Shown here: one piece after another, positions 1-64,000 of the stretch
How the letters are laid out: each line of letters opens with the position of its first letter
How positions within the stretch are numbered: position 1 is the first letter of the stretch
IMG/VR virus record: IMGVR_UViG_3300043409_000928
Coordinates: 62,001-126,000 of that record
Strand: one strand, 5' to 3'
DNA: 64,000 nucleotides
Program-made: the position numbers and the translations under genes
The notes under the pieces: generated by a model
The model's input: only the letters and a program-made list of their open reading frames with translations
Databases searched by the model: none
What the model was told of the DNA's origin: nothing

Positions 1-1278
1 CTCATATACATCTGATGCTTTACTTGCAGTTGTTGTACTATCGCCATCCATGTCAGTAATACGCAAGGTATCTGGATTAAAACTTAATTCAATTTTCTGT
101 CCAACTGAACCAGAACTACGAGTTTTCATAAACTGCAATTGTACCATGCAACGCTCACGCATTGTGGGTGTGCTGTAAATACCAAACACATTGTCAGCAG
201 TTTGAATCTTACTCAAGCCACCTGCAATCATACTGTGGTCAAACTCCACACTTTCAACTGCACTACGATTTAATTGACTGGCAGTTGCCAATAACAACTG
301 TTCACCAACAACCAAGTTTCGCAATTCTTCTGCAACAAGTTTATCCTTGACAAACATGTCACTGACGCTGATCTTTTGTCCTGCTGGCATCATCAAGTCA
401 AGATAATCAACTAAAATTGCATCAACTTTGATCTTGCGCTGAGTCTGAAATTCTCTAATCCATGCTAACAAATCGTTTGGGGTTACGCCATTTGTCAACT
501 GCACAATTTGTAGTATGCCTGCTTTCTTACCTGCCATACGCACTTTAAGATCCACATGTTCTAATTTCTTAAACACTTCTCGAGTGGGAGTATCCGACAG
601 CATTGCATCCATACGCATTGCACACAGTCCCTCACTGAGTTCTAAACTAAAGTAAACTGTATTCAAACCTGTCATTGCCCAGTTGAGTCCTAGGTTTTGC
701 AAAAACAAACTCTTGCCTGCACCCGAGGCACCTGCAAAAATGTTTAACTCGCCTTTGTTAAAGCCACCATATAGCTTGTCATCAAGACTTTTCCATCCGG
801 TACTCAACTGTCCATTATTATCTTTGAGTGCTGTTAACCTGCCCTGTGGATCAGCAAAGTAATCTGTGCCGAATGTCTTTGGTAACCCTACTTGTACTGC
901 GTCCTTAATTAATTTTTCAACAGCACCATACTGACTTTTATCCAGTAGGTCTGCACTTTTTAAAATTGCCTGTTCCAATGCTTTGTGTCTAGCAAACCCT
1001 TCAAACTCATCAAGGAACCAAGTTGCATGATCCACTGCTGTTTGTCCAGCATCTGTTAACTCTACGCCTGTGATTGCTTTAACTTGTGTTATGTCTGGAA
1101 TGTTACCATGTTCATTTACATAGTTCTTAATAAACTCTGCCGCGGCACGGAGCCTACGATCAAAATGATCTGGATCCAATACATTCTGACAGCGAGCGGC
1201 CAGATCCCTGTTGGAGATTAAAAAGTTCAGAAACAGCTTTTGGGTTTCGTGGTTATATTCTTTTATATCATCTGCCAT
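1..1278 (-). CDS. gp41: Replicative DnaB/gp41-like helicase, 3' end outside the window
   Basis: Translated by hand because the ORF track omits it. ATG at 1278 (TGATG overlap with the upstream ORF), MADDIKEYNHETQKLF..., Walker A FAGASGAGKS, SLELSE, ILVDYLDL, ASQLNR. Open to base 1. Confidence 0.92.
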   Translation of the reverse strand, partial: MADDIKEYNHETQKLFLNFLISNRDLAARCQNVLDPDHFDRRLRAAAEFIKNYVNEHGNIPDITQVKAITGVELTDAGQTAVDHATWFLDEFEGFARHKALEQAILKSADLLDKSQYGAVEKLIKDAVQVGLPKTFGTDYFADPQGRLTALKDNNGQLSTGWKSLDDKLYGGFNKGELNIFAGASGAGKSLFLQNLGLNWAMTGLNTVYFSLELSEGLCAMRMDAMLSDTPTREVFKKLEHVDLKVRMAGKKAGILQIVQLTNGVTPNDLLAWIREFQTQRKIKVDAILVDYLDLMMPAGQKISVSDMFVKDKLVAEELRNLVVGEQLLLATASQLNRSAVESVEFDHSMIAGGLSKIQTADNVFGIYSTPTMRERCMVQLQFMKTRSSGSVGQKIELSFNPDTLRITDMDGDSTTTASKASDVYE

Positions 1279-1475
1279 CAATTATTCCCCCATCGCAATG
1301 CAGTTATTGCGGCATCATCTCTATTGTTAAAATCAAATATCATATAGTTTTCGTTTAGTTCTGTTTTATACTTGCCACCTGGAAGACCAAATTCTTCTAT
1401 CACCCAGGCACATACATGGTTCCACCACTCTGTGGTATCCTGGCCTATTTTCCAACTTAGTTTGACTTTATACAC
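1278..1475 (-). CDS. Hypothetical protein, 65 aa
   Basis: Overlaps both primase and helicase, suggesting translational coupling. No motif recognised. Confidence 0.6.
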   Translation of the reverse strand: MYKVKLSWKIGQDTTEWWNHVCAWVIEEFGLPGGKYKTELNENYMIFDFNNRDDAAITALRWGNN

Positions 1476-2436
1476 ACCACCGCCTACATAGTAATTTAAT
1501 CTTCAATGGTGAGCTCTCAATCGCCGATAACACACTTTGTAGCACAGCAATCCTTCCAAACTTCTGTGCGGCCTCATTTGCATCTTTAATACCATCTGGC
1601 CATTCTGGAAAACTAACACTCCATCCCAACTCTGCCGCTTGCATTGCAAGTACTAAACCAGCTTTGTCTCTATCAGGCAATACCACTGGCTCATTGTCAA
1701 TGTCTTCAATAATTTTTGCTTGCTCTGGGCTAATTGTGTTGGTCATAATAGCAACACCATCCAGTGTCAATGCATCATACTCGCCTTCAGTTACAATTGT
1801 GTATTTGCGACTATGACTTTGATGATCCAAATTGAATACAAAACTTGGAGGACGACTTGTGACCATCTTTGCAGTTTTCTTGTCCGGTACGTCACCTATC
1901 CAGCGGGCACTATATCCTACAATTTTACCATCACTTATATAAGGTAGTATAACACGATTATCCATGCCTTGTACAGGACTTGCACTAGTGTACCAATCGC
2001 TGAGTTCGATTATGCCTCTGCTGTCTAGATATTCGGCAGCTTCTAAATTTAATTCTCTAACAGTCCATGGCCATTGTATTTCTAGCCAATCTGGCTTTTT
2101 GTAGGCTTCATCTATGACTGTATTGTCTTCTGCAACCTGATCCCATAGTTGTATTTTTAATCTTTGTATTTCACCTTCGTCAATGCCCAGTACTCGCATT
2201 AACTTGATTAGTTTAAAGCCTAATCGCTGACCTGGTCTCCATCCTGTTGTGTAACTGCAATTAAAACAATGATAACCTACACGCTCTTGTTCAAATTTTA
2301 AACCACCACGCTTTTTAGTATCTGGTCTGGATTGGCCATTCTGAATACACATCGGGCAGTTCATTGTCAACCAACCGTTTGATGTTGTTTTTAATGCAGG
2401 TAAGTGCGACCTAAGTGTGTTTTCAACTAGACTCAT
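1468..2436 (-). CDS. gp61: DNA primase, gp61-like
   Basis: Zn ribbon CPMC...HCFNC, TOPRIM motifs VTEGEYD and PDRD, located next to the helicase. Confidence 0.9.
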   Translation of the reverse strand: MSLVENTLRSHLPALKTTSNGWLTMNCPMCIQNGQSRPDTKKRGGLKFEQERVGYHCFNCSYTTGWRPGQRLGFKLIKLMRVLGIDEGEIQRLKIQLWDQVAEDNTVIDEAYKKPDWLEIQWPWTVRELNLEAAEYLDSRGIIELSDWYTSASPVQGMDNRVILPYISDGKIVGYSARWIGDVPDKKTAKMVTSRPPSFVFNLDHQSHSRKYTIVTEGEYDALTLDGVAIMTNTISPEQAKIIEDIDNEPVVLPDRDKAGLVLAMQAAELGWSVSFPEWPDGIKDANEAAQKFGRIAVLQSVLSAIESSPLKIKLLCRRWCV

Positions 2437-2448
2437 ATAGAGTTTAGT

Positions 2449-3249
2449 TTACACTCTTATTAGAACTTTGTCAAGGGTGCCTGCGTTCGATTGGCTGTCG
2501 AGTCTTGCCACTCGTAACCAACGCACACCAGCATAATAGTTGTATGGATCTATACCAGTGAAACCAGCTAGGTCTAATTTAGCGGTGGTATAATCCTGTG
2601 GCTTCAGATCTGCCCATAATGTAGATCCAACTACCACATCGTCCAAGGTACCTTGTATAATTATACGACCAGTATAATTTGAAGCATAAATTGCCATCGA
2701 AAACAAACTGGTATCTTTTCTGTAAAACTGTGGCCCGTTGAATGCGCTAGATATCAAAATATTATTACCAGTATTGGTCCAAGTTGTTATTTCTGCACTT
2801 GAACGGCTGGTTGGTATAACTTCATCTTTGACTTCAATATCAAAGCCGGCTTGCATTGCTCTATTCCAAGTTAATGCTGTTTCTAAACCATCACCATCTA
2901 CAAAGGTAGCACCTAATTTATAAATGCCACTTGGCAATGTCATCAGGTCCCTGGGTTGTACTACTAGACGAGCTTGTCCGTTTTCTGCAACAGTGGGAAT
3001 TGATCGTCTACGGAAAATAGTAGTTCCTGTGTCACGATTCCACATTGTGATTGTTAGCTCTCTACGAAGCAAACTAACTGGTCTACGGTCGCTTCCAGTT
3101 ACGGTAATGTCTAATATATTGTCTACTCCTTTAAACCAAACAATCCGTTGATCGGTATAACCGGGTGCATGTCTTGTTGTGCTTGGACCCGTGCCTGCAC
3201 CGGCGTAGTTTAGGGTAGCTGAAGGGATAGATGAGTTAAGTGTCGCCAT
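2449..3249 (-). CDS. Hypothetical late (probably virion) beta-rich protein, 266 aa
   Basis: Start moved from 3411 to the ATG at 3249 (MATLNSS), 5 nt after TAAATA. Beta-strand-like composition. Confidence 0.65.
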   Translation of the reverse strand: MATLNSSIPSATLNYAGAGTGPSTTRHAPGYTDQRIVWFKGVDNILDITVTGSDRRPVSLLRRELTITMWNRDTGTTIFRRRSIPTVAENGQARLVVQPRDLMTLPSGIYKLGATFVDGDGLETALTWNRAMQAGFDIEVKDEVIPTSRSSAEITTWTNTGNNILISSAFNGPQFYRKDTSLFSMAIYASNYTGRIIIQGTLDDVVVGSTLWADLKPQDYTTAKLDLAGFTGIDPYNYYAGVRWLRVARLDSQSNAGTLDKVLIRV

Positions 3250-3295
3250 AACAGTATTTAGCAACGACCGGATCTTTAAAATGCTAAGTAAAGCA

Positions 3296-3673
3296 ATGAT
3301 GGATAGTAAAATCAAAGAATTTTTAGAGCGTTTCCCGTTTATGAGCTTGGTTCGGTACGGCGAAACCGAATTGGTAGGTATTATACAAAATAGTGACCAA
3401 ACAGTGGTCACTATGTATGTCTACAACTTATTAAAAGACGGTGACGATAAAACATTATTCATTGAATGTGGAGAAGAATGGTGGTGGGGCAGTAATAGAC
3501 TAATTCCCATCAACATTGTACTAAAGGCACCCATGCGTACATTCTTGTATGCATTAAAAACATACAGTTCAAAAGATTTTGAAGTTCTGCATGGGAACTT
3601 AACCAGCCTTACCAATGTCATTACTAAACGTACAAAAAGACGTCAAATTAGCCTTATAAGAAAGCTAGATTAA
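3296..3673 (+). CDS. Hypothetical late protein, 125 aa
   Basis: ATG at 3296 (MMDSKIKE) lies 5 nt after TAAGTA. Divergent from the 3249 gene. Confidence 0.65.
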   Translation: MMDSKIKEFLERFPFMSLVRYGETELVGIIQNSDQTVVTMYVYNLLKDGDDKTLFIECGEEWWWGSNRLIPINIVLKAPMRTFLYALKTYSSKDFEVLHGNLTSLTNVITKRTKRRQISLIRKLD

Positions 3674-4539
3674 TTTAAGTTTAAGTAGTCACTGGTACTA
3701 TTGTTATCAACCCACAGGTGCTGTGTATCTTTGTATTTTGCAATACTTCTATCTAACAGATCGACATATTGATTTACCTGGTGATTAGTAATTAATTTAC
3801 CTCTCCAAATAAACAATACTTTCATCCCTTTGGCACTCATGAGACTTCTGTGTTTGGTTCTTAAGTTATTCCAAGCAAATGAATTTGTTTCAGCAAGTTG
3901 TGGTATAGCAATGTACTTGTTTGTGTGTTGCTTAATTGGATCTGTTAACAAGTAAAGAGTTTCGCTGGCATTGTTGTCAAATAATTTAACTCGCATTGAC
4001 AATGGTGCATCAATTAGACTAGTACGGTCGCGATGTGGTATTATATCAGCGGCACTGGACCACATGTTCCATGCAAAATCTTTATCACCTACCCAAGGCA
4101 TGTAGTCGTGTATTTGCTCAAAAATTTCAGGGAATTCGGTGTAGGTTTTCTCCAATGCATTTAAAGACCAAATTGGATTCCATCCTGGCGTTACGCTGTC
4201 TATGCTCCTATAAGTTCGATCTGTTTCCGCAACTGTGGCGCTGGCAAAATCAGCCTGAGCCTTGCTTGCATGTTGTGCATTGTTATTAAAATAAAGAATA
4301 AATTTTTCAATGTCATTGATTTTAATACTAGGAATATTGTATGGAACAAACAAGTACTTGCCATATGTTTGTTCAAGCTTGGAGTGAAGGCCAATGACTT
4401 CGGGTAGTAAGCTCAACTCGTGTTTACGAAGCTTGGTTAAATTTTCCTTGGTCTCGGTTACAGCGCCACCTACTTTACGTTCTACGTTTTGTTCGGTGTA
4501 CACTGTTTGATTATCATTGCTCCTGATCATACTTGTCAA
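3670..4539 (-). CDS. Hypothetical protein, possible cupin/2OG-Fe(II) oxygenase fold
   Basis: 289 aa, ATGA overlap with the mini-DnaE stop. HxD (IIPHRD) and a distal His (WNNLRTKHRS). Confidence 0.5.
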   Translation of the reverse strand: MTSMIRSNDNQTVYTEQNVERKVGGAVTETKENLTKLRKHELSLLPEVIGLHSKLEQTYGKYLFVPYNIPSIKINDIEKFILYFNNNAQHASKAQADFASATVAETDRTYRSIDSVTPGWNPIWSLNALEKTYTEFPEIFEQIHDYMPWVGDKDFAWNMWSSAADIIPHRDRTSLIDAPLSMRVKLFDNNASETLYLLTDPIKQHTNKYIAIPQLAETNSFAWNNLRTKHRSLMSAKGMKVLFIWRGKLITNHQVNQYVDLLDRSIAKYKDTQHLWVDNNSTSDYLNLN

Positions 4540-5120
4540 GTATACCCATAACTGATTTGTTCACAAATTAAATTCATTTGTGCAACAATGGCAACTGCAT
4601 ACGCAGTGGCGTGACTTTTCTTAAAGAAGTATTCATCGTTCTTGGGCTTCGTCCAAACTTCGTTCATAATCGTCGTCCATGGCTTCCCAATCAGATAGCG
4701 TTTCGCGGGACGGATCATTGCTAGGACCGCAGATAATTGTTCCACTGAAGTCGGCTGGGTCCTCCGGAGAATATCGCCATGCCCGTTCAAATGAAATAAC
4801 AGATTTACAAAGTCGTTGTCTTGTAATAGATCCCATAATGGCTCCTGGTTGGCTAGTTGATCCAAATGTTCTTTGCTTTTTACCTTTTGGTACAAGCTTA
4901 CATTCAATAAGTCTACTTTAAAAAATCCTAGTTCTTCTGCTTTTTTATAATCAACATCGCACCATCCGGTAAATGGATTGGCTGGTACTGGATGAAAGTA
5001 CACTCCAGTTTTATGCTTTTGCTGTTGATTATTGGCAATCTGCATTGCTGGCGTGTGTGGCAATAGATTAAGAATTGCTTCTCTATTGGCAAAGTCAATG
5101 TCTACGTCGGGATGATTCAC
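4536..5120 (-). CDS. Miniature DNA polymerase III alpha (DnaE)-like protein, 194 aa
   Basis: DnaE motifs in the correct order: PDVDIDF, KHKTGVYF, FFKVDLLNV, QPTSVEQLSAVLAMIRP, YFFKKSHATAYA. Confidence 0.85.
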   Translation of the reverse strand: MNHPDVDIDFANREAILNLLPHTPAMQIANNQQQKHKTGVYFHPVPANPFTGWCDVDYKKAEELGFFKVDLLNVSLYQKVKSKEHLDQLANQEPLWDLLQDNDFVNLLFHLNGHGDILRRTQPTSVEQLSAVLAMIRPAKRYLIGKPWTTIMNEVWTKPKNDEYFFKKSHATAYAVAIVAQMNLICEQISYGYT

Positions 5121-5320
5121 TTTTTAAGTTTCTCTTTAAACATAGTAGTCAGCTGACTCTGTTGTGTTTTAATTTGATTCATTTCTGCATAGAGCATGTC
5201 AAGCTTTTTTATAAATTCAAGCAATCGCAGTTCTAGAGATTCGTATCTAGCGCCTGCATCATCATTGTGTTGATCCACAGTACTTCGTTCGGTTCTTTTT
5301 TTAATTTCTTTATCCACCAT
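5117..5320 (-). CDS. Small coiled-coil hypothetical protein, start uncertain
   Basis: Fills the gap up to the mini-DnaE (GTGA overlap) but overlaps the upstream gene by 88 bp. Confidence 0.4.
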   Translation of the reverse strand: MVDKEIKKRTERSTVDQHNDDAGARYESLELRLLEFIKKLDMLYAEMNQIKTQQSQLTTMFKEKLKK

Positions 5321-5925
5321 TCAGTTTCCACATGTTTTGCTACCGTATCAATTTGAGCTGGTTCCATTCTATCTAATAGATTCTGTGCCGCTTCAGTGGA
5401 GTAAATGATCCATGGACTTAATCTGCCCATAACTACCATATTCATTCCTGTTGCAGGCGGAATCTTATTAAAGAAATCTCTCCAATTGTTTCCGGTTTTC
5501 TCACCCCACTCGCGCATAGTGAGAATTGTTCTTTCAAGTGCTCTATCTGCCGTTTCTTTTTTTGCGGCTTCCTGAACATACAACTGATAAGTGCCGGGCT
5601 TTTGCCAATCACTTAATTTCACTCCCATTTTAAAAAGCCAGTTAATAAACTTGTCACTTTCGTATGGGCGAAGTTCTATCAAATAGTTAGCAAATTTTAT
5701 AAATGCAATGTAATCAAAACTCCTTATAAAATCATCAACTGTCTTTGTTTTTTTAGCGTTTGGACTAACATAGCTAATAAAGTCTGTCCACACTCTAAAA
5801 CCAATTCTGCTGTCTATGTCATCCTTGTTCATCCACCGCCTTTTCTTTTCACACATGTGGTTACTAAGTGTACTTTCGCGGCTAAAGGACTTTAAACAAA
5901 ATTTACATTGATGTTGTTGTGACAT
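5233..5925 (-). CDS. Hypothetical protein with N-terminal zinc finger
   Basis: CKFCLKSFSRESTLSNHMC fits C-x2-C-x3-F-x5-L-x2-H-x-C. Confidence 0.75.
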   Translation of the reverse strand: MSQQHQCKFCLKSFSRESTLSNHMCEKKRRWMNKDDIDSRIGFRVWTDFISYVSPNAKKTKTVDDFIRSFDYIAFIKFANYLIELRPYESDKFINWLFKMGVKLSDWQKPGTYQLYVQEAAKKETADRALERTILTMREWGEKTGNNWRDFFNKIPPATGMNMVVMGRLSPWIIYSTEAAQNLLDRMEPAQIDTVAKHVETEWWIKKLKKEPNEVLWINTMMMQALDTNL

Positions 5926-6420
5926 TTATTTAAACAATTCTTTAAATTCTTTATTACCCATGTTTTGTGAAGTTGCTATTTCAGCTAATACTTCTGGGCC
6001 ATTTATTTCTCGGAACAGTTCAATTTCATCATTGCTCATTGCTGGAAACTTCTCAATGAGCCATGCTGTTAGCTTGTCTTTCTTTGCACCGCCAATTGGT
6101 GGAATAAATTCATGTCTAAGTTTAACGCCCAGTCCAACCAGTGCCAGGGCCTTCCATCGAAGTTCTTCATGTTCACTTGTGGTGGCAATGTAATCAATGT
6201 TGCTGTAGTTGTTTACATCTATTAGATACTGTTCCTGTACATCTCTAGTACCTTGTACTTGACTGGCCCAACGCTGTGCCATAAAAGTGTTTACCCCTTT
6301 TTTATCCTCATCAGATAACTTTGTGTAATAATCACCTTTACGCAGATCCACTGCCGCCATCAATTGGTCAATGGGAACTTTGTATACAGCAGATGCTGGT
6401 GCTTTCTTTTTGGTAGCCAT
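5926..6420 (-). CDS. Probable clamp-loader small subunit, gp62-like
   Basis: YYTKLSDEDKKGVNTFMAQRWAS resembles the gp62 family. Size and replication-operon context fit. Confidence 0.5.
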   Translation of the reverse strand: MATKKKAPASAVYKVPIDQLMAAVDLRKGDYYTKLSDEDKKGVNTFMAQRWASQVQGTRDVQEQYLIDVNNYSNIDYIATTSEHEELRWKALALVGLGVKLRHEFIPPIGGAKKDKLTAWLIEKFPAMSNDEIELFREINGPEVLAEIATSQNMGNKEFKELFK

Positions 6421-6429
6421 ACTGTTATT

Positions 6430-6936
6430 TTAAAACCAAATCTTGTTTAAGTCAAGCACTTCTGGAATTTTATTTGTTTCTTTTAAAAAGAAAGCACAAA
6501 CTGGTTCTTTTTTATGTTCTAAAGGAACTGCCAACACATGCCCAAACTTTAGCTTGGGCACATACCATTTTACTTCTTGGTAGATGTTGACTATTTCAAC
6601 CTTCATCCATTCGGGCTTGTAGCCGTTGATGGGATTAAAGACAAACGTGCTGAACCCACGGTCATTTAAACTCATTACATTGATAACTTCTGGCTCTCCG
6701 TGATCGGGTTCTCCAATAATCAGTGACCAATCTAATGGCACTTTGAGTTCATGACTTCCTATACGCAATACTGCCGCAGGACAACTGAAGCTTTCTAAGA
6801 AAACAAGTGGTACAAACATATAGTCAACATCAGCAGGATTGCTGTAGTCAAGTACCCCGTAGCGCAAGTCTTCATCAATTTCTTCTGGTAAACGATCTAA
6901 ATCGTATGACAGATTATCAACTGTTAATATTCTCAT
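6430..6936 (-). CDS. Hypothetical protein, possibly a degenerate Hint-like beta fold
   Basis: 168 aa, coupled to uvsW. Fold guess from the hydrophobic pattern only. Confidence 0.6.
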   Translation of the reverse strand: MRILTVDNLSYDLDRLPEEIDEDLRYGVLDYSNPADVDYMFVPLVFLESFSCPAAVLRIGSHELKVPLDWSLIIGEPDHGEPEVINVMSLNDRGFSTFVFNPINGYKPEWMKVEIVNIYQEVKWYVPKLKFGHVLAVPLEHKKEPVCAFFLKETNKIPEVLDLNKIWF

Positions 6937-8390
6937 TTATAAATTACCTTTTCAGTTTGATATGGATAGTTTGCTTCTTCATAAAATTTCTTGCGCTTGG
7001 CCAAGTGTCTTTTGGCAAACTTTGCTGTGCTTGTTATGTCCCATATCTGGACAAAGTCTTTGTCTTCTGCTTTTCTAATACCTCGGCCAATGCTCTGTAT
7101 AACCCTGACAAAACTCTTTCCAGGCTCCACTAGAACCAAGTTAAAGATCCTAGGTATATTAATACCCACAGAGGCCACACCATACGTGGCCACAATGATT
7201 TTATTTGTTGCAAGAGTAACTTCATCATACTCTTCTTTTCTATCCTTTGATTTCATGGACCCTGATACAAATACGCTTTCTGGTAAACGCTCAACCAGCA
7301 TCTTACCCGAAGCAATACGATCGACCAATACCAAAGTATTTCCACTTTGACTAATTGCATCAATGGTCTTGGCCAGTTCATCAATCCTGCGTTCATTGCT
7401 GGTCAGATATGTTAATTCTTCTTGATATGTTTTGTATTCAACTTTATCATCAAATTGCAATACCTTTACATGGCAGTTACTCAATACACCAATGTCCTGT
7501 AGTTCACTGGCCTGTAATCTATGTAGGACATTGCCCAATGATGCTGTTAGACTGATATATTCATGTTCTTCTTTGGGTATGGTACCTGTTAACCCCCAAC
7601 GAATTGGAACATTTGCAAACGGGCCCGTCAACATTGTTTTAAGTACATCAGCCTTGGCCATGTGTACTTCGTCAACAATTACTGCAATCAGGTCATCCGT
7701 AATTGCTTCAATGCCAATTGCACTGGTTCCTTCTTTGCTTCGTTTGATTAAGGAGTTGATACTTTGCCATGTTGCAATGGTATGTGTATGCCCAAGATCT
7801 TTCTCGTCACCAAAGTATACACCAACATCTAATCCCATGTTGACATAGTCTGCATGTGTCTGCCGCACTAGATCCTTGTTGGGTACAATAACAACTGTGC
7901 GGCCATACGGTTCACACGTAAGACTCATGGCCGCTGTCATTAATGTCTTGCCAGCACCTGTTGCAATCTCTTGAACACCATGCGGATTAGCAAGGAAGCG
8001 ATTGATACACTCTACTTGGTAATCGCGAATCTTAATAGGCTGGCCTTCTGCTACGTGTCCTTTGGGCCAAAGTATGTGACTAAAGGTGTCCTCGGTAACT
8101 TCAGCAAAATTGAAATTGTGCGCGGTCCGCTTGTCTTCAATTTCAATTTGCCAACCTTCCTCATCTATAATGGGCAATACTCGTTCTAATAGATTTAGAT
8201 AGGTCGACCCTGCGGTGGTAAAGAAGCTGATCTTACCATCCCATCTTCCTAGCCTAAAGGCCGGCACATGATAAGCATATGGTAATTGATATTTTAGTTT
8301 GGCTTCGCATCGTCTGCGTGTTGAAGCATCTAAGTCGTGAAACTTGACATTTACTTCATCTTTGATTTCTAATCGGCATATTCCAGGCAT
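6933..8390 (-). CDS. uvsW: UvsW-like SF2 DNA helicase
   Basis: IRDYQ, ATGAGKT, DEVH, LTGT, QSIGRGIR. Confidence 0.92.
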   Translation of the reverse strand: MPGICRLEIKDEVNVKFHDLDASTRRRCEAKLKYQLPYAYHVPAFRLGRWDGKISFFTTAGSTYLNLLERVLPIIDEEGWQIEIEDKRTAHNFNFAEVTEDTFSHILWPKGHVAEGQPIKIRDYQVECINRFLANPHGVQEIATGAGKTLMTAAMSLTCEPYGRTVVIVPNKDLVRQTHADYVNMGLDVGVYFGDEKDLGHTHTIATWQSINSLIKRSKEGTSAIGIEAITDDLIAVIVDEVHMAKADVLKTMLTGPFANVPIRWGLTGTIPKEEHEYISLTASLGNVLHRLQASELQDIGVLSNCHVKVLQFDDKVEYKTYQEELTYLTSNERRIDELAKTIDAISQSGNTLVLVDRIASGKMLVERLPESVFVSGSMKSKDRKEEYDEVTLATNKIIVATYGVASVGINIPRIFNLVLVEPGKSFVRVIQSIGRGIRKAEDKDFVQIWDITSTAKFAKRHLAKRKKFYEEANYPYQTEKVIYK

Positions 8391-8395
8391 AAAGT

Positions 8396-8424
8396 ATTAT
8401 AACAGGTGTAAGGGGTAATGTCTA
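8396..8424 (-). promoter_or_regulatory. sigma70 promoter of uvsW, leaderless
   Basis: TAGACA-17-TATAAT with TGn extension. ATG follows the -10 after 5 nt. Confidence 0.8.
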
Positions 8425-8469
8425 TTCGTATGTTACCGTTATGGCAATACATGTATCAATGAGGCTAGA

Positions 8470-8475
8470 TACTTA
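8470..8475 (-). promoter_or_regulatory. Late promoter motif TAAGTA upstream of uvsW
   Basis: Intergenic match to the recurring TAA(A/G)TA motif. Confidence 0.5.
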
Positions 8476-8515
8476 GTGCAAAATCACTGGTTTTAAAAAG
8501 CAATTTGTCCATAAT

Positions 8516-8542
8516 CAAAAGAAAAGGCTCCGTAGAGCCTTC
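8516..8542 (-). terminator. Rho-independent terminator of the DUF4214 gene
   Basis: AAGGCTC-4 nt-GAGCCTT followed by TTCTTTT on the minus strand. Confidence 0.8.
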
Positions 8543-8557
8543 CTTAAATCGAGTAGA

Positions 8558-9457
8558 TTACAAGACTACTGGAGTATACTCAATGCCGGTAGTAGCAAGA
8601 CCAACCAGTCCAATTGTGGTTTCAAATGCTGGCAACTCACTGGCGGCAACTAGCACATCAGCTTGTGACAAATTGCCATTGCTCATCCATGCTGTGTAGT
8701 CTGTGACTTGTGCCAATGTTGCATCAGTGCCAAATACATTTTTGTAAACATGCTTGATGAATGTTTCATTGCTGACGCCACCTGCATCTGTTTTGTAAAC
8801 ATCCGTGGCCAACAACGCTTGGGCCAATTGTTTGTTGGTCCATCCTGCATCAGCTAGACCAATTCCAATTCCTTTATATGCGTTAGTAACATCAGCAGTA
8901 CCAAGTGCGGCTGACAACAATGCATATACATCACCTGCACGACCTGCGGCATCATAGGCAATGGCCTTGTCTGTGAACACCACACGCTCGTGATCAGCAA
9001 GGTTAAATTCCACATTGGTGGCCAATGTGCTGTCTAATTCAATTTTACCAGCAGTCTTGGCAACGGTGTATTCGGTACTTGCACCACCGACCGTATAAGT
9101 GTCAACACCTGCGGTGCCAGTAACATCAACTGTGATATCAACTGTGCCGTCACCTGCACGACCTGTACCTACTACACCAAATGTAGCAATCTTACCTGCT
9201 GTGCCAACTGTGGCCACTGTGACGATTAGGTTGTTGGCCGCTGTTCCACCTAGTGCTGTACCAGCAAGAGTGATAGTGTCACCTGCAACATAGCCCGAAC
9301 CTGAGCTGGCCGCAAGTGAGTCAAGGACCACAGAATATGTTCCGTTGGTCTTTGTAACATCAAATATGGCTCCGTCTCCTGTGCCACCTGTTAAACCTGT
9401 AACATTTTGGTAAGTTGTGTTTACCGGTTTGTCTTTGATTGTAATTGTCGTTGTCAT
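8558..9457 (-). CDS. DUF4214-domain (S-layer/secreted-protein-like) protein, 299 aa
   Basis: C-terminal DHERVVFTDKAIAYD...AGDVYALLSAALG...SNETFIKHVYKNVFG pattern. G/T-rich N-terminal beta domain (GSGYVAGDTITLAG). Confidence 0.75.
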   Translation of the reverse strand: MTTTITIKDKPVNTTYQNVTGLTGGTGDGAIFDVTKTNGTYSVVLDSLAASSGSGYVAGDTITLAGTALGGTAANNLIVTVATVGTAGKIATFGVVGTGRAGDGTVDITVDVTGTAGVDTYTVGGASTEYTVAKTAGKIELDSTLATNVEFNLADHERVVFTDKAIAYDAAGRAGDVYALLSAALGTADVTNAYKGIGIGLADAGWTNKQLAQALLATDVYKTDAGGVSNETFIKHVYKNVFGTDATLAQVTDYTAWMSNGNLSQADVLVAASELPAFETTIGLVGLATTGIEYTPVVL

Positions 9458-9525
9458 AATTTTCCTTTATAGTATGATTTATAAACAAACTGTTTATGTT
9501 ACTATTGTACATGAATTTAATTACA

Positions 9526-9551
9526 AAACATGTGCGTGTACGCACATGTTT
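9526..9551. repeat. Perfect 12-bp inverted repeat, operator-like
   Basis: AAACATGTGCGT-GT-ACGCACATGTTT. Confidence 0.8.
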
Positions 9552-9576
9552 GACACGATTGTCCAGAATATATTGC

Positions 9577-9603
9577 CAAAAGAAAAGGCTCCTAAGAGCC
9601 TTC
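9577..9603 (-). terminator. Rho-independent terminator of the RNA ligase gene
   Basis: 25 of 27 nt identical to the 8516-8542 terminator. Confidence 0.8.
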
Positions 9604-9651
9604 TCCCCACCGACCACATTCCACGCAAATAGTCAGCTGTCGGTGTCGAAC

Positions 9652-10698
9652 TTAGTCCTTGCTTTTCAACAAGAATCTGTTGCTGATTGCCTTAAAGGAT
9701 TGATCAAGTGAGTGTGCCTTAAGCACAATGCCTTCTCTTTCCGTTTGAGCATTAAGGTTACTTTTGCCTTCTGCAAATTTCAACATGTTGGCAATGGTCA
9801 CAATGCCCAGTGAGTCATACAGTTCGGCACTATATGCTAGTACAGGTACATGCATCAGCTGGTACAGCTCACAAAACTCATTTCGTTCTACTGGATTGAA
9901 ATAGCGTTTGGCATCTATGTCATAAATGTCAAAAGTGTAAAAACTTTGACCTTTAATTTTGTAAGGATTCCCCTGAATGCCTTCGCCTACAATTTCACCT
10001 TGTACAGCAAGATTGCGACCGCTTTCGATAATGGCCGTGATGATCTGATCACGGTGTGCCACTTTCCAAAGTGTATTGCCTTCTGTGTCCTTTAGATTTA
10101 GGTTACGGCTACATACTCCATGATCATCACCATTGACATACACTGTCATTGACGAACCATCCAGCTTCTCGGTAACTTCCCAATTGACTCGGTCAGCCTG
10201 CCATTGTGCAAACTCTGTGCTTAGGTTTTGAACACGCTCTTGGTCTGTCTTTGGAATAAATGTTGGGAACAGACCACGCACTTCGCCTGCCAAGTGTGCT
10301 GGCACAGGTGGATCGTATTTTACGATGCCTAAAATTTCAGTGACATCAAACGGTTCATCAGATGCCAAGCGAGTCTTATGAAATGCCTCTACCACTTTGG
10401 GAAAATCCCAGTACCTAAGAAGCAAGCCTTGGCTTAATTGGCCGCGAAGTTTTACTGTACGCAGACGCTCACCTGGAATGCCATCGTATACTCGAGGCTC
10501 TTGACCTTTGCTGAGGAACGGGGCAAGTGCTGTGGGAATCCAACTGTCAATTTCACAATAGACAGCCACGTCTCCCACTTTGAATTCATCCTTTTTAATG
10601 ACCACAGTCCAGCCACCAACCACTGCACATTCAATTGCGTCAGCATCTGGGATTGCCCGGATTTCGTCAATCGTTCTCATGGTTGCTAGTTTACGCAT
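9652..10698 (-). CDS. RNA ligase, Rnl2/DRB0094-like with N-terminal OB-like domain
   Basis: Nucleotidyltransferase motifs EKLDGSS, QGE, FDIY, EGIV, FKAISNRFL. Confidence 0.88.
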   Translation of the reverse strand: MRKLATMRTIDEIRAIPDADAIECAVVGGWTVVIKKDEFKVGDVAVYCEIDSWIPTALAPFLSKGQEPRVYDGIPGERLRTVKLRGQLSQGLLLRYWDFPKVVEAFHKTRLASDEPFDVTEILGIVKYDPPVPAHLAGEVRGLFPTFIPKTDQERVQNLSTEFAQWQADRVNWEVTEKLDGSSMTVYVNGDDHGVCSRNLNLKDTEGNTLWKVAHRDQIITAIIESGRNLAVQGEIVGEGIQGNPYKIKGQSFYTFDIYDIDAKRYFNPVERNEFCELYQLMHVPVLAYSAELYDSLGIVTIANMLKFAEGKSNLNAQTEREGIVLKAHSLDQSFKAISNRFLLKSKD

Positions 10699-10746
10699 AT
10701 CATATTCCTAAATACGGGAGGCATTGCCTCCCGGTAACTTCAGCTA

Positions 10747-11805
10747 TTATTCTGCTCGCTTCATTACAGTAGTTTCTGCAAGACGCTTCCAACGATCGCC
10801 AGCACCTGACATCTTCTTCAAGTCTGCAATCTTAATAACACTACGCAAGCTCAACTCGCGCAAGCGATCCTTGTTAGTGTCAACATACTCATAAATTTCT
10901 TTAGTAGCACCTTCTTCAAAATCATACGCATCCAACATACCATCCATGGTGATCTGTTTGATACGCAACATTTTGTCGCGGGTGGTATCCATTGTCAAGT
11001 CCAGATAGTGACAACGGCTCTCCAATGCTGTCAAGTGATCCTTGAGTTTGGCAGACCTGACATGCTCAAACTTAATGTTGGTAATGAAAATTGCACTGCC
11101 TTTAAAGTCAAACTTGTCTGGCACACCTTCTGAACGCAACATGCGGCTGTCAGTGTTCCAGCTGATAGTGCGCTTCTTGCTAGTATCCAAAGCGGCTTTC
11201 AAAATGTTCAAGCTCAAGTCGTCAAGCAAGATGCTGTCACAGTCGTCAAACACCAGCACATTGCCTTCGTCGCTGTACTGATACAGTTTGCAATACAAAC
11301 CAATGGCGCTCATTGCACCTTTGACCACTTCGTAGCGAGGACGAGTGCCGCCAATCTTGTCAAACATTGCGGCCTTGTTGAGAACTTTCTCAACGCCAAA
11401 GCTCTTACCCACGCCCGGAGGGCCAACAACAATCATTGCACGGACTGAGCCGTCGACTGCGCCTTCTGTCATTTCTTCCAAAATGTCAAAACGCTCACGA
11501 ATACGGGTAATTGCTTCTTGGTCTGTTTCTAATTGCATTGGCTTTTCTTTGCGCTTGGGTGCATCGTAGTTAGCTTCAATGCTGGTTGTGGCGCAATCCG
11601 CGGCACTGGCTGGCTCAACGTCACGCATGGATGCCACTTTAATACGCACCTCACGACCAGCAAACTCGCCAAGGCTTTCGTCACCTAGTACAGTAACATA
11701 GCCACCTTTGGTGCCTTCTTTGTAATCTGCAATCAACTGGAAAGTCTGATTGTTAATGTTGAAGCTACGGTAGGTACCGTTCTTGATAGTAATGTATGCT
11801 GACAT
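10747..11805 (-). CDS. Early AAA+ ATPase, 352 aa
   Basis: Walker A GPPGVGKS, Walker B VLVFDDCD. Start reassigned to MSAYI at 11805, preceded by SD AAGGA. Confidence 0.85.
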   Translation of the reverse strand: MSAYITIKNGTYRSFNINNQTFQLIADYKEGTKGGYVTVLGDESLGEFAGREVRIKVASMRDVEPASAADCATTSIEANYDAPKRKEKPMQLETDQEAITRIRERFDILEEMTEGAVDGSVRAMIVVGPPGVGKSFGVEKVLNKAAMFDKIGGTRPRYEVVKGAMSAIGLYCKLYQYSDEGNVLVFDDCDSILLDDLSLNILKAALDTSKKRTISWNTDSRMLRSEGVPDKFDFKGSAIFITNIKFEHVRSAKLKDHLTALESRCHYLDLTMDTTRDKMLRIKQITMDGMLDAYDFEEGATKEIYEYVDTNKDRLRELSLRSVIKIADLKKMSGAGDRWKRLAETTVMKRAE

Positions 11806-11845
11806 TTTTGGGTTCCTTTGCGTGGAATGATTAAACACAAACTCT

Positions 11846-11874
11846 ATTATGCTACAAAACAGACTACTTTGCAA
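11846..11874 (-). promoter_or_regulatory. sigma70 promoter, proximal, for the AAA ATPase
   Basis: TTGCAA-17-CATAAT with an A-rich upstream element. Confidence 0.7.
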
Positions 11875-11939
11875 CCTCTATTTTTGCTTTGTTGCATTTT
11901 TGCAACACGGGTTGTTTTAGTAGTGTTTTCCTGCATCAT
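11847..11939 (-). CDS. Possible leaderless 30-aa peptide MMQENTTKTTRVAKMQQSKNRGCKVVCFVA
   Basis: ATG lies 6 nt after the -10 of the distal promoter. Translated by hand. Confidence 0.3.
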   Translation of the reverse strand: MMQENTTKTTRVAKMQQSKNRGCKVVCFVA

Positions 11940-11945
11940 GTATGT

Positions 11946-11974
11946 ATTATATGCTGGCTATGCCCAAAGGTCAA
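11946..11974 (-). promoter_or_regulatory. sigma70 promoter, distal, strong
   Basis: TTGACC-17-TATAAT. Confidence 0.85.
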
Positions 11975-12000
11975 CCTATTTTTTGCACTTTCTGGTGCTG

Positions 12001-12013
12001 TAAGTCGTTGATT
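12001..12013 (-). promoter_or_regulatory. IHF consensus site
   Basis: AATCAACGACTTA matches WATCAANNNNTTR exactly, within an AT-rich tract upstream of the -35. Confidence 0.6.
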
Positions 12014-12089
12014 TTGTTGGAGTTTTTACATTATCAGCTTAAAAAGTGTGAGATTTTTGCACTTTTTGCTGTTTTTTAGTTAGTGCGTA

Positions 12090-12554
12090 CTAACTTAACT
12101 CTGCATCTTCCATGCCTGCTACACGAAGCTTGATTACATTGCTCAATTGCCATTGCTTGATATCAATGCCTTTTATTAGTCCCAGGAACTTGTTCCTAAT
12201 CAGTGCAAACTCATTGACAATACTATCCATGTCACACACGTCTGGTTCGCCGTCCACATACTTTTCAGCGTCGCGACTGGTCAGTGTGCGGTTGTAGTGT
12301 TCTGTAAATTCTCGAAACTTGGCACTACGAAGTTTTCTTAATTCAATATTGAGATGCTCAAGTATTGCTTCTATCTCTTGCAATTGGTTGAATCGATATT
12401 CTACAATACCTGGCATGTCTCTGCTGGCTCGCTCTAGGCTACCAGACATTTTTAACTCGGCTCGAGCCTCGGCCAATTGGTTTTCAAAGTAGGCAATACA
12501 GTCAGGTAACTGACCAATATCACCGGCTACTTTTCTATACCATTGACTCATCAA
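12090..12554 (-). CDS. uvsY: Recombination mediator UvsY
   Basis: EHYNRTLTSRDAEKYVDGE...RNKFLGLIKG...VIKLRVAGMED. Located in the same cluster as recA. Confidence 0.8.
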   Translation of the reverse strand: MMSQWYRKVAGDIGQLPDCIAYFENQLAEARAELKMSGSLERASRDMPGIVEYRFNQLQEIEAILEHLNIELRKLRSAKFREFTEHYNRTLTSRDAEKYVDGEPDVCDMDSIVNEFALIRNKFLGLIKGIDIKQWQLSNVIKLRVAGMEDAELS

Positions 12555-12784
12555 TATTCCTCTTCATCATCTGATTCAGATTCTTCATCATCACCTAGAA
12601 TTTCCGAAAATGCATTATCCAATGCAGAGTCTGATCCTTTTGCATCTTTACGGCAACCTTCTAAGTCTACAAAATTTTCCGCCACTCTTAAAAAGGCCAG
12701 TGCCGCATCTTGTCTTTCTTTTTTATCAATATAGGGTTTAAGAGCCAACCATGTTTCGGCTAACATTTCTCCAGATTCTGTCAT
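12551..12784 (-). CDS. Hypothetical acidic protein, 77 aa
   Basis: SD GGAG, overlaps the uvsY start. Confidence 0.7.
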   Translation of the reverse strand: MTESGEMLAETWLALKPYIDKKERQDAALAFLRVAENFVDLEGCRKDAKGSDSALDNAFSEILGDDEESESDDEEEY

Positions 12785-12838
12785 GCTAATTAATTCTCCA
12801 AAAAGTATATCGTTTTGATACAGCGATACTTAGTCGCA

Positions 12839-13297
12839 TCAATTATTTTGTTTTGCCATTTGTGAAAGGTATTCTTCATTGTGAATCCATTTATTCTTTA
12901 CCAAGAAACCCCATTCTCTTTGCTTTGGTCCAGGCACGAACAATGACCAACATGTAATATCTGGGTCAAGCTCGATGCGATGATAAGACCTACTGCTACA
13001 GATTCTAAAGTGACCAGGTTTTCTCCAATGGGCTAATTCGCCAAACTTGTTGCCGTGTTTATCAAATTGAGGAATCCATTCATAGTATCCGCCTTTTAGA
13101 ATCAATGTAAAATACGGCCACGGATGATCATGCACATCATCTGGATCACTTTTGCAAAACTTGTGTACAAAGATGTTGAACGGAAACCATGTACGATCTT
13201 TAAGAAACACATAGTAGCGTTCCAACAACGGTTCACTGCTTCGACGATCTAAAATAATTCTGTGTCGTCCAAGTCTTTGCATTAGTTTTTTAATCAT
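12839..13297 (-). CDS. Cupin-like metal-binding protein
   Basis: HKF...HDHPW...HRIEL pattern. Confidence 0.7.
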   Translation of the reverse strand: MIKKLMQRLGRHRIILDRRSSEPLLERYYVFLKDRTWFPFNIFVHKFCKSDPDDVHDHPWPYFTLILKGGYYEWIPQFDKHGNKFGELAHWRKPGHFRICSSRSYHRIELDPDITCWSLFVPGPKQREWGFLVKNKWIHNEEYLSQMAKQNN

Positions 13298-13502
13298 CTA
13301 CAAACCCACTTAGTATTGCATATACTCCATCTGCACTTCTTTCAATCCTTACTTGATTGCTAAAGCCAGCATACTGAAATACGCCTTGTTCAACTCGTTT
13401 AAAACAGTCAATCATAATTTCTGGTTCACCCATAACATCTGCATGAATCATTTCTGCTTCGTACAATGTTTGAAGCTGTTCGATCAAAGTTTTTATCAGC
13501 AT
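13290..13502 (-). CDS. Hypothetical protein, 70 aa, leaderless
   Basis: ATG lies 5 nt after TGtTATAAT. Confidence 0.65.
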   Translation of the reverse strand: MLIKTLIEQLQTLYEAEMIHADVMGEPEIMIDCFKRVEQGVFQYAGFSNQVRIERSADGVYAILSGFVDD

Positions 13503-13507
13503 AACAT

Positions 13508-13536
13508 ATTATAACATAAAATGTTGTCAAGGCCAA
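13508..13536 (-). promoter_or_regulatory. sigma70 extended -10 promoter
   Basis: TTGGCC-17-TATAAT with TGn extension. Confidence 0.65.
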
Positions 13537-13910
13537 TAGGTATCTTGTCCAAGTAGGGCTCTTATGGATTGAAACTCTTTCCAGGCTTCTCTATACATGG
13601 GATTGTTTACCATCATGTCGTTGTGCTTGGCTCTGTTGTCAAGGTAAAAACTTGTTGGAGAAGTATCCTGTTCGTCTGCATATTTGATTACATGATTCAA
13701 TCTGGACTCGTACATCTGCCATTTTTTAAGCGTTGCACCTGTTACTTCAATTTTATAAAGATGCTCTTCATGTTCGGGCCATGTAATTGCTGTGTCAATG
13801 TCAGGCGATTCTCTAAAAGAAAGCGGCTGGAAAAATGCACGGCGTAAGGGTCGCTTTTCAATGACCCTTACTCCTTGTTCCTGCAACCATTCAGCATGGC
13901 TGTCGGACAT
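13527..13910 (-). CDS. Hypothetical protein, 127 aa
   Basis: SD AGGAG, follows recA. Confidence 0.7.
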   Translation of the reverse strand: MSDSHAEWLQEQGVRVIEKRPLRRAFFQPLSFRESPDIDTAITWPEHEEHLYKIEVTGATLKKWQMYESRLNHVIKYADEQDTSPTSFYLDNRAKHNDMMVNNPMYREAWKEFQSIRALLGQDTYWP

Positions 13911-13912
13911 CT

Positions 13913-15007
13913 TTACTCCTCAGCTACTTCTGCGTCTATTTCGCCATTGGGGCTAATAGCGCCTTGGTAGGCCAAGTCTGTACCACGGGCTACAATGTCT
14001 GCCATGATCTTATCTAAAATTCCATCGGAGTAACCTTTACGGAATTCTTTAATAATCTCACCATCCAAGGTAGTGTAGGAAAGTTTGTTGCCTTCTTTCT
14101 TGAGCCAACCGCGAGCTTCAAACAAGTCTACTAGGCCGCTGTATGGATCCATACCAGTGGTCCACGGAATTTCTACTTGCACACTTTCAAAGGGTTTTGA
14201 ATAGCGTGTTTTCATAATCTTACAAGCGGCACGAATACCATTTACTGTAGTGGTCTTGTTGCCATCAGCATCAACTTTGAGTTTGAGCTTTTTCATAGCC
14301 ACCACCATTGAGCTGGCGTAAACAAAGCCTGATCCACCGGTGATTTTGTCATCGGGGTCAAACATGTCTTGGCTTGCGTAAGTGTGGTTGGTGACAACCA
14401 AGCCAACTGGATGTGGTGCAATACGATTAACAGTATTCTTAATAAGAGCCGTCAATGCCTTGGCCTTACGACCCATGTCACCTTTCATGTCACCTGCTTC
14501 AAACTGGTTAATGTCTGTTGGAGTCAACAACATACCAACAGAGTCGATTACAAACAATACTTTCTTTTGTTCTTCGTATGGAAGATCTGCGTAGGCTTCT
14601 TTGTATTCTTTCATGAACTCAGAGATAAACTTTGCCACTTCGTCAATCATTGATACACCAAAGCGCATCAACTTATCCGGAGCAGTATCAATGCCCAATG
14701 AACGTAACCATTCTTCGTCCAGTGCATTTTCACTGTCTAATATAACTGGAAGGATATCCAGCTTTTGTGCATGTCGAACCAGGTTACCTGAACAGATATA
14801 ACTTTTACCTGAACCAGATTCACCGGCAAACATTGTTACCTTGCCAAGTGGAATGCCACGACCAAAGTCGCCGGTCATCAAATAGTTAAGTGTATGATTG
14901 CCTGTGCTGATCCAATCTCTTGGATCGTTAAAGCCAGAACTCATTGCTGGAATGGCTTTGGTTAAGTTTTTACGAAACTTAGAAACGTCAAATGCTTTCT
15001 GTACCAT
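13913..15007 (-). CDS. uvsX: RecA/UvsX recombinase
   Basis: GESGSGKS, ILDSENA, VIDSVG, TNHTY, GGSG, KTRY. Confidence 0.93.
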   Translation of the reverse strand: MVQKAFDVSKFRKNLTKAIPAMSSGFNDPRDWISTGNHTLNYLMTGDFGRGIPLGKVTMFAGESGSGKSYICSGNLVRHAQKLDILPVILDSENALDEEWLRSLGIDTAPDKLMRFGVSMIDEVAKFISEFMKEYKEAYADLPYEEQKKVLFVIDSVGMLLTPTDINQFEAGDMKGDMGRKAKALTALIKNTVNRIAPHPVGLVVTNHTYASQDMFDPDDKITGGSGFVYASSMVVAMKKLKLKVDADGNKTTTVNGIRAACKIMKTRYSKPFESVQVEIPWTTGMDPYSGLVDLFEARGWLKKEGNKLSYTTLDGEIIKEFRKGYSDGILDKIMADIVARGTDLAYQGAISPNGEIDAEVAEE

Positions 15008-15029
15008 TGTATTATCCTTATAGATGATA

Positions 15030-15051
15030 GGAGGGTAGATCTCTACCCTCC
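15030..15051. other. Stable hairpin between gp32 and recA, no U-tract
   Basis: GGAGGGTAGA-TC-TCTACCCTCC. Processing or mRNA-stabilising role is an inference. Confidence 0.6.
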
Positions 15052-15060
15052 TTTGTTCAA

Positions 15061-16038
15061 TTAAGCTGAACGACTACGAATCATCTTTAGGATGTCATCG
15101 ACGCTGGGCTTTGCGGCTCCAGCAGGTGCGGCCACTGCGGTTGTTACTGTCGGAGCAGGCGCGGCCACTGCGGCAGGCTTGCTTGCTACTACTGGAGTGT
15201 CTTCATCAGCGTCAGCAACTGCCCCTGCTGTAGAAGCAGATGCGGTAAGTTGAACACCACTTGGACGATAAAACTTGCTCCACTTTTCTGGATCATACAA
15301 CTGACCATCAACACTGGCTTCAAACATTTCCATGATAGCACGAACTTCGTCTACACCTGGACGCTTGGGCATAAAGTCGTTCAAGTTGAACAGGCCGTGT
15401 GTTGCAATTGCTTGCAATTCCACTTCGTTCAAGCCACGCTCTTTACGTGCCCAACCTGATGTTGAGTAGTCAGCATAGCCACCCTTTTGCGTCTTGTTCA
15501 AACGGAAGTCTGTGCCACGCATGTAGTCTGTTGGCAATTCTTCCATGTCAGGATCCATTAAGGCCTGTTTGATCAAGGTAAAGATCTGTGGGCTGATGAT
15601 GAAACGGCGCACTGGATTTTCTGGAACACTTGATTCTTCCATTGGGCTGTTGACAACAAAACCTTGGAAAACATAACTGCGTTTCTTCCAATATTTGCGT
15701 CCAAGTGTTTCCATGTTGGGATCTTTGAACCAAGGACGGATTGTTGCGTGAACTGGACATGTTTCGTTCCACATTTCAACGCAAGGTACTTGAACAATAA
15801 CTTTCTTGTTTTCGTCTTGTCCCTTGACTCCCGGGAACTCAATACGAATCATTTGACGCTCACGCCAAAAGAATGTATTTGTGTCATCTCCATCTGGGAG
15901 AAAACGCATTGATGCGGATGTGCCTTCGGGGATATTCCAGTGTGCGTAAATTGCGTTATCACCGGTGCTGGTATTAGAACCACCAGACTTTTGTGCTTGC
16001 TCGGCTAGGCGAGCGCGGATTTCTGCTAAAGTTGCCAT
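15061..16038 (-). CDS. gp32: Single-stranded DNA-binding protein, gp32-like
   Basis: [37 protein letters not shown], flexible C-terminal tail. Confidence 0.88.
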
Positions 16039-16066
16039 GATAAATTTCCTTTATGTATTAGCCAAT

Positions 16067-16090
16067 AATAGTGTCAGACCCTATTGGGTC
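16067..16090 (-). promoter_or_regulatory. Candidate H-type pseudoknot in the gp32 leader
   Basis: GACC-C-AAUAG-GGUC-UGACA-CUAUU. Confidence 0.5.
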
Positions 16091-16127
16091 AAACAACACA
16101 CGCTTCAATTGTTTGGGCATGTGTTGT

Positions 16128-16157
16128 ATTATACTTATGATTGCAGTCAAAGAGCAA
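16128..16157 (-). promoter_or_regulatory. sigma70-type promoter of gp32
   Basis: TTGCTC-18-TATAAT. Confidence 0.55.
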
Positions 16158-16215
16158 TAGCCAAATCAATCTATTTTTGTCATTTTGGGCAAATGCGTTT
16201 AAATTGGTGTTTTGG

Positions 16216-16221
16216 TAAATA
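16216..16221 (+). promoter_or_regulatory. Late promoter TAAATA of the fibre gene
   Basis: Followed by a leader with SD AAGGA before ATG 16259. Confidence 0.7.
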
Positions 16222-16258
16222 TCTCAAAGCCACGACCCTGGCAAAAAGGAAAAATACA

Positions 16259-19200
16259 ATGTCAACTCGTAAAATTAATACCATCAAGGTAAACGATGTA
16301 ACACCAACCGACCACTTGGGACGGTTAGGTGAAATCACCTACAGAGACGGATACTTGTACTACCACGATGGTGTCACCCCAGGTGGTGAACTAATCAGTG
16401 GTGGCAGTGGTGGCGGAGGCGGACCTACAAGCTGGAGTAGCGTTACAGGCAAGCCCAGCTTTGCCACTGTTGCTACAAGCGGATCTTATGCTGACTTAAC
16501 TGGCAAACCAAGTATCCCAAGTAAAGTAAGCGACTTAACAAACGACAGTGGGTTTATTACCAGTGTTGCCTGGACGGATGTCTCTGACAAGCCAGCATTG
16601 TTCTCAGGTGCCTACACAGACTTAACTGGAAAACCAGCATTGTTCAGTGGCGACTACGATGACTTGACCAACAAGCCAACATTGACCACGGGACCTGCTG
16701 GTAATGATGGCGCCGCAGGCGCACAGGGACCACAAGGCGAACCAGGAGCCGCAGGCGCACAGGGACCTGCTGGTAATGATGGCGCCGCAGGCGCACAGGG
16801 ACCACAAGGCGAACCAGGAGCCGCAGGCGCACAGGGACCTGCTGGTAATGATGGCGCAGCCGGAGATCCAGGAGTAGGTGTACCGACAGGTGGTACAGTA
16901 GGACAAGTTCTTGCTAAAATAGACAGCACTGATTATAGCACAGAGTGGGTAACACCCGCTAGCGGCAGTGGCCCAACAAACGAAATTACTAACACAAGTC
17001 CAGAAGGCTCTATATATTCTGTTAGCGTAGGTACTGATGGTGTTGTTACTATGACAACTGCTCGTGGTGGCATTGAGTTCGGTGCCATGCCAGAAGTTGG
17101 CGGACCTTCACACTTCCACATCATGCGTCCAGCGGGACAAAATTCGTCAACTGATTTGTACTTTGGTGATGACTACAACTATGTTAAGATGCCAGGACTT
17201 TATGGATCAAATCCAACTACACAACAAGGTGTTGAAATTGGTTCCAGCATCAACGAAGGCACAGTCAGCGTTTGGAAGTTTGGCACAGATGGTACTACCA
17301 CATTCCCAACGCTAACAGTACCTATCAGCGACAATGCTAATCCAAGTGGCACTGGGCAAACTATAAAGTTCAGCGACTCCTCACAGCAGGCCATCATATT
17401 TGGACCAGCATCAACATCAGAAACTAATTCCGCTCAACGTATTATTATACAAGGTGCACCTGGATATACGGGAACTGGTGGCGAAGGTGGCGATGTTTAC
17501 TTGTGGGCTGGACCGGGCGGTGACACAGATGGTAATGGCGGTGATATCAAAGTCCGTGGTGGCTATGGCAATGGCACTGGTGGCGGTGGATACCTAAACT
17601 TCCAAGCAGGCGATAGTGCCACTGGTCAGGGCGGATACATCAATATTGAAAGCGGGGAATCTGGAACCCAGGGCCAGGGTGGTGATATTGATATTCGGGC
17701 TCGTAGTGGTGGAGACATTGATATCCGTGCTGATGGTGGCGGTGAAATAACACTACTCACACAGTCAGTAGGTGGAAATGAACACAATTGGCAGTTTGGC
17801 AACAGTGGTTCATTAACATTGCCTGGTGGTGGTATAATCACAGATAGTGTTCAAACTGTGACCATAAGTGGTGCTGGAACCTCAGAGGTGAATCAAACAT
17901 ACAACATAGTCTCCAATGGAGTGTATGTTGGGCAAACTGATAGTGCTTACCAAATTGACTACCCGGAGGCACCGTCTACCACATACAAACTACGCATCAA
18001 CACTGATGCCGGAGGGTTTTATGAATCTGAGGATCTTATCACCTGGACTATTGTGGCCGGTGCAGGTGGTGGTACAACACCTGTCCCTACTGGTGTCATA
18101 GTTCCTCAACGCATCACGGTCACTGTTGACTCAAGCAGTTGGAAGTTTGGCGCAGATGGTGATCTAGTATTACCCGCAGGCAAAACAATTAGAGACACAA
18201 GTGGCATAGATTTATTGGCCGACGACACAACATTATTAGAACCATACAAGGGCTTTAGAGCGCACTATGGTACCATGTACAATGGCACGGATGATGAAAA
18301 CGGTCCCATCAACAAACTGGTAATTTACAAATCCACAGCGTCACCTAGCAGTGCCATTGACACCAGCACTGAAAGTGATGACTTTCGAGTAACAGGCTTG
18401 ACCGGCAGTGATGTTGTGGCCATGTTGGTTGTTGTCAGTGATGGCACTGATTTTGAAATACAAACTCCCACTGCAACACTAAAGACATTTGTAGAAAAGA
18501 TCATTGATGAAGTTATCTTAGACGAAGGAGTCGAAGGTGATGTAAACACCGTGTCAGCAATGAGAACAGCATTCTACGCTAACTTCAGTAACTTTAACAC
18601 AGTGATTCCCAATGTAAAAGTTGACCTTGCGTTCTTCACTGTCAATAATCAGTTCAACATCAGTCCTCTATTTACTACAGGAGAAGGTGCAACATTTAGC
18701 GGCATAAGCTATAACATGGTCAACGACACGCTGGACTTGGGTAATTGGGGTCAATCAAATCCAGGTACACACGAAGTAGGTGACGTATATGTGATTCTTG
18801 GTAATACAATTCAAGATGCCAACAGTAATTTTCTTTTAACACCAGACAACGATGTTACTGTAACAATTACTGGTGTTAGTGGCGGCGCAATTCAAACTTA
18901 TACTGTAACAGGTACATTGCCTAGACCAGCAGAAATATGGCCAAGCACAAGTATCAGTGACGGTGGCGATGATGAATACGATGGTGCTAATGCTATTCAC
19001 ACCAACTTGGCCACAGAAATTAGTTACCGTGGCGGTGATGTTTACATTGAAGCAGATGAGTTTAACAGCAACGGCGAATCCACTTATGTTGTAACTTATC
19101 AAGCAGGTATTTTTGGTATATTTGCCACAGGCTGTGACATCAGCACTATAGGCACCAGCGGGGAGGGCGGCTATGGCAACGACAGCAGTAGTAGTGGATT

Positions 19201-20953
19201 TGACGGTGATGGCATTGCTGTCACTGGTAGCTTATATGGCGACAGCGAAAACGCAGTCGACATTGGTGACTTTGTGTTTACTAATTCCACACTTACTGCC
19301 ACAGGCAACGGTGGCGACATGTTCATCAAAGCAGGGGACGATCTGTGGCTGGATGCACTACAAGATGATGTTCATATTCGTGCCAGCGGTGATGTTAGAA
19401 TCAAAGTTGGCTATGATTTTGCCGAGGATACAGCACAATCTGAGTGGCAATTTGACACCGCTGGTTACATCTACTTTCCAGACGGTAGCCAACAAGGAAC
19501 TGCTTATACTGGTGACTATGATGATTTAACTAACAAACCAACTATACCAACCAGCTTCAGTAGTTTAGTCAACGGTTCTTTCACTGCAAGCCTTGGCACA
19601 GACGGCGTACTAACACTACCCGAAGGTGGCACTATAGATAACACACCAACAATCGTTACTGTTACAGTAGACCAGTTAACTTCTATCACAGCCTGGACTG
19701 GAACTTTGGTTTTTACTAGAGTCAGTGACATTTTATATCAAGTATTACCAAGTGGACCAACTATGGAACTGGTTGTCGATACTTGGAGACTGAGGTTTCA
19801 AACTGGTACATGGTACGAATCAACAGACCTTATAAATTGGGGAAATGTTGCCGGTTCATCACCTGCACCGGTTGGTACTCTGGAGATATTGGAGACAATG
19901 AACCTAACAGTGGATAGTAATGAATGGATCTTAGATAATAATGGCACATTAACATTGCCCTCAGGTGGCACTATCTCGGAAGGCGGTGGATTTACTGGTG
20001 CTATTCGACTAACGCCTGCAGGTGGCTCCAACGAATATCAAGCATTGGTAATTTATCCAACTGGCACAGGAGATGGTGATCACATACACTTGACCGCAGG
20101 TGGTGGCACCACTGAACTGTATCTTGGCAGTGACAGCCACTTTGTCAAGTTGGCAAATGATGGCGCTGTAGTAATACAGGCCAATGATGGCGTATCTAGT
20201 AATCAACAATGGCTGTTTGACACAGCTGGTAAACTACAACTACCAGCAGGTGGTGATATTGTTGACAGCACGGGCACAACAGTATTAGGTAGTGGAACTA
20301 CATTGCCCGCAAATGCCAGTGGTTATTTGGTCAACGATGGTGCTGGTGCGTTGTCCTGGGCCGCGGGTGATGGCACATTCAGTGGCGCTTACGCAGATCT
20401 AACTGGCAAGCCAACATTGTTTGATGGTGCATACAGTAGTTTAACTGGCACACCAGCATTGTTCTCAGGTGTTTATGCTGACTTGACTAGCAAGCCAACA
20501 TTGTTTGATGGCGACTACAATAGTTTAACCAACAAGCCAACCATCAGAATAGCTGTGGCAACTGGCAGTGGTCCTGGTGGCAACTTGCAAGCAGATTCAC
20601 TGGCCTTGGCTGGTCTTAACCCCACCGAAAACATACCATCAACTTGGGGTGGCGACCTAATACTTCAAGGTGGTGTAGGTGGCGCCAATGGTGACTTGTA
20701 TGGTGAAGTTAGAATCAAAAGCGGTACAATTGGTGCAAATTATGAATGGCACTTTACTACTGATAAGAAAATTAAATTACCAGCAGGTGGCGACATTGTC
20801 AACAGCACTGGTACCAGTGTAATGGGTGGTAGTGGTAGTTATGCTCCAGCAAATGCCGGTAACTGGGCAGGTACTGCTCCTACTACAATAGCCGAAGCAT
20901 TGGATCGAATAGCTGCCAAGCTTGCGTCTTCGGGTAGTGCTAACATGCCTTAA
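16259..20953 (+). CDS. Large mosaic tail fibre/adhesin with collagen-like segment, 1564 aa
   Basis: Start reassigned to MSTRKIN. G-X-Y repeats, FSGxYxDLTxKP repeats, repeated WxFxxxGxLxLPxGGxI motif, G/T/S-rich. Confidence 0.8.
16691..16857 (+). repeat. 72-bp perfect tandem repeat (2 copies plus 23 bp) encoding collagen triplets
   Basis: Units begin at 16691, 16763 and 16835. Confidence 0.9.
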
Positions 20954-20958
20954 AACAG

Positions 20959-20981
20959 AAAAGCCCCGCAAGGGGCTTTTT
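20959..20981. terminator. Bidirectional terminator between convergent genes
   Basis: AAAAGCCCC-GCAA-GGGGCTTTTT. Confidence 0.9.
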
Positions 20982-21000
20982 CTTTGGAAGTTAAATTGAA

Positions 21001-21852
21001 TTAACCCAGTAACTTGTTTAGTGCGTTGTCTAATTCTGCTACTGCTTCGCTGACCAGGCTATTGTCAACTGTATCTGTATTTGGTAAAGCGTATTCGTTG
21101 ATGTCGGTTAGGTCACCTGTGCGAGCGGCTCTCTCCATCATTCTGCGAAGCATTATTACTTCGTTTCTACCTCGTTCACGAATTTGATTTACTTGTGCGG
21201 TTTCGCCAAGCTTTTTAGACCAGCGTAACAATTCCATAATTTCTTTACGGCGTCTGCTGATCTCAAGAATCTTTTCACCTGCATTGTCCCACGGCTTGCC
21301 ACCTGACTCAACATGCAATGCCATTACTCTGGCGCCCAGTAAATGATTGAATGGGAAACGAAAACGCTCTCCATCTTTTTCAATAAACAGGGCCTTGATG
21401 TTACGGCTACGGGCTCCAGGCTTTTCTTCAGTTACACTTTTAGAGTGTGCCAATCTAACCTGTGTGCCACCCAATGGATGATAGCTAATTTTTAAACTGT
21501 TGCGACTTTCTATTACTTTTTCAGTTCTGTGACTCAATTGCTTGGGCTTGATTTCGCCGTCATAACTGCGGATAGTTGTACCGTACAAATATCTACGGGC
21601 TATAGCTTGTATTCTTGGTTTAAAATCTTCTTCTAACCAATCGGTATCAGTTTTAATAGGATCGTACCAAATTTCAATATCGGTATTCTCGTGATTGATA
21701 AAAACCATTACGCCCAATTTTGGCAAATAGTTATATACAGCGTCGTCTTGTTTTAAGGTGCTGTTACCATCTTCATCCTGAAAATTAGCATCGTGGCTAA
21801 CTCCTGCTACACTGGCAGATACTTCCCTGGCTAAGTCTTCTTTTGTTGACAT
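21001..21852 (-). CDS. Hypothetical late protein, 283 aa
   Basis: Start reassigned to MSTKEDL, 5 nt after TAAATA (21858-21863). Confidence 0.75.
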   Translation of the reverse strand: MSTKEDLAREVSASVAGVSHDANFQDEDGNSTLKQDDAVYNYLPKLGVMVFINHENTDIEIWYDPIKTDTDWLEEDFKPRIQAIARRYLYGTTIRSYDGEIKPKQLSHRTEKVIESRNSLKISYHPLGGTQVRLAHSKSVTEEKPGARSRNIKALFIEKDGERFRFPFNHLLGARVMALHVESGGKPWDNAGEKILEISRRRKEIMELLRWSKKLGETAQVNQIRERGRNEVIMLRRMMERAARTGDLTDINEYALPNTDTVDNSLVSEAVAELDNALNKLLG

Positions 21853-21865
21853 AAATGTATTTACC

Positions 21866-23422
21866 TTATAAGAAGCCAATTGGCATAGGGCGCAGTATTT
21901 CTTCTGTCCCTGCATTAATAAGTCGATCGTATGTTTTAGCGTCCCAAGTCATAATAACTTCTACCATACGCAATACCAGTATAGTTGCCATTACCAAGTC
22001 ATCTGTTTCGCCATCTTTAGCGGCAAAACTTGCTCCGCGGGCAATAAAGTTCTTAAGTTCTCGTAGCAAGTTATGACTATAAATTGTCATCTTATCACTT
22101 TCTACATAATTCTTTAGTCGCATACATGCTGATATTTTTGTTTTGTGAGTAGTAGCAAAGCCGCGGCGCCCCTTGCTTTGTCCTGCTCTGCGTACTTCTT
22201 GCACAAATGTACCAGAAATATTTTGTTCTCCATACTCCCTTACACTAATAAGTGCCGCTTCACCAATTGTGTTGTTTTCTACTGACCAATATAATTCTGC
22301 ACTATTCCCAGTTTCTTCTTTTAGCCAATTTAAAATGGCAACAAGTGTACGCAATTGCCCTTGAATGTCGGTTTTATTATGTTGCCATTCAGCTATTTGT
22401 TCTAGTTCAGGTAGTTTGAATACTTGAATGGCCGCTGGGTCGCTACCTGTGCCCAAACTAGGATCCCAACCAATTACATACGCACCTTGCGGTTGTGGAT
22501 ATTTGAAAATTCTAACTTGTCCCAGCTTGCCACTGGGTTCTTTGCTTTCCATTGTGATTAACTTCATTGAGTTAACCAGTGTTTCGTCTGCAATGATAAA
22601 TTCACATTCGTGTTCGCGCAAGAAACGTTCTTCACCAATTTTAACACGTTCAGTTGCGGCCCAAGCCTCATCGCGATCAGGATGCGAGTTCCAAATAAAT
22701 TTAATGCTGGCAAATCCATTACGACCCAGTCCGGTGGCATTTGGATTACCATATGCATCAGTTTTCTTGGTAGCGTCTTTCCAAATACGTGCAAATTGGT
22801 CATCGTCTTGATTAGGTGTACTAGTAATAATACACTTACCACCTGTACTCAATGTAGGACTGATTGAAGTCCAGAACTCACTGGCTATGCGTGGTTTAAC
22901 GAATGCAAACTCATCGCAATAAATCAATGACAGTGACATACCACGTGCTGTTGTTTCTGTTGTTGTGGTTGATACAATACGACTACCATTGTCAAAGTCA
23001 ATACTACCTTTGTTGTAGCTTGTTGCACCAGCTTTTAAAAATGTTGGAAGTGTTTCGTATGTATAGCGAACCCTTTGCATAATCTCTTGTGCACCGGCAA
23101 ATTTATGGGCCGCAATAAGAATAGTTTGATCTGCCATAAACATTGCTCGCCAAACTAGGTAAGCGGCCGCACATGCAGTCTTGCCCATCTGTCGTCCTAA
23201 CATGTTGATGCTGTAACGATTGTTGTGATAACAATCAATCAGTTCACGTTGATAATCAAACAGCTTGAATTGAACTTTACCTCTGGTTGGATGTTGCACC
23301 CAGCAGTACGTGTCGATAAAGTATATAGGATCTTGAGCGCACAAGGCAAGTTCACGGACATTATCGTCCGTGAACTTTTCTACCTTGAATGGAGCCTTTA
23401 CAAAAGTATTCTCAAGTGCCAT
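21866..23422 (-). CDS. gp17: Terminase large subunit, gp17-like
   Basis: GRQMGKT, LIYCDEFAF, STP, nuclease motifs WDPSLGTGSD and DDLVMA. Confidence 0.95.
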   Translation of the reverse strand: MALENTFVKAPFKVEKFTDDNVRELALCAQDPIYFIDTYCWVQHPTRGKVQFKLFDYQRELIDCYHNNRYSINMLGRQMGKTACAAAYLVWRAMFMADQTILIAAHKFAGAQEIMQRVRYTYETLPTFLKAGATSYNKGSIDFDNGSRIVSTTTTETTARGMSLSLIYCDEFAFVKPRIASEFWTSISPTLSTGGKCIITSTPNQDDDQFARIWKDATKKTDAYGNPNATGLGRNGFASIKFIWNSHPDRDEAWAATERVKIGEERFLREHECEFIIADETLVNSMKLITMESKEPSGKLGQVRIFKYPQPQGAYVIGWDPSLGTGSDPAAIQVFKLPELEQIAEWQHNKTDIQGQLRTLVAILNWLKEETGNSAELYWSVENNTIGEAALISVREYGEQNISGTFVQEVRRAGQSKGRRGFATTHKTKISACMRLKNYVESDKMTIYSHNLLRELKNFIARGASFAAKDGETDDLVMATILVLRMVEVIMTWDAKTYDRLINAGTEEILRPMPIGFL

Positions 23423-23437
23423 TGCTGGCCTCCAATC

Positions 23438-24820
23438 TTACTTTTTACGAGCGATGTTTTCAGAAACAAACTTTCTGTATTCACCCATTGCAGTTTCAAA
23501 CTGTTCTTCAACTGTAACTGTGTGAGTACCATCACCCATTGGGTTTTCACCTTGACCGTTAGCACGGTTTGCGCCAAAGTCTTTACGGCCTGCAGCCTGG
23601 CCACGAGCCGATGGCAAGTTGTCAAACAACTTTGGCTCTGGCATACTTGTACCTTCGGGGCTGTTTGCAAGTTTGCCTTCTGCAATTCCTGCAAGAGCTA
23701 AAATACGACTGTATTCTTGCTGACCTTCATATACACCTTGGCCATATATATTGTTTGATATTGCTGGTGCGTCTTCTTTGACTTCTTTGTCTTTGTCTGC
23801 CCAATCAGGAATGCCATCACCATCTTCGTCAGGCTTCTTGTTGTCGTCTTTCTTTTCGGCTTTGTCGTCTGACTTTTTGCCACCTTTGGCAGCAATCATT
23901 TTTGCAAATGCGGCCTTTTGTGCGGCGCTTTGTGCTTCGTTGGTAACGCCAGCAAGTTGAAGGATACGAGCAGATTCGCCAGACGATTCATGTAAACTAT
24001 CAAATGCCAGTTCGTTTGCAAGTTCACCGTGCTGATCATTGAGTTCATCCATTTCATCATCACTTAGGTCTGTGCCGTCAGTGAACGAAGCTTGGCTGAT
24101 GTATGCATCACTAAAATCTGGATAGTCTCTGGAATCCACACCATCAACTTGAAGACTGGCTCTGTCAACTTCTTTGCCAGAAATCATAATGCCTGATGCT
24201 TCGTTAACATAACCAGATTCTTTAACTTCTTCTTCTTCTTCTTTTTCAGGAACTGCACCTGCTGGAACTGGTGTGTCGTCTTCGTGGTCGTCTTCTGATC
24301 CACCATAATTGCCCGGCCCTGCTTTGTGAACTTGTCCTGTTGGAGTCTGTGTAACTGTTCCACCTTTGGAAGTTCTTGAAACATCACCAACTGCTTCGTG
24401 GGCAATTTTTTCTTCTTGCTCATCTTCGCCGCTGTTGGACATATCGGCTACATCACCACTGTTGGCCATTTCACCACTGTTACTCATATCACCGCTGTTG
24501 GCTCCAACATACATAACTTCTGGTTCGCTTGCACCAATTTCTGCGGCATGATCAGTTATGTCATGGTCGCCGTCACCGTCAACATCGCCCATTGGGGCTT
24601 CGCCACCTAACGTAATACCTGCTAAACGAAGAATGTTGCCAATTTCGTCTGCACTATCTGTCGTAACACTAATGTTCTTTCCTGGCATAGAAATTGTTAC
24701 TGACATTTGCTCGCCATTTCCATCTGAAGTCATTTCCTGACCCTCCATGTCATCCCAACATTCTTCTATGCCTTCTTTGGCTAATCGAATGCCTTCGTTT
24801 AATTTATTATTTGTTTTCAT
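23438..24820 (-). CDS. Acidic modular protein, probable internal head protein
   Basis: Very D/E-rich, three ILxLAG(I/V) motifs, many (L/I/V)xE sites. Confidence 0.65.
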   Translation of the reverse strand: MKTNNKLNEGIRLAKEGIEECWDDMEGQEMTSDGNGEQMSVTISMPGKNISVTTDSADEIGNILRLAGITLGGEAPMGDVDGDGDHDITDHAAEIGASEPEVMYVGANSGDMSNSGEMANSGDVADMSNSGEDEQEEKIAHEAVGDVSRTSKGGTVTQTPTGQVHKAGPGNYGGSEDDHEDDTPVPAGAVPEKEEEEEVKESGYVNEASGIMISGKEVDRASLQVDGVDSRDYPDFSDAYISQASFTDGTDLSDDEMDELNDQHGELANELAFDSLHESSGESARILQLAGVTNEAQSAAQKAAFAKMIAAKGGKKSDDKAEKKDDNKKPDEDGDGIPDWADKDKEVKEDAPAISNNIYGQGVYEGQQEYSRILALAGIAEGKLANSPEGTSMPEPKLFDNLPSARGQAAGRKDFGANRANGQGENPMGDGTHTVTVEEQFETAMGEYRKFVSENIARKK

Positions 24821-25434
24821 TACTTTGTTCCTTTAGTTTGCACTTTAGGATTCTTTACAGAACTTAAAGGACTCAGGCTAGTTTTTACTTCAAAGTCGGG
24901 TTTGCTTTCTTTAGCATCAGACTTGATGCCAGCCTTAACAATATTTGCTTTGGCATCTGCGCGACTCTTGTCAAGATCTTTTAACAAATTTTGTGTATGC
25001 TTATCCCCAAAACATTCTTCTGCTGAAACTGCATTTGCTTCTGCCGCTGTGTAGTCAGTGCCTGTAATGGCTTCTACTTGTTCTTTGGCTTCTGCTTCTA
25101 TTTGTTGTTCCACTGGCTCATCGCGCCCAAATACTTTTAATGTACCCTCGGATGCAAATAACAATGTACGAAGTTCTGATTCCAGTGTTGGCATGCTGAC
25201 TGGCAACCTTGTTACCACATCCATAATAACAATTTCATGTCCAGCATACTGTGAAAAGTCCATTGGCTGTGCTTGAAGCATTAGTTTTTCTGGACGACCT
25301 ACTTCCAGTGCGTCATATTTCTTCATATGTCGCTCTACTATTTCAAGTTGACTTTCAGTTGGCTGAAAAACCATCTTGATACGATAGCGATGTTCTCGCT
25401 GTAATTGATTAATGTACTCTAATAAAGTGGGCAT
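24820..25434 (-). CDS. Hypothetical late protein, 204 aa
   Basis: TAAATA at 25456-25461, SD GAGGA. Confidence 0.75.
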   Translation of the reverse strand: MPTLLEYINQLQREHRYRIKMVFQPTESQLEIVERHMKKYDALEVGRPEKLMLQAQPMDFSQYAGHEIVIMDVVTRLPVSMPTLESELRTLLFASEGTLKVFGRDEPVEQQIEAEAKEQVEAITGTDYTAAEANAVSAEECFGDKHTQNLLKDLDKSRADAKANIVKAGIKSDAKESKPDFEVKTSLSPLSSVKNPKVQTKGTK

Positions 25435-25454
25435 AATTAAATCCTCTCATAAGA

Positions 25455-25961
25455 CTATTTATTGTTACCCGCACTCTTTAGGATGGCTTTGACAATGTCG
25501 TTACGATTTCCTGTAATACCTGCATCTGTAGCATCAATTACATTGTTCGAATCGTTACCTTTTTCGTTGTCCAGTCTTGCTTTACGCAATTGTAGTTCAA
25601 CCATTTTAAGTTTTTTGTCTATTTTTGCTGTTTTGGCGTCAACTGCTGTTTTAAGTAGCTGTGCCGCAACTTCAAATATTTTACCAGCATTCCTATCATC
25701 AACATTAAAACCCAAATCCATCAAGCGATCACTGTGCTCTTGTGCGAGATTGGCCAAAATGTCAAGCTCACGCTCAGCATTTGCCATATCTGTTACTGTT
25801 GGTAACGCCAAGTCAACACGATTTGCCATATCAATTGTAGCTATGGCAGTATCTAGTTCGCTCTGTATTTCTTCAGGTAGCTGAGAATCTTGAGTGTCTT
25901 GTTCGAGGTTAGCTTCATCAATCGGTGGGAAGCCAAAAACCTCTTCTAATTTTTTAGTCAT
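25455..25961 (-). CDS. Probable terminase small subunit, gp16-like
   Basis: Helical protein with FEVAAQLLKTAVD resembling the gp16 core, upstream of gp17. ATG lies 5 nt after TAAGTA. Confidence 0.55.
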   Translation of the reverse strand: MTKKLEEVFGFPPIDEANLEQDTQDSQLPEEIQSELDTAIATIDMANRVDLALPTVTDMANAERELDILANLAQEHSDRLMDLGFNVDDRNAGKIFEVAAQLLKTAVDAKTAKIDKKLKMVELQLRKARLDNEKGNDSNNVIDATDAGITGNRNDIVKAILKSAGNNK

Positions 25962-25975
25962 GCAATTACTTATGA

Positions 25976-26425
25976 CTATTTGCGTCGTTTCTTAGTCGGA
26001 TTGGCGTTGTTAAATATATCTTCTTCAGTTAGAACACGAAAAGTAGCACCCATGCGTTTGCACCATGCTCTTGCGGCTGTCCATTTAACCATATTAAGTA
26101 CTACTGCGGCCTTTTCTTGTTGACTACGAGCAAGTTCCATTACTGCTTGTGCCTTGGGTTTAATTTCTACTAACTCTGCTTTCCTGCCTGCAGGACCCTG
26201 ATACACTACAAAGAAGTCTGGCACATAAAATGTATCTTTACCAGTGAATGGATTACGATAAGGTATACGAACATTTTCGCTTGCCCAACTAACTACGCTA
26301 GGATGATTATCACAAAAGCGCATGAATGTCAATTCCCAGCCACTGCGATACTTTGGAGACCCGTTGCCCACATACTTTTCAGGGTGTAGTACTGTGTAGT
26401 TTCCTTGAGTGTAATTGTTTGCCAT
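25976..26425 (-). CDS. gp4: Head completion nuclease, T4 gp4-like (TnsA-type PD-(D/E)xK)
   Basis: YRSGWE, SWASE, YVPDF, LVEIKP, KWTAA, FRVLTE. Confidence 0.85.
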   Translation of the reverse strand: MANNYTQGNYTVLHPEKYVGNGSPKYRSGWELTFMRFCDNHPSVVSWASENVRIPYRNPFTGKDTFYVPDFFVVYQGPAGRKAELVEIKPKAQAVMELARSQQEKAAVVLNMVKWTAARAWCKRMGATFRVLTEEDIFNNANPTKKRRK

Positions 26426-26718
26426 TACAATTCACGGGCTACCAATCCTGACACAGTCTTTACTGAGTCTTTCCTGTATCGAATAGTGCTGGGTAAATTT
26501 TTATTAATTATATCAAGGATGGGTTGCTCAACATCAAGCTGGCCGTCACGAATGCTATTATCTAAGAATTTTTTAAAATCAATGTCAAGGTCTTGACATA
26601 ATTTCCAAAAAGATAATACCAAGCTTTCTGCAGGAGTCCTACTAAGTCCAATGGCCAGTATGCGTTGTACCGCTTTATCAAATTCAACTTGTGGTATTAC
26701 TTTATAATTCATGATCAA
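26425..26718 (-). CDS. Hypothetical protein, 97 aa
   Basis: Coupled ORF within the late operon. Confidence 0.65.
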   Translation of the reverse strand: MIMNYKVIPQVEFDKAVQRILAIGLSRTPAESLVLSFWKLCQDLDIDFKKFLDNSIRDGQLDVEQPILDIINKNLPSTIRYRKDSVKTVSGLVAREL

Positions 26719-28139
26719 TAAACCTTATCGCGTGGTGCCTTAATGCGGCCATGCCCCGTTGCAGTATCTGGTGGCTGTTTGTATATGCCCGCTTGTTCCA
26801 ATTGTACTTGTCTAGATACAATTTCATTACCTTTTGCATCATTTGGTCTTGATCGGATCACGCTGGTACCTTCTCTTACTGTATTTGGTGCAGGTTCCTG
26901 AGATTTTAAATTGGCATTGGCAGAAGCTATGCCGGCGTCACTGGTTCTAGTTTGAGTTGGATATTTTGAGCCATCTCTTTGGGCGGCGGCATCTGCCGCC
27001 AGTTTGGCCATTTGCTGGGACTGTGGTGAATTGCTCAATGGAGGATTTTTCTTAAGATTTTCAATATAGGATTTTTTATATTCTTCGCTATAAGTAGAAT
27101 TTTTCATGTTAGCTTCTTCTTGTGTAACAAGATCTTTATGCTTTTGAGTAAGCTCTGGTTGTTTATTTGAAGTTGCTGGTATGTTACTTCCTGTACTTGG
27201 GTTTACTGTTCCTGCGGCCACACTATTTGTTGAAGCGGTTCCGTTTGCTGTTCCACCAGGCCATGCACGGGCCGCTTCTCTAGCGGCATTGGCCTGTGCG
27301 GCACGATCGCGTAAACTGCCAGGTCTGATATTTGGATTGCCCAGGCGTGTTTGATTTGTCATAGTAGGATTGCCAGTAGCGGCGCCGCCGCCTGTGACTG
27401 TGCCGCCAGCATTTGTCCAAGCGTTTCCAAAGTCAGGTTTTTTAGTCTCAGCAACAGCATCTGCCTTTGGCGGCTTGGTAATAGGAGTAAAAGAAGAGGA
27501 TGTCTTTTTATCATTTGATATCACTGGCTTTGGAGGCTTTGGTAATGGTTTAATAAGTGTTGGCGGAAACTTTGGAGTAGGACCTTCAAATCCAGGGCCT
27601 TTTAAATCTTCGTAACGAACGGTAATTGTCCATAGTACAGGATCACTTGTTGAGTAGTCTAACGTATCATGCTGAGCATCAACGATGAAAGCATTTGTCA
27701 AGGTGTATACTTTGGGGGCGGCGCCAGGTGCAGATAAGTTTTTCATTGTGATTTCAATTGTCAATGGTTTAAATTTACTGGCCTTGCTTGAATCTGTAGG
27801 GTCAAATTGATCTTTGACAAAGTTCCAAATCATTGATTCAGCAGTACCATTTGCCTGATCATAAAAACTGATGGTGATTGGTTCGTAGTTTAACTTTGTT
27901 TGTACAATTGTTTTATGGTTGTACACATTGACAATTTGCGTTTCTACTGAGAAGCGGGGCAGTTCGCATGACTTTGCCACCAATGGTGGAGCAGAGCTTA
28001 AATCTGAGTCAGTGACCTTAATTGACCATGCATATTTTAAATATACAAAACCATCGCCCAATGGCAATTGATTGGGGTACGGTCCATGGTTCTGTACTCC
28101 ATTTAATATCTTCTTAGTTGCAATGTTACTGAATGACAT
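26715..28139 (-). CDS. Tail-tube-fold protein (gp54/gp48-like) with long C-terminal extension
   Basis: N-terminal ~180 aa parallels the tube gene (ELPRFSVET...VYNHK...YEPITISFYD), followed by a P/K- and A/T/N-rich tail. Confidence 0.65.
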   Translation of the reverse strand: MSFSNIATKKILNGVQNHGPYPNQLPLGDGFVYLKYAWSIKVTDSDLSSAPPLVAKSCELPRFSVETQIVNVYNHKTIVQTKLNYEPITISFYDQANGTAESMIWNFVKDQFDPTDSSKASKFKPLTIEITMKNLSAPGAAPKVYTLTNAFIVDAQHDTLDYSTSDPVLWTITVRYEDLKGPGFEGPTPKFPPTLIKPLPKPPKPVISNDKKTSSSFTPITKPPKADAVAETKKPDFGNAWTNAGGTVTGGGAATGNPTMTNQTRLGNPNIRPGSLRDRAAQANAAREAARAWPGGTANGTASTNSVAAGTVNPSTGSNIPATSNKQPELTQKHKDLVTQEEANMKNSTYSEEYKKSYIENLKKNPPLSNSPQSQQMAKLAADAAAQRDGSKYPTQTRTSDAGIASANANLKSQEPAPNTVREGTSVIRSRPNDAKGNEIVSRQVQLEQAGIYKQPPDTATGHGRIKAPRDKVY

Positions 28140-28148
28140 TTGTTCATG

Positions 28149-28175
28149 AAAAAGGGCGAGTTTAATCGCCCTTTT
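28149..28175 (-). terminator. Terminator after the tail tube gene
   Basis: AAAAGGGCGA-6 nt-TCGCCCTTTTT. Confidence 0.8.
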
Positions 28176-28239
28176 CTTTCTCCTGTAAGGGCAAGCATTT
28201 TTGCTTACACTTACTTATCACTTCTAATTAACGCTTACT

Positions 28240-28845
28240 TTAAGTATCATCACTCAATGAACTTGGATCGCTTTCCTCACCTAATCCGCCGCGTAGTAAT
28301 TCAGCTTGGGTATCGTCAATGTGGTTGGCATTGTCATACTTGATAGCAACAGTAATCTGTAAAGGATCGCTTGTTGCATAGTTGTTTTCGCCATAGTTCA
28401 CGTTCTGAATATAGCAACCACCTAGATGCCAGGCATCTAGTACCGTTTCAGTACCATTGCCACCATCCAAGTTTTCAATGTGCATTGCAAACTTGTAGCC
28501 ACTTCCTGCTTTTGTTGATGATTGATCTGCATGATCCACTTGCTTTTGAATTTGCTTTGCAATACTCTTGGCGACACCGTTTGTTACATCGTCGCGAACT
28601 GTTAATGTAATAGGATCCCAAGTATGCTTGCCTGCTAGGAAGATTCTTGAGTTGTAAACATCAACTACCACATCGTCATGTGTCAAGCTTGGACGGCTTA
28701 CACTAACAACCTGACTGGTTAACTGTTCAGATGTTTCACCACCAAAGTTGATTAATGTAACACGAAAGCGATATGATAGCTTTGGTTGCACTAAAACACC
28801 TTCTACGCCACCCGGTACGTTAAATTTACTTAGATCGACTGCCAT
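28240..28845 (-). CDS. gp19: Tail tube protein, gp19-like
   Basis: YRFRV, RPSLTHD, GKHTWDPITLTVRDD, directly after the sheath gene. Confidence 0.85.
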   Translation of the reverse strand: MAVDLSKFNVPGGVEGVLVQPKLSYRFRVTLINFGGETSEQLTSQVVSVSRPSLTHDDVVVDVYNSRIFLAGKHTWDPITLTVRDDVTNGVAKSIAKQIQKQVDHADQSSTKAGSGYKFAMHIENLDGGNGTETVLDAWHLGGCYIQNVNYGENNYATSDPLQITVAIKYDNANHIDDTQAELLRGGLGEESDPSSLSDDT

Positions 28846-28867
28846 TATATATTTCTCCTAGTGTTAT

Positions 28868-31252
28868 TTAGCGTGTGCCGCCGGCAATCGCGCCAGTGTT
28901 GACAATCCTAACTGGAATGTAGATGAATTCTGCGGCTTTGACTGGCTCGATTGCCACATCAATGTACAGTTCATTTCTATCAATTCTAGTTGGAGTGTTA
29001 TTTGTTTCATCACAAACTACCAAGAAGTCGTATACGGCTCTCTTAGTGAATAAGTCTTGCAAAAATCCAGAAAATACTGCAATTACACGATCTCTAGTTT
29101 TCTTGTCGTTTGGTTCAAAGATGAACGGACGAGCAATAACATCAAAGCGTTCACGCAAGTACGCTAATAGTCGACCCACGTTAACACGATCTAATGCTGA
29201 ATCAAATGGGTACAATGTTTTTTGTCCCCAAATGTACAAACCTTGACCAGGGTAGTTAACCAATGGATTGATTTTCTTCAAATACAATGTATCTCGCTGG
29301 CCTTGGTTCAGTGCCACTGGAACAAATTCATTCTCGGCATTAACTAAACCTAAGTTGCTGATACCGCTCAATGAACCGCGAGTTAAACCAGCTGGGGCAA
29401 ACCATGGATAACTAACTTGGTCGTTATAAGCAATACCACGCAGAACTGCATGACTTGCTGGAACAGCAACATCGTTACCCAGTAAGTCTGTAGACAATGC
29501 GCTTGGGTAGTAAATTGCTACAGCACCATTGCGACTTGTTAAGCCATCTGCACCGTTTGTGCCTGCTTCTGTACCGTTGGCCCATGTAGTAACATCGCTC
29601 ATTTTTGCTGATAACTTCATTGGGGTATCAGCAATAACAAACGCTGTTTCTTTACGGTCCACGTTCAACGTAATCATTTCATCAATACACTCAACATAAC
29701 CTGGTGTTGCTATAATGTTAAATGTCAATGTTTCTGCACGAAGATCTTCGTTGTCTGTTAGTGCGGCTTGTAAACGCTTGACTACTACACGGCGTTGGGC
29801 CTTTTCAAACATGTAAGGGGCGCCTGCTTTAAAGCCACTGTCAACATTGCCAGACTCTGACTGCCAGTGTCCTTCTGCAACATTCCATGCTTTTACGTTG
29901 CCTGAACTTAATGCGCTGTTCCATAGAATCATACCGTCTGGATAAAACGCTGGGTTTGGAACTTGATCATCCATTGGTGTTGCACCGCCGCCAACACCAG
30001 TTGAATCTGCTAATGTTGCTGTTAAGTCAACAAACAATGCGCCATCTGGAGTAGACTGATCGGCGTTATCTTTCTGTACCCAATCGCTACCATTATACAT
30101 TTTAATTACAGGATAGTTGGCTACATCGTTAGTATCAATCCAAACATCACCATTGCTTGCAGTTGAAGGTTCTTCAGTGTTTACACTGACATTTTGAACT
30201 GCTTTCCATGTTGGTAAGCCACCAACTGTGTCTTTAACATAGATATCAACTGTGTCGCCTGCATCGTACCATAACTTACCATCAGGGATAGCACCAGTTG
30301 GAGCATTGGCTGTTGCTGATGGTGAAATTGTTACCCAGGCCGCGCCGTCGTAACGCTTGACTTCAAACTTGGCTTCGTTGTCATCTGCAAACTGTAGATA
30401 AAGATCATTAGTATTTAGAGCTGAGCCAAACGCAGTAGTTGCAGTTGCATTGTCTAGATAACCCACTAACTTGTCAACTGTATTTGGACCAATAACTTGT
30501 GCTGTCCAGCTTTGAGTTGTTGAATTGTATTTCTTTAATTTAATGTTTAATCCTGCATTAGGACTTGTTGTCTTAAACCATACGTCACCAGTAAGCGACC
30601 CTGTTGGTACTGAATAGTGAGGTGCAACAGTAACATTCTGGCTTAAATTGCCTGCTGTCACAGTTTTCCAAACGCCAGCAACTTTCTTATAAAAAGTTTT
30701 TACTGTGGCTGATGTTACATTTAGTGCGTACTGTCCATTGGAACCAACACTGGCACCTGGAACGCCATCAGTTGTTAGAACTGGTTTGACTTGCCATGCT
30801 GTACCAGTGTATTCAAAAATACCATATGTGCTTGCATCTGTATCTAACCAATATTGATTGTTGGTTGGAGGACCAAACGGAGCAGTTGCTTGTGGCTCCA
30901 ACTCTTCCATTTTTAAATCTGCTCGTACTACAATAGCACGGTTGGCGATACCTAAATAATAATAGGCGGCCAACAAGCCGTATTCGTTTAATTCGTGACC
31001 GTGTACTGGTGTACCGTCAACAATGGTGAACTCTGGTTCACCGTATAACTGTACCAACTCGCGCTGGCTAGTTAAAATAAGTGGTTTTTTGGCAAATGGT
31101 GCTGTGGTATAAGTTGCTGTTGATCCGTCTGGTGCTGTTTTGTTAGAACGAGTTGCTAACACAATGACAGGTACAGTTCCATTACCGGCGCCGGCGTAGG
31201 CACTTTCATCAATAATCGAAACGCTTACGCCTGGGGAAACTAGCTGAGCCAT
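28868..31252 (-). CDS. gp18: Tail sheath protein, gp18-like
   Basis: MAQLVSPGVSVSIIDES, YPWFAPAGLTRG, RVNVGRL, IFEPND, AIEPVKAAEFIYIP. Confidence 0.95.
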   Translation of the reverse strand: MAQLVSPGVSVSIIDESAYAGAGNGTVPVIVLATRSNKTAPDGSTATYTTAPFAKKPLILTSQRELVQLYGEPEFTIVDGTPVHGHELNEYGLLAAYYYLGIANRAIVVRADLKMEELEPQATAPFGPPTNNQYWLDTDASTYGIFEYTGTAWQVKPVLTTDGVPGASVGSNGQYALNVTSATVKTFYKKVAGVWKTVTAGNLSQNVTVAPHYSVPTGSLTGDVWFKTTSPNAGLNIKLKKYNSTTQSWTAQVIGPNTVDKLVGYLDNATATTAFGSALNTNDLYLQFADDNEAKFEVKRYDGAAWVTISPSATANAPTGAIPDGKLWYDAGDTVDIYVKDTVGGLPTWKAVQNVSVNTEEPSTASNGDVWIDTNDVANYPVIKMYNGSDWVQKDNADQSTPDGALFVDLTATLADSTGVGGGATPMDDQVPNPAFYPDGMILWNSALSSGNVKAWNVAEGHWQSESGNVDSGFKAGAPYMFEKAQRRVVVKRLQAALTDNEDLRAETLTFNIIATPGYVECIDEMITLNVDRKETAFVIADTPMKLSAKMSDVTTWANGTEAGTNGADGLTSRNGAVAIYYPSALSTDLLGNDVAVPASHAVLRGIAYNDQVSYPWFAPAGLTRGSLSGISNLGLVNAENEFVPVALNQGQRDTLYLKKINPLVNYPGQGLYIWGQKTLYPFDSALDRVNVGRLLAYLRERFDVIARPFIFEPNDKKTRDRVIAVFSGFLQDLFTKRAVYDFLVVCDETNNTPTRIDRNELYIDVAIEPVKAAEFIYIPVRIVNTGAIAGGTR

Positions 31253-31297
31253 ATAATATCTCCGTTATCTAAGGGTTATTCATACCCTTCATGGAGA

Positions 31298-31303
31298 TAT
31301 TTA
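31298..31303 (-). promoter_or_regulatory. Late promoter TAAATA of the sheath gene
   Basis: Overlaps the 5' arm of an SD-occluding hairpin. Confidence 0.75.
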
Positions 31304-31355
31304 GCTGATACAGTTAAAAGTGAGCCTATTTAGCGGAAGTGGTAGATTTACAGTT

Positions 31356-31976
31356 TTACTGGACAATCATTGCCAACTGTTTGTAAAGAGCATCAACTGT
31401 GCTGTTGTTGTCTACTATATAGTCAAAATTGGTTCCAACCCATGCTGTTTCACTAGCATGAATATCTGGGTATGCAATGGCCATATGGTTGAAGTTACCT
31501 CGATTTGTTTCAACCGCAACATCGTACCATTCTGGGTCTTCTCCTCGCACTACCCTGATCACTTGGCCGCCAGCATTTCTAATTGCTTTAATTTCATTGG
31601 GAAATCTACAATCTGATATTACAATATTGTCTGTGGTATTTTGTAATCTTGCTTCTAAGCTAGCAATCCAGATATCATCATGAAAGCTTTTGCGGCAGAC
31701 TTCTGTACCCCACCATTGAAGTACCCAGCGTGGGGTTAGATTTGGCATACCTAAGCGTTCTGCCCACCAAGGATCTACTTGTTCTCGCCATTCACGGGCA
31801 CTCTTAGTGCGGCCTTCAAGTAACTCGCGGTTCCATCCAAATACTGCGGCAACTGCATCTTTAAGAGTTGCGGCAAAGGAGTCTCTGCGGAACTCATAGA
31901 AGTTTACAAGATAATCTGCGGCAGTGTCCTTGCCTGAACCAATGAAACCGCAAATACCAATAATTTGTTTAGTCAT
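31356..31976 (-). CDS. Deoxynucleoside monophosphate kinase, T4 gp1-like
   Basis: GICGFIGSGKDT, TPRWVLQWWGTE, ISDCRFPNE. Confidence 0.9.
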   Translation of the reverse strand: MTKQIIGICGFIGSGKDTAADYLVNFYEFRRDSFAATLKDAVAAVFGWNRELLEGRTKSAREWREQVDPWWAERLGMPNLTPRWVLQWWGTEVCRKSFHDDIWIASLEARLQNTTDNIVISDCRFPNEIKAIRNAGGQVIRVVRGEDPEWYDVAVETNRGNFNHMAIAYPDIHASETAWVGTNFDYIVDNNSTVDALYKQLAMIVQ

Positions 31977-31981
31977 AAACT

Positions 31982-32010
31982 ATTGTAGCATAACTATAAC
32001 ACTAGGTCAA
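31982..32010 (-). promoter_or_regulatory. sigma70 promoter of dNMP kinase, leaderless
   Basis: TTGACC-17-TACAAT with TGn extension. ATG follows after 5 nt. Confidence 0.85.
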
Positions 32011-32015
32011 TGCTT

Positions 32016-32642
32016 TTACTTTTCGTATTTTACCATAAAGTCGGTACAGGTTCTGTACATTTGTGGGACCAAGTTCTTTTCTTTTTCAATTAGCCTATGT
32101 AGGTCTACAAATTGCTCTGCATAGTTTACTGCTCTTAATGCATTCAAAACCAACTCTACACAACTTACATGAGTGTCATCTGCCAAGTCAAACAAGTCAT
32201 CGTACGGCTTACCCTGTTGTTTTAGTAAAGCATCAATAATTTTGGTCCACTCTGTATTGTCAATGTTATTTGGTGTCAGTAAACAAACTGAATCACAAGC
32301 AAATACTTGATCAAATGTAGAATAGTGTACACCTACCCCAGTGGCTTCTACAAACTTAAAGCTGGCAGTATCTGTTGGATCAGTGATATTATCGCAGTTC
32401 ATTAAGGCATGAGTATAGTTTGCCCATATACCAGTCTTGGCCCATGACAAGAATGAAACTATAATACTACTAAGATGGTGCTTCTCTCCTGTTAAGATAA
32501 TGTAATATCCACTGGCCAGCACTTGGGCAATTTCCGTTTTATCAGTTACCGTAACGTAGGTTTTTTTGCTCCAAGAAATTTTGCCCGGCATCATTGCTAC
32601 CCAATGGTATAGCTTGTATAATAGTGTGGAATACTTAGACAT
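32016..32642 (-). CDS. Permuted papain-like NlpC/P60 (YiiX/YebB-type) enzyme
   Basis: His before Cys: YTHAL...GKPYDDLF...SCVELV. Confidence 0.75.
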   Translation of the reverse strand: MSKYSTLLYKLYHWVAMMPGKISWSKKTYVTVTDKTEIAQVLASGYYIILTGEKHHLSSIIVSFLSWAKTGIWANYTHALMNCDNITDPTDTASFKFVEATGVGVHYSTFDQVFACDSVCLLTPNNIDNTEWTKIIDALLKQQGKPYDDLFDLADDTHVSCVELVLNALRAVNYAEQFVDLHRLIEKEKNLVPQMYRTCTDFMVKYEK

Positions 32643-33394
32643 TATCCAAAAATAAATCCCAGTGGTGTTCCACCTTCGGAATATGTTTTTAAATCTTCCT
32701 CAAGCTTTTCCATTTCTGCTTGACCTTGGGCAATTAGGTCGTTGCCGTTTAGCTGTACACCACCTTGCGGACCGGCTAATTGACTGTACTTGCTACGAGC
32801 TTGGCCAAGTGTAAGCTTAGAAACTGCAAGAGCAAATTCACGCACCCAAGGTCCGGAACTGGTGTCTAGTAACAGCATTTCATCTGGGCGATAGTTATAA
32901 GTGTGTACAATAATACTTTCTTCAGCTTTCAAATAACGCTGTAGATTTAATCTCTTGCTGGTGTTAGACCAGTTATACACCAGGTAGGCTCCAAACATTG
33001 TTGCCATTAATTCACGCTGTCCCATGTACAATTCAAAAGATGCTAGGCCACCTTGTCTGATTGAATTCAACATGTACATGTTTAAGTAGCCTGCTTCAAA
33101 GGGATCAAATCCTGTTGCACCACTACTGTCGCTCATGCCGCCGCTATTTGCACGGTATACATTTCGTACATCAATTACTTCATTTGGTAGTGTGTATTCG
33201 CTTTCTCCTGGCGTAATTTGTAACACCATAAAGCTTTCTTCTACCGCCCGACTACTACGCTGACGATATTTGGATACGGCACGATCAATTGCCATATCGT
33301 AGTGTTCTTTATCCAGCTCTACATCAACCATACCTCCGCCGAGGTTCAGTTCAATATATTTTTGAGCTTTAGATCTTTGTGTTGTTTCTGACAT
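32642..33394 (-). CDS. gp13: Neck protein, gp13-like
   Basis: LGGGMVDVELDKEHY, LGQARSKY, GGVQLNG, PLGFIFG. Confidence 0.85.
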   Translation of the reverse strand: MSETTQRSKAQKYIELNLGGGMVDVELDKEHYDMAIDRAVSKYRQRSSRAVEESFMVLQITPGESEYTLPNEVIDVRNVYRANSGGMSDSSGATGFDPFEAGYLNMYMLNSIRQGGLASFELYMGQRELMATMFGAYLVYNWSNTSKRLNLQRYLKAEESIIVHTYNYRPDEMLLLDTSSGPWVREFALAVSKLTLGQARSKYSQLAGPQGGVQLNGNDLIAQGQAEMEKLEEDLKTYSEGGTPLGFIFG

Positions 33395-33410
33395 AGGGTG
33401 TCTCCAGGAC

Positions 33411-33416
33411 TATTTA
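33411..33416 (-). promoter_or_regulatory. Late promoter TAAATA of gp13, inside a hairpin loop
   Basis: Lies in the loop of the 11-bp inverted repeat at 33393-33431. Confidence 0.75.
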
Positions 33417-33436
33417 CCGAAGACACCCTATAAAAC

Positions 33437-34690
33437 TTACTTGATTGCTCGGAGCAAGATCGTTTCTGGACTAATGCGTCCTTTTAGCCTTGTTTCCACT
33501 GACCTAATGGTGTCCATAAACTTACGCAATCCGGGCTTGCCTTGTGTCTTAAACTCTGCCAGCTTTTCTGCGGGTTTACGCAAGGTCTTGCAGGTGCTCT
33601 TGATCTCATCAAAGCCAATGATAGCAGAGCCCTTAACGCCCAACTGTCCCACTACCATGTCGCCATGCATGGCTACAACAAAGCGACCCAACTTACGAGT
33701 CTTGGTATTGTAAGTCCACAGCTCACTCATTTCTAGAATCTCAGTTGGATTGATACTCTTAAGACCCAGCTCAGCAAACTCTCTAAGATACTTTAGACCT
33801 TTAACTTGGCGCTCAGGTGGCACAGGCTTGCGCTTGGGTTTGGCACGGGTGGCTATTTTACTAGTCTTGTATGCACTGGCATCATTGATGATTGCCTCGT
33901 AGAACTTGATTAATGCTTTGACATCACGCTTGTTCATGTGTTTGTAACCCTCCATGAGCTGGCTGTCTCTTCCTTCTAGCAATTCATTTAGTTCGTTAAT
34001 TTTAGGTTGTATTACTTCTGCCACTTTGGCAATGTATTGCACAGAAATGTTTTGCCCTTGGAAGAATTTGTAAGCAGAAAATTCCTTGCCTTCTAAAATA
34101 TAGTCGTCAATTGCTCCTTCAACTTCTCCCATTGCTTCGCTGAACTTTTCAGCAAGCCTGTCTTGTATTGTTTCTTTTTTGACTACTGGTACTGCTGGAT
34201 CAACTACCACAGTTTTCTCAGACGCAAGACGAGCTTCCAAGTTTCCAATTAGCTGATGGATGTGACGCTCCTCATCATTTTGCAGTTCAAATCCTGCCAG
34301 CACCATACGGCACACCCAACCAACTGTTAAAGTATACTGGCTGTCATTGACTGATTTGAACTTGGCAGGATAATGTGCCAATTCTTCTTTGGTAGCACAG
34401 TATGCGTCAAAGAACGCCCTGGCATCTTTATGGTCACAGGAGTAGTTGTACCAGTTAAACGCACGGCTCATTTGAATCCTGCGTTGTACTTCATCCCATG
34501 CGGCTTGTTCGGTCCATTCTGGTTCATGCCCCATACGATGGATGTCTGTGACTTGGATGGCTTTTAGCTTGGGCTTGCCACTGGCATCAAATTTTACTGT
34601 ACCAGAGTCTTTGGCAGTACGAGTGCTTCGGCCCAGTGTTTTTTTCTTTTTAGGGGGTTTTGCGACTGTGCGTTTTGTTGCTGTGGCCAT
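33437..34690 (-). CDS. Early protein of unknown function, 417 aa
   Basis: SD GGAG, perfect sigma70 promoter, basic N-terminus. Confidence 0.8.
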   Translation of the reverse strand: MATATKRTVAKPPKKKKTLGRSTRTAKDSGTVKFDASGKPKLKAIQVTDIHRMGHEPEWTEQAAWDEVQRRIQMSRAFNWYNYSCDHKDARAFFDAYCATKEELAHYPAKFKSVNDSQYTLTVGWVCRMVLAGFELQNDEERHIHQLIGNLEARLASEKTVVVDPAVPVVKKETIQDRLAEKFSEAMGEVEGAIDDYILEGKEFSAYKFFQGQNISVQYIAKVAEVIQPKINELNELLEGRDSQLMEGYKHMNKRDVKALIKFYEAIINDASAYKTSKIATRAKPKRKPVPPERQVKGLKYLREFAELGLKSINPTEILEMSELWTYNTKTRKLGRFVVAMHGDMVVGQLGVKGSAIIGFDEIKSTCKTLRKPAEKLAEFKTQGKPGLRKFMDTIRSVETRLKGRISPETILLRAIK

Positions 34691-34721
34691 GTTTTACTCC
34701 AAGTTGTTAGCGTATGATGCT

Positions 34722-34750
34722 ATTATAACTTATCTTTGCGAACCTGTCAA
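34722..34750 (-). promoter_or_regulatory. Perfect consensus sigma70 promoter
   Basis: TTGACA-17-TATAAT. Confidence 0.92.
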
Positions 34751-34765
34751 GTGACATCTAAGCGG

Positions 34766-34771
34766 TAAATA
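34766..34771 (+). promoter_or_regulatory. Late promoter TAAATA of the gp14/gp15 operon
   Basis: Back-to-back with the sigma70 promoter. Confidence 0.7.
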
Positions 34772-34809
34772 GCATGATGAAATAGGCCCAATAGTGGCCC
34801 AGGAAAATT

Positions 34810-35913
34810 ATGCCTAAAATATCACTTTGGAAAAACGCCAAGACGCAAGACTTTTACTTTCAGGATCGAATTATCCGTGAAGCAGTGGGTGCTGGCGGAA
34901 CTACATTTTTGGTCCATAAGTATCTTGGACCTGCGGCAGTTGAGGACGGATCTGATCCGGCCAAGCCAAATTTGTCGGCTCAAAATGAAATTACAGAATT
35001 AGACATGCAAGACTTGCTGTTTATGGAAAACCGTGATCGGGTATATGATACTTCCATTTATGAATTGCGTGGGACATATAATGTGACCGACCAGGACTTT
35101 GACTTGAGTCAGTTTGGTTTGTTTTTAAATGCCGACACGCTGTTTATTACATTCCATACAAACGAAATGGTTGATCGTTTAGGACGTAAATTGATGGCTG
35201 GTGATGTCATTGAAGTTCCGCACTTGAATGACGACTTGCTATTGGATGCTACTGCAAAAAGCATTAACAAATTTTATGCAGTCCAGGATGCTAGTCGCGC
35301 CGCAGAAGGATTTGGTCCAACTTGGTGGCCGCACTTGTGGCGTATCAAAGTTGCCCCTATTAATGATGCACAAGAGTATCGTAGTATCTTGGGTGACCCC
35401 GAAGATGCTGACAGTTTAAAAAATGCACTGAGCACTTATCAGACCGAAATTAAAATTAATAATGCAATTTTAGCCAGTGCTGAAATGATGACTCCAACAG
35501 TTGGTTATAAAAATCCAGAGCTCAATGATCCAACTTATGTTCCAACTATTAATGTTATGTCAACTGGTGGGATATCTGACAATACTGTTAACACTAGAGA
35601 GTATGCGGCATCCAAAGGTGACACTACTGGAATTGCGAACGGCTTGTCATTTCCACAAAGTCCAGATCAGGGAGAATTGTTTATTCGTATGGACTTCCGT
35701 CCACAAAGACTTTTTGTATTCCGAGGCAATCGTTGGCACAGAGTTCTTGATAATGTAGATCAGTCCAATTGGAGAATTAATACTGTTAATGCTGGCGATT
35801 TTATTGATAACAACACAGGCACATCAGTTAATAATTTAAGCACTACAAAAGACACAATTGATCAAAAGCAAGCACTGAGCAAGGTGTTTACAAAACCTAA
35901 GGCAGATAATTAA
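34810..35913 (+). CDS. gp14: Neck/head-closure protein, gp14-like
   Basis: DLLFMENRDR, LSQFGLF, GDVIEVPH, structural-cluster context. Confidence 0.7.
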   Translation: MPKISLWKNAKTQDFYFQDRIIREAVGAGGTTFLVHKYLGPAAVEDGSDPAKPNLSAQNEITELDMQDLLFMENRDRVYDTSIYELRGTYNVTDQDFDLSQFGLFLNADTLFITFHTNEMVDRLGRKLMAGDVIEVPHLNDDLLLDATAKSINKFYAVQDASRAAEGFGPTWWPHLWRIKVAPINDAQEYRSILGDPEDADSLKNALSTYQTEIKINNAILASAEMMTPTVGYKNPELNDPTYVPTINVMSTGGISDNTVNTREYAASKGDTTGIANGLSFPQSPDQGELFIRMDFRPQRLFVFRGNRWHRVLDNVDQSNWRINTVNAGDFIDNNTGTSVNNLSTTKDTIDQKQALSKVFTKPKADN

Positions 35914-37253
35914 TGGCACAGTCATATTTTTATGATCAACAAATTAGACGTTGGTTACTACAGTTTATGCGACTGTTTGGTGGCTACTCTGTTAAGATGG
36001 GCAAAGATTCAAATGGCAATGATTCTTATCATCAGGTACCGGTGCGCTACGGTGATACAACTCGTATGAGTCAACATATTTTACGCAAGAACAGTGAGAA
36101 CACAATACTAAGCGTGCCTGCAATCAGTTGCTACATTGCAGAACTGTTGCCAAATGCCGAGCGCAGAATTAGTCCAACTTACCAAGATACTGTTCAAGTT
36201 TTTGAAAAGTCATATGACGCCGCTTCAGGAACTTACCAAGATCAAGTTGGCGAAACCTATAGTCTAGATCGACATAGCCCAATACCATATGACTTGACAA
36301 TCAATGTGGACATTTGGACCAGTAACACAGAACAGAAATTACAATTGCTTGAACAAATTTTATTATTGTTCAACCCAAGCGTTAACTTACAAAGCAGTCA
36401 AAATCCCTATGACTGGACCAGTTTGGCAGTTGTTGAGCTTATTAACATTACATGGACTGCTCGTAGTATTCCGCAAGGCACTGATGACATTATTGATGTG
36501 GCAAGTTTAATTTTTCAACTTCCTATATTTTTAACACCACCTGCCAAAATTAAACGACAAGTGCTTATCCATAGCATCATTAATAATGTTGGTGCAGACT
36601 ATGGATTTATTGATGACATTATTATCAATGGCAACTTCCAGGGTAGACAATGGATTACATTTGAGGATCGTCACATTAAAGTTACTGGAGATTATATACA
36701 GCTATTGTCACGCACCAACAGTGCAGTAGATGGGCAAACTGGCAACAATCTAAGCTGGAAAGACCATTTTAAAAATTATGGTGGAATTAATAATGGTATT
36801 ACAGAAATTAGATTAAAGCTTGGTGATCTCTCTGATCCACAGGAAGTAATTTTAAGAGTTGTAGAAGTTGTGGCCAATGAAAATGTTTTAAGTTTTACAA
36901 TGGACAACTCAACATTGCCCAACGATACTATTGCAATGATTAATGGTGTAGTAAATCCCACCACAGGTGTTCCTGGTAACGGTAACATTCCTGCAGTAAG
37001 TGCAGGACAGCGTTACTTGTTGACTGCTGGCGTTGTACAAACTGGTCAATGGGGTTCTGTAGTTGCAGAAGAAAATGATATAATTGAATACAACGGCAGT
37101 GACTGGATTGTGAGCTTTGATGCCAGTGCTGTAAATACCACTGCCTATACTACAAATGCAAATACTATGAAGAAACTTTTCTTTACTGGAACCGATTGGG
37201 TGCTGGCAGTAGAAGGTCTCTTTGAGCAGGGCTACTGGCGAATTGTTAACTAA
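35913..37253 (+). CDS. gp15: Tail terminator/sheath stabiliser, gp15-like with C-terminal extension
   Basis: YFYDQQIRR, VPVRYG, PIPYDLTINVDIWT, QLLEQILLLFNP. Confidence 0.8.
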   Translation: MAQSYFYDQQIRRWLLQFMRLFGGYSVKMGKDSNGNDSYHQVPVRYGDTTRMSQHILRKNSENTILSVPAISCYIAELLPNAERRISPTYQDTVQVFEKSYDAASGTYQDQVGETYSLDRHSPIPYDLTINVDIWTSNTEQKLQLLEQILLLFNPSVNLQSSQNPYDWTSLAVVELINITWTARSIPQGTDDIIDVASLIFQLPIFLTPPAKIKRQVLIHSIINNVGADYGFIDDIIINGNFQGRQWITFEDRHIKVTGDYIQLLSRTNSAVDGQTGNNLSWKDHFKNYGGINNGITEIRLKLGDLSDPQEVILRVVEVVANENVLSFTMDNSTLPNDTIAMINGVVNPTTGVPGNGNIPAVSAGQRYLLTAGVVQTGQWGSVVAEENDIIEYNGSDWIVSFDASAVNTTAYTTNANTMKKLFFTGTDWVLAVEGLFEQGYWRIVN

Positions 37254-37263
37254 CTATTAGATA

Positions 37264-37698
37264 ATGAGAGCAGTTGGCGCACTAATCGTAAGTGAAAAAA
37301 CAAAAAGAGTTTTGATGCAACTCCGTAGTCCTACCGAAACACATGCTATGTGTTGGGGACTGTGGGGCGGAAGACTTGACGGCGAAGAGGGTGACCTCAA
37401 TGGACTAAAGCGCGAACTATGCGAAGAGCTTGGATATCCTGGTGTACCTGATACTATTGCAATGAGTCATGTGTATACATTTACTACCAAAGATAAAAGA
37501 TTCAGGCACGTAAGTTATCTAATTTTATGCAAGGAAGAATTTATTCCTACCATTGATGATGAAAGCGCAGGATATTGCTGGGTCAACTTGTGGGAATGGC
37601 CTGCGCCATTGCATCGTAATACTGCAAAAATGTTTAGTAGTCGAGGATTTAAAACTGCATTGGAAGGACTGTTGAATGTTAAAACTAATCCGACCTAA
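37264..37698 (+). CDS. NUDIX hydrolase
   Basis: Complete Nudix box G-x5-E-x7-RELCEELG. Confidence 0.9.
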   Translation: MRAVGALIVSEKTKRVLMQLRSPTETHAMCWGLWGGRLDGEEGDLNGLKRELCEELGYPGVPDTIAMSHVYTFTTKDKRFRHVSYLILCKEEFIPTIDDESAGYCWVNLWEWPAPLHRNTAKMFSSRGFKTALEGLLNVKTNPT

Positions 37699-38101
37699 GC
37701 CAAGTTCTATTGTTTACAGTGGGCCGCATTATCAACTAGAATTCCAACATTGTTGGGCGCCGTGGCTTAATAATCCGTTGCTGAACAAACTTTATAAAAA
37801 TTCAGTTTGCTATTCTGAACGATGGTACCTTGAAACACGCCGACTAATTAATGACGGGCTCTGGTATCATCCGCTACTAAACAGTATTATAAAAGATCCT
37901 GATATGAAAACTTTACTGGTTAAGAGTACAGTTATCGACGGTGCAATGTTAAGGAGTGTTATACAAAACGAAAGCTATCCAGAGTTTCATATTTCTGCTG
38001 GTATTAATCTTAAAAAGATAAACCGATGGTGTTCGTTTTTTGTTAGTCTACCTGATTCACTAGAAATTCTTGTATCCCTAAGTGCCCAATCTGTCGACTA
38101 A
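37676..38101 (+). CDS. Hypothetical protein, 141 aa
   Basis: Continues the plus-strand operon. Its 3' end overlaps the convergent glycosyltransferase gene. Confidence 0.55.
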   Translation: MLKLIRPKPSSIVYSGPHYQLEFQHCWAPWLNNPLLNKLYKNSVCYSERWYLETRRLINDGLWYHPLLNSIIKDPDMKTLLVKSTVIDGAMLRSVIQNESYPEFHISAGINLKKINRWCSFFVSLPDSLEILVSLSAQSVD

Positions 38102-38702
38102 GATCTAAGTCACAGTATATATTGAATCCATTTTCTTTTAACAAATCGCAAAATCCCATATCTTCTCCGTGCCAGGTTGAACTCGGAGCATGCCATGCTA
38201 AAGGAAAATGAGGACTTGGCATGCTGTCGGCTATTACAGCCTTCATTAGTACACAACCAAAGCCGGTATATCTAATTTTTATCAACCCATGTCCAGTTGT
38301 ATCGACTGGTTCTACTGGATCAATATCAGCAAACGCTGTTGGATGGAAGGGTGGCACTCGCTTGGAGTAGGTTGCACATACCACATTCTTTTTGTGCTCT
38401 AGCAGTCTAACAATAACATCTTCAGGAAATGTCATGTCGCTATCAAACCACATGATGTGATCTGCGTCATGGTCGTTGATTGCAGTATCTAATAAGATCT
38501 GGCGTTGATTACTTAAAACCGTACCAGCATCCATGTCTAGCACTACAGGAATCCCACGAGATTCAGTATAGCGAATGGCATTGACCAAACAAAATGTAAA
38601 TGCAGAATGTACCATACCGTTGGTAGGTACGCATATTACAACCTGCTCGCTTAGTGTTGCTTCTGTGTTTTCAAAAAGACTTTTTGAACCGCTGCCAAAC
38701 AT
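38043..38702 (-). CDS. GT-A (family 2-like) glycosyltransferase
   Basis: IMWFDSDM (DxD), GFGCVL, GEDMGFC, IGH. Confidence 0.8.
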   Translation of the reverse strand: MFGSGSKSLFENTEATLSEQVVICVPTNGMVHSAFTFCLVNAIRYTESRGIPVVLDMDAGTVLSNQRQILLDTAINDHDADHIMWFDSDMTFPEDVIVRLLEHKKNVVCATYSKRVPPFHPTAFADIDPVEPVDTTGHGLIKIRYTGFGCVLMKAVIADSMPSPHFPLAWHAPSSTWHGEDMGFCDLLKENGFNIYCDLDLSRQIGHLGIQEFLVNQVD

Positions 38703-38703
38703 T

Positions 38704-39216
38704 TTATTCTTCTGACTCGGTGTTTACATTTCGTAGGTTGGCTTTTCTTTCAGCAATCCTTGTTACTTTGTTGATAACATTTAAAAAGCTTTGGCATTTA
38801 GTAATAGTTTCTTCGTACAATTCTGCTGGCAATTTTAACATTTGTCCCATGTTGTCAGTTGTCACTGCTTGACATATCGCCTCAACGGCCGAACGACGGG
38901 CTAGTTCTTCTACCCAGTAAGATGCTTCACCTTCTTCAATTGCTTTGGCCAAGTCGGTACCAATCTCAGTTTGTAACTCAACAATTTTAGTATTGACAGC
39001 ATTCATTTCTGCTAGAATTGCTTCTTTTTCCCAATCATTTGATACTTTTAAATATTCCGAATTTAAAAACTCAATGTCCTGGCAAAGAGTTACCAATAAG
39101 CGTGGTCCACCTTGTGTGTTGAATAGGAAATTTTCTCTTTCAAATGTTGTTCTATACGGCACTTGTTTTAACAAGTTGCGTACACTGTATAAAATTTCAT
39201 TTTGTTGTAATGGCAT
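38704..39216 (-). CDS. Hypothetical helical protein, 170 aa
   Basis: SD AGGAG. Confidence 0.7.
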   Translation of the reverse strand: MPLQQNEILYSVRNLLKQVPYRTTFERENFLFNTQGGPRLLVTLCQDIEFLNSEYLKVSNDWEKEAILAEMNAVNTKIVELQTEIGTDLAKAIEEGEASYWVEELARRSAVEAICQAVTTDNMGQMLKLPAELYEETITKCQSFLNVINKVTRIAERKANLRNVNTESEE

Positions 39217-39273
39217 GTAATTTGCTCCTTTGATACACTATGTATCATTTTTTATTCTTAAAAAATAACCAAA

Positions 39274-39297
39274 AGAAAAGGGCCGAAGCCCTTTTCT
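39274..39297 (-). terminator. Terminator of the fibre operon, cUUCGg loop
   Basis: AGAAAAGGGC-TTCG-GCCCTTTTCT on the minus strand. Confidence 0.88.
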
Positions 39298-39314
39298 AAT
39301 ATTACCTAATCAAA

Positions 39315-39509
39315 TTAGGTATCAGCATACGGTGTAGTTCTTAGTCCAAAAGTTGAACTTAAACCAACACTACCTGTTGAAATGCCTAGGTGGCCACCTA
39401 GTGTACCGCGCAAACTGATGTTTGAACCTGCACCAGGGGCTGAGTTAGAGTAACCTTTTTGTACTCGTCCCATTGTCATTGCTGATCCAGTTGCTGGAAG
39501 AATTGCCAT
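39315..39509 (-). CDS. Small G/S-rich fibre-associated protein, 64 aa
   Basis: MAILPATGSAMTMG start, SD GGAGG, directly after the fibre gene. Confidence 0.65.
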   Translation of the reverse strand: MAILPATGSAMTMGRVQKGYSNSAPGAGSNISLRGTLGGHLGISTGSVGLSSTFGLRTTPYADT

Positions 39510-39535
39510 TTTATTTGCCTCCTCTTTTCACTAGA

Positions 39536-42532
39536 TTAAAGTTCAGTTGTCGCTGAACCAGCCAACTTGGAAATTTCTGCTCTTAGAGCATCAATTTGTA
39601 GTTGTTGAGCTTTTACTGCTTCTAGCAATAGTGCTGTTAACTTATCGTACTTAACAGTCTTGTAACCAGCAAACGCACTGGCTGTTACCAACTGTGGCAA
39701 TACTGCTTCAACTTCTTGAGCAATAACACCAACTTCTTCTTTGTCAGTAATACCTAATGCCAACGCTGTTGCATTTGGACGGAAAGTAACACCACGCAAA
39801 CTCATTACCTTGGCAATTGGATCTGTAATTTCTACAATATCTTTCTTCAAGTTAATGTCTGAGTAGTAAGCTGTAACTTCACCAGTAGCTGTAATTGCAC
39901 CTGTTACTGATAATGCACCTGTTGATGCTGTGCCAAAACTGACATTAGAACCTGAACTATAAAAACCGTTGCCGTTAGTTAGTTGGTTATTATTAGTTAC
40001 ATTGGTAGCGCCTGCGGCAATACCATCTAACTTACTAGCGTATGTGCTTGTCATATAACCGTTAACTGCAGACGTTGCCGCTGCCATACTGATTACAGGA
40101 GCTGTCCCACCGCTTGATACTACAGGACCAGTCGCTGTAACACCAGTAACTGTACCTACGTTGGTTGTATAACCACTTGGGTTAGTACTGTTATAAGGTG
40201 TAAAGCCTAGACCTGTTGTAATTTGCCCACTTGTTAATGTGTTACCACTAATACTTGTTACTGTAGCGGCGTTACCAGTTGTAGAACCAGAACTACCAGT
40301 TACGTTACCTGTTACGTTACCTGTTACGTTACCTGTTAGTGCGGCTGAAATTGTACCGGCACTAAAGTTGCCACTTGCGTCACGGAAAACTATTGTACTG
40401 GCTGTGTTTAAGTTAGTAGCATTTGAAGTCACTGTAAAAGTTGCACCTTCTGAACTAGCACTTCCACTTAAACCACTACCTGATACTGCACCAGCCGCTA
40501 CATAGTTACCAGTTGTATCTGTGCCTAGTGCAACTGTATCACCAGCTACTGTAGCTGTCAATGTTACGTTAGCACTACCATCAATACTTACGCTACCAGA
40601 CAAGTCACCACCTAAGGTGATTGTGCGGGCTGTTGTCCACGCTGCCGCTGTAGTAGCTGTAGTAGCTGTACTTGCGTTACCTGTCAATGCGGCTGTAATT
40701 GTACCGGCTGCAAAATTACCACTTGCATCACGCAATACAATAGTTGAAGCTGTATTAGCACTTGCGGCTGTAGTAGTTGCACTATTAGCTTGGCTAGTAA
40801 TTGTACCTGCTGTAGTAGCAGATGTGGCTGTACTAGCATTACCTGTTAAAGCGCCAACAAATGTTGTTGATGTAACACTAGTTAAACCAGCCAATGTTGT
40901 TGAAGTTGCGCCCAGTGCAGTTGATGTTGAACCAATTGTTACTGTGCTGTTTGCCAACTTGGCATTAGCAATACTACCAGCTAACATTGCGTTTGTGACT
41001 GCTAAGGCAGAAATTGTAGACGCTGATGACACACTACCAGATCCATCAAATGCCAAACTGGTCCAAACTACATCACCGCTCATAGCAATAGTTCTTGCTG
41101 TTGCCAATGCTGTTGCTGTACTTGCGTTACCTGTCAATGCACCAGTAAAGCCAGTTGATGTAACACTAGTTAAACCAGCTAATGTGGTTGATGTTGCACC
41201 CAGTGCAGTTGATGTTGAACCAATTGTAACTGTTGTGTTGGTCAATGAGCTGTTAGGAATACTACCCAAGCTAAAAGCACCAGTTCCACTGCTGTAGGTG
41301 ATACCAGTTCCACTGCTACCACTTACTGATGCGCGAGCACGAGCCTGTGTAAAGTATTGGTTTGTTGAACCTTCTGTTAAGCCGTCAGTGTTAACTGCTA
41401 ATGGGTTGTATGTTGCGCCATCATTTGTAAATTGCCAAATGTCTGAACCTTCATTCCAACGAATTTGTACATTTGTGTCATCGCCACGCTCAACTTCAAT
41501 ACCAGCATTTTGACTTGCGGCACCTGTTGCATCACTGTTTAGCGTGATAATGTTGTCAGCCAAGTTAATTGTGTTTGAGTTAACACTTGTAGTTGTACCG
41601 CTAACTGTAAAGTCACCAGCAACTACTACACCACTGGCATTAACTGTCAATGCTGTTGAACCGTCAACTGTAACTGTTACAGTACCTGTACCGCTGTCAA
41701 CCACTGCAACACTTGAGTTACCTTGTGTGATACTGGTTGTGCTGATAGCACTAATGCTTGTATCAACATAAGTCTTTGTTGCCGCATCATTGGCACTGCT
41801 TGGAACACCTAGACCAATAACTTTGTTACCGTTCATTTCGATGCTGTCACCAAAGTTAACTTTGATACCTGCGCTGTCAGTAATGTTCTTACCGGCTGCG
41901 ATTTGCAATGTACCGTCAATGTTGATGTTTGTTGAGCTTGAACCCAACTGTAAAATACCTGCGCCAAGTGTTTTGATACGGATGTTTTGATCTGCATCAG
42001 CACTGAATGTAATTGTACCGGTATCGTCTTCTAGAACTTTACTACCGTTAACATACAAAGAACCTGGACCAACGTAAATATCTTTCCATTGCTTTGCGGC
42101 ACTACCTAAGTCATAGGTAATGTCTGCACTTGGAATGATACTACCAGCAATACTGCTGATACCACCGGTCAATGTTAAACCAGCAAATGCTGGAGTTGCG
42201 CTTGTTGCAATGTTTTGTGATGTTGCAATAACACCAGTTGAACTGCTATAACTAATACCTGTACCTGCACTGACTGCACTTCTTGCACGGGCTGTGGTGT
42301 GGTATTCAGCTGAACCTTCTGCTACGCTATCTGTCGTTAAGACCACAGTTCCTGTAGAACCGTTGACGCTTTTAACTGCGCCAATTTCAATAACTGCCGC
42401 GGTGCCATCATCTTTCTTGATGAAGATTTTACCATCGTATGTATTGATACCAATTTCGCCTAATGCCAACTGCCCAGTTGTTGGTACCTTCGCTGGTGTT
42501 GCACTACGCTTTAAAATGATTGTATTTGCCAT
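39536..42532 (-). CDS. Tail fibre with C-terminal S74-type intramolecular chaperone
   Basis: Mtd-N-like start (IILKRS...LGEIGINTYDGKIF). YYSDINLKKDI...GVIAQEVEAVLP...VKYDKL at the C-terminus. Confidence 0.88.
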   Translation of the reverse strand: MANTIILKRSATPAKVPTTGQLALGEIGINTYDGKIFIKKDDGTAAVIEIGAVKSVNGSTGTVVLTTDSVAEGSAEYHTTARARSAVSAGTGISYSSSTGVIATSQNIATSATPAFAGLTLTGGISSIAGSIIPSADITYDLGSAAKQWKDIYVGPGSLYVNGSKVLEDDTGTITFSADADQNIRIKTLGAGILQLGSSSTNINIDGTLQIAAGKNITDSAGIKVNFGDSIEMNGNKVIGLGVPSSANDAATKTYVDTSISAISTTSITQGNSSVAVVDSGTGTVTVTVDGSTALTVNASGVVVAGDFTVSGTTTSVNSNTINLADNIITLNSDATGAASQNAGIEVERGDDTNVQIRWNEGSDIWQFTNDGATYNPLAVNTDGLTEGSTNQYFTQARARASVSGSSGTGITYSSGTGAFSLGSIPNSSLTNTTVTIGSTSTALGATSTTLAGLTSVTSTGFTGALTGNASTATALATARTIAMSGDVVWTSLAFDGSGSVSSASTISALAVTNAMLAGSIANAKLANSTVTIGSTSTALGATSTTLAGLTSVTSTTFVGALTGNASTATSATTAGTITSQANSATTTAASANTASTIVLRDASGNFAAGTITAALTGNASTATTATTAAAWTTARTITLGGDLSGSVSIDGSANVTLTATVAGDTVALGTDTTGNYVAAGAVSGSGLSGSASSEGATFTVTSNATNLNTASTIVFRDASGNFSAGTISAALTGNVTGNVTGNVTGSSGSTTGNAATVTSISGNTLTSGQITTGLGFTPYNSTNPSGYTTNVGTVTGVTATGPVVSSGGTAPVISMAAATSAVNGYMTSTYASKLDGIAAGATNVTNNNQLTNGNGFYSSGSNVSFGTASTGALSVTGAITATGEVTAYYSDINLKKDIVEITDPIAKVMSLRGVTFRPNATALALGITDKEEVGVIAQEVEAVLPQLVTASAFAGYKTVKYDKLTALLLEAVKAQQLQIDALRAEISKLAGSATTEL

Positions 42533-42589
42533 CTGAGTATATACTCCCTTATGTTAGCGTATGAGTGATCGATTCATACGCTTCAGGAC

Positions 42590-42595
42590 TATTTA
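42590..42595 (-). promoter_or_regulatory. Late promoter TAAATA of the fibre gene
   Basis: The leader carries a 9-bp hairpin (AGCGTATGA/TCATACGCT) and SD GGGAG. Confidence 0.7.
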
Positions 42596-42657
42596 CCCAA
42601 AATCTCTTTTAATTGCCTGTTACGGTCTAAAATACCACATGTAATAATTGTGTAATA

Positions 42658-43158
42658 TTAAAACTCACCACCATCAACACTGATGTCTGTGGCCACAATA
42701 GAGTCAATTTGTCCTGTATCAGTCAGCGTGATCGCCAGAGTCTTTGAAGAATTTCCATATACGCCTGATATATCAACTGGTCCAATTCTACTTTCTTTGG
42801 AAAATGTGATACTTGTAGCACCAGGATTGATGGTGCCTGTGGTAATTAATACCCAGGTCGTTTTTGCATAGGTGTTTCCTTCTTCAATGTAAATTCGTGT
42901 GCCAGCGGTTAAATCACCAGACGAATCAGCATCCTTGGCTCGATAAAGTTTTGAATCACTGGATAACCACTCGTATATGCCGTTTTGAGTGGCTACCGTC
43001 TGGCCGGCCAATAGAACTCGATCATTATCGTTTAAGGTGACCCCGTCAATGATAGTCACTGCGTTGGCCAGAGTCAGCGGTGTTCGAAGTGCAACACGGG
43101 CACTATCTTTGTAGTCAGTTACGGCACTGACAAATTGTTTACCACGAAATATTGGCAT
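42658..43158 (-). CDS. Fibre-like structural protein, 166 aa
   Basis: IDGVTLNDNDRVLLAGQT..TQNGIY motif. TAAATA at 43194-43199. Confidence 0.65.
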   Translation of the reverse strand: MPIFRGKQFVSAVTDYKDSARVALRTPLTLANAVTIIDGVTLNDNDRVLLAGQTVATQNGIYEWLSSDSKLYRAKDADSSGDLTAGTRIYIEEGNTYAKTTWVLITTGTINPGATSITFSKESRIGPVDISGVYGNSSKTLAITLTDTGQIDSIVATDISVDGGEF

Positions 43159-43225
43159 TATTGAGCAAAATCCTATGCTTCTTAGCGACAGCTTATTTAG
43201 TAGATCAAGTAAATGCAGTCATTAG

Positions 43226-43255
43226 AAAAGGGTGCAAGTTTCCTTGCACCCTTTT
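43226..43255 (-). terminator. Terminator with GNRA loop
   Basis: AAAAGGGTGCAAG-GAAA-CTTGCACCCTTTT on the minus strand. Confidence 0.88.
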
Positions 43256-43282
43256 GTGACTAAAATTAGATTTTATTCTAAA

Positions 43283-46200
43283 TTAGTATACACCACCATC
43301 AATTGAACTTGATTCGTTTAGAACACCACCAGCTGTCAAGCTAGAAGTAGAGCTTACACGAACAAAGATATAATCGCCATCTGCAGGAGCTTCAGTCATA
43401 ACAATACTTGATACACTACTAGCTGTGACAAGTGTGTAAGAGTATGTAGGTGCTTGGATTAAACCGTTAATAAACACTTGCGTGTTATCAATTGAGCTTA
43501 CTTCAACACCTGTACTGAATGATGTAGTTGAACCGTTACCAGTGAAGTTTAATGTTGTGGCTGTAACAGCAATGTTCTGTGGAACAAAGTTAGAAAGCGC
43601 ACTAGACCAAACCAATGTGTAACCATCTTGCAAACCACTTGTTAAATCAACATCAGACAATGCACCAACGCTGGCGGCTGCAATACGAGCATCTGCACGA
43701 TTATTCGTGTAATACAAGTTAACTGCACCTTCATCAATTGCATCAGTGGTTGGTGTTACAAAGGTAAACACACCAGTTGCACTGTTGTAGGCTAAGATAT
43801 TAGCATCATCTGATGTTAATGTAATAGCTGAACGAGCCTGAGCATTTGTAAACCATTTGTTTGTACGACCAACATCAGAGATGTCATCACTTGTCAATAC
43901 AACAACGCCTGTTTGTGAGTTAACACTATGAACTGCGGCCAATGTACTGATAACACCAGTACTTGCATCATATACAATGTTACTACCGTTGCTGATGCTG
44001 TTACGAGCACGAGTTGTTGTGAAGTACTGGTTAGTTGCGCCTTCTACTACATCATCTGTAGTTGAATTAGCCAAGTTGAATACAAATACACCAGTTGCAC
44101 TGTCATATGACAATACTGAGTTTTTGCTTGTGGTCAAACTAACAGCGCCTCTGGCACGAGTATTAGTAAAGTATTGGTTAACTGGTGAAGCACCTTCTGC
44201 TACATCATCAGTAACCAATGAGTAACTGGCTCCCAATGCAATAGCATGACCGTTAACTGTAACTCCACTATTTGTCAAACTTGCATTTGGAATACTTGCA
44301 AGAGCAATAACACCAGTTGCTGAGTCATATGTAGCACCGCTTGCTGTTGTTGCGCTTAGGGCTTGACGAATATTTGCATCTGTCACTTTGGCGTATGTGA
44401 ATACACCTGCGGCATAAGTCAAATCACCCCAACCAGTACCACTTGTTGCGGCACTAAAGTGGGCGCGAGCTTCTGTAGCACTTGGACCTGTGTATGTAAA
44501 TGCACCAGTTGCTGAGTCATATGCAAAACTGCCATCACCACCTGCATCGACTCCACTTAATGCACCACGAGCACGAGTATTTGTAAAGTACATTGTACCA
44601 CTTGTTACTGTTGCGGCTGGATCTTCTGTTAGGTCACTGGTGTCATGATTACTAATATCACTTACTTGTCCTGTTACATTACCAGTCAATGGTGCTGTTA
44701 CACCAGCAAAAGTAACACTAGAACCTGTGCCAACTGCTTGACCAATTGCAACAGATGTACCAGTTACTGTAACGCCTGTACCAGCGGTAACCACTGTAAT
44801 GTCAGCACTACCATTGAAGCTTACGCCTTGAATATTACGGGCAGTTGCCAATGTTGTTGTTGTGGTTGCGTTACCAGTTAAGTCGCCGGTTACATTGCCT
44901 GTAACATTGCCTGTAACATTGCCTGTTAGGTTACCAGTAAATGTCGGAGCAGTCAATGTAGTTGTTACACTTAAACCACCTGTAATCGCAACAGTCTTGT
45001 TGAAGTTCCAGCTATCTGTACCACTTGCGTATGTTAATGTTGCACTGGCACCATCAACTGTTAAACCAGCACCATTGGCAGCGGCTGCGTTCGCGGCTCC
45101 CTTGGCAACTGTGATGTTTAAGTCATTGATTTCAACTATAGTTGATTGAATAGATGTTAGTGTACCTTGAACTGTTAAGTCGCCGCTAACTGTTACATCA
45201 CCAAAAGTAACGTCACTTGTTGTACCAACTGCTTGACCAATTTCAAATACACCTGTACCAGCTGTGTATGTTACACCTGTACCACCACTAACGTCTGCAC
45301 GAGTGCGGGCTGTTGTGTAGTATAGGTTAGCGCCTTCTGTAAGATTGGTAGTTGACTTGGTAGCTAACTGAGTATCAAATCTTGCTGTTGTGTAGTATAG
45401 ATTTGAGCCTTCTGCAAGATTGGTAGTTGACTTGGTAGCAAGTCTTGTGTCCCATCGTGCATCTGTCAAGTACTTGTTAGTACCACCAACAGCTTCAGCA
45501 ATGTCATCAGCGTTTAGTGTTGCACTACCACCTAAGGCAATAACAGCACCGTTGACTGTGACTGAGCTGTTTGTCAAACTTGCATTTGGAATACTTGCAA
45601 GAGCAATAACACCAGTTGCTGAGTCATATGTAGCACCGCTTGCTGTTGTAGCACTTAAATTACCACGAACATCAGCGGCTGTTACTTTGGCAAATGTAAC
45701 TACACCAGTTGCTGAGTCATATGTTAATCCACCAAAGCCAGTACCACTTGTTGCGGCACTTAATGCTTGACGAATGTTTGCATCTGTTACTTTTGCATAA
45801 GTGAATACGCCTGCGGCATAAGTCAAATCACCCCAACCAGTACCACTTGTTGCGGCGCTTACGTGAGCACGAACTTCTGTAGCACTTGGACCTGTGTACG
45901 TCATTACACCAGTTGCTGAGTTGTATGCAAAACTGCCGTCACCGCCTACATCAACTGCACTCAGTGCGGCTTGAGCACGAGCATTTGTAAAGTACATTGT
46001 ACCACTTGATGCTGTTGCGGCTGGATCTTCTATGACATCAGTTGTATCTGGAGCAATAATGTCAATGACACCTGTTCCAGAAGTATAGCTTAGGTTAGCC
46101 CAACCTGTTGCACTAATTGAAGCACGGGCTCTTGCATCTGTATAATATAAGTTTGTACCTTCAGCAATATCAGTTGTTGATGGCATTACAAAAGTAAACA

Positions 46201-47137
46201 CACCAGTTGAACTGTTATAGGCTAAAATACTAGAGTTGCCAGTTGTTAAACTTACTGCGCCACGGGCTCTTACATTGGTAAAATATAAGTTTGTACCTTC
46301 AGCAATGTCTGTAGTTGACAATACCACTGCATTAGTTTGTCCGTTAACTGACCAAACTGCGGCTTGTGTACTGATAATACCTGTTGCTGAATCATAAGCA
46401 ATATTGGAACCATTGCTTACACTTGCACGAGCACGGGCTGTTGTAAAGTACTGGTTAGTTGAACCTTCTGCTACTTTATCTGTGTCTTGCTTGGCAAAAG
46501 TAATGACACCAGTACCGCTACTGTATGTTAAAATACTAGCATCATCTGATGTTACGCTTACTGCGCCACGGGCTCTTGCATTACTAAAATATATATTAGT
46601 AGTGCCTTCTAATATGCCATCGCTGTTAGGATGTGAGTATGTAAACACACCAGTACCGCTGTTATATGCCAATACTGTGTTGTTGTCAGTTGTTAAAGTT
46701 ACTGCACTGCGGGCTCTTGTATTGGTAAAATATAGGTTATTTGAACCTTCTGCAACATCATCTGTACTATTGATGTCCTGTGCGTTGATTTCATTATCAA
46801 CATATTGCTTTGTTACGGCATGCATTGCACTTGATGGATCAGCATGTAGTGACAAAAAGCCAGACATTGAATCGCCAGCTTTGGCAACCTTGGCAGCTAA
46901 TGCATTGGTGATCGTAGTTGAAAAATCACCATCATTGGCCAGCGAAGTTGCTAGTTCAGATAGTGTGTCTAAAATACCAGGAGCACCATTAACTAAATTG
47001 GTGATACCTGTGGTAACGAACGCTGTGGAAGCAATTTGCGTTGTGTTTGCACCGGCCGATGCCGTTGGTGTTGTTGGTGAGCCGCTTAACGCAATTGACG
47101 TTTGAAGCGAGCTCGATTTTGCTCTAATTAAAGGCAT
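43283..47137 (-). CDS. Long repeat-containing virion fibre/structural protein, 1284 aa
   Basis: 14 copies of TDxxxEGxxNLYFTxxRAR counted by eye. Confidence 0.8.
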   Translation of the reverse strand: MPLIRAKSSSLQTSIALSGSPTTPTASAGANTTQIASTAFVTTGITNLVNGAPGILDTLSELATSLANDGDFSTTITNALAAKVAKAGDSMSGFLSLHADPSSAMHAVTKQYVDNEINAQDINSTDDVAEGSNNLYFTNTRARSAVTLTTDNNTVLAYNSGTGVFTYSHPNSDGILEGTTNIYFSNARARGAVSVTSDDASILTYSSGTGVITFAKQDTDKVAEGSTNQYFTTARARASVSNGSNIAYDSATGIISTQAAVWSVNGQTNAVVLSTTDIAEGTNLYFTNVRARGAVSLTTGNSSILAYNSSTGVFTFVMPSTTDIAEGTNLYYTDARARASISATGWANLSYTSGTGVIDIIAPDTTDVIEDPAATASSGTMYFTNARAQAALSAVDVGGDGSFAYNSATGVMTYTGPSATEVRAHVSAATSGTGWGDLTYAAGVFTYAKVTDANIRQALSAATSGTGFGGLTYDSATGVVTFAKVTAADVRGNLSATTASGATYDSATGVIALASIPNASLTNSSVTVNGAVIALGGSATLNADDIAEAVGGTNKYLTDARWDTRLATKSTTNLAEGSNLYYTTARFDTQLATKSTTNLTEGANLYYTTARTRADVSGGTGVTYTAGTGVFEIGQAVGTTSDVTFGDVTVSGDLTVQGTLTSIQSTIVEINDLNITVAKGAANAAAANGAGLTVDGASATLTYASGTDSWNFNKTVAITGGLSVTTTLTAPTFTGNLTGNVTGNVTGNVTGDLTGNATTTTTLATARNIQGVSFNGSADITVVTAGTGVTVTGTSVAIGQAVGTGSSVTFAGVTAPLTGNVTGQVSDISNHDTSDLTEDPAATVTSGTMYFTNTRARGALSGVDAGGDGSFAYDSATGAFTYTGPSATEARAHFSAATSGTGWGDLTYAAGVFTYAKVTDANIRQALSATTASGATYDSATGVIALASIPNASLTNSGVTVNGHAIALGASYSLVTDDVAEGASPVNQYFTNTRARGAVSLTTSKNSVLSYDSATGVFVFNLANSTTDDVVEGATNQYFTTTRARNSISNGSNIVYDASTGVISTLAAVHSVNSQTGVVVLTSDDISDVGRTNKWFTNAQARSAITLTSDDANILAYNSATGVFTFVTPTTDAIDEGAVNLYYTNNRADARIAAASVGALSDVDLTSGLQDGYTLVWSSALSNFVPQNIAVTATTLNFTGNGSTTSFSTGVEVSSIDNTQVFINGLIQAPTYSYTLVTASSVSSIVMTEAPADGDYIFVRVSSTSSLTAGGVLNESSSIDGGVY

Positions 47138-47225
47138 TTTTTGTATCCTCGTTGGTTAGATTTCTAGTGAAATCTAAATTCTAAAATTAGCATTTTTAAG
47201 TGTGGTGCCGCCACCATGAGAATAA

Positions 47226-48392
47226 TTATAATACTAGTAACCAGAAATTTTTCGTTATATCAACGCTTCCGTTACTAGCTGTTACTTTTAACTCATATCG
47301 ACTAGGGCTACTGTTCTGAGGCGCAGTTCCTACGATGTGAGTCCCACTAATTGATAACCAATTAAGTGATGTTCCTCCTGCATTGGCAGGTTCAATTATA
47401 ATACTTACAGCGTTATTTACACTCAAAGTAAAATTAATGGTGTCTCCAGCACTAAAAGCCCCTATATAGGAAACTGATTTTGTCCAATAGGGTTTAGAGC
47501 TGGCATAGTTAATAAGTTTTGGAAATACAAATTCATTTCCAGTGGTATCTATCAGAGTTAAATCTTGTTCTGAGTTCCACATTGACAAGGTCATCAATGC
47601 TGTCTCTATCATTAATTGCATTATGTTTGCAGATGGATAGTCAATCCTTGTGATATTTAAGTTTCCAATACGAGCACCGGTTCCAAAAGCAATATCAGTT
47701 GCTGTTATACTAATTGTAGTATATCCTGATAATGTACCATACGATACTCCAGTCACTGTTGGTCTTGGACGATCACTGGTAACTGTGCTTTTTAAAATCT
47801 TAATTTGTATTCTATCGCCTGTAGTTGGTGCTTCGTCAAACACCACAATGTGACTGTCTATTAAGTTGTAACTGTAAAATGGATCTTGTTGTATACCATT
47901 GATAGTAACCACCAACAGGTGTACAGAACTGGATGTGACTTCAATATCAAATGATAATGTGCTATCATCACCAACAAAGTTTTTTGTTGTGGCGATAAAA
48001 GTTTGCGTTTGATTTCTAAATTGTCCAGCATCAATATCAAATGATAATACTTGACCGCTGGTTGGTGTAGAAATAATTACATCAGTTAATGCATTTAGAT
48101 CTAGGTTATCAATTTTAAGACTTAACGCAGATCCAGGGCCTGTGGCACTAATTATATCTGTTGCAATTTTATTATCAACGTAAACTTCATCTGTAATTGT
48201 TTGCCAATTACTTCCATCAAAATATTCTGGCTTTGTTACAATTTGATCAAATCTGATATGGCCACCAACTGCACCCAATGGGCGAGCAGTTTGAGCGCCG
48301 GATGGTAATGCCAATGCACCAGTTGCATCAATTGTTAACACACCAGAGTCTGGTGTAATTGATTCTTGTGCGTGATTGGTACTTATTGACAT
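47226..48392 (-). CDS. Virion structural protein, 388 aa
   Basis: FVGDDSTLSF...NGIQQDP...FDEAPTTGD module also present at the end of the 1284-aa protein. Ig-like C-terminus. Confidence 0.6.
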   Translation of the reverse strand: MSISTNHAQESITPDSGVLTIDATGALALPSGAQTARPLGAVGGHIRFDQIVTKPEYFDGSNWQTITDEVYVDNKIATDIISATGPGSALSLKIDNLDLNALTDVIISTPTSGQVLSFDIDAGQFRNQTQTFIATTKNFVGDDSTLSFDIEVTSSSVHLLVVTINGIQQDPFYSYNLIDSHIVVFDEAPTTGDRIQIKILKSTVTSDRPRPTVTGVSYGTLSGYTTISITATDIAFGTGARIGNLNITRIDYPSANIMQLMIETALMTLSMWNSEQDLTLIDTTGNEFVFPKLINYASSKPYWTKSVSYIGAFSAGDTINFTLSVNNAVSIIIEPANAGGTSLNWLSISGTHIVGTAPQNSSPSRYELKVTASNGSVDITKNFWLLVL

Positions 48393-48838
48393 TAGCTTTT
48401 ACCTGCAATCTTTTCTTGACTACGACCGTATGCGGCCAGTCCCAACACAGCACCCATGGCAATGTGATACAGGCCTGCACCTTGCAGGGTTAGAGGACTC
48501 CATTGGCTAGTTACTTGGCCGCCTTGTACTGCTTGAAGTACACTCCATAAAATTGGGAATATAACAAAGTCTGTGGCACAGGTGACCATATAGATAAATG
48601 CCATCATTGGGCGCCATTTTGAGTTAATGAAGTTGCCAAACTTATCATCTGTTGCCAAAGTGTTTGTAGCACCCATTACTGCTACTTGTGCGGCCGCATC
48701 TGCTACTGCTTTTGTTTTTGCGGCTTCATCTGCACTGGACCAACCACCCTGAGCCACTCTTTGATCTACATTCAGTTGAACTTGAGGACTTAATGCATTA
48801 AATGCACCACTGTCGTCATAATTTTCTAATTTTGGCAT
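48392..48838 (-). CDS. Holin-like membrane protein (GTA 3TM holin-like)
   Basis: WRPMMAFIY, hydrophobic helices, YGRSQEKIAG. Confidence 0.7.
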   Translation of the reverse strand: MPKLENYDDSGAFNALSPQVQLNVDQRVAQGGWSSADEAAKTKAVADAAAQVAVMGATNTLATDDKFGNFINSKWRPMMAFIYMVTCATDFVIFPILWSVLQAVQGGQVTSQWSPLTLQGAGLYHIAMGAVLGLAAYGRSQEKIAGKS

Positions 48839-48870
48839 AATAGCTCTCCTATGAACTATTTACCAGAGGA

Positions 48871-49101
48871 TCATTTTTTTGGTTTAAAAAAGTTGTATGC
48901 CGACTGTGAAATTTCTGATATAAAGTCATTACTTGGTGCAACTTTACCCCATTTTCCTACAGGACAAGATTCATTTGCCAGTGTTACTTTTAAATTAACT
49001 AAACAACCACACTGTCTGCATTGTTTTGCAGGACGATAGTACCATTCACACTTTTGGCATTGCCCTGCTCGTTCTAATCTTATTTGCATTGATGTAAACA
49101 T
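48871..49101 (-). CDS. Small Cys-rich metal-binding protein
   Basis: CQKC...CRQCGC...CPVGKW. TAAGTA at 49108-49113. Confidence 0.7.
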   Translation of the reverse strand: MFTSMQIRLERAGQCQKCEWYYRPAKQCRQCGCLVNLKVTLANESCPVGKWGKVAPSNDFISEISQSAYNFFKPKK

Positions 49102-49119
49102 ATAATTTACTTACTCATA

Positions 49120-49145
49120 AGAAAAGGCTCCAAAGAGCCTTTTCT
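49120..49145 (-). terminator. Terminator of the head operon
   Basis: AGAAAAGGCTC-4 nt-GAGCCTTTTCT. Confidence 0.88.
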
Positions 49146-49178
49146 GTCTAACACTTAAACTTAACTAATCTTGTAAGA

Positions 49179-50378
49179 TTAGATGAAGCTTAGGCTTGTG
49201 CTATCAATAGCGATAGTGTTTACATAATCAGCCGCATTACCTAAAGAGGAACCTGCATTTGACAATTCAACATATCCATAACGAGTCATGAAGCTTACTG
49301 TTGGCTCGAATGTTGCTGGATCTAAAATAACACCAGAACTCATCAATGGAATGTATGGGCAATAAAATGCTGGAGCATCCATCTCGTTTGCGCCTTTGTA
49401 ACCAACTAGCACTGGACTTGCATCGCCTGCATAGTGGTTTACATAAACACGAACTGAGCTGTTTAATGTACCAACAAACTTAGTATTTGTTGGGGCTTCA
49501 AATGTACCTTCTGTTGTACGAGCAAATGCGCTGGTAGTGGCAGATTGTAGAATTGTTAAAGCTGTTGGGCTAACAACGATGTAGTTACCAGCACCACGAC
49601 GTGTGCGGGCGGCAATATCGTTAGCGGCACGGTTTACTAATACTGCAAGTGCGGCGTGTTGATCACCAACAAAGTTGGCTTGACCTGATACTGCTGACTG
49701 ATCGTATGTACCAAAAGCAGAACCTGCCAAGTTGATCAATGAACCGATAACTTCTTGGTCGATTTCAGCAGTAATTTCTTGTGCTAGAGCGGCCATGATT
49801 TCAGCTTCAACATCAACACCGTGGATGGCTTGAGCGTCTTGAGCCGCTTCAAATGTCCAACGAGCTGACAACTTGCGTGATTTAGCTTCAACAGTCTCTT
49901 TCAAGATCTGGATGTTCATCTTTCTGCCGCCGGCACCTTCTAAGGTACCTGTGGCTTCAGCTTTACCAGCTGTGCTACCAGAATACTGAGTAGCGATGCT
50001 GAATGGGCTTAGTGCTTCATCGCTGGCTGTAACAGCTTTACCGATGTTGCCGTCTGCGGCTGAACTTGCACTTACTGATTCTGCATAACGCACACGCAAT
50101 GTGTGGATCTGAGAAACTGGGCCTTGCATTGGTTGTACACCAACTAATTCGTTAGCAATGGTTGTTGGCATTACACGACGAATAACTGGCAAAATAACCT
50201 TGTTTAGTACGCTGATGTTACCAGAAGCTGTACCACCGGCAGTGGCTGTTTCTGTCAAATACTTCTTAGTATTTTCTAAGCATACTTCCATTGTAGTCTT
50301 ACGCTGACCACTTAGACCTTCTAAAAGGGCTGATTTAGTAGCTGACCAATTTTTAGCTTCAAATAGAGCTTGTGACAT
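49179..50378 (-). CDS. gp23: Major capsid protein, gp23-like
   Basis: LPVIRRVMP, GVQPMQGP, KSRKLSARWTFE, EITAEIDQE, FYCPYIPL, FMTRYG. Confidence 0.96.
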   Translation of the reverse strand: MSQALFEAKNWSATKSALLEGLSGQRKTTMEVCLENTKKYLTETATAGGTASGNISVLNKVILPVIRRVMPTTIANELVGVQPMQGPVSQIHTLRVRYAESVSASSAADGNIGKAVTASDEALSPFSIATQYSGSTAGKAEATGTLEGAGGRKMNIQILKETVEAKSRKLSARWTFEAAQDAQAIHGVDVEAEIMAALAQEITAEIDQEVIGSLINLAGSAFGTYDQSAVSGQANFVGDQHAALAVLVNRAANDIAARTRRGAGNYIVVSPTALTILQSATTSAFARTTEGTFEAPTNTKFVGTLNSSVRVYVNHYAGDASPVLVGYKGANEMDAPAFYCPYIPLMSSGVILDPATFEPTVSFMTRYGYVELSNAGSSLGNAADYVNTIAIDSTSLSFI

Positions 50379-50395
50379 TTTGTATGTCTCCTTAA

Positions 50396-51508
50396 TTAAT
50401 TCTTAATACCAGCGAGTTTACGAAGTTGTTGAATTGTTTCATCAGCTTCGGCTGGGATGGCAACGATCTCTACTAGAGATTTGTTACCGGTAATCACAGT
50501 CTTCTGCGATTGGTGTCCTTCAATAAGTTGTTTCTTCTCTCGACGAACTTCCTCATTTAAGACAGACGGCAAGTATTTCTGGAAATGGTCTTTTAGTTTA
50601 GTAGTATCAGTACCTTCTAATAACTCTTCCATTACACCACGTTTGTCTTTTGACAATGGTGAGCATAATTCTTGCATAACGCGAACTCGCTGTGCTTGAT
50701 CTTCCGCAATGCGCTGATGACGAAGCGACTCGCTAATTTGTACTTCTTTTTGTGTTAGTTTTGTATTAGCCTCGGCCAATTGGCCTTGAATTTCGATAAT
50801 TGATTTGTTAAGTTGGCTAACGGCAGTGCCGTCTGCAAACTTAGATGCCATAAATTCTGCGGCAAACGCTTCCATGATCTTGCGACCAAAGTTGTTTTCT
50901 TTTGCTTCACGAATATCTGTTTTTAACTGTGTCATTTCTTTTCTAAATGATTCAGCAACCAAGGTATTAACTTTTTCGCTTGCTTTCTTAACAAAAGCTA
51001 CCTTAGTTTCATTAATTGCTTTACGACCTTCTGCAACTAGTTTAACACGAGCTTCTACTAGTTTCTTGTGATCTTCATGTAATTCACTTAGTTCACCTGT
51101 TAGTTTGCGTAATGCAAATTCTTCAAGTTGACCAATTGCTACTTTAGAAGCTGTACGATCTGAACGAAGTTCGCTGATTTCTTTTGTTAAAGTTCCAACA
51201 ACTAGCTTTTGTAACAAAGCTGTATCTTCTTTGATCTTGGCGGCATACTTTGTGCGCTGTCCAACTGCTTCTTCACGCAATGTTTTTAATTCTGTTGCAC
51301 CGGCACTGATAGTGTCTTGCATTAACTTATCCATTGCTTCAATAAGTTGACCTTTATCGTGATCGTAGCGTGTAGCAAATTCTTCACGCAGTTCTGCCGT
51401 GATGTTTTCACGGCTTTCGGCTAAATGTTTATCCCAAGCGGTGTTGATATTATCGCGCACCTCTTCGGACAAAACTACTGAACCGAGCATTTCTGTAAAT
51501 TGACTCAT
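50396..51508 (-). CDS. gp22: Prohead scaffolding protein, gp22-like
   Basis: Coiled-coil protein between protease and MCP. Confidence 0.85.
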   Translation of the reverse strand: MSQFTEMLGSVVLSEEVRDNINTAWDKHLAESRENITAELREEFATRYDHDKGQLIEAMDKLMQDTISAGATELKTLREEAVGQRTKYAAKIKEDTALLQKLVVGTLTKEISELRSDRTASKVAIGQLEEFALRKLTGELSELHEDHKKLVEARVKLVAEGRKAINETKVAFVKKASEKVNTLVAESFRKEMTQLKTDIREAKENNFGRKIMEAFAAEFMASKFADGTAVSQLNKSIIEIQGQLAEANTKLTQKEVQISESLRHQRIAEDQAQRVRVMQELCSPLSKDKRGVMEELLEGTDTTKLKDHFQKYLPSVLNEEVRREKKQLIEGHQSQKTVITGNKSLVEIVAIPAEADETIQQLRKLAGIKN

Positions 51509-51521
51509 TATAGTAATCTCC

Positions 51522-52163
51522 TCAGACTTTTCTTAAACTTGAAATGAATTTTGATACTTCATTTTCAAGATGTTTTTGTGCGGACCGATCGTGGTTCACC
51601 GCGTAGGCCACATCCATTAGAGCGGCACGTCTACGACTGCCCATTACTCTTTCATAAATTGCGGTAGGGTAGGCTTCTGGAGCACTGGGTTGTGCTACAA
51701 CGTCAACTGTTACGATTTCAAACTCGGAAACATTACCAGATTCCTGGACATTTCCTGAACCGCGACTGCTGACACCTAACTTAACACCACTTTCAAGTAA
51801 TGTTTTGATAATGTTACCCATCGGAGTTGGAATAAGTTTTAATTTACCATATCCATTGGGGCCATCCATCCACATCTCAGTGACCATATGACTTACTCGG
51901 TCAATGTTCACTTGTAGATCGTCTGGATGATCTGCTTCTCCTAATACGGACAAGCCACTATCTAGTCGTTTTCGAATGCTCTCTACAGCATTGGCAATTT
52001 CGTTAACAGGGTAAATGCGCGAATTATGATTGCGTACTCCGCCTTGTATAAAAACGCCTTTCATGTAGAGATCCTTACCGCCACTGGCCGAGTCTTTAGA
52101 TTCGACAACCATAGCTGCCTGATCAAAAGTTAAGTGTTCGCGTAGTGGCTGTAGGTTCTGCAT
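51522..52163 (-). CDS. gp21: Prohead protease, gp21-like
   Basis: LGEADHP, GVSSRGSG, DVVAQPSAP. Confidence 0.93.
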   Translation of the reverse strand: MQNLQPLREHLTFDQAAMVVESKDSASGGKDLYMKGVFIQGGVRNHNSRIYPVNEIANAVESIRKRLDSGLSVLGEADHPDDLQVNIDRVSHMVTEMWMDGPNGYGKLKLIPTPMGNIIKTLLESGVKLGVSSRGSGNVQESGNVSEFEIVTVDVVAQPSAPEAYPTAIYERVMGSRRRAALMDVAYAVNHDRSAQKHLENEVSKFISSLRKV

Positions 52164-52166
52164 GGT

Positions 52167-52847
52167 TTAACCTTTTGTTGAAACTTTGCTAAGAGCTGGC
52201 TTAGTAGTGCCGCCCATGTCTTGTGCTTTTGGTGCTTTAGCTGGTGATGTACCACTAGCTGTACCTTCTGCTGATCCACCTGCAAAGTTTGTTGCTGGAC
52301 GGGCCATCATCGGGTTGCGTTTAGCAACTGGACTTTGTTTTTCATCGGCTTTGTCGCCGTTGTCTGGGGAAGAAACTTTGGTTAATTCTGCAGATTCTTC
52401 AATGCTTTCTGGCATATCTTCAGGAGCAACTTCTGTATCATCTACAGGAGCTTCTTCTTCGCCGCCAACCATTTGTTCAAATTCTGCTTTTAATTTTGCT
52501 AATGCGGATTCAACATCCATCATTGCATCTGCAACATCGCCTGCATCTGCATCAACTGGCGCTTCTGCACCCATATCAGCACCTAAATCGGCTGTTGCGG
52601 CTTCGTCATCGCCCATTTCTGGTGCAACTTCTTCGTCGCCTTCTTCAGTTAAATCTGCATCTACTTCATCAGATAAATCAGAAATAGCGTTTAAATCTTC
52701 GTCTTCGAAGTTGATGTCATCTGCCATAATATCTTCATAGACTTGACGGCCGATTCCAACATAGTAATCATGTAACAATGCAGAGGCTTTATCCTCTTCT
52801 TTATTTAGAAGGTGATCCAATGCTTGTTCGAGAACTGTTTTGCTCAT
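52167..52847 (-). CDS. Acidic prohead core protein, gp67/gp68 position
   Basis: Highly acidic, between portal and protease. TAAGTA at 52908-52913. Confidence 0.6.
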   Translation of the reverse strand: MSKTVLEQALDHLLNKEEDKASALLHDYYVGIGRQVYEDIMADDINFEDEDLNAISDLSDEVDADLTEEGDEEVAPEMGDDEAATADLGADMGAEAPVDADAGDVADAMMDVESALAKLKAEFEQMVGGEEEAPVDDTEVAPEDMPESIEESAELTKVSSPDNGDKADEKQSPVAKRNPMMARPATNFAGGSAEGTASGTSPAKAPKAQDMGGTTKPALSKVSTKG

Positions 52848-53019
52848 TTATATGTCTCCTTGCGCTAAGGGGTACACACCACATTAAGAGTGTGCTTTAC
52901 CAATAACTACTTACAGAAGGCACACTTAAATGATGCTGAAATGGCAGTAAAAACGGAGTTTTTGACAGTTATGTTACGATGATAAATGTAAAAATCCGCC
53001 TTATTATTGGCGGATCTTA

Positions 53020-53226
53020 TTAAGTTGCTGGGGGTCTTGCGTACATTGTTTTAACAAACTTCAGTCTTTGTTTGTTTTCATAATCTCTTAGATCTCTAAT
53101 TTTTCTTAGTTGATTTATATGTTCCAGTGTTAGACGCTTCCTACGCAGGTCTCCAAAGAAAGCAACTTCGGGGTCAATTTCTTTTTCAATTTCTTCTTCA
53201 GCGTTGATAATATCATTGAATCTCAT
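53020..53226 (-). CDS. Hypothetical late protein, 68 aa
   Basis: Start reassigned to MRFNDII, 5 nt after TAAGTA. Confidence 0.7.
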   Translation of the reverse strand: MRFNDIINAEEEIEKEIDPEVAFFGDLRRKRLTLEHINQLRKIRDLRDYENKQRLKFVKTMYARPPAT

Positions 53227-53251
53227 AGCTCTACTTATCCAATTTAGGCTA

Positions 53252-54925
53252 TTAAGCTGGAGGAGATGCAGCCGGTGTTGGGCTTGCAGAAGCGCCAGTA
53301 TCAGCTGTATCTGTGGCAACATCAGGAGCGGCACCTAGATCACCTATGCCACCTGACAGGTCTAAGTCACCTTCTGAAGGACCTTTTAATCCAGTTGCAC
53401 CAAAGTCTGCACCTTCTTCATTTGGTTGACTTTCCCCGGCATTTTCTTCTCTCCAGGCTTTTTCGTTTTCTAAGATTTCATCATCTGTCAGTCCTAAGAA
53501 TTTCTGTAGTTTGAAGCGATGTGCTAGATACGGAATTTCTGCTAGCTGTGTGAATACTGCGGCACGGGCATTGTTAATTTCAATTTCTCTGTAGCCACTG
53601 AAGTTTTGCGGCTCAAGCATGTCAATATCAAAACTCGAGCTATCAATATTAACACCACGCTGTTTTAAGAATATTTTAAATTCTTTATCTAAATACGGAG
53701 CAACTAAACCTTGTAATCGTCTGCAATATCGATTGAATCGAAATTCCTGAATTAATGCTGTACCCATACGTCCGTCTGTAAACTGTACAGCAGTATCATC
53801 TGGGCCAGTTGGCAAATAACTACTTGGAATACGCAGACCACGCAGTAACTTATTAGTAAAAAACTTCAAGTCGTCAATTTCACCCAGCCCTTGCCCACCG
53901 GGCAATACTTCAACTTTTGATCCACGACCATCGGCTGTTTGTGCAAAGAAGAAATCTTCCATGATACTCAATGGATTATAACTAGCATCCATTTGTGTAC
54001 TACCACCAGAACGAGTTGGAATACGGCGTTGATGTATTTCGTTTTTAACACGCTCAACGAAAGCCATGGCCTGGTGACTTGGTAAATTGCCTGTATCAAT
54101 ATAGAATACTCTGCGTTCTGGAGCTCGCTGTACACGATAGATGATAATAGCATCTTCAAGTAATTCTTTTTGCTTGTAAATTTTAAATACACTATCTAAA
54201 ATACTTGCACCAAACGGCCAGCTAGCATCTAACCCTTCATTTAATGTGATATGTATAACATGCTCACCATCAACAGCAATTTCACCACCCTGTGCTCCAG
54301 GTTTACCGTAATTACTGCCTTGACTATATACCCCTGGCGTGTTAGGTGCCGCGGCACCTGTTAATGTCTGTACATTATCAATAGGTTGTGTTGCAACTTT
54401 ATTTGCAAAGTTAGGGTGTACATTGGCAATAACATATTGTTCAACTGCGCGACCTTCGGCTTCATTGATAACTGCTCGTTTCACATCTGCTGAGTTAACC
54501 CAGTACAGTTCAAATGTTTCTGGATCACGCAAGAAGAAATGATCACCATACTTGATTGCATTTCTAAATGTACGGAATATACGCTGATCCATTTTATTAA
54601 TGGCACACCACTTTTTCAATGATGCAGTAACAATCTTACTTTCACTTTCTGTTGGTTCTTCTTTCCACATCACACGGAATGGTAAATTTGTATCTGGTTC
54701 TGATTGTGTGCAAAATTCAGCAATGGTGTCCAGTGCGGCATTGATCTCGCTGTCTTGGTCCATTTGATCGTATTGAACATATCGTTCAACTCTGTTTGGT
54801 TGTCCAGTGTATACATCTTGTAACCAAGATGCAAATTTTGCAGAAGATCCTTGAACAGCTTGACGGCCATTACTTTTTAGTTCACCTTCTGGTTCCCAAA
54901 TTTTAAAATGTTTTCTCCAACTCAT
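53252..54925 (-). CDS. gp20: Portal protein, gp20-like
   Basis: EDAIIIYRVQRAPERRVFYIDTG, EDFFFAQ, LPGGQ, LRIPSS. ATG lies 5 nt after TAAGTA. Confidence 0.95.
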   Translation of the reverse strand: MSWRKHFKIWEPEGELKSNGRQAVQGSSAKFASWLQDVYTGQPNRVERYVQYDQMDQDSEINAALDTIAEFCTQSEPDTNLPFRVMWKEEPTESESKIVTASLKKWCAINKMDQRIFRTFRNAIKYGDHFFLRDPETFELYWVNSADVKRAVINEAEGRAVEQYVIANVHPNFANKVATQPIDNVQTLTGAAAPNTPGVYSQGSNYGKPGAQGGEIAVDGEHVIHITLNEGLDASWPFGASILDSVFKIYKQKELLEDAIIIYRVQRAPERRVFYIDTGNLPSHQAMAFVERVKNEIHQRRIPTRSGGSTQMDASYNPLSIMEDFFFAQTADGRGSKVEVLPGGQGLGEIDDLKFFTNKLLRGLRIPSSYLPTGPDDTAVQFTDGRMGTALIQEFRFNRYCRRLQGLVAPYLDKEFKIFLKQRGVNIDSSSFDIDMLEPQNFSGYREIEINNARAAVFTQLAEIPYLAHRFKLQKFLGLTDDEILENEKAWREENAGESQPNEEGADFGATGLKGPSEGDLDLSGGIGDLGAAPDVATDTADTGASASPTPAASPPA

Positions 54926-54946
54926 AGCGTTACTTACCTTATTTTT

Positions 54947-57892
54947 TTAACTTAGTCTTACCGGAGCATCGCTGGTGGATGGTCTTGTATTACCTCTAAT
55001 TGCGGCCATATCGTTTTGTATTGAACTAACCATTGACATTAATTGGCCAACTGTTTCTTGGGTAAATGTAGGACTATCTTTTGGTCCAGTTTGTACGTCC
55101 TGATTTGCAACAATATTGCCTGCTACATTACTGTCTACACTTGGGGTATTAATACTTGCATACTGTCTCTCAGTAATGGTTCCTGCAATTTGTCCATTTG
55201 TAGAATTTGGATTTGATATTGTAGCAGTTGGTGTTGGCTGTGTAACAATTGAAGCTGTCTGTGTGGCATTTGAAGCTGTCTGAGTGGCAGTTGGGGGTGG
55301 CTGTGTAGCATTCGAAGCTGTTTGTGTAGCAGTTGATGATGCCACAGGGTTTAAATCTTCGTTACCACTTGGCTCAGAATTGTCTGCAACAGCGTTATCT
55401 TTACTAAGACCCATGGCCTTGCCTATCCATGAATCACTTAGCCAACCAAACAAACTAGTAAATGGTTTTGTGATTACTTTCCATATTGCACTGGCACCTG
55501 ATTTTAATATGCTGGTTAAACCGTCAAATGCACCAGTAAAAAGTCCAGTCACTGAATTCCAAATTGCACTGGCACCTGATTTTAATATGCTGGTTAAACC
55601 GCTAAATGCACTACTGAAAACTCCAGTTACTGCATTCCATATCGCACTTGCACCATTGGCAAACCATCCTACTAGATCTTTAAATCCGTCCCATAACTTA
55701 CCAGAAATTTCAACAATTTCATCCCAGAAATAAATGATACCAGCACCCACTGCAACCACTGCCGCAATAATTCCCCATACTGGTGCTGTTATACCAGCCA
55801 GGAGACCACCAATTGCTGTGGCAATACCACCTAGGATTGATCCAAGGCCAGCCATCATACCGCCTAGCATAGGCACTAATTTAGCAATCCAAGGTCCTAA
55901 TTTCCCAAACCAACCAGCAACAGGTCCTATGAATTTTCCAAGCTTGCCAAAACTGCCCACTACCGATCCCCATGCAGATGTTGCCATTGCAATCAGGGCT
56001 GGTATAACAGTTGATAATATTGTCCAGGCCATAACAGCAAGATTTTTTATCATTGCTCCTGCACTAGAAAGTAAGGCCATACTAAATTTGCCCATGGATA
56101 ACAGCATTCCAGTAAACCCACCAGCACTTCGGTATGCTGCCATTGTTCCTGCTAATAGGCTTCCAACAAATTTACCCATTGAAGCGGCCATTCCAACTAG
56201 CCCACCTGCATTTTTCCACATGGCCACAGAGCCTGCTAATATGCTTTTACCAAAGTCCAGTAGTGCTGGTATAATCATTTTAACAGAACCAGCACCACCT
56301 GACATAAATGCACCTACACCACCGGCCGCCAACACAGCCGGTAATATTCCAACTAGGCCTATAATGCCAGCAGTCAATCCAACAAGAACATTACGCAAAC
56401 TTCTCATTGTGTCTGCTAGGTTATCCATTGATTGAATGTTCTTGGCTTCAGAAGTTTTAAACATACCTTCTAATTCTTTTTTTGCACTTGCATCACCTGC
56501 CGCTGCCTTGGCCTGCAGGTCTAACTTTTTAGCCAATACACCAGCCGCAATACCTGCATCAAATAAACCTTCAGTGCCTTTTGCTCCAAGATTTGATCTA
56601 CTGTTTGAAATTGCTTCAAGATTGCCTCGCTGTCCTTGCATGCCTTTTGCCAAGCTTGCCGCATCTACTACACCACCATTTGCTTGCTTGGCACTGGTAA
56701 CTGCTCCTGTTACTGCTTGAAAGTTTGCCATTGCTTCAGGACTGGCATAAGTTGCTGCCGCACCATTATCGCCTTTGGCAATTAACAATGCCATTCTGTT
56801 TAAATCTTCTTCGTTATTGCTTACACCTGCCGCGGCCAGTGCTTGTTTAATATCTTCTGCGCCTTTAACTCCTTGGAGTGCGGCCGCTTGTCCACTTGTA
56901 CTCTTTCTAAAGTTTTCAATACTCTTTAGAATTTCTTTTGAGCTGGTACCAAATGCGTTGCTTAATGTTCTGGCACTGTCAACAGTTTCAGCATACTGCT
57001 TGACCATCATCTGTTGTGCTTCTTTTTCACTTTTAGCAGTCAACTGAATAGTTGCACTCAGTGAACCCATAACATTTGCTTGATCTTCTTGTGTCAATCC
57101 CATTGCCGCAGTAGACTTTGCGGCTTTGTTCATTGTCTTTGTTAATTCAGGTCCAAGATTTTTACTAAGCGTTCCGCTGATAACACCACTTCCCATTCTA
57201 AAACCTCTGGCCAGTTCGCTGAGTGTTTCAACTGATTGTTGTGAGTTTTTACCAAATGCTTTAAATCCGCCTTGACTCTGTTCAATAACTTTAATAAAAT
57301 TATCACCAAGGCCACTCATTAGTTTTGCTTGTGTAATGGAACCAATTTTAAATGCTCCAAGATCAGCCATGCCACCAAGTTGTCTAGCGTCACTGGCAAA
57401 CTCATTCATCATAGTAAGCATAAAACTTACACCACCAGCAAATCCGCCTAAGGCTTTTCCTACCACAGAAGTACTGTATTTTAAATTAGAACTTAGTCCT
57501 TTAAATGCTCCTTCAAAAGTTTGGCCACCTCTAAATAGGTCAGTGCCAAAGTTTTTAAATTCTTTGCCTACATCTTTCATTGAAAGTGCCACTTTGGCAT
57601 GTGCGTCTTCTTCTTTCTTTATTGTCTTGATTAATTCTTCGCGCTCGTCATTGTCCTTTTGAGATAATGATCCTGTTTTTTCCAGAACTTTGCTTAAACT
57701 TGCTAATCTAGATTCTAACTCCAAAAATTCCTTTGACTTTGGCGCTGACTTTGATGATGTCTTTGCTCCGGCTACTCCAGAAGTGGATCCTGTGCCTCGA
57801 CCTACGCCATCAGACATGCCGTTCATTTTTAATGTCAAACGCTCAAGGGCATCTGCCAAATTCCGGCCTGTTTCTTCGGTCAATTCACTCAT
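54947..57892 (-). CDS. Tape measure protein
   Basis: 981 aa, helical A/G/K-rich, long hydrophobic segment, Trp/Phe-periodic repeats. Confidence 0.75.
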   Translation of the reverse strand: MSELTEETGRNLADALERLTLKMNGMSDGVGRGTGSTSGVAGAKTSSKSAPKSKEFLELESRLASLSKVLEKTGSLSQKDNDEREELIKTIKKEEDAHAKVALSMKDVGKEFKNFGTDLFRGGQTFEGAFKGLSSNLKYSTSVVGKALGGFAGGVSFMLTMMNEFASDARQLGGMADLGAFKIGSITQAKLMSGLGDNFIKVIEQSQGGFKAFGKNSQQSVETLSELARGFRMGSGVISGTLSKNLGPELTKTMNKAAKSTAAMGLTQEDQANVMGSLSATIQLTAKSEKEAQQMMVKQYAETVDSARTLSNAFGTSSKEILKSIENFRKSTSGQAAALQGVKGAEDIKQALAAAGVSNNEEDLNRMALLIAKGDNGAAATYASPEAMANFQAVTGAVTSAKQANGGVVDAASLAKGMQGQRGNLEAISNSRSNLGAKGTEGLFDAGIAAGVLAKKLDLQAKAAAGDASAKKELEGMFKTSEAKNIQSMDNLADTMRSLRNVLVGLTAGIIGLVGILPAVLAAGGVGAFMSGGAGSVKMIIPALLDFGKSILAGSVAMWKNAGGLVGMAASMGKFVGSLLAGTMAAYRSAGGFTGMLLSMGKFSMALLSSAGAMIKNLAVMAWTILSTVIPALIAMATSAWGSVVGSFGKLGKFIGPVAGWFGKLGPWIAKLVPMLGGMMAGLGSILGGIATAIGGLLAGITAPVWGIIAAVVAVGAGIIYFWDEIVEISGKLWDGFKDLVGWFANGASAIWNAVTGVFSSAFSGLTSILKSGASAIWNSVTGLFTGAFDGLTSILKSGASAIWKVITKPFTSLFGWLSDSWIGKAMGLSKDNAVADNSEPSGNEDLNPVASSTATQTASNATQPPPTATQTASNATQTASIVTQPTPTATISNPNSTNGQIAGTITERQYASINTPSVDSNVAGNIVANQDVQTGPKDSPTFTQETVGQLMSMVSSIQNDMAAIRGNTRPSTSDAPVRLS
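55485..55601 (-). repeat. 78-bp-period repeat (39 identical bp) in the tape measure gene
   Basis: Identical blocks at 55485-55523 and 55563-55601. Confidence 0.85.
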
Positions 57893-57926
57893 TAAATTAC
57901 GGTCCTGAAGCCATTATATTAGTACA

Positions 57927-57963
57927 TAAATAGATTATGAAAGTAGGCCTACGAACCTATTTA
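57927..57963. promoter_or_regulatory. Face-to-face late promoters for gp26-like (+, 57927-57932) and tape measure (-, 57958-57963)
   Basis: TAAATA present on both strands. Confidence 0.6.
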
Positions 57964-57981
57964 CCGTTAAGGATTAAGTAC

Positions 57982-58875
57982 ATGGATAACCAAAACCCAC
58001 TAAAAAAGCCGTTTAAGGCAGTGACACCAAACCCGTTGGCAGGGTATTACCGCCGCCCTGGCACATACATTGAACTTCCTTCAAAAGGAAGATTTTATAA
58101 GCTTCCACCCAAGGTTTCAGACACAAACGAATTGGCAATCTATCCAATGACTGCCAAAGATGAATTGGCATTAAAAAATCCAGATTCGTTATTAAACGGT
58201 GAAGCGTTAAAGCAGGTAATACAAAGTGTTTGTCCAGATATCAGGAATGTCAACGAAATTCCTGCCCCGGACATTGATGCTATCTTAGTGGCCATGCGTA
58301 TGGCCAGCTATGGTGATGACATGGAATTGAATGTCACACACGGATGCAATGAAAGCGAAGGGAAGAGCCAACGAATTACCATTGGACTAGGCGGAGTTCT
58401 TTCTACTCTTAAAGAAATTCCAGAAGGTGTAGGCTCAGTTACACTTAGTACCGGTGTACGAGTTGAATTAAGACCGTATACGTTAGAATCACAAAGTAAG
58501 CTTCTTCGCATTCAATTTACAACAATGCGACAGTTGCAGGCCATGGAAGCAAACGAAACTTCAACAGTTGATCAAAAAGCAGAAGTTGCTACCAATGGAT
58601 ACAATGTGTTGGTTGATCTAAGTCAAGAAATACTTGCACAAAGTATCATTTCAGTAACATTACCAGATGAAACTGAAGTAACTAACTATTCACATATTTT
58701 TGAATGGGTTAAGAATTTAGATCGTGCAAGCAATGAACGATTAGATGTAGAGCTAAAAAGATTTGGCGAGTTTGGTATTACTCGAACAGTTAAAATAAAG
58801 TGTGATTACTGCAATGAGGATTACACATCAGATATGTTGTTTGACCCCACAAGTTTTTTCGCCAACGGCTCTTGA
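57982..58875 (+). CDS. Baseplate hub assembly chaperone, gp26-like
   Basis: YIELPSKG, YPMTAKDE, PDIDAILVAMR, CDYC, ends SFF. Start at 57982 with SD AAGGA. Confidence 0.75.
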   Translation: MDNQNPLKKPFKAVTPNPLAGYYRRPGTYIELPSKGRFYKLPPKVSDTNELAIYPMTAKDELALKNPDSLLNGEALKQVIQSVCPDIRNVNEIPAPDIDAILVAMRMASYGDDMELNVTHGCNESEGKSQRITIGLGGVLSTLKEIPEGVGSVTLSTGVRVELRPYTLESQSKLLRIQFTTMRQLQAMEANETSTVDQKAEVATNGYNVLVDLSQEILAQSIISVTLPDETEVTNYSHIFEWVKNLDRASNERLDVELKRFGEFGITRTVKIKCDYCNEDYTSDMLFDPTSFFANGS

Positions 58876-59099
58876 TGTTTGGAGTTGATAGAGTAAAGAT
58901 TAGAAACTTTATTGACGCAATCGAATCAGATGCAAGAGCCTTAATCAAAGAAGTATCTACACTAAGCATCTGGGGACCAGTGGATCCAGAATCAATCTGG
59001 AATATGACATATCTTGAAAGACTTGTTCTTAGTGAAGCAATAAAAGAGAAGACAGAAACAATGTATGGGAAAAAAGGTATTGCTCGTAGTCGGATGTAA
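58872..59099 (+). CDS. gp51-like hub assembly protein, possibly the -1 frameshift extension of gp26-like
   Basis: IWNMTYLERLVL resembles the gp51 LENMxPWER pattern. No SD. Confidence 0.6.
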   Translation: MMFGVDRVKIRNFIDAIESDARALIKEVSTLSIWGPVDPESIWNMTYLERLVLSEAIKEKTETMYGKKGIARSRM

Positions 59100-59229
59100 C
59101 TTGTTATATCTTGGTAGAGCGAATACTTCGCTCTTGAATTTCGTATCGCTTCGCTCTACTCATTCATCTTGTATTATATAGAGTAGTTAAAGTAATTATA
59201 GTGGATTATAGTGAATCACATTTGATAAC

Positions 59230-59640
59230 ATTTTGATTACTTGACACTGATGCTTCAGTCACACTTAGCCCTGTTAAGGACTAAGAGAAAACTTGACACC
59301 GAAGTTCAAGCCACATTCAACTAAAGAAACTTGTTAAAGTAAGGGCGGTCACGCTGTACCCTTTTACACTCATCTTATATGACGCTACCGTATTGACCTA
59401 GTTGAAATCGTCGATACAGCATGTAGGTTGTAATAGTTCACCAGAGCCTACTCATTTTAGCTTTCGTATACTAATCCCAGTTCTTTTCAAGCAATTGAAC
59501 TTCGTCCTGTGAAGGATAGTGGGCGTTAGTCTCTGCTACTGCACAGAATTTCCTTCCCCAGCGCAACCCTAGTGCCTGGTTTTATGGGTGTCTAATTATA
59601 TCGGTGACACTGACCTATCAGTAGTGATCTTGTCGTTGTG
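59230..59640 (-). ncRNA. Candidate large structured RNA, boundaries approximate
   Basis: No ORF of 60 aa or more across 660 bp, and at least 7 predicted helices including a cUUCGg tetraloop on the minus strand. Confidence 0.5.
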
Positions 59641-59757
59641 AGTTTGCTAATTGAATTTGCGAAATCGCTGTGAGTGTCTACATTGCGTAGTAAATTAGCC
59701 AGGATGAGTTATTGTACACTTTAATTATCAAATGAGCCAGGTGAGTTATAGCCGTTG

Positions 59758-60186
59758 TTACAGCTTGTTTATTATGTGTGAGCCATGTACACGAACACTA
59801 ATTTGTCCATTGTAATAATCTGTCGATTCCAATACTTTTCTATCAAATTGTTCTTTGGCCTCTATGTAAGAGCATACTGCCTTTGAATTACAGTAATGTA
59901 GAATCTCTCTAATAAAGTTATCTCTACCAAGAGATTCTACATCTTTGTTCAACTGATCGTTGCTACCGTAGTATTCTTTCCAGTCTGAGTCAATCTTAGA
60001 ACGAATACGCTTTTTCTTCTTGACTCCATTTTTCTGTTTGACCACTTTATAGGTAGTCTTGGAAAATTTTGCTAACTTTTTGCCAATATACATCCGATGG
60101 TCAGTTTTATTTGTTATAAGATAAACAAAACCAACGCATTCTTCAGGAAGTACATCTACCACAGTACCTTGATACAGCCAAGTCAT
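59758..60186 (-). CDS. Stand-alone GIY-YIG endonuclease domain, 142 aa
   Basis: GFVY-x9-YIG, EAKE, YYNG. Basic insert KVVKQKNGVKKKKRIR. Confidence 0.85.
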   Translation of the reverse strand: MTWLYQGTVVDVLPEECVGFVYLITNKTDHRMYIGKKLAKFSKTTYKVVKQKNGVKKKKRIRSKIDSDWKEYYGSNDQLNKDVESLGRDNFIREILHYCNSKAVCSYIEAKEQFDRKVLESTDYYNGQISVRVHGSHIINKL

Positions 60187-60377
60187 TACTTGGGAGTTGA
60201 CAGGGCTTCTTTCTCGGCTGTAATCTCTTTACGGCGTTCTTTGATTGCTTTGCTCATTTCTTGCAGAGCCTTACGAGCTCGAGCGGCCGCGGCCTTTACA
60301 CCCTTGCCTGAGAACTTTTCGTTTTCAGCTTTATAATTTTCAAATTGTTCTAAAAGTGTTTCATGATTTGTTGACAT
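60186..60377 (-). CDS. Histone H1-like (Hc1-type) small basic protein
   Basis: KGVKAAAARARKAL motif. Start at 60377 with SD AAGGAG. Confidence 0.6.
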   Translation of the reverse strand: MSTNHETLLEQFENYKAENEKFSGKGVKAAAARARKALQEMSKAIKERRKEITAEKEALSTPK

Positions 60378-60387
60378 TACAGTCTCC

Positions 60388-62166
60388 TTAGTTAATTTCA
60401 TTCACTTGTGTATCTGTGTCAAGCATGGTAAATCCACTTTCTTTGACTACCAAAAGTACATTGTTGACTCGACTTGCTAACTCGTCTCTATGCGAGATTA
60501 AGAAAATATTTCGATTCATTTCTCTACCCATGGATTTTAAGATTGACATTGAACATTCAATACCAACCTGATCCATACCTGAATCCACCAACTCATCAAT
60601 AAACAACAAGTTCATTGGTTCAGTAAAGCTCTCATACACATCTCTAAAACTCCAGCTTAGTGCTAGAATTAATCGATTCCGTTCGCCCCTACTCAAGTTA
60701 TCAAAATCAAAGCTTTGACCCAGTTGGTTGATATCAACTTCTAAATCGCTTCTAAAAGAAACTTGATGCGGCAATTGTAACTTATCCAAGTAATAACCCA
60801 ATCTGTGATTCAAATACGCTAAATTCTGTTCAATAATGCGTTTTCGGACAAATGAGTCTTTGCTTGTAAGTAACTTGAGCAAGAATTCTTGATGTTCAAG
60901 CAGTTTACTTACCCTGTTAATTTCATCCCAGCTAACCTCTGCAAGCGCAGTATTTTTAAGAGCTTCAATTTGTTCCTGATAAGGATCTTCTTCTTGGTCT
61001 TTTGCTTCTAGTTGTTTTCGAATGTTTTCTAGATTATTTTTATGTGCCGCGGCATCCTCTACATTTTGATATTTGGTCTGAGGTCTTGCCGGCAATTGAT
61101 TAATAGTACGCACTACCATGTCAGCCTGCGCCAAATAGCCATGTTCTTCTTTTAATGCAGTATCAGTTACTTTAACAGTATTGGTTGCAGATGCAACCAT
61201 TTCATCGTGCTTCTCGTCATGTACATCTTGCCCACAACTGGGACATTGATGTTCTTCGATTAAAGACAAGCTTCGTTGTGCTGACACAAGTGCATCTTGC
61301 AATTTCTTAACATTGCTTTGTCTTGTTGCCAATTCTTTATTGGCTAACTTTAGGCGATTTTCGTTTTCCTTATAAACAGCAAGGGCTCGATGAGAATCAA
61401 GTTCCAAATCAATATCAGTGTTTTCTAATTCAGTGATAGCAGATACATAGGCAGTAAGATCATCTGTTTTCTTTTTGACCCACGTTCGCGAACGGCGTTG
61501 CAAATCTTCTACAGTTGTTTGTACTCTGACATTGCTTTCTTGTAAAGCTTTGATTCGTGCTTCCTCATCGCGCACTTGCTCTTTACTATTTTTAATTTGT
61601 TCTCGTAGTAACTCAGCCTTTTCACTCAACTGAGTAATGCCAAGCAGTTCTTCGATGATGTCTCTTTGATCGTTTGATTTCAAACTTAAAAACGGTTGTG
61701 TATATGTGTTTAGTGCAACCAGATGTTTGAACATCTCGCTACTCATGCCAATAATGCGACCAATTGCTTCTTGTGTGACTCTATTCTCACCAGCACCTTC
61801 ATCTGTACCAGCTTCGTTGACTTCATGATCGTCAACAATAAAACGTAACAGGTTAGGCTTGCGACCACGCTCAATCCTATACTTGTTGCCGTTCTTTTCA
61901 AATTCAACTGTGACCAACATGTTATTAATGTTGGTCTTATTGATCAAGTTTTCTTTGCGAATGTTGGTAAGAGCTGATCCAAAGATAGCATAGCTGAGTG
62001 CGTTAACAATGGTGGTCTTACCTACACCGTTTCTAGCACCGTCGCCGCCTAAGTCTAAGTTATGCCCTAACACAAGAGTCAATCCATACTGATCCAGTAG
62101 AAGGGCCTGGGTAACATTACCCACGCTCATGAAGTTTTTGATTGTTATATTTTTAAACTTGATCAA
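60388..62166 (-). CDS. gp46: Recombination endonuclease ATPase subunit, gp46/SbcC-like
   Basis: NGVGKT, Zn hook CPSC, LSRGE, LFIDE, ISH. Confidence 0.93.
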   Translation of the reverse strand: MIKFKNITIKNFMSVGNVTQALLLDQYGLTLVLGHNLDLGGDGARNGVGKTTIVNALSYAIFGSALTNIRKENLINKTNINNMLVTVEFEKNGNKYRIERGRKPNLLRFIVDDHEVNEAGTDEGAGENRVTQEAIGRIIGMSSEMFKHLVALNTYTQPFLSLKSNDQRDIIEELLGITQLSEKAELLREQIKNSKEQVRDEEARIKALQESNVRVQTTVEDLQRRSRTWVKKKTDDLTAYVSAITELENTDIDLELDSHRALAVYKENENRLKLANKELATRQSNVKKLQDALVSAQRSLSLIEEHQCPSCGQDVHDEKHDEMVASATNTVKVTDTALKEEHGYLAQADMVVRTINQLPARPQTKYQNVEDAAAHKNNLENIRKQLEAKDQEEDPYQEQIEALKNTALAEVSWDEINRVSKLLEHQEFLLKLLTSKDSFVRKRIIEQNLAYLNHRLGYYLDKLQLPHQVSFRSDLEVDINQLGQSFDFDNLSRGERNRLILALSWSFRDVYESFTEPMNLLFIDELVDSGMDQVGIECSMSILKSMGREMNRNIFLISHRDELASRVNNVLLVVKESGFTMLDTDTQVNEIN

Positions 62167-63185
62167 TGTGTAAGTCCTTGATAGATATGTGCCAGTATTT
62201 GCTTATCAATTTGAGCAGAGTCAATTGCTTGTATCTGATTTAATACAATAGCATCAACTGATTCAAACTGTAGTTCGCCACCCTTCCATTCAGTTGAGTG
62301 TTCTTCTTTCTTGGTTGGCATTAGACTAAGCTCTCGCATTCCATATTCGTTGACCCATTTTTCTTTAATATAGGTTGCTTCTTCAAACGAAATATCAACA
62401 TCAATTGTAACACGGGCAAAAGTATGTTCATCAAACAAACTCTCATGTTTATCAATTGCATCTGTTAGTGTTAGTGTTCTAAATTTTGGGGCACTGGGCC
62501 AGTTTTGGAATTCTGGTTGACCACCATATTCTAAAAACATGCAACCACGCTCGTCATCCCACGCATCGGCGTAGTTGTGCGGGAAACAATTTCCCATGTA
62601 TACAACATTACCTCGCTTTTGTCGTTTATGAAAGTGTCCAGAAAATACAAGCTCTTGGTTGGGAAAGTGTCCTTCGTTCAATCCGCCATGGTCTGGCATT
62701 TCTACCATGGCATTCATTTTAAAATGTGGAAGTTCAAAGTGTCCAAATACATAACGACTCTTTAACTTTTTCATGTTCTCCCATTCACTGCCAACAAGCC
62801 AAGGAACAATTGTCATATCACCGATGGTTGTAATCTCATCAATCAAGTTAACATTGCTCAAGTGTCTAGCAAACGGGAGTGAGTTGATTTCACGCTTCTC
62901 TCTATATGCCAAATCATGGTTACCCATAATAATGTATACCTGCTCAAAGTTTTCTGAAAGGTACTTGACATTTGAAGTAGTGTAGTTGAGTGTGCTCACA
63001 TTCACAGTGGATCTGTTGTTGTGCCAATCGCCAAGGAAGATGCAAGTTTCAGCACCTGCTCGTTTGGCTTCTTGGGTCATCCATTTTATAAAGTTCTCAC
63101 AATCATCATTGTGAGCTCTACTGTTGTTTCTTAAGCCAAAATGAATATCTGTAAAGCACACAGCTTTTTTAAAAGGTTGAGTCAT
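62163..63185 (-). CDS. gp47: Recombination endonuclease nuclease subunit, gp47/SbcD-like
   Basis: DIH, GDW, GNHD, GHFE, SGHFH. Confidence 0.93.
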   Translation of the reverse strand: MTQPFKKAVCFTDIHFGLRNNSRAHNDDCENFIKWMTQEAKRAGAETCIFLGDWHNNRSTVNVSTLNYTTSNVKYLSENFEQVYIIMGNHDLAYREKREINSLPFARHLSNVNLIDEITTIGDMTIVPWLVGSEWENMKKLKSRYVFGHFELPHFKMNAMVEMPDHGGLNEGHFPNQELVFSGHFHKRQKRGNVVYMGNCFPHNYADAWDDERGCMFLEYGGQPEFQNWPSAPKFRTLTLTDAIDKHESLFDEHTFARVTIDVDISFEEATYIKEKWVNEYGMRELSLMPTKKEEHSTEWKGGELQFESVDAIVLNQIQAIDSAQIDKQILAHIYQGLTH

Positions 63186-63190
63186 CAGTA

Positions 63191-63219
63191 ATTATAGCAT
63201 TTCTATTGTTGTAGGACAA
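63191..63219 (-). promoter_or_regulatory. sigma70 promoter of gp47, leaderless
   Basis: TTGTCC-17-TATAAT with TGn extension. ATG follows after 5 nt. Confidence 0.75.
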
Positions 63220-63234
63220 TGACATATCTGCCCG

Positions 63235-63918
63235 TCATTGGTTTGATCCATAGTTGTATATACTCATTGTATATGTAGGATCTCTAAAAATTGCATTGGA
63301 GACTCTGATCTCCAATCTTGTCTTACCAGAATAAGCTTTAACTTGTGCAAATTTGGGATCAATAACAGATAGTACTTTCATTGACTTTTTTGTAAAAATA
63401 CAATCAGACTCTGTAAAATTTACTTGATCGCCGCCAACTTTAAAACCGGCCAACGAACAATTGAGTGCATTGTCTCGAAAAATTGTCAGCATGTAGTATT
63501 CTTTGACTGTGGATACTTTTTTGAACCATCCATCAACAAATAAATTCCATAAGGCCTGTTTATCTTTATTACCAAAGTCAACAGTTGATTTTTCTTGCAA
63601 TGCCAATGGTTGATACATGCTTGCTTCTGTGGTGTAGTTGCCAATAATTTGCATACTTTTGACATCACACTTGATGTTGTCACTCAAGCTGACATCAGCA
63701 ATACCTTTGCCGGCGCCACACCAAGTGGCATTGGCAATACTGTCAGCCACAGCGTATTCCCACAGTTCTTTTCCCATACTAAGCGGTCTGCCAATGGCAA
63801 CATTTTTTCTATAAGGTTGCAAGTATAAATCCATTTCAGACTGAAACGTATTAATAAATGCTGTACCTATTAGTTGTTGCAATTCAGTTACAGCCAATGG
63901 GGTTAAGTAATACGCCAT
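63235..63918 (-). CDS. Hypothetical protein, possible PD-(D/E)xK restriction-like nuclease
   Basis: ADV-x7-DVKS motif. Confidence 0.55.
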   Translation of the reverse strand: MAYYLTPLAVTELQQLIGTAFINTFQSEMDLYLQPYRKNVAIGRPLSMGKELWEYAVADSIANATWCGAGKGIADVSLSDNIKCDVKSMQIIGNYTTEASMYQPLALQEKSTVDFGNKDKQALWNLFVDGWFKKVSTVKEYYMLTIFRDNALNCSLAGFKVGGDQVNFTESDCIFTKKSMKVLSVIDPKFAQVKAYSGKTRLEIRVSNAIFRDPTYTMSIYNYGSNQ

Positions 63919-63924
63919 CTACTG

Positions 63925-63999
63925 TTAGATCATTTCTGCTAACGTGATACGACAGCGAGATAGTTCATCTTTGACAAATAACTTTTTCTTCTTAAGAGT
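63925..63999 (-). CDS. C-terminal fragment of a DUF465-like coiled-coil protein
   Basis: Translated by hand: ...TLKKKKLFVKDELSRCRITLAEMI*. The 5' end lies outside the window. Confidence 0.45.
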   Translation of the reverse strand, partial: TLKKKKLFVKDELSRCRITLAEMI

Positions 64000-64000
64000 A

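What the first reader, a model, noticed from the sequence alone, without database searches (positions are those of the whole stretch)
23438..24820. Probable protease-processed head polyprotein with a repeated ILxLAG docking motif
Seen: modules end in (L/I/V)xE (LNE, VKE, VNE, LHE, VKE, VYE, IAE, VSE). ILRLAGI, ILQLAGV and ILALAGI recur, and the scaffold ends in LRKLAGIK. Inserts include a compact domain (VDGVDSRDYPDFSDAYISQA), Ca-binding-like DVDGDGD and DEDGDG loops, and a SNSG repeat. Known: T4 gp21 cleaves after (I/L)xE. Inference: cargo peptides are packaged through a scaffold-like motif and released on maturation, as possible ejected effectors.
Basis: partly seen in the sequence, partly recalled or inferred. 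Interest (0 to 1): 0.6.

Follow-up and report, generated by a model that had tools for sequence, protein, structure and literature searches.

The report
Scaffold-tail mimic motif in head protein
An acidic, mostly disordered protein of a 285-kb jumbo phage carries three copies of the short peptide that ends the phage's scaffolding protein. This peptide is probably a portable signal for loading proteins into the head, but nothing shows that the protein is a polyprotein cut into effectors.

Summary
ORF 23438-24820 (-) encodes a 460-aa protein (pI 4.3) with ILRLAGI, ILQLAGV and ILALAGI. The scaffold (50396-51508, -) ends LRKLAGIKN.

- **Not chance.** The strict motif occurs 7 times in the genome's ORFs against 0.5 expected. 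All 121 homologues scanned carry at least one copy, and 87 carry three. Every scaffold homologue checked ends in [RK]LAG[IL] or LSG[IM], down to about 30% identity.
- **Portable.** The motif also sits near the N-terminus of two small proteins of this phage, in PA5oct gp281 and gp249 (both detected in virions by mass spectrometry), in Atu_ph07 gp111 and in RaK2 ORF050, which is annotated as a virion structural protein.
- **Modular.** The family is a conserved chassis. At least ten unrelated small inserts sit just upstream of the motifs. The window's copy carries one, a well-folded 75-aa domain that also occurs as stand-alone phage proteins.
- **Weaker claim.** [LI]xE is not enriched in this protein (4 against 4.4 expected), although it is in the scaffold (22 against 7.2). 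Only a T4-CTS-like N-terminus (MKTNNKLNE|G) and the IAE|G after motif 3 are good candidate cleavage sites.

Best reading: a prohead-interior docking motif shared with the scaffold tail. The binding partner, the processing and any ejection are untested.

The parts
23438..24820 (-). Gene for the 460-aa acidic protein P0001 (pI 4.26; 98 D+E against 41 K+R). Its start codon overlaps the stop of the upstream 204-aa gene, and it ends 15 nt before TerL.
   Evidence: No Pfam or PHROG hit. 267 metagenomic homologues.
24794..24820 (-). N-terminal MKTNNKLNE|G, a candidate T4-CTS-like propeptide ending in L-x-E followed by G or S.
   Evidence: The site is kept in 112 of 115 homologues. T4 IPII and IPIII start MKTYQEFIAE|A. 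RaK2-like orthologues start MKKQINE|A.
24605..24712 (-). The most conserved block (residues 37-72): a beta-hairpin, then a helix, ending in motif 1, ADEIGNILRLAGI (motif at 24614-24634).
   Evidence: Invariant columns M39..I69. AF2 gives E39-45, E48-54 and H57-66. It resembles the scaffold tail EADETIQQLRKLAGI.
24452..24502 (-). SNSG low-complexity repeat, an 18-nt unit repeated 2.8 times, inside the variable acidic linker.
   Evidence: The linker is poorly conserved.
23972..24199 (-). Optional insert domain (residues 208-283, VDGVDSRDYPDF...). It is compact and well folded, and only about 10-15% of homologues have it.
   Evidence: pLDDT 90-97. Column occupancy 0.1-0.2. It matches stand-alone 66-82-aa phage proteins (TM 0.77-0.90). 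No PDB or Pfam match.
23945..23965 (-). Motif 2, ILQLAGV, at the C-terminal end of a long helix (H265-289).
23789..23830 (-). DEDGDGIPDWADKD, a DxDxDGxxDxxD-type acidic loop. It looks calcium-binding by eye only.
   Evidence: Conserved in about 75% of homologues. No Pfam TSP_3 hit even at E<10.
23678..23704 (-). Motif 3, ILALAGI, with an I-A-E|G candidate cleavage site built on its last residue.
   Evidence: [ILVM]xE is kept in 113 of 121 homologues, with S, G or A at P1'.
23441..23677 (-). Conserved C-terminal module (...GANRANGQGENPMG...EEQFETAMGEYRKFVSENIARKK) ending in a helix (H437-459).
   Evidence: It is weakly alignable to the RaK2 ORF050 C-terminus (hhalign E 0.063).
50396..51508 (-). 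Scaffolding protein (370 aa). Its last nine residues, LRKLAGIKN, lie at 50399-50425.
   Evidence: phrog_10922 and position between protease and MCP. Tail invariant in 76 homologues and in cultured relatives. [LI]xE 22 against 7.2 expected.
51522..52163 (-). gp21-type prohead maturation protease.
   Evidence: phrog_207, E 2e-57
49179..50378 (-). Major capsid protein of the T4 gp23 family. Three invariant LxE sites lie in its first 43 residues.
24820..25434 (-). Upstream 204-aa protein, translationally coupled to P0001. It is a homologue of PA5oct gp282, a virion protein.
   Evidence: phrog_14802
21866..23422 (-). Large terminase, immediately downstream.

Best explanation
P0001 is a conserved, acidic, largely disordered head protein of a PA5oct-like jumbo myovirus. 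It carries three copies of a short helix-capping peptide, consensus E-x-[AG]-[RN]-I-L-x-L-A-G-[ILV]. This is the same peptide that forms the invariant C-terminal tip of the phage's scaffolding protein.

The tip is most likely the scaffold's docking peptide for a conserved site inside the prohead. The gp23-type capsid protein is the favoured partner; the protease, the portal and the scaffold itself remain possible. By copying the tip, P0001 and at least two small proteins of this phage would be co-assembled into the prohead core.

The protein acts as a chassis. Its N-terminal block, its C-terminal block and the three anchors are constant, while unrelated small domains are inserted just upstream of the anchors in different relatives. 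Processing by the gp21-type protease is probably limited to a few sites: removal of a 9-residue T4-CTS-like N-terminus, and a cut at IAE|G after motif 3. It is unlikely to be cut at every module boundary.

**Shown:** the motif, its conservation, its identity with the scaffold tail, its portability, the modular inserts and the disorder.

**Inferred:** location in the head interior, the binding partner and cleavage.
For: - The motif is statistically enriched and invariant across 121 homologues.
- The scaffold tail [RK][RK]LAG[IL] plus 0-4 aa is invariant from 97% to 35% identity. It is kept as LAGI or LSGI in PA5oct, Atu_ph07, Phosso, XacN1, RaK2, Serratia BF, XbC2 and Ecwhy_1.
- Unrelated carriers have the same motif. 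In this genome two small ORFs carry it near the N-terminus, and both keep it in a 58%-identical relative. In PA5oct, gp281 has ILRLAGV at residues 7-13 plus ISKLAGI, and gp249 carries one copy. Atu_ph07 gp111 starts MDIERLKILAGL.
- hhalign aligns P0001 and gp281 only over the motif, so the motif is a portable linear motif.
- In PA5oct all four non-scaffold annotated genes with the strict motif are flagged as detected by mass spectrometry, against 93 of 461 genes genome-wide. RaK2 ORF050 is annotated as a virion structural protein.
- AF2 places each LAG at the C-terminal end of a helix in an otherwise disordered chain.
- Inserts cluster just before motifs 2 and 3.
- A gp21-type protease is present. 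The scaffold is threefold enriched in [LI]xE, and the MCP has invariant LxE sites in its N-terminal 43 residues.
- The N-terminus MKTNNKLNE|G is conserved and resembles the T4 IPII and IPIII propeptide MKTYQEFIAE|A. That propeptide is the 10-residue capsid targeting sequence removed by gp21 (PMC9026906).
Against: - There is no direct evidence that the motif binds anything. The one complex prediction (MCP with residues 36-80) gave no verdict.
- PA5oct gp281 is a positional analogue, not a demonstrable homologue. Homology with RaK2 ORF050 is weak (E 0.063).
- The PA5oct mass-spectrometry list also holds replication enzymes, so detection there is weak proof of head location.
- There is no A/S covariation between scaffold tail and carrier. 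Ecwhy_1, Serratia BF and XbC2 have LSG scaffold tails but LAG in the ORF050 orthologues.
- [LI]xE is not enriched in P0001.
- The gene sits in the tail-tube, head-completion and terminase cluster, not in the head module.
Confidence: 0.5

Rival explanations
1. The protein is a polyprotein cut by the prohead protease after (L/I/V)xE at every module boundary, which releases cargo peptides or domains that are ejected into the host as effectors.
For: - A gp21-type protease is encoded nearby.
- Variable inserts sit between the anchors.
- The insert domain also exists as stand-alone phage proteins.
- VKE|S and VNE|A precede the insert, and IAE|G follows motif 3.
- T4 offers a precedent: CTS-tagged internal proteins and Alt are ejected (PMC9026906).
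Against: - [LIV]xE and [LI]xE counts match composition, unlike the scaffold.
- The sites flanking the insert exist only where the insert exists.
- Motif 2 is followed by TNE, which has no hydrophobic P3.
- No insert has an enzymatic or toxin-like family.
- The conserved parts, not the inserts, dominate the protein.
Confidence: 0.15
2. The protein is an auxiliary scaffold or core protein, analogous to T4 gp67 and gp68. Its three anchors would cross-link capsid subunits or scaffold molecules during assembly of the very large head. It would then be degraded or expelled and would have no role after assembly.
For: - It is acidic and disordered, like core proteins.
- It is multivalent, with three anchors.
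- It is conserved in a fixed position across the clade.
- Its motif is identical to the scaffold tail.
Against: - The analogues in PA5oct and RaK2 are recorded in mature virions, whereas the PA5oct scaffold gp330 is not.
- [LI]xE is not enriched.
- Variable inserts are hard to reconcile with a purely architectural role.
Confidence: 0.2
3. The motif docks to the portal, terminase or neck machinery rather than the capsid shell. The protein would then be a packaging or head-completion accessory, in line with its gene neighbourhood.
For: - The gene lies between a gp4-like head-completion gene, a TerS-like 168-aa gene and TerL in all relatives.
- Atu_ph07 gp111, which carries the motif, is also directly upstream of TerL.
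Against: - The motif is the invariant tail of a scaffold present in hundreds of copies. That fits a shell or core partner better than a 12-mer portal.
- Other carriers (PA5oct gp249, the two small ORFs, RaK2 ORF050) are encoded far from the terminase.
Confidence: 0.1
4. The recurrence is a by-product of internal duplication in a low-complexity protein and has no shared function with the scaffold tail.
For: The protein contains low-complexity tracts and a tandem DNA repeat. P0004 shows a local duplication around motif 3.
Against: - Flanks of the three motifs differ while L-A-G is invariant in 328 instances.
- The same motif occurs in non-homologous proteins of four distant phage genera and at every scaffold C-terminus.
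Confidence: 0.03

Closest known systems
T4 capsid targeting sequence (CTS) of internal proteins IPI, IPII and IPIII, and the Alt propeptides
   Same: - A short portable peptide directs otherwise unrelated proteins into the prohead core of a gp21/gp23-type myovirus, and the protease can then remove it.
- The P0001 N-terminus, MKTNNKLNE|G, resembles MKTYQEFIAE|A.
- PA5oct gp281 has the LAG motif at residues 7-13, followed by VKE|S.
   Different: - The LAG motif has a different sequence.
- It is present in up to four copies per protein. It can be internal or C-terminal, and it is shared with the scaffold's own tail.
- The T4 scaffold gp22 has no such tail.
- Targeting has not been shown here.
Scaffold C-terminal coat-binding tails (P22 gp8; 80alpha gp46 and its mimic SaPI1 CpmB; herpesvirus scaffold C-terminus with its M-site cleavage). 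Cited from my own knowledge.
   Same: A conserved extreme C-terminal helix of the scaffold is the shell-binding element. In 80alpha/SaPI1 a second protein copies it in order to bind the same site.
   Different: - Here the copy sits inside a disordered, multivalent virion protein and in small proteins, not in a size-redirecting scaffold.
- No structure or binding data exist.
Encapsulin cargo-loading peptides
   Same: A peptide of about 10 residues, on flexible linkers, binds a conserved pocket on the lumenal face of an HK97-fold shell. It is used to recognise secondary cargo encoded elsewhere in the genome (PMC8229669).
   Different: - Encapsulin peptides are mostly C-terminal single copies on enzymes.
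- The partner pocket is known for encapsulins and unknown here.
- The sequence resemblance (hydrophobic-x-hydrophobic-small-small-hydrophobic) is from memory only.
phiKZ and SPN3US inner-body and ejection proteins
   Same: Jumbo-phage heads are packed with many extra proteins processed by a gp21-like protease after Glu (PMC9026906).
   Different: - This is a different phage lineage and a different cleavage motif (S/A-x-E).
- No shared docking motif with a scaffold has been described there.

Membership tests
T4-type CTS-bearing internal head proteins | N-terminal propeptide of about 10-20 aa ending in L/I-x-E followed by a small residue | tested here: met
   MKTNNKLNE|G. The site is kept in 112 of 115 homologues with G or S at P1'. 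T4 IPII and IPIII were read for comparison.
T4-type CTS-bearing internal head proteins | Incorporated into the prohead core and present in the head | not testable with these tools
   Indirect only. PA5oct gp281 is flagged as detected by mass spectrometry, and RaK2 ORF050 is annotated as a virion structural protein.
T4-type CTS-bearing internal head proteins | Cleaved by the gp21-type protease, with the mature part ejected with the DNA | not testable with these tools
   The protease gene is present. No proteomic data are held; the PA5oct supplement is not available.
gp22-type scaffolding / prohead core proteins | Long coiled coil encoded between protease and MCP | tested here: not met
   The AF2 model is mostly disordered, with no long coiled coil. 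The gene lies 26 kb from the head module.
gp22-type scaffolding / prohead core proteins | Dense L/I-x-E sites for degradation | tested here: not met
   4 against 4.4 expected in P0001, compared with 22 against 7.2 in the scaffold.
Protease-processed polyprotein | Cleavage motif at every module boundary, conserved across relatives | tested here: not met
   Only the sites at residues 7-9, 18-20, 347-349, 363-365, 379-381, 437-439 and 452-454 are conserved. Those flanking the insert occur only together with the insert. Motif 2 lacks an adjacent site.
Thrombospondin-type-3 / OmpA-linker calcium-binding repeat | Match to the family profile | tested here: not met
   No TSP_3 hit at E<10. The DxDxDGxxDxxD pattern is seen by eye only.
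Small terminase | Small oligomerising DNA-binding protein that is absent from virions | tested here: inconclusive
   P0001 is 460 aa, acidic and disordered, and its analogues are in virions. The 168-aa neighbour (25455-25961) is the better TerS candidate, and its PA5oct homologue gp283 was not detected by mass spectrometry. No family hit supports either.

The most novel reading that the evidence does not exclude
The x-L-[AS]-G-[ILM] tail is the universal capsid-interior address code of the whole RaK2/PA5oct/Atu_ph07/XacN1 jumbo-phage clade. The scaffold uses it to bind the shell, and any protein that acquires a copy is loaded into the head. The P0001 family would be a dedicated multivalent carrier into which phages insert interchangeable small domains, which are delivered to the host with the DNA. 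Enzymes whose sequences contain such a motif, for example the RaK2 Sir2 C-terminus and the PA5oct ATPase gp149 (internal motif), could then be packaged cargo too.
Probability: 0.15. Interest if true: 0.8.

Novelty: new variant of a known kind. Interest (0 to 1): 0.55.

Why it matters
Jumbo phage heads contain dozens of proteins, and how they get inside is unknown outside T4 and the phiKZ group. A short sequence-defined loading signal, shared with the scaffold tail and conserved across a clade that includes therapeutic candidates (PA5oct, RaK2-like phages), would do three things:

- It would let head-interior proteins be predicted from sequence alone.
- It would give a handle for packaging foreign cargo, as the T4 CTS did.
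- It would define a testable scaffold-shell contact for heads with very large T-numbers.

The variable inserts also mark a hot spot where these phages exchange small domains of unknown function.

Tried and rejected
- **Complex prediction.** MCP (alignment A2) with P0001 residues 36-80 (alignment A1) scored 0.00 and gave no verdict, so it is evidence neither way.
- **Family scans.** Pfam, PHROGs and tblastn against cultured phages found nothing for P0001. Pfam found nothing for ten insert-bearing homologues.
- **Fold searches.** PDB searches (Foldseek and VIA-align) matched only generic long helices, and the insert domain had no hit.
- **Ca-binding repeat.** Not confirmed by Pfam.
- **A/S covariation.** The test between scaffold tails and carriers was negative. 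LSG scaffolds coexist with LAG carriers.
- **Homology to PA5oct gp281.** Only the motif aligns.
- **T4 and T7 scaffolds.** T4 gp22 has no such tail. T7 gp9 contains AIINLAGE, but I treat this as a possible coincidence.
- **Promoter.** No T4 late promoter (TATAAATA) occurs in the window.
- **Literature.** Searches found no description of the motif. The PA5oct supplement with peptide coverage is not held.
- **Small-terminase reading.** Rejected on size, charge, disorder and the presence of the analogues in virions.

Full report
**Setting.** The window is bases 62001-126000 of a 285,304-bp phage genome. Its large terminase is 52% identical to that of Pseudomonas jumbo phage PA5oct. More distant matches are Atu_ph07, Vibrio phage 2.275.O and the RaK2/121Q group.

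The window holds a T4-type head module:
- portal, 53252-54925
- an acidic 226-aa protein, 52167-52847
- a gp21-type protease, 51522-52163
- the scaffold, 50396-51508
- a gp23-family major capsid protein (MCP), 49179-50378

The finding lies 26 kb away in a minus-strand unit: sheath, tube, second tube paralogue, 97 aa, gp4-like head-completion protein, 168 aa, 204 aa, target, TerL, 304 aa. Terminator-like hairpins at 28150-28175 and 20959-20980 bracket this unit. PA5oct has the same gene order, and so do metagenomic relatives.

The motif is not a chance recurrence. A strict form occurs 7 times in the genome's ORFs against 0.48 expected. Six of those are in credible genes: three in the target, one at the scaffold C-terminus, and one near the N-terminus of each of two adjacent small ORFs at genome positions 238981-239184 and 239189-239587, outside the window.

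Of 121 metagenomic homologues, 87 have three copies, 31 have two, three have one and one has four. The consensus is E-x-[AG]-[RN]-I-L-x-L-A-G-[ILV], with L, A and G invariant or nearly so (L 327, A and G 328 of 328 instances).

**The scaffold tail.** In 76 IMG/VR scaffold homologues, from 97% down to 35% identity, the protein always ends [ILM]-[RK]-[RK]-L-A-G-[IL] followed by 0-4 residues. Cultured relatives keep the tail:
- PA5oct: LRRLAGIK
- Atu_ph07: LKRLAGIKK
- Phosso: LRRLAGIEK
- XacN1: MMKLAGIKG
- RaK2: LSILSGIIKK
- Serratia BF: SQLSGINKKR
- XbC2: TKLSGMDKNR
- Ecwhy_1: DVLSGINKK

. T4 gp22 lacks it. The tail is therefore a clade-wide functional element. The context of motif 1 in the target (SADEIGNILRLAGI) is close to the scaffold end (EADETIQQLRKLAGI).

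**Portability.** PA5oct gp281 is the positional equivalent of the target and is flagged as detected by ESI-MS/MS in virions. It starts MFNINDILRLAGVQAVKE|S and has a second copy, ISKLAGI. Profile comparison aligns it with the target family only over the motif.

A full scan of the PA5oct genome found the strict motif in five annotated genes: the scaffold, gp281, gp249 (a structural protein), the ATPase gp149 and UvsX. The UvsX hit is probably chance. All four non-scaffold carriers are flagged as detected by mass spectrometry, against 93 of 461 genes genome-wide. That list also contains enzymes, so the enrichment is only suggestive.

Atu_ph07 gp111 lies directly upstream of TerL and starts MDIERLKILAGL. 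The two small ORFs of this phage keep the motif in a relative that is 58% identical.

RaK2 ORF050 is an acidic protein annotated as a virion structural protein. It has ARMMELAGQ and KRMTQLSGIV, an N-terminus MSKKINE|A, and a C-terminus resembling the target's (hhalign E 0.063, weak). Its orthologues in XbC2, Ecwhy_1 and Serratia BF have two LAG copies. These phages have LSG scaffold tails, so A and S seem interchangeable, and a covariation argument is not available.

**Anatomy of the protein.** AF2 with 75 homologues gives mean pLDDT 58.6, and 213 residues fall below 50. Each LAG sits at the C-terminal end of a helix: H57-66, H265-289 and H369-376.

The only confident fold is residues 208-283 (pLDDT 90-97). 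This domain is missing from most homologues. It also occurs as stand-alone 66-82-aa phage proteins. It has no PDB or Pfam match.

Across the family the following parts are constant: the N-terminal block (residues 1-72), a TSKGGTVTQT region, motif 2 with its following helix and the DxDGDGxPDWADKD loop, motif 3, and the last 88 residues. At least ten unrelated inserts occur. Most sit just upstream of motif 2 (15 of 72 homologues) or motif 3 (6 of 103), and 8 homologues have an N-terminal extension. One insert brings its own fourth LAG motif, and one has a hydrophobic, membrane-like stretch. None has a Pfam family.

**Processing.** T4 gp21 cuts after L/I-x-E. The 10-residue N-terminal CTS of IPIII both targets the protein to the head and is removed (PMC9026906). 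The protease in this phage belongs to that family.

Two observations support a similar specificity here. The scaffold has 22 [LI]xE against 7.2 expected. The MCP has invariant L5xE7, L18xE20 and L41xE43. A coiled coil may inflate the scaffold count, which is a caveat.

The target shows no enrichment: 4 against 4.4 for [LI]xE, and 11 against 6.8 for [LIV]xE (P=0.06). Conserved candidate sites are L7-N-E9|G, I18-E-E20|C, V347-K-E349, V363-Y-E365, I379-A-E381|G/S, V437-E-E439 and V452-S-E454.

The first of these resembles the T4 IP propeptide. It recurs as I-N-E|A in the RaK2-like orthologues and as I-V-E|G in the small 132-aa motif carrier. I therefore expect limited trimming rather than a polyprotein cascade. 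This is inference only.

**Mechanism and confidence.** The favoured model (0.5) is that the tail peptide docks the scaffold to a conserved prohead-interior site and that carriers copy it to be loaded. By analogy with other scaffolds and with encapsulin cargo peptides (PMC8229669), the MCP is the most likely partner. The only test I could run gave no verdict, and no related scaffold has been solved.

The rivals are:
- a pure auxiliary scaffold (0.2)
- the full polyprotein and effector model (0.15)
- a portal or terminase partner (0.1)
- chance duplication (0.03)

**Novelty.** I found no description of this motif in the literature. The family has no Pfam or PHROG entry. The principle is known from the T4 CTS and from scaffold tail mimicry. 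Three things are new: the motif itself, its multicopy chassis architecture, and its reach across the clade.

Noticed in passing
window 15965-20953 (+): A 1662-aa ORF on the opposite strand with collagen-like G-x-y runs ([22 protein letters not shown]...) and repeated 'YxDLTGKPxLF' units. It is probably a long fibre protein.
   Followed up: no
window 26715-28139 (-): A second tail-tube paralogue (phrog_4542 over residues 37-178) with a basic, low-complexity C-terminal extension of about 300 aa. PA5oct gp286 has the same architecture.
   Followed up: partly
window 25455-25961 (-): A 168-aa protein with a central coiled-coil-like stretch. It is conserved next to the gp4-like gene, and its PA5oct homologue gp283 is not in the virion list. 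It is a likely small-terminase candidate but has no family hit.
   Followed up: partly
G000:C1:238981-239587 (outside the window; L003 2981-3587, -): Two adjacent small genes (67 and about 132 aa) carry the LAG motif near the N-terminus. The larger one starts MDKKQIVE|G. In more distant relatives its C-terminal domain is fused to a different N-terminal region that lacks the motif.
   Followed up: partly
L142 1389-2126 (RaK2 Sir2-like gene); PA5oct 234078-235193 (ATPase gp149): RaK2 Sir2 ends ...VLDLSGIISKRMV*, which resembles the RaK2 scaffold tail LSILSGIIKK*. PA5oct ATPase gp149, which was detected by mass spectrometry, contains SDILQLAGINKD. These could be packaged enzymes or chance matches.
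   Followed up: no
L013 1951-2874 (T7 gene 9): The T7 scaffolding protein contains TVKAIINLAGESRAKAFGRK, which is similar in form to the ILxLAG motif. No test of relatedness was made.
   Followed up: no
window 49179-50378 (-) and 50396-51508 (-): The MCP has three invariant LxE triplets within its first 43 residues, which suggests an N-terminal propeptide. The scaffold carries 22 [LI]xE sites against 7.2 expected.
   Followed up: partly
protein P0091 (metagenomic homologue), residues about 300-350: One family member carries an insert with a long hydrophobic, glycine-rich stretch that looks like a membrane segment. This is unusual for a head-interior protein.
   Followed up: no
window, whole: The canonical T4 late promoter TATAAATA does not occur at all, against 3.4 expected. 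A gp55-like late sigma factor is annotated in the PA5oct record (not checked in this genome). The late promoter consensus of this lineage must differ.
   Followed up: no

What the first reader, a model, noticed from the sequence alone, without database searches (positions are those of the whole stretch)
31253..31303. Second, independent RBS-occlusion hairpin at the dNMP kinase to tail sheath junction
Seen (minus strand): AAUAUCUCC-AUG-AAGGGU-AUGAAUA-ACCCUU-AGAUAAC-GGAGAUAUU-AU-AUG. The 9-bp outer stem sequesters SD GGAG. Its 5' arm overlaps the late promoter TAAATA plus the next 5 nt, so a late transcript excludes it exactly. The sequence is unrelated to the gp13 hairpin. These are the two places in the structural block where a sigma70 gene reads into a virion gene, and both carry the device.
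Basis: partly seen in the sequence, partly recalled or inferred. Interest (0 to 1): 0.7.

Follow-up and report, generated by a model that had tools for sequence, protein, structure and literature searches.

The report
RBS-hiding hairpin before tail sheath gene
The tail-sheath gene of this uncultured freshwater jumbo phage starts with an RNA hairpin that hides its ribosome-binding site in transcripts coming from the upstream early gene. The phage's own late promoter starts transcription just inside the hairpin and so leaves the site open, which is the trick phage T4 uses for its lysozyme gene.

Summary
The hairpin is real. On the minus strand, AAUAUCUCC (31301-31293) pairs with GGAGAUAUU (31263-31255) around an inner 6-bp stem-loop. 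MFE is -20.6 kcal/mol, z = -3.5.

The 5' arm is the last five bases of a TAAATA box plus the next four. The genome has a gp55-type late sigma, and TAAATA boxes precede many virion genes. The T4 spacing rule puts the late start at 31292, one base past the arm.

In six lake metatranscriptomes the deep sheath contigs never pass 31292. One ends exactly there, and depth upstream is 0-5x.

The pairing holds in about 50 distinct relatives' leaders with compensatory changes. In 47 of 49 the SD's partners lie 5' of the predicted late start. RaK2, PA5oct and Atu_ph07 show the same layout with unrelated sequences. T4 gene e, scored the same way, gives the same geometry and energies.

It is a new member of the known T4 e/soc/49/I-TevI device, not a new mechanism.

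The device also sits at the endolysin and at a 162-aa ORF. A second, invariant TAAATA lies 30 nt upstream, and its transcripts would keep the hairpin. Translational repression itself is inferred, not shown.

The parts
31982..32010 (-). Sigma70-type promoter of the dNMP kinase gene (TTGACC, 17 nt, TGnTACAAT). Its -10 box ends 5 nt before the ATG, so the mRNA is probably leaderless.
   Evidence: The same geometry is conserved in most relatives.
31356..31976 (-). dNMP kinase gene (206 aa), the presumed early gene that reads toward the sheath gene. No terminator-like site was found between its stop and the sheath ATG.
   Evidence: phrog_139 E 4.7e-56; Pfam DNMK; terminator scan. dNK-sheath synteny holds in 52 of 58 relatives and in RaK2.
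31328..31333 (-). Distal TAAATA box (cgcTAAATAgg). It fits the genome's late-promoter consensus. It is invariant in relatives and always 28-30 nt upstream of the proximal box. Its role is unexplained.
31298..31303 (-). Proximal TAAATA box, taken as the -11..-6 element of the late promoter that makes the translatable sheath mRNA.
   Evidence: T4 rule from PMC2988020; gp55-like sigma in the genome.
31293..31301 (-). 5' arm of the outer stem (AAUAUCUCC). The anti-SD core CUCC lies at -4..-1 of the proximal promoter.
31292..31292 (-). Predicted late transcription start (A). The 29.6x metatranscriptome contig of run X20 ends exactly here.
   Evidence: record 12, 30968-31292; no deep RNA contig passes this base in 6 runs.
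31271..31289 (-). Inner stem-loop (AAGGGU / 7-nt loop / ACCCUU). It is kept in the late mRNA 3 nt from its 5' end. The likely roles are a helper of outer-stem closure and/or a 5' stabiliser (inference).
   Evidence: Conserved with changes on both sides (GGGU/ACCC, GGGC/GCCC, AGGGA/UCCCU). A similar 5'-proximal stem-loop sits in the 998-aa tail-fibre leader.
31255..31263 (-). 3' arm of the outer stem (GGAGAUAUU), containing the Shine-Dalgarno GGAG. The start codon follows 2 nt later.
28868..31252 (-). Tail sheath gene (794 aa).
   Evidence: phrog_10581 E 3.4e-219; 41% identity to the PA5oct sheath; covered 23-73x in metatranscriptomes.
33396..33428 (-). Sister device at the gp13-like neck gene: GGGUGUCUUC, loop with TAAATA (33416-33411), GGAGACACCC. 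Predicted late +1 is 33405.
   Evidence: (largest long-minus-short RBS-opening cost of 28 genes, 16.2 kcal/mol). RNA contigs end at 33381-33392.

Best explanation
This is a T4 gene-e-type translational filter. RNA that enters the sheath leader from upstream carries the 5' arm AAUAUCUCC. The most likely source is the sigma70-driven, probably leaderless dNMP kinase transcript, since no terminator intervenes. The arm pairs with GGAGAUAUU, helped by the inner stem-loop, and buries the Shine-Dalgarno sequence 2 nt from the AUG, so ribosomes load poorly. After replication, host RNA polymerase carrying the phage's gp55-like sigma starts at the proximal TAAATA. The start is at A31292, one base past the arm. 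The anti-SD is encoded by the promoter's own -9..-1 bases, so the late mRNA cannot contain it and its RBS is open. Shown: the structure, its conservation and covariation, the promoter motif and the sigma gene, and the position of the abundant RNA's 5' boundary. Inferred: read-through of the early transcript, and reduced translation of the long form.
For: Fold: MFE -20.6 kcal/mol, z -3.5. Late machinery: a gp55 homologue (T4 gp55 E 1.6e-5; phrog_12791 E 5e-90). s-s-TAAATA-g boxes lie 15-75 nt before the tube, neck, fibre and other virion genes. This resembles the Aeh1 variant (a/g)C-TAAATA (PMC2988020) and the ATAAATA motif predicted in the RaK2-like phage CBB (PMC5259590). RNA: in 6 metatranscriptomes the sheath is covered 23-73x, but contigs end at 31211-31292. 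X20 ends exactly at 31292. Upstream depth is 0 in five runs and 4.8x in X20. Conservation: in 51 distinct leaders the RBS-opening cost is 12.3 kcal/mol for read-through RNA, 11.4 from the distal box and 5.7 from the proximal box. Against shuffled upstream segments it is 13.3 vs 7.3, with 38/49 at z>2. Covariation: 81% of cells are paired vs 38-57% when partners are slid; 17 both-side changes vs 7.1 +/- 2.1 shuffled, 0/500. Compensatory pairs sit at columns 12-53, 13-52 and 14-51, outside both the promoter and the SD. Frequent U.G wobbles indicate RNA rather than DNA pairing. Geometry: in 47/49 leaders the SD's MFE partners lie 5' of the predicted +1 and never inside the late leader. Replication: unrelated sequences with the same layout occur at the gp13-like gene, the endolysin (phrog_894) and a 162-aa ORF, and at the sheath genes of RaK2, PA5oct and Atu_ph07 (z 4.3-8.7). 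Positive control: T4 gene e scored identically gives 16.0 long vs 5.1/2.6 short. Its 5' arm likewise overlaps a TAAATA box and the bases that follow it. Published mechanism: PMC3014915.
Against: No direct evidence shows that long transcripts exist across the junction; no RNA contig bridges 31293-31302. No evidence shows they are poorly translated. The contig end at 31292 comes from assembled contigs without strand information, so a strain-variant bubble or a processing site could also give it. Taken alone, the part of the stem upstream of +1 is short and AU-rich, and in many close relatives it is not individually better than chance. The subgroup L053-L056, together with L002, L004, L014 and L049, shows weak or no excess occlusion. 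The invariant distal TAAATA fits the late consensus at least as well as the proximal one, and it would make hairpin-bearing RNA. That is awkward for a pure early/late filter. The short late leader still has a residual opening cost of about 6 kcal/mol, because the SD can pair with the conserved UUUCCCC in codons 5-7.
Confidence: 0.62

Rival explanations
1. The hairpin works within the late period. The distal TAAATA is an active late promoter, and its hairpin-bearing mRNA is a masked or throttled pool. The structure would then set sheath dosage or timing, be opened by processing or by a factor, or mainly protect the RNA. It would not filter early read-through.
For: The distal box is invariant, fits the genome consensus (TAAATAg) and keeps 28-30 nt spacing in all groups. 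In the 53-55% identity group the anti-SD begins almost at the distal box's predicted +1. PA5oct keeps the hairpin although the upstream gene is a virion protein followed by a terminator.
Against: No deep RNA contig reaches the distal start (about 31322) in any of six runs, and depth upstream of 31292 is 0-5x. No partner factor is known. T4 gene e has two late promoters yet works as an early/late filter.
Confidence: 0.15
2. The complementarity is a by-product. The promoter box (TAAATAT) and the SD plus AU-rich spacer (GGAGATAT) are each conserved for their own function and happen to be complementary. No regulatory structure forms.
For: Most invariant columns of the stem belong to the promoter or the SD. 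The truncated duplex is not individually significant in many close relatives.
Against: Compensatory changes occur in stem positions outside both elements (GC/AU/GU at 12-53, UA/AU at 13-52, AU/GC at 14-51). The stem lengthens to 11 bp in L050. Distant relatives, cultured phages and three other genes of this genome reach the same layout with unrelated sequences. The SD's partners are always 5' of +1.
Confidence: 0.1
3. The inverted repeat acts on DNA, for instance by cruciform or hairpin extrusion that presents the late -10 box to the polymerase, as in phage N4 virion-RNAP promoters.
For: In the gp13-like, endolysin and 162-aa genes, in the distant sheath leaders and in PA5oct, the TAAATA box sits in the loop of the repeat.
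Against: U.G wobbles are common in the stem (16 and 12 of 28 sequences at two pairs), and these would be A.C mismatches on the other DNA strand. In the window's group the box lies in the arm, not the loop. The 3' arm always contains the SD, which a DNA-level role would not require.
Confidence: 0.05
4. The hairpin is a terminator or attenuator for the dNMP kinase transcript.
For: A stable stem lies at the end of the upstream gene's transcript. In X20 the low-depth upstream contig stops at 31303.
Against: No U tract follows the stem, and the scan finds no terminator-like site here. RaK2 and PA5oct have a separate canonical terminator in addition to the hairpin.
Confidence: 0.04

Closest known systems
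Phage T4 gene e (lysozyme) translation-initiation hairpin with internal late promoters
   Same: The SD is sequestered by a 5' arm that overlaps a TAAATA box and the bases that follow it (T4: AAUACCUUC / GGAGGUAUU; here: AAUAUCUCC / GGAGAUAUU). Late starts fall inside the structure. There are two TAAATA boxes. Computed RBS-opening costs are alike: 16.0 long vs 5.1/2.6 short in T4, 14.3 vs 6.0 here. The mechanism is described in PMC3014915.
   Different: The gene is the tail sheath, a major virion protein, not a lysis gene. An extra conserved inner stem-loop is retained in the late leader. In T4 both late promoters start inside the structure, whereas here the distal box lies upstream of the whole hairpin. 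The phage is a distant jumbo lineage with a 328-aa gp55-like sigma (T4 gp55 is 185 aa).
T4 soc, gene 49, I-TevI; Aeh1 mobE; T4 segB leaders
   Same: All are inhibitory helices over the SD and/or AUG on early or middle read-through RNA, relieved on late-promoter transcripts (PMC3014915).
   Different: Those genes are accessory, nuclease or homing-endonuclease genes. None of the cases listed there is a tail sheath or neck gene. For I-TevI the proposed purpose is to protect intron folding.
Sheath leaders of the cultured jumbo phages RaK2, PA5oct and Atu_ph07
   Same: All have an anti-SD arm 5' of a TAAATA box, an SD-containing 3' arm and nested inner stems. RaK2 also has dNMP kinase (gp1) directly upstream of the sheath gene (gp18).
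   Different: The primary sequences are unrelated and the anti-SD lies 14-35 nt upstream of the predicted +1. RaK2 and PA5oct add a canonical terminator before the device. The papers I could search on PA5oct and CBB (PMC7318152, PMC5259590) do not describe the structure.

Membership tests
T4-type late-promoter-in-hairpin translational occlusion (e / soc / 49 / I-TevI class) | The SD and/or AUG is sequestered in a stable helix on the long transcript. | tested here: met
   Computational only. MFE and centroid pair all of GGAG. RBS-opening cost is 14.3 kcal/mol long vs about 6 short. T4 e control gives 16.0 vs 5.1/2.6.
T4-type late-promoter-in-hairpin translational occlusion (e / soc / 49 / I-TevI class) | A T4-type late promoter (TATAAATA-like -10 box) is placed so that late RNA lacks the 5' arm. 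| tested here: met
   TAAATA is 31303-31298 and the predicted +1 is 31292, one base past the arm. RNA contigs end at or before 31292, one exactly at it. 47/49 leaders have the SD's partners 5' of +1.
T4-type late-promoter-in-hairpin translational occlusion (e / soc / 49 / I-TevI class) | The phage has a gp55-type late sigma that uses such promoters. | tested here: met
   A 328-aa ORF at G000:C1 126493-127479 (L083 1285-2271, minus strand) matches T4 gp55 (E 1.6e-5), phrog_12791 (E 5e-90) and phrog_234 (E 4e-24). TAAATA boxes precede virion genes.
T4-type late-promoter-in-hairpin translational occlusion (e / soc / 49 / I-TevI class) | Early or middle transcription from upstream reads through into the gene. 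| tested here: inconclusive
   A sigma70-like extended -10 promoter precedes the dNMP kinase gene, and no terminator lies between it and the sheath gene. RNA over the kinase is low (0-10x), and no contig bridges 31293-31302.
T4-type late-promoter-in-hairpin translational occlusion (e / soc / 49 / I-TevI class) | The long transcript is translated much less than the late transcript. | not testable with these tools
   This needs reporter fusions, toeprinting or ribosome profiling.
Intrinsic (Rho-independent) terminator | A G+C-rich stem immediately followed by a U tract. | tested here: not met
   The stem is followed by AUAUGGCUCAG. No terminator-like site is reported on the minus strand between 31253 and 31356.
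Any curated Rfam RNA family | A covariance-model match. | tested here: not met
   No match at E <= 1 in 31000-33600 on either strand.

The most novel reading that the evidence does not exclude
The invariant distal TAAATA, always 28-30 nt upstream, is a second late promoter. Its transcripts carry the complete hairpin and form a translationally masked pool of sheath mRNA. The hairpin would then gate or meter sheath synthesis within the late period, unmasked by processing or a factor or simply setting dosage by the ratio of the two promoters. This control would be conserved across the RaK2/PA5oct/Atu_ph07 jumbo-phage clade.
Probability: 0.12. Interest if true: 0.6.

Novelty: new member of a known kind. 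Interest (0 to 1): 0.4.

Why it matters
The finding extends a classic T4 post-transcriptional device from accessory and lysis genes to a major virion gene. It also extends it to a deep, mostly uncultured jumbo-phage clade, where it recurs at the sheath gene with unrelated sequences. That recurrence means selection acts on the layout rather than on the sequence.

In practice it gives annotators a rule for these phages: a TAAATA box with an anti-SD just 5' of its start marks a late gene that is exposed to foreign transcription. It also marks the late promoter and its start point in a lineage where late promoters have only been guessed from motifs. RaK2 and PA5oct are cultured systems in which the rule can be tested directly.

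The unexplained distal box is the one part that could hold something new.

Tried and rejected
- DNA search of the phage collection with the locus found nothing. Relatives came from a protein search and from IMG/VR.
- A duplex test used only the segment upstream of +1 against the RBS, with mononucleotide shuffles. It was too blunt for the short AU-rich stems of the close relatives: 17/53 at p<0.05, mostly distant relatives and cultured phages. It was replaced by the whole-leader opening-cost test.
- I looked for a natural control in subgroup L053-L059, which seemed to lack dNMP kinase and shows weak occlusion. The upstream 170-aa gene there is not detectably a dNMP kinase (E 0.036) but also has a strong sigma70-type promoter, so it is not a clean control.
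- A leaderless mini-ORF starting at +1 (AUG AAG GGU AUG AAU AAC CCU UAG) was rejected as a feature. The AUG is present only in the window, L002 and L014.
- Terminator, Rfam-family and DNA-cruciform readings were rejected for the reasons given under the rivals.
- No alternative fold that would free the SD in distal-promoter transcripts was found.
- The PA5oct and CBB papers do not mention the structure.
- No protein-complex or structure jobs were needed.

Full report
**Context**

The window is bases 62001-126000 of a 285-kb IMG/VR virus record from freshwater. Its sheath protein is at most 41% identical to those of PA5oct, Atu_ph07 and RaK2-type jumbo phages.

On the minus strand the gene order is:
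- a 417-aa ORF (34690-33437);
- a gp13-like neck/adaptor gene (33394-32642);
- a 208-aa ORF;
- dNMP kinase (31976-31356);
- tail sheath (31252-28868);
- tail tube (28845-28240).

**The observation**

- The 5' arm AAUAUCUCC is 31301-31293.
- The inner stem is 31289-31284 paired with 31276-31271.
- The 3' arm GGAGAUAUU is 31263-31255.
- The start codon is 31252.

ViennaRNA returns this structure as both MFE and centroid. The energy is -20.6 kcal/mol, against -11.3 +/- 2.7 for dinucleotide shuffles (z -3.5, none of 200 as stable). No Rfam family matches, and the hairpin is not terminator-like.

**Is TAAATA a late promoter here?**

- The genome encodes a gp55-type late sigma: T4 gp55 hits a 328-aa ORF at E 1.6e-5, which matches phrog_12791 'sigma factor for late transcription' at E 5e-90.
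- TAAATA preceded by G/C and usually followed by G lies 15-75 nt before the tube, gp13-like, tail-fibre-like, decoration-like and other virion genes.
- The review of T4 late transcription places TATAAATA at -13..-6. It also notes an (a/g)C variant at -13/-12 in phage Aeh1, which is what is seen here (PMC2988020).
- An ATAAATA late motif and a gp55-like sigma were predicted for the RaK2-like phage CBB (PMC5259590).

By that rule the proximal box (31303-31298) gives +1 = A31292. The 5' arm is therefore -9..-1, and the anti-SD core CUCC is -4..-1.

**RNA evidence**

Six lake and freshwater metatranscriptomes hold this phage or a strain about 99% identical to it.
- In four of them the sheath gene is covered at 16-63x up to 31228-31274. 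The bin 31277-31457 has zero depth in all four, and the kinase gene has 0-10x.
- In X19 the 73x contig ends at 31211, with nothing upstream until 31740.
- In X20 a 29.6x contig runs 30968-31292 and stops exactly at the predicted +1 with no unaligned tail. A separate 4.8x contig covers 31303-31494.
- For the gp13-like gene (predicted +1 33405), contigs end at 33381-33392.

There are caveats. These are assembled contigs without strand information, depth is a contig mean, and a strain-variant bubble or a processing site could also end a contig. The six-fold or greater step in depth at the leader is nevertheless seen in every run. It fits the proximal promoter, not the distal box or read-through, as the source of the abundant mRNA.

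**Relatives**

IMG/VR gave 80 loci with sheath identity from 91% to 53%.

*Both boxes are conserved.* Both TAAATA boxes are present in every locus with enough upstream sequence, 28-30 nt apart.

*Close relatives (66% identity or more).* The layout equals the window's. An alignment of 28 distinct leaders has 81% of stem cells paired, against 38-57% when partners are slid by 1-3 columns. It has 17 both-side changes against 7.1 +/- 2.1 in shuffles (0/500). Compensatory pairs occur at three positions outside both the promoter and the SD: GC/AU/GU, UA/AU and AU/GC/GU. U.G wobbles are frequent, which points to RNA-level pairing. In L050 the stem grows to 11 bp.

*Distant relatives (53-55% identity).* The anti-SD has moved between the two boxes and the proximal box sits in the loop. 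The stems reach 14-15 bp and are unrelated in sequence, as in L068, L071 and L073.

*Folding across leaders.* Over 51 distinct leaders, the mean cost of opening the RBS is:
- 12.3 kcal/mol for read-through RNA;
- 11.4 kcal/mol for RNA from the distal box;
- 5.7 kcal/mol for RNA from the proximal box.

With the segment 5' of +1 shuffled, the long-RNA cost falls from 13.3 to 7.3, and 38 of 49 leaders have z>2. In 47 of 49 leaders the MFE partners of the SD lie 5' of the predicted +1 and never within the late leader.

*Exceptions.* Occlusion is weak or absent in L053-L056, L002, L004, L014 and L049. A stricter duplex-only test is not significant for many close relatives.

I ranked all 28 genes of the genome that have a TAAATA box 10-80 nt upstream by long-minus-short opening cost.
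- First is the gp13-like gene, at 16.2 kcal/mol.
- Second is a 222-aa gene, at 13.1. It is an endolysin (phrog_894) with UAAAACUUCCAU / AUGGGAGUUUUA around the box. This is a direct counterpart of T4 gene e.
- Third is a 162-aa ORF, at 9.9.
- Fourth is the sheath gene, at 9.4.

The cultured phages RaK2, PA5oct and Atu_ph07 all have an anti-SD arm, a TAAATA box, nested inner stems and an SD arm before their sheath genes. Their z values are 4.3-8.7. RaK2 also has dNMP kinase directly upstream of the sheath gene. RaK2 and PA5oct add a canonical terminator before the device.

**The upstream gene**

The kinase gene has TTGACC-17-TGnTACAAT ending 5 nt before its ATG, with no SD. This geometry is conserved in most relatives, so the mRNA is probably leaderless.

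The 417-aa ORF before the gp13-like gene has a perfect TTGACA-17-TATAAT. In my scan these are the only sigma70-like hits of 10/12 or better on this strand in the core of the structural block (window about 16-54 kb). A weak 10/12 hit also sits before the 981-aa gene at its far edge.

**Comparison with the known**

The review PMC3014915 describes inhibitory helices over the RBS of T4 e, soc, 49 and I-TevI. [quoted passage not shown]

I scored T4 e with the same script.
- The arm AAUACCUUC pairs with GGAGGUAUU.
- Its 5' arm likewise overlaps a TAAATA box and the bases that follow it.
- The opening cost is 16.0 long against 5.1 and 2.6 short.

The sheath hairpin is thus a close structural analogue of the T4 e device. 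It meets the testable defining features. Read-through is only inferred, and differential translation cannot be tested here.

**What remains unexplained**

The distal TAAATA (31333-31328) fits the late consensus and is invariant. Transcripts from it would be occluded, and the RNA data show no step at its predicted start. It may be a weak or conditional promoter, or it may be part of a dosage control. I could not decide between these.

**Verdict**

The finding is a new member of a known kind. Its main interest is the clade-wide conservation at a major virion gene and the metatranscriptomic support for the late start.

Noticed in passing
window 31976-32010 (minus strand); also genes 6933-8390, 62163-63185 and 5926-6420: The dNMP kinase gene has an extended -10 sigma70-type promoter ending 5 nt before its ATG and no SD, so its mRNA is probably leaderless. 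The geometry is conserved in most relatives. At least three other genes in or near the window show a promoter-like -10 box 5-6 nt before the start codon.
   Followed up: partly
L084 358-1075 (G000:C1 45157-45880, minus strand; outside the window): The endolysin gene (phrog_894) carries a 12-bp SD-sequestering hairpin with a TAAATA box at the 5'-arm/loop junction, so a late start would lack the 5' arm. This is a direct counterpart of the T4 lysozyme (gene e) device.
   Followed up: partly
L085 770-810 (G000:C1 about 240069-240110, minus strand; outside the window): A 162-aa ORF of unknown function has an 11-bp hairpin AAAAGCCUCUG / UGUGGAGGUUUUUU with TAAATA in the loop. It is a fourth instance of the device.
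   Followed up: no
window 31328-31333 (minus strand): A second TAAATA box is invariant in all relatives and always 28-30 nt upstream of the proximal one. Transcripts from it would keep the hairpin. It is the only tandem pair of boxes found before any gene in the genome.
   Followed up: partly
window 42533-42600 (minus strand), leader of the 998-aa tail-fibre-like gene: The late leader has a stable stem-loop (GCGUAUGA...UCAUACGC) beginning about 3 nt after the predicted +1, like the inner stem-loop of the sheath leader. These may be 5'-terminal stabilising hairpins on abundant late mRNAs.
   Followed up: no
G000:C1 126493-127479 (L083 1285-2271, minus strand), just beyond the window end: The gp55-like late sigma is 328 aa, against 185 aa in T4. 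The T4-like part aligns only to residues about 177-290, so there is an N-terminal extension of about 170 aa with no assigned function.
   Followed up: no
window 31269-31292 (minus strand): In this phage the predicted late mRNA would begin with AUG and encode a 7-codon mini-ORF ending at UAG just before the SD. The AUG is not conserved (only the window, L002 and L014), so it is probably incidental.
   Followed up: yes
window 28943-28960: RNA contigs from several metatranscriptomes break between 28943 and 28960, inside the 3' end of the sheath gene, while the tube-gene contigs extend up to 28943. This could be a strain-variable spot or an internal RNA end.
   Followed up: no
L087 1407-1500 (RaK2) and L086 1384-1500 (PA5oct): Both cultured phages have a canonical intrinsic terminator after the upstream gene in addition to the SD-sequestering hairpin. 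In PA5oct the terminator's 5' arm itself contains a TATAAATAGGGGC motif.
   Followed up: no
window 31228-31240 (minus strand), sheath codons 5-7: The conserved UUUCCCC (coding Val-Ser-Pro of the sheath N-terminus) can pair with the SD in the short late leader. This gives a residual RBS-opening cost of about 6 kcal/mol.
   Followed up: no

What the first reader, a model, noticed from the sequence alone, without database searches (positions are those of the whole stretch)
33393..33431. Late promoter inside an 11-bp hairpin that hides the gp13 SD and start codon
Seen (minus strand): AUAGGGUGUCU-UCGG[UAAAUA]GUCCUGG-AGACACCCUAU-G. The 3' arm covers part of the GGAGA SD and the AU of AUG. Read-through from the perfect sigma70 promoter at 34722-34750 contains both arms, and no terminator intervenes. 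A transcript starting 5 nt after TAAATA lacks the 5' arm. Known: T4 uses this logic for e, soc, 49 and I-TevI. Inference: translational lock-out of a neck protein on early mRNA.
Basis: partly seen in the sequence, partly recalled or inferred. Interest (0 to 1): 0.7.

Follow-up and report, generated by a model that had tools for sequence, protein, structure and literature searches.

The report
Hairpin lock on phage neck gene
An uncultured freshwater jumbo phage hides the ribosome-binding site of its neck-protein gene in a conserved RNA hairpin whose loop holds the phage's late promoter, so the gene can probably be translated only from late transcripts; this trick is known from phage T4, and here it also turns up across a distant lineage of giant phages.

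Summary
On the minus strand an 11-bp perfect inverted repeat (33431-33421 / 33403-33393) extends to a 15-bp RNA stem. The stem pairs the whole GGAGA Shine-Dalgarno (SD) and the AU of the neck-gene AUG. TAAATA (33416-33411) sits in the 9-nt loop.

The window is part of a 285-kb jumbo phage contig distantly related to PA5oct and Rak2-like phages. T4's TATAAATA is not this phage's motif. TAAATA is the most enriched hexamer upstream of genes, it precedes structural and lysis genes, and the genome encodes a gp55-family late sigma factor.

A 12/12 sigma70 promoter (34750-34722) drives the upstream 417-aa gene, and no credible terminator precedes the hairpin.

In 33 distinct relatives the box is invariant while the arms covary (82.9% of cells paired vs 36-39% in slid controls; 0/500 shuffles). 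More distant clades and cultured Rak2-like phages sequester the same SD/AUG with different stems.

Opening the SD-to-AUG segment costs about 20 kcal/mol on read-through RNA and about 2.7 kcal/mol on the predicted late RNA.

The late start site and the timing are untested. This is a new member of a known kind.

The parts
34722..34750 (-). Sigma70-type promoter (TTGACA-17-TATAAT, 12/12) that drives ORF417. It is the only 12/12 sigma70 promoter inside the structural gene block.
   Evidence: Conserved upstream of the ORF417 homologue in about 36 of 39 distinct relatives.
34766..34771 (+). Divergent CGG-TAAATA-GC late box that serves the plus-strand virion structural gene 34810-35913.
   Evidence: The gene matches phrog_11591. 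The box is conserved in relatives, where it appears as TATTTACCG on the ORF417 strand.
33437..34690 (-). ORF417, a conserved protein of unknown function and the presumed early or middle gene whose transcript reads into the hairpin.
   Evidence: phrog_11903. No Pfam, PDB or Atlas lead. The homologue PA5oct gp292 lies directly upstream of that phage's neck gene and does not carry the ESI-MS/MS virion note that the neck, dNMP kinase and sheath genes carry.
33417..33431 (-). 5' arm AUAGGGUGUCU+UCGG, the anti-SD strand. It begins 5 nt after the ORF417 stop codon and ends at the box.
   Evidence: Covaries with the 3' arm.
33411..33416 (-). TAAATA box, the predicted gp55-type late promoter core, in the hairpin loop (loop = 33416-33408, UAAAUAGUC).
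   Evidence: Invariant in 33 of 33 aligned relatives. Genome-wide enrichment. Context (C/G)G(C/G)-TAAATA-G is shared with other late genes. The related jumbo phages CBB and GAP32 have a predicted ATAAATA late motif (PMC5259590).
33405..33405 (-). Predicted late transcription start (+1), the first G of GGAGA. This is an inference and has not been mapped.
   Evidence: The T4 box occupies -13 to -6 (PMC2988020). The box-to-SD distance is conserved at 4-6 nt. At about eight sites in this genome the SD begins 4-9 nt after a TAAATA box.
33393..33407 (-). 3' arm CUGG+AGACACCCUAU. It contains the SD GGAGA (33405-33401) and the AU of the start codon.
   Evidence: Opening cost of the SD-to-AUG segment is 19.8-20.7 kcal/mol on read-through RNA and 2.6-3.3 kcal/mol on RNA starting at 33404-33408.
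32642..33394 (-). Neck protein / head-tail adaptor gene (T4 gp13-like), 250 aa, the regulated gene.
   Evidence: phrog_211, 4.3e-35. T4 gp13 chains 9mkb and 9lu4, E 1.4e-5. 36-43% identity to neck proteins of PA5oct, XaC1 and GAP32.

Best explanation
This is a temporal translational lock of the T4 e / soc / I-TevI type, in an uncultured freshwater jumbo phage.

Proposed mechanism:
1. Host sigma70 RNA polymerase starts at the consensus promoter at 34750-34722. It transcribes ORF417 and, with no terminator in the way, continues into the neck gene.
2. On that RNA the anti-SD strand (33431-33417) pairs with 33407-33393. This buries the whole GGAGA and the AU of the AUG in a 15-bp stem, so 30S subunits cannot bind.
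3. The stem lies mostly outside the footprint of a ribosome terminating at the ORF417 stop codon, so translation of the upstream gene does not open it.
4. Late in infection the phage's gp55-family sigma factor directs polymerase to the TAAATA box in the loop.
5. Transcription then starts about 6 nt downstream, at or next to the first G of GGAGA. The late mRNA lacks the 5' arm and carries an open SD at its extreme 5' end.

Shown: the stem, its selection on the sense RNA, the promoter motifs and their conservation, the late sigma gene, and the calculated accessibility difference.

Inferred: the late start site, the early timing of the sigma70 promoter, and the effect on translation.

In cultured Rak2-like relatives the equivalent hairpin is followed by a U-run, so there it probably also terminates upstream transcription. 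In this phage the U-run is absent.
For: Structure. The 11-nt perfect repeat extends to 15 bp, dG -25.2 kcal/mol, z -5.26. Among about 33 upstream TAAATA sites in the genome this is the strongest pairing between sequence 5' of the box and the SD/AUG region (z -7.0, -23.6 kcal/mol). The element is unique in the genome.

Selection.
- In 33 distinct relatives (61-75% neck-protein identity) 82.9% of cells pair, against 36-39% when partners are slid.
- Covariation score is 0.287 against 0.186 in shuffles, and 0 of 500 shuffles reach it.
- Pairs switch GC/AU, GC/CG/UA and AU/UA.
- 58 of 484 cells are G.U (my tally from the pair table), which places the constraint on the sense RNA.

Convergent solutions at the same junction.
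- The clade L045-L055 and L068 pair the AUG with sequence overlapping the box.
- Clades at 45-48% identity place the anti-SD in the last ORF417 codons.
- Six cultured phages have anti-SD/CTAAATA/SD hairpins (z -3.9 to -6.7) with covarying SDs: CACCUC/GAGGUG, CCCCU/AGGGG and UCCUC/GAGGA. They are K64-1, Ecwhy_1, Hallingskeid, fHe-Yen9-04, XaC1 and GAP32.
- Three phages with a divergent upstream gene have the box but no significant hairpin.

Promoters. TAAATA enrichment is 49 vs 8.2 expected. The box lies in front of late genes. A gp55-family sigma factor is encoded, E 2.7e-91. The sigma70 promoter is 12/12 with no terminator downstream and is conserved in relatives. Sigma70-type promoters otherwise cluster in arms of small ORFs.

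Energetics. Opening cost is about 20 kcal/mol on long RNA and about 2.7 kcal/mol on short RNA. In most main-clade relatives it remains 12-20 kcal/mol with a ribosome parked on the upstream stop codon.

RNA. Contigs from RNA libraries span both arms: X21 33322-33558 with no mismatch, plus X20, X24 and X19.

Precedent. PMC3014915 and PMC2988022.
Against: - No 5' end has been mapped. +1 at 33405 rests on the analogy with T4.
- The predicted late mRNA would have no leader in front of its SD. This is unusual, although the same spacing recurs at the tail tube and other late genes here.
- The metatranscriptome evidence consists of unstranded, shallow assembled contigs, and carry-over of DNA cannot be excluded.
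- Six contig ends from six runs cluster at 33381-33393, just 3' of the stem. These could be 3' ends of ORF417 mRNA held by the stem, reverse-transcriptase stops, or a processing site, and not late 5' ends.
- PA5oct, the closest cultured relative with the same ORF417-neck gene pair, has the box but no significant hairpin (z 0.0). The lock is therefore dispensable in at least one lineage.
- In the distant clades the 5' arm lies inside ORF417, so translating ribosomes would open it. There the element may couple translation of the two genes and not lock the second one.
- The inner stem (UCUCCGG/CCGGAGA) is constrained by the SD, and possibly by promoter context, so only the outer pairs are informative.
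Confidence: 0.7

Rival explanations
1. The hairpin is mainly a 3'-end element for the upstream ORF417 message: a terminator, an exonuclease barrier or a processing signal. Its overlap with the neck SD would then be a by-product of a 42-nt intergenic space.
For: In GAP32, XaC1, fHe-Yen9-04 and Ecwhy_1 the equivalent hairpin is followed by 6-8 U, so it is terminator-like. Contigs from RNA libraries covering the ORF417 3' end plus the whole stem stop at 33381-33387 in X19, X20 and X24, as expected for 3' ends trimmed back to a stable stem. The absence of the hairpin where the upstream gene is divergent fits this reading as well as it fits the lock.
Against: In this phage and its whole clade the stem is followed directly by AUG and coding sequence, with no U-run. 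No terminator was called there. One perfect-match contig from an RNA library reads through to 33322. The clade L045-L055 and L068 have replaced the strong stem with a 7-9-bp pairing of the AUG across a roughly 20-nt loop, which would be a poor barrier but still hides the start site. In every lineage it is specifically the SD or AUG that is paired, and the anti-SD covaries with different SD sequences. The two functions are not mutually exclusive.
Confidence: 0.15
2. The hairpin enforces translational coupling, or is the operator of an RNA-binding repressor. Neck-protein synthesis from polycistronic RNA would then be tuned, not blocked, and the TAAATA in the loop would be a protein- or ribosome-recognition feature and not a promoter.
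For: In the distant clades (L069-L081) and in PA5oct the ORF417 stop codon overlaps the box and the 5' arm lies in coding sequence, so ribosomes would open the stem. The loop sequence is invariant, as it is for operators such as that of T4 gene 43 (PMC3014915).
Against: In the main clade the stem stays closed with a ribosome on the stop codon (12-20 kcal/mol in most relatives). TAAATA is enriched upstream of about 30 other genes that have no hairpin, and those are typically late genes. That pattern fits a promoter, not a hairpin-specific operator. A gp55-family sigma factor is encoded.
Confidence: 0.07
3. The inverted repeat acts at the DNA level. A cruciform or single-stranded hairpin would present the late box to polymerase, as in phage N4 early promoters, or would serve as a protein-binding palindrome.
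For: The box lies exactly in the loop, and the box and the GG in front of it are invariant. T4 late transcription is favoured by supercoiling (PMC2988020).
Against: 12% of stem cells are G.U pairs, including two in this phage's own UCGG/CUGG extension. These are mismatches in DNA and on the opposite strand. Only a handful of the roughly 33 TAAATA sites show any hairpin, so a hairpin is not a property of the promoter. The paired partner is always the SD or AUG.
Confidence: 0.03

Closest known systems
T4 gene e (lysozyme) leader: an RBS-sequestering hairpin bypassed by late promoters (PMC3014915)
   Same: The SD and/or AUG lie in a stable helix on long early transcripts. [quoted passage not shown] The late sigma factor is of the gp55 type.
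   Different: The regulated gene here is the neck protein, not a lysis enzyme. The box is TAAATA (GGTAAATA), not TATAAATA. The box sits in the loop, and the predicted +1 coincides with the SD. The phage is a distant 285-kb jumbo phage. Nothing has been shown experimentally here.
T4 I-TevI, I-TevII, I-TevIII, segB and Aeh1 mobE hairpins (PMC2988022)
   Same: A late promoter is positioned so that late transcripts cannot form the RBS-sequestering hairpin. The regulated gene is embedded in an early or middle transcription unit.
   Different: Those genes encode homing endonucleases inside or beside host genes, with the added rationale of intron splicing or toxicity. Here an essential virion gene sits at an early-to-late operon boundary, and the design is conserved over a much wider phylogenetic range.
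T4 soc, 49, 25 and 26 translational control by mRNA structure (PMC2988022, PMC3014915)
   Same: Late structural or late-acting genes lie on polycistronic early or middle RNAs and are repressed by secondary structure at the translation initiation region.
   Different: No homology of sequence or gene. T4 gene 13 itself is not on those papers' lists of genes controlled this way.
Predicted ATAAATA late promoters of the Rak2-like jumbo phages CBB and GAP32 (PMC5259590)
   Same: The same core motif upstream of structural genes, together with a gp55-like sigma factor.
   Different: In the passages I retrieved, that work reported the motif and, separately, rho-independent terminators. I found no mention of the box being embedded in an SD-sequestering hairpin at the neck gene, which searches show for GAP32 and five other cultured phages.

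Membership tests
T4-type late-promoter-bypassed RBS-sequestering hairpin (e / soc / 49 / I-TevI class) | A stable RNA helix that includes the SD and/or the start codon of a late gene | tested here: met
   A 15-bp stem pairs all of GGAGA and the AU of the AUG. dG -25.2 kcal/mol, z -5.26. Opening cost is about 20 kcal/mol.
T4-type late-promoter-bypassed RBS-sequestering hairpin (e / soc / 49 / I-TevI class) | The helix is maintained by selection (compensatory changes in relatives) | tested here: met
   33 distinct relatives: 82.9% of cells paired vs 36-39% in slid controls, 0 of 500 shuffles reach the score, six pairs with changes on both sides. Non-homologous stems do the same job in other clades and in cultured phages.
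T4-type late-promoter-bypassed RBS-sequestering hairpin (e / soc / 49 / I-TevI class) | A late promoter is placed so that late transcripts start downstream of the 5' strand of the helix | tested here: inconclusive
   The box position is met: TAAATA lies in the loop at 33416-33411, and by T4 geometry +1 falls at 33405 (PMC2988020). The start site itself could not be mapped. Contigs from RNA libraries are unstranded and end at 33381-33393.
T4-type late-promoter-bypassed RBS-sequestering hairpin (e / soc / 49 / I-TevI class) | An upstream early or middle promoter whose transcripts read through the helix | tested here: met
   A 12/12 sigma70 promoter with no credible terminator after it, conserved in relatives. 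Contigs from RNA libraries carry both arms. The temporal class is inferred, not measured.
T4-type late-promoter-bypassed RBS-sequestering hairpin (e / soc / 49 / I-TevI class) | A gp55-type late sigma system that uses a -10-only box | tested here: met
   phrog_12791, late sigma factor, E 2.7e-91, at G000:C1:126631-127461. T4 gp55 matches the same ORF at 1.6e-5. TAAATA is enriched upstream of late genes. gp33 and gp45 homologues were not searched.
T4-type late-promoter-bypassed RBS-sequestering hairpin (e / soc / 49 / I-TevI class) | Translation is repressed on long transcripts and active on late transcripts | not testable with these tools
   Only calculated accessibility is available. Reporter fusions or toeprinting are needed.
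Canonical T4 late promoter TATAAATA | Match to the 8-bp consensus TATAAATA | tested here: not met
   The site reads GGTAAATA. TATAAATA occurs only 4+4 times in 285 kb. The phage's own consensus is about (C/G)G(C/G)-TAAATA-G.
Intrinsic (rho-independent) terminator | A G+C-rich stem followed directly by a U-tract | tested here: not met
   The stem is followed by GUCAGAAACA and was not called by the scan. The feature is met in the cultured relatives GAP32, XaC1, fHe-Yen9-04 and Ecwhy_1.
Any curated RNA family (Rfam 15) | Covariance-model match | tested here: not met
   No match at E <= 1 in 33200-33650 on either strand.

The most novel reading that the evidence does not exclude
The roughly 40-nt 'anti-SD / late box / SD' cassette in front of the neck gene may be a lineage-wide boundary marker of jumbo phages of the Rak2, PA5oct and freshwater groups. 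Selection would have rebuilt it repeatedly with unrelated sequences: at least four stem designs, with or without a U-run, and with the box in the loop or in the 5' arm. It would combine three functions in one element: the end of the early message, the late promoter, and a translational lock. That would imply that early synthesis of the gp13-like neck protein is specifically harmful, for example by capping portals before DNA packaging. It would also imply that late mRNAs in these phages typically begin right at their SD.
Probability: 0.4. Interest if true: 0.55.

Novelty: new member of a known kind. Interest (0 to 1): 0.4.

Why it matters
The mechanism itself is well known from T4, so this finding does not open a new category. 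It contributes three things.

1. It shows the device outside the Tevenvirinae-like phages where it was described. The host is an uncultured 285-kb freshwater phage, and covariation support is stronger than what the T4 review reports for its own cases, which is similar predicted leader structures in close relatives (PMC3014915).
2. The same junction, between a non-structural gene and the neck gene, carries functionally equivalent but non-homologous hairpins in distant clades and in six cultured jumbo phages. The hairpin is absent where no read-through is possible. This suggests strong, recurrent selection against untimely neck-protein synthesis.
3. It gives annotators a practical rule. In these genomes, hairpins called as terminators upstream of late genes may contain the late promoter and the SD.

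It also names cultured phages in which the idea can be tested directly: GAP32, K64-1, XaC1 and fHe-Yen9-04.

Tried and rejected
- **Near-identity DNA search in the phage collection:** no match. Relatives were reached only through the protein.
- **T4 TATAAATA as the late motif:** rejected. It occurs 4+4 times in the genome.
- **TAAGTA, the second most enriched upstream hexamer, as a promoter:** rejected. It has no consistent context or spacing and mostly reflects stop codons such as TGA-TAA-GTA.
- **Dispersed-repeat or mobile-cassette origin of the hairpin:** rejected. There is a single copy in the genome at up to 3 mismatches.
- **Function of ORF417:** Pfam, the PDB sequence search and the ESM Atlas gave nothing usable. 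I did not fold it.
- **PA5oct experimental timing for the ORF417 homologue:** no supplementary files are held. The main text reports only sigma70-like promoters. The RaK2 paper mentions no late promoter.
- **Mapping the late 5' end from metatranscriptomes:** not possible.
- **Tail-sheath leader as a second proven instance:** RNAalifold did not recover the long-range stem. Explicit pair counting shows 90.6% pairing but no double-sided covariation, and 57 of 500 shuffles reach the score. I kept it only as a candidate.
- **Translational coupling through a terminating ribosome in the main clade:** unlikely, because the stem stays closed. Three rows of that table (L021, L023, L050) had mis-assigned stop codons and were ignored.
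- **Malformed query:** one literature query was malformed and was repeated.
Full report
**1. What is there**

Read on the minus strand, the 42-nt spacer between a 417-aa ORF (33437-34690) and a 250-aa ORF (32642-33394) contains these elements:
- the ORF417 stop codon UAA (33439-33437) followed by GUUUU;
- the 5' arm AUAGGGUGUCU (33431-33421);
- UCGG, UAAAUA (33416-33411), GUC and CUGG;
- the 3' arm AGACACCCUAU (33403-33393);
- the AUG at 33394-33392, whose AU lies in the 3' arm.

The repeat finder reports the arms as 11 nt, 100% complementary and 17 nt apart. Only about eight perfect inverted repeats of this size and spacing exist in the 64 kb.

The minimum-energy fold adds UCGG/CUGG (two G-C and two G.U pairs). 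This gives a 15-bp stem with a 9-nt loop, UAAAUAGUC. The fold has dG -25.2 kcal/mol and z -5.26, and no shuffle out of 200 folds as well.

**2. What genome this is**

The window is bases 62001-126000 of a 285,304-bp IMG/VR virus contig. It has no near-identical DNA among deposited phages.

The 250-aa protein is a head-tail adaptor / neck protein. It matches phrog_211 at 4.3e-35 and solved T4 gp13 chains at E 1.4e-5. Its best deposited relatives are neck proteins of XaC1, PA5oct, Atu_ph07 and the Rak2-like phages at 36-43% identity.

Neighbouring genes include a dNMP kinase, tail sheath, tail tube, a gp15-like sheath stabiliser, fibres and the major head protein. This is a distant, T4-related jumbo myovirus from fresh water.

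**3. Is TAAATA a late promoter here?**

T4's TATAAATA is not the motif. It occurs 4+4 times in 285 kb.

TAAATA is the most enriched hexamer in the 100 nt upstream of ORFs: 49 genes against 8.2 expected. Its recurrent context is (C/G)G(C/G)-TAAATA-G.

In the window it precedes the tail tube, the sheath, the neck, a tail fibre, a tape-measure-like protein, a holin-like protein and virion structural proteins.

The genome encodes a gp55-family late sigma factor (phrog_12791, E 2.7e-91). T4 gp55 itself matches the same ORF at 1.6e-5. The gene lies just beyond the window's right end and has its own sigma70-like promoter.

An ATAAATA late motif and a gp55-like sigma factor have already been predicted for the related jumbo phages CBB and GAP32 (PMC5259590).

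In the hairpin loop the six box positions are invariant in all 33 aligned relatives, while the following loop bases vary.

I regard TAAATA as this phage's late-promoter core with about 0.8 confidence. No start site has been mapped.

**4. The upstream promoter and read-through**

TTGACA-17-TATAAT (12/12) lies at 34750-34722 on the minus strand, 32 nt before the ORF417 start. It sits back to back with a CGG-TAAATA-GC box (34766-34771, plus strand) for the divergent virion gene.

No credible minus-strand terminator lies between that promoter and the hairpin.

Genome-wide, promoters matching sigma70 at 11/12 or better cluster in two arms of small ORFs. This is the only 12/12 copy inside the structural block.

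The promoter, ORF417 and the divergent box are conserved in about 36 of 39 distinct relatives.

The ORF417 homologue in PA5oct (gp292) also sits directly upstream of the neck gene. Unlike its neighbours, it is not flagged as detected in the virion. Its function is unknown.

**5. Comparative evidence for the helix**

A protein-based scan of IMG/VR returned 80 loci at 45-75% neck-protein identity.

In the main clade the layout is fixed:
- stop codon, then 5-12 nt, then the 5' arm, then (U/C)CGG-TAAATA, then 3-4 nt, then C(U/C)GG and the 3' arm, then AUG;
- the box-to-SD distance is 5 nt (6 nt in one subclade);
- the 3' arm spans -14 to between +4 and +9.

The arms change in concert:
- GUGUCUCC/GGAGACAC
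- GUGCCUCC/GGAGGCAC
- GCAGUCU/AGACUGC
- UAGUCUCC/GGAGACUA
- GGUAUCUCC/GGAGAUACC

On 33 distinct sequences:
- 82.9% of cells form standard pairs, against 36-39% when the 3' partner is slid by 1-3 columns;
- the covariation score is 0.287 against 0.186 +/- 0.009 in shuffles, and 0 of 500 shuffles reach it;
- three pairs alternate among GC, AU, CG and UA in substantial numbers.

About 12% of cells are G.U (my tally from the pair table). These would be A.C on the complementary strand, so the constraint acts on the sense RNA.

**6. Different stems, same outcome**

- **Clade L045-L055, L066 and L068.** The strong stem is replaced by a 7-9-bp pairing between sequence overlapping the box (..UGCCAU|AAAUA) and the AUG plus six coding bases. 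One compensatory pair distinguishes subclades: AACUGCCAU/AUGGCAGUU against AAUUGCCAU/AUGGCAAUU.
- **The 45-48% clades.** The neck protein has a 48-aa N-terminal extension. The anti-SD lies in the last ORF417 codons, the stop codon overlaps the box (CAA-UAA-AUA), and hairpins of -15 to -25 kcal/mol again pair the SD.
- **Cultured jumbo phages with a co-directional upstream gene.** K64-1, the 121Q-like Ecwhy_1, Erwinia Hallingskeid, Yersinia fHe-Yen9-04, XaC1 and GAP32 all carry a significant hairpin (z -3.9 to -6.7). The anti-SD and the CTAAATA box form or adjoin the 5' arm, and the SD is in the 3' arm. The SD differs between phages (GAGGUG, AGGGG, GAGGA) and the anti-SD follows it. In GAP32, XaC1, fHe-Yen9-04 and Ecwhy_1 a U-run follows the stem.
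- **Phages with a divergent upstream gene.** Atu_ph07, Phosso and Vibrio 2.275.O keep the box but have no significant hairpin (z 0.1 to -2.3).
- **PA5oct is the exception.** Its upstream gene is co-directional, yet z = 0.0.

By my own hypergeometric count, 7 of 8 against 0 of 3 gives p of about 0.02. This is not corrected for phylogeny.

**7. Energetics and the ribosome question**

Making 33405-33392 single-stranded costs 19.8-20.7 kcal/mol on RNAs that include 60-200 nt of upstream sequence. It costs 2.6-3.3 kcal/mol on RNAs beginning at 33404-33408.

With the 12 nt after the first base of the ORF417 stop codon held single-stranded, mimicking a terminating ribosome, the cost is still 12.3 kcal/mol here and 12-20 kcal/mol in most main-clade relatives. 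With 15 nt blocked it falls to 5.5 kcal/mol in this phage. In this clade the element is therefore a lock, not a coupling device.

In the distant clades translating ribosomes would open it.

**8. Is it a general strategy in this genome?**

No. I scored about 33 upstream TAAATA sites for pairing between sequence 5' of the box and the SD/AUG region. The neck gene is the clear outlier (z -7.0).

Three further sites, all outside the window, show the same layout at lower significance. Two of them also have a U-run.

The tail-sheath leader may be another case. AAUAUCUCC, overlapping the proximal box, pairs with GGAGAUAUU, and a dNMP kinase gene with its own sigma70-like promoter lies upstream. Its support is limited to 90.6% pairing with only C/U changes opposite G.

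**9. RNA data**

Eight lake or freshwater metatranscriptomes hold parts of the region, as short, shallow, unstranded assembled contigs.
- Contigs with both arms exist: X21 33322-33558 with no mismatch, X20 33387-33546, X24 33381-33531 and X19 33387-33580. This argues against termination upstream of 33431, provided these contigs derive from RNA.
- X22 (33221-33422) runs past the box, so it is not a product of the late start.
- Neck-gene contigs stop at 33388, 33393 and 33381 in X15, X16 and X17.
- In total, six contig ends from six runs fall within 33381-33393, immediately 3' of the stem base.

Possible explanations for the cluster are 3' ends of ORF417 mRNA held by the stem, reverse-transcriptase stops, a cleavage site, or loss of coverage near a late 5' end at about 33405. 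I cannot tell them apart. The cluster is recorded as unexplained.

**10. Comparison with what is known**

[quoted passage not shown] They also describe it for I-TevI, and list soc, 49, 25, 26, I-TevII, I-TevIII, segB and Aeh1 mobE (PMC3014915, PMC2988022).

T4 late promoters are 8-bp boxes at -13 to -6 with no -35 element (PMC2988020). That places +1 at 33405 here.

Rfam has no family for the element. A full-text search found no description of a hairpin-embedded late promoter at the neck gene of jumbo phages. The library is incomplete.

**11. Verdict**

It is unproven at the level of start site, timing and translation.
- It is a new member of a known kind.
- Its main added value is the breadth and plasticity of the device across jumbo phages, and the cultured systems in which it can now be tested.

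Noticed in passing
window 33381-33393 (minus strand, just 3' of the stem base): Ends of assembled contigs from RNA libraries in six independent metatranscriptomes cluster here. Neck-gene contigs stop at 33381, 33388 and 33393. Contigs covering the ORF417 3' end plus the whole hairpin stop at 33381, 33387 and 33387. This may mark a real RNA end (exonuclease barrier or processing site) or reverse-transcriptase stops.
   Followed up: partly
window 31255-31303 (minus strand), tail sheath leader; sigma70-like promoter at 32010-31982: A possible second lock. The sheath SD GGAGAUAUU (31263-31255) can pair with AAUAUCUCC (31301-31293), which overlaps the proximal of two TAAATA boxes (31303-31298; the distal box is 31332-31327). 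The upstream dNMP kinase gene has its own sigma70-like promoter. In 30 relatives 90.6% of cells pair, but only C/U changes opposite G occur and there is no double-sided covariation.
   Followed up: partly
G000:C1:255175-255339, 239580-240068 and 45157-45825 (all minus strand, outside the window): Three further ORFs (54, 162 and 222 aa) have a TAAATA box inside or at the edge of a hairpin whose 3' arm carries the SD. Two of these hairpins are followed by a U-run, so they are terminator-like. They lie in the arms of small ORFs that are rich in sigma70 promoters.
   Followed up: partly
L088 (GAP32), L087 (XaC1), L091 (K64-1), L092 (Ecwhy_1), L093 (Hallingskeid), L094 (fHe-Yen9-04): the 70 nt upstream of each neck gene: Cultured Rak2-like jumbo phages carry an anti-SD / CTAAATA / SD hairpin in front of the neck gene (z -3.9 to -6.7), in four of the six followed by a U-run. 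Such hairpins are likely to be annotated as plain terminators. The SD sequence differs between phages and the anti-SD follows it.
   Followed up: partly
window 28846-28864 (tail tube leader), 48839-48856 and several sites outside the window: At about eight TAAATA sites, mostly in front of late genes, the SD begins only 4-9 nt after the box. By T4 promoter geometry these late mRNAs would start at or within a few bases of their SD, giving minimal leaders.
   Followed up: partly
G000:C1:126493-127479 (window-equivalent 64493-65479, beyond the window end): The gp55-family late sigma gene (328-aa ORF, phrog_12791) is preceded by a sigma70-like promoter, TTGACA-17-TATACT. This fits a late factor made from an early or middle transcript. 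gp33 and gp45 homologues were not searched.
   Followed up: partly
L069-L081, upstream of the neck homologue: In the most distant IMG/VR clades the neck protein has a 48-aa N-terminal extension. The stop codon of the ORF417 homologue overlaps the late box (CAA-TAA-ATA), so the 5' arm of the hairpin is coding sequence. PA5oct also has its box overlapping that stop codon.
   Followed up: partly
That means it was detected in virion preparations, which is odd for a nucleotide-metabolism enzyme.
   Followed up: no
window 43226-43255 and 49120-49145: Perfect 13- and 11-nt inverted repeats flanked by A-runs and T-runs (AAAAGGGTGCAAG / CTTGCACCCTTTT and AGAAAAGGCTC / GAGCCTTTTCT). They look like bidirectional intrinsic terminators in the structural block, one of them just downstream of the major head protein gene.
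   Followed up: no
window 15020-15061: A 20-nt imperfect inverted repeat (80% complementary) containing GGAGGGTAGA / TCTACCCTCC lies in the spacer between two minus-strand ORFs (15061-16038 and 13913-15007). It may be another structure involving an SD-like sequence.
   Followed up: no
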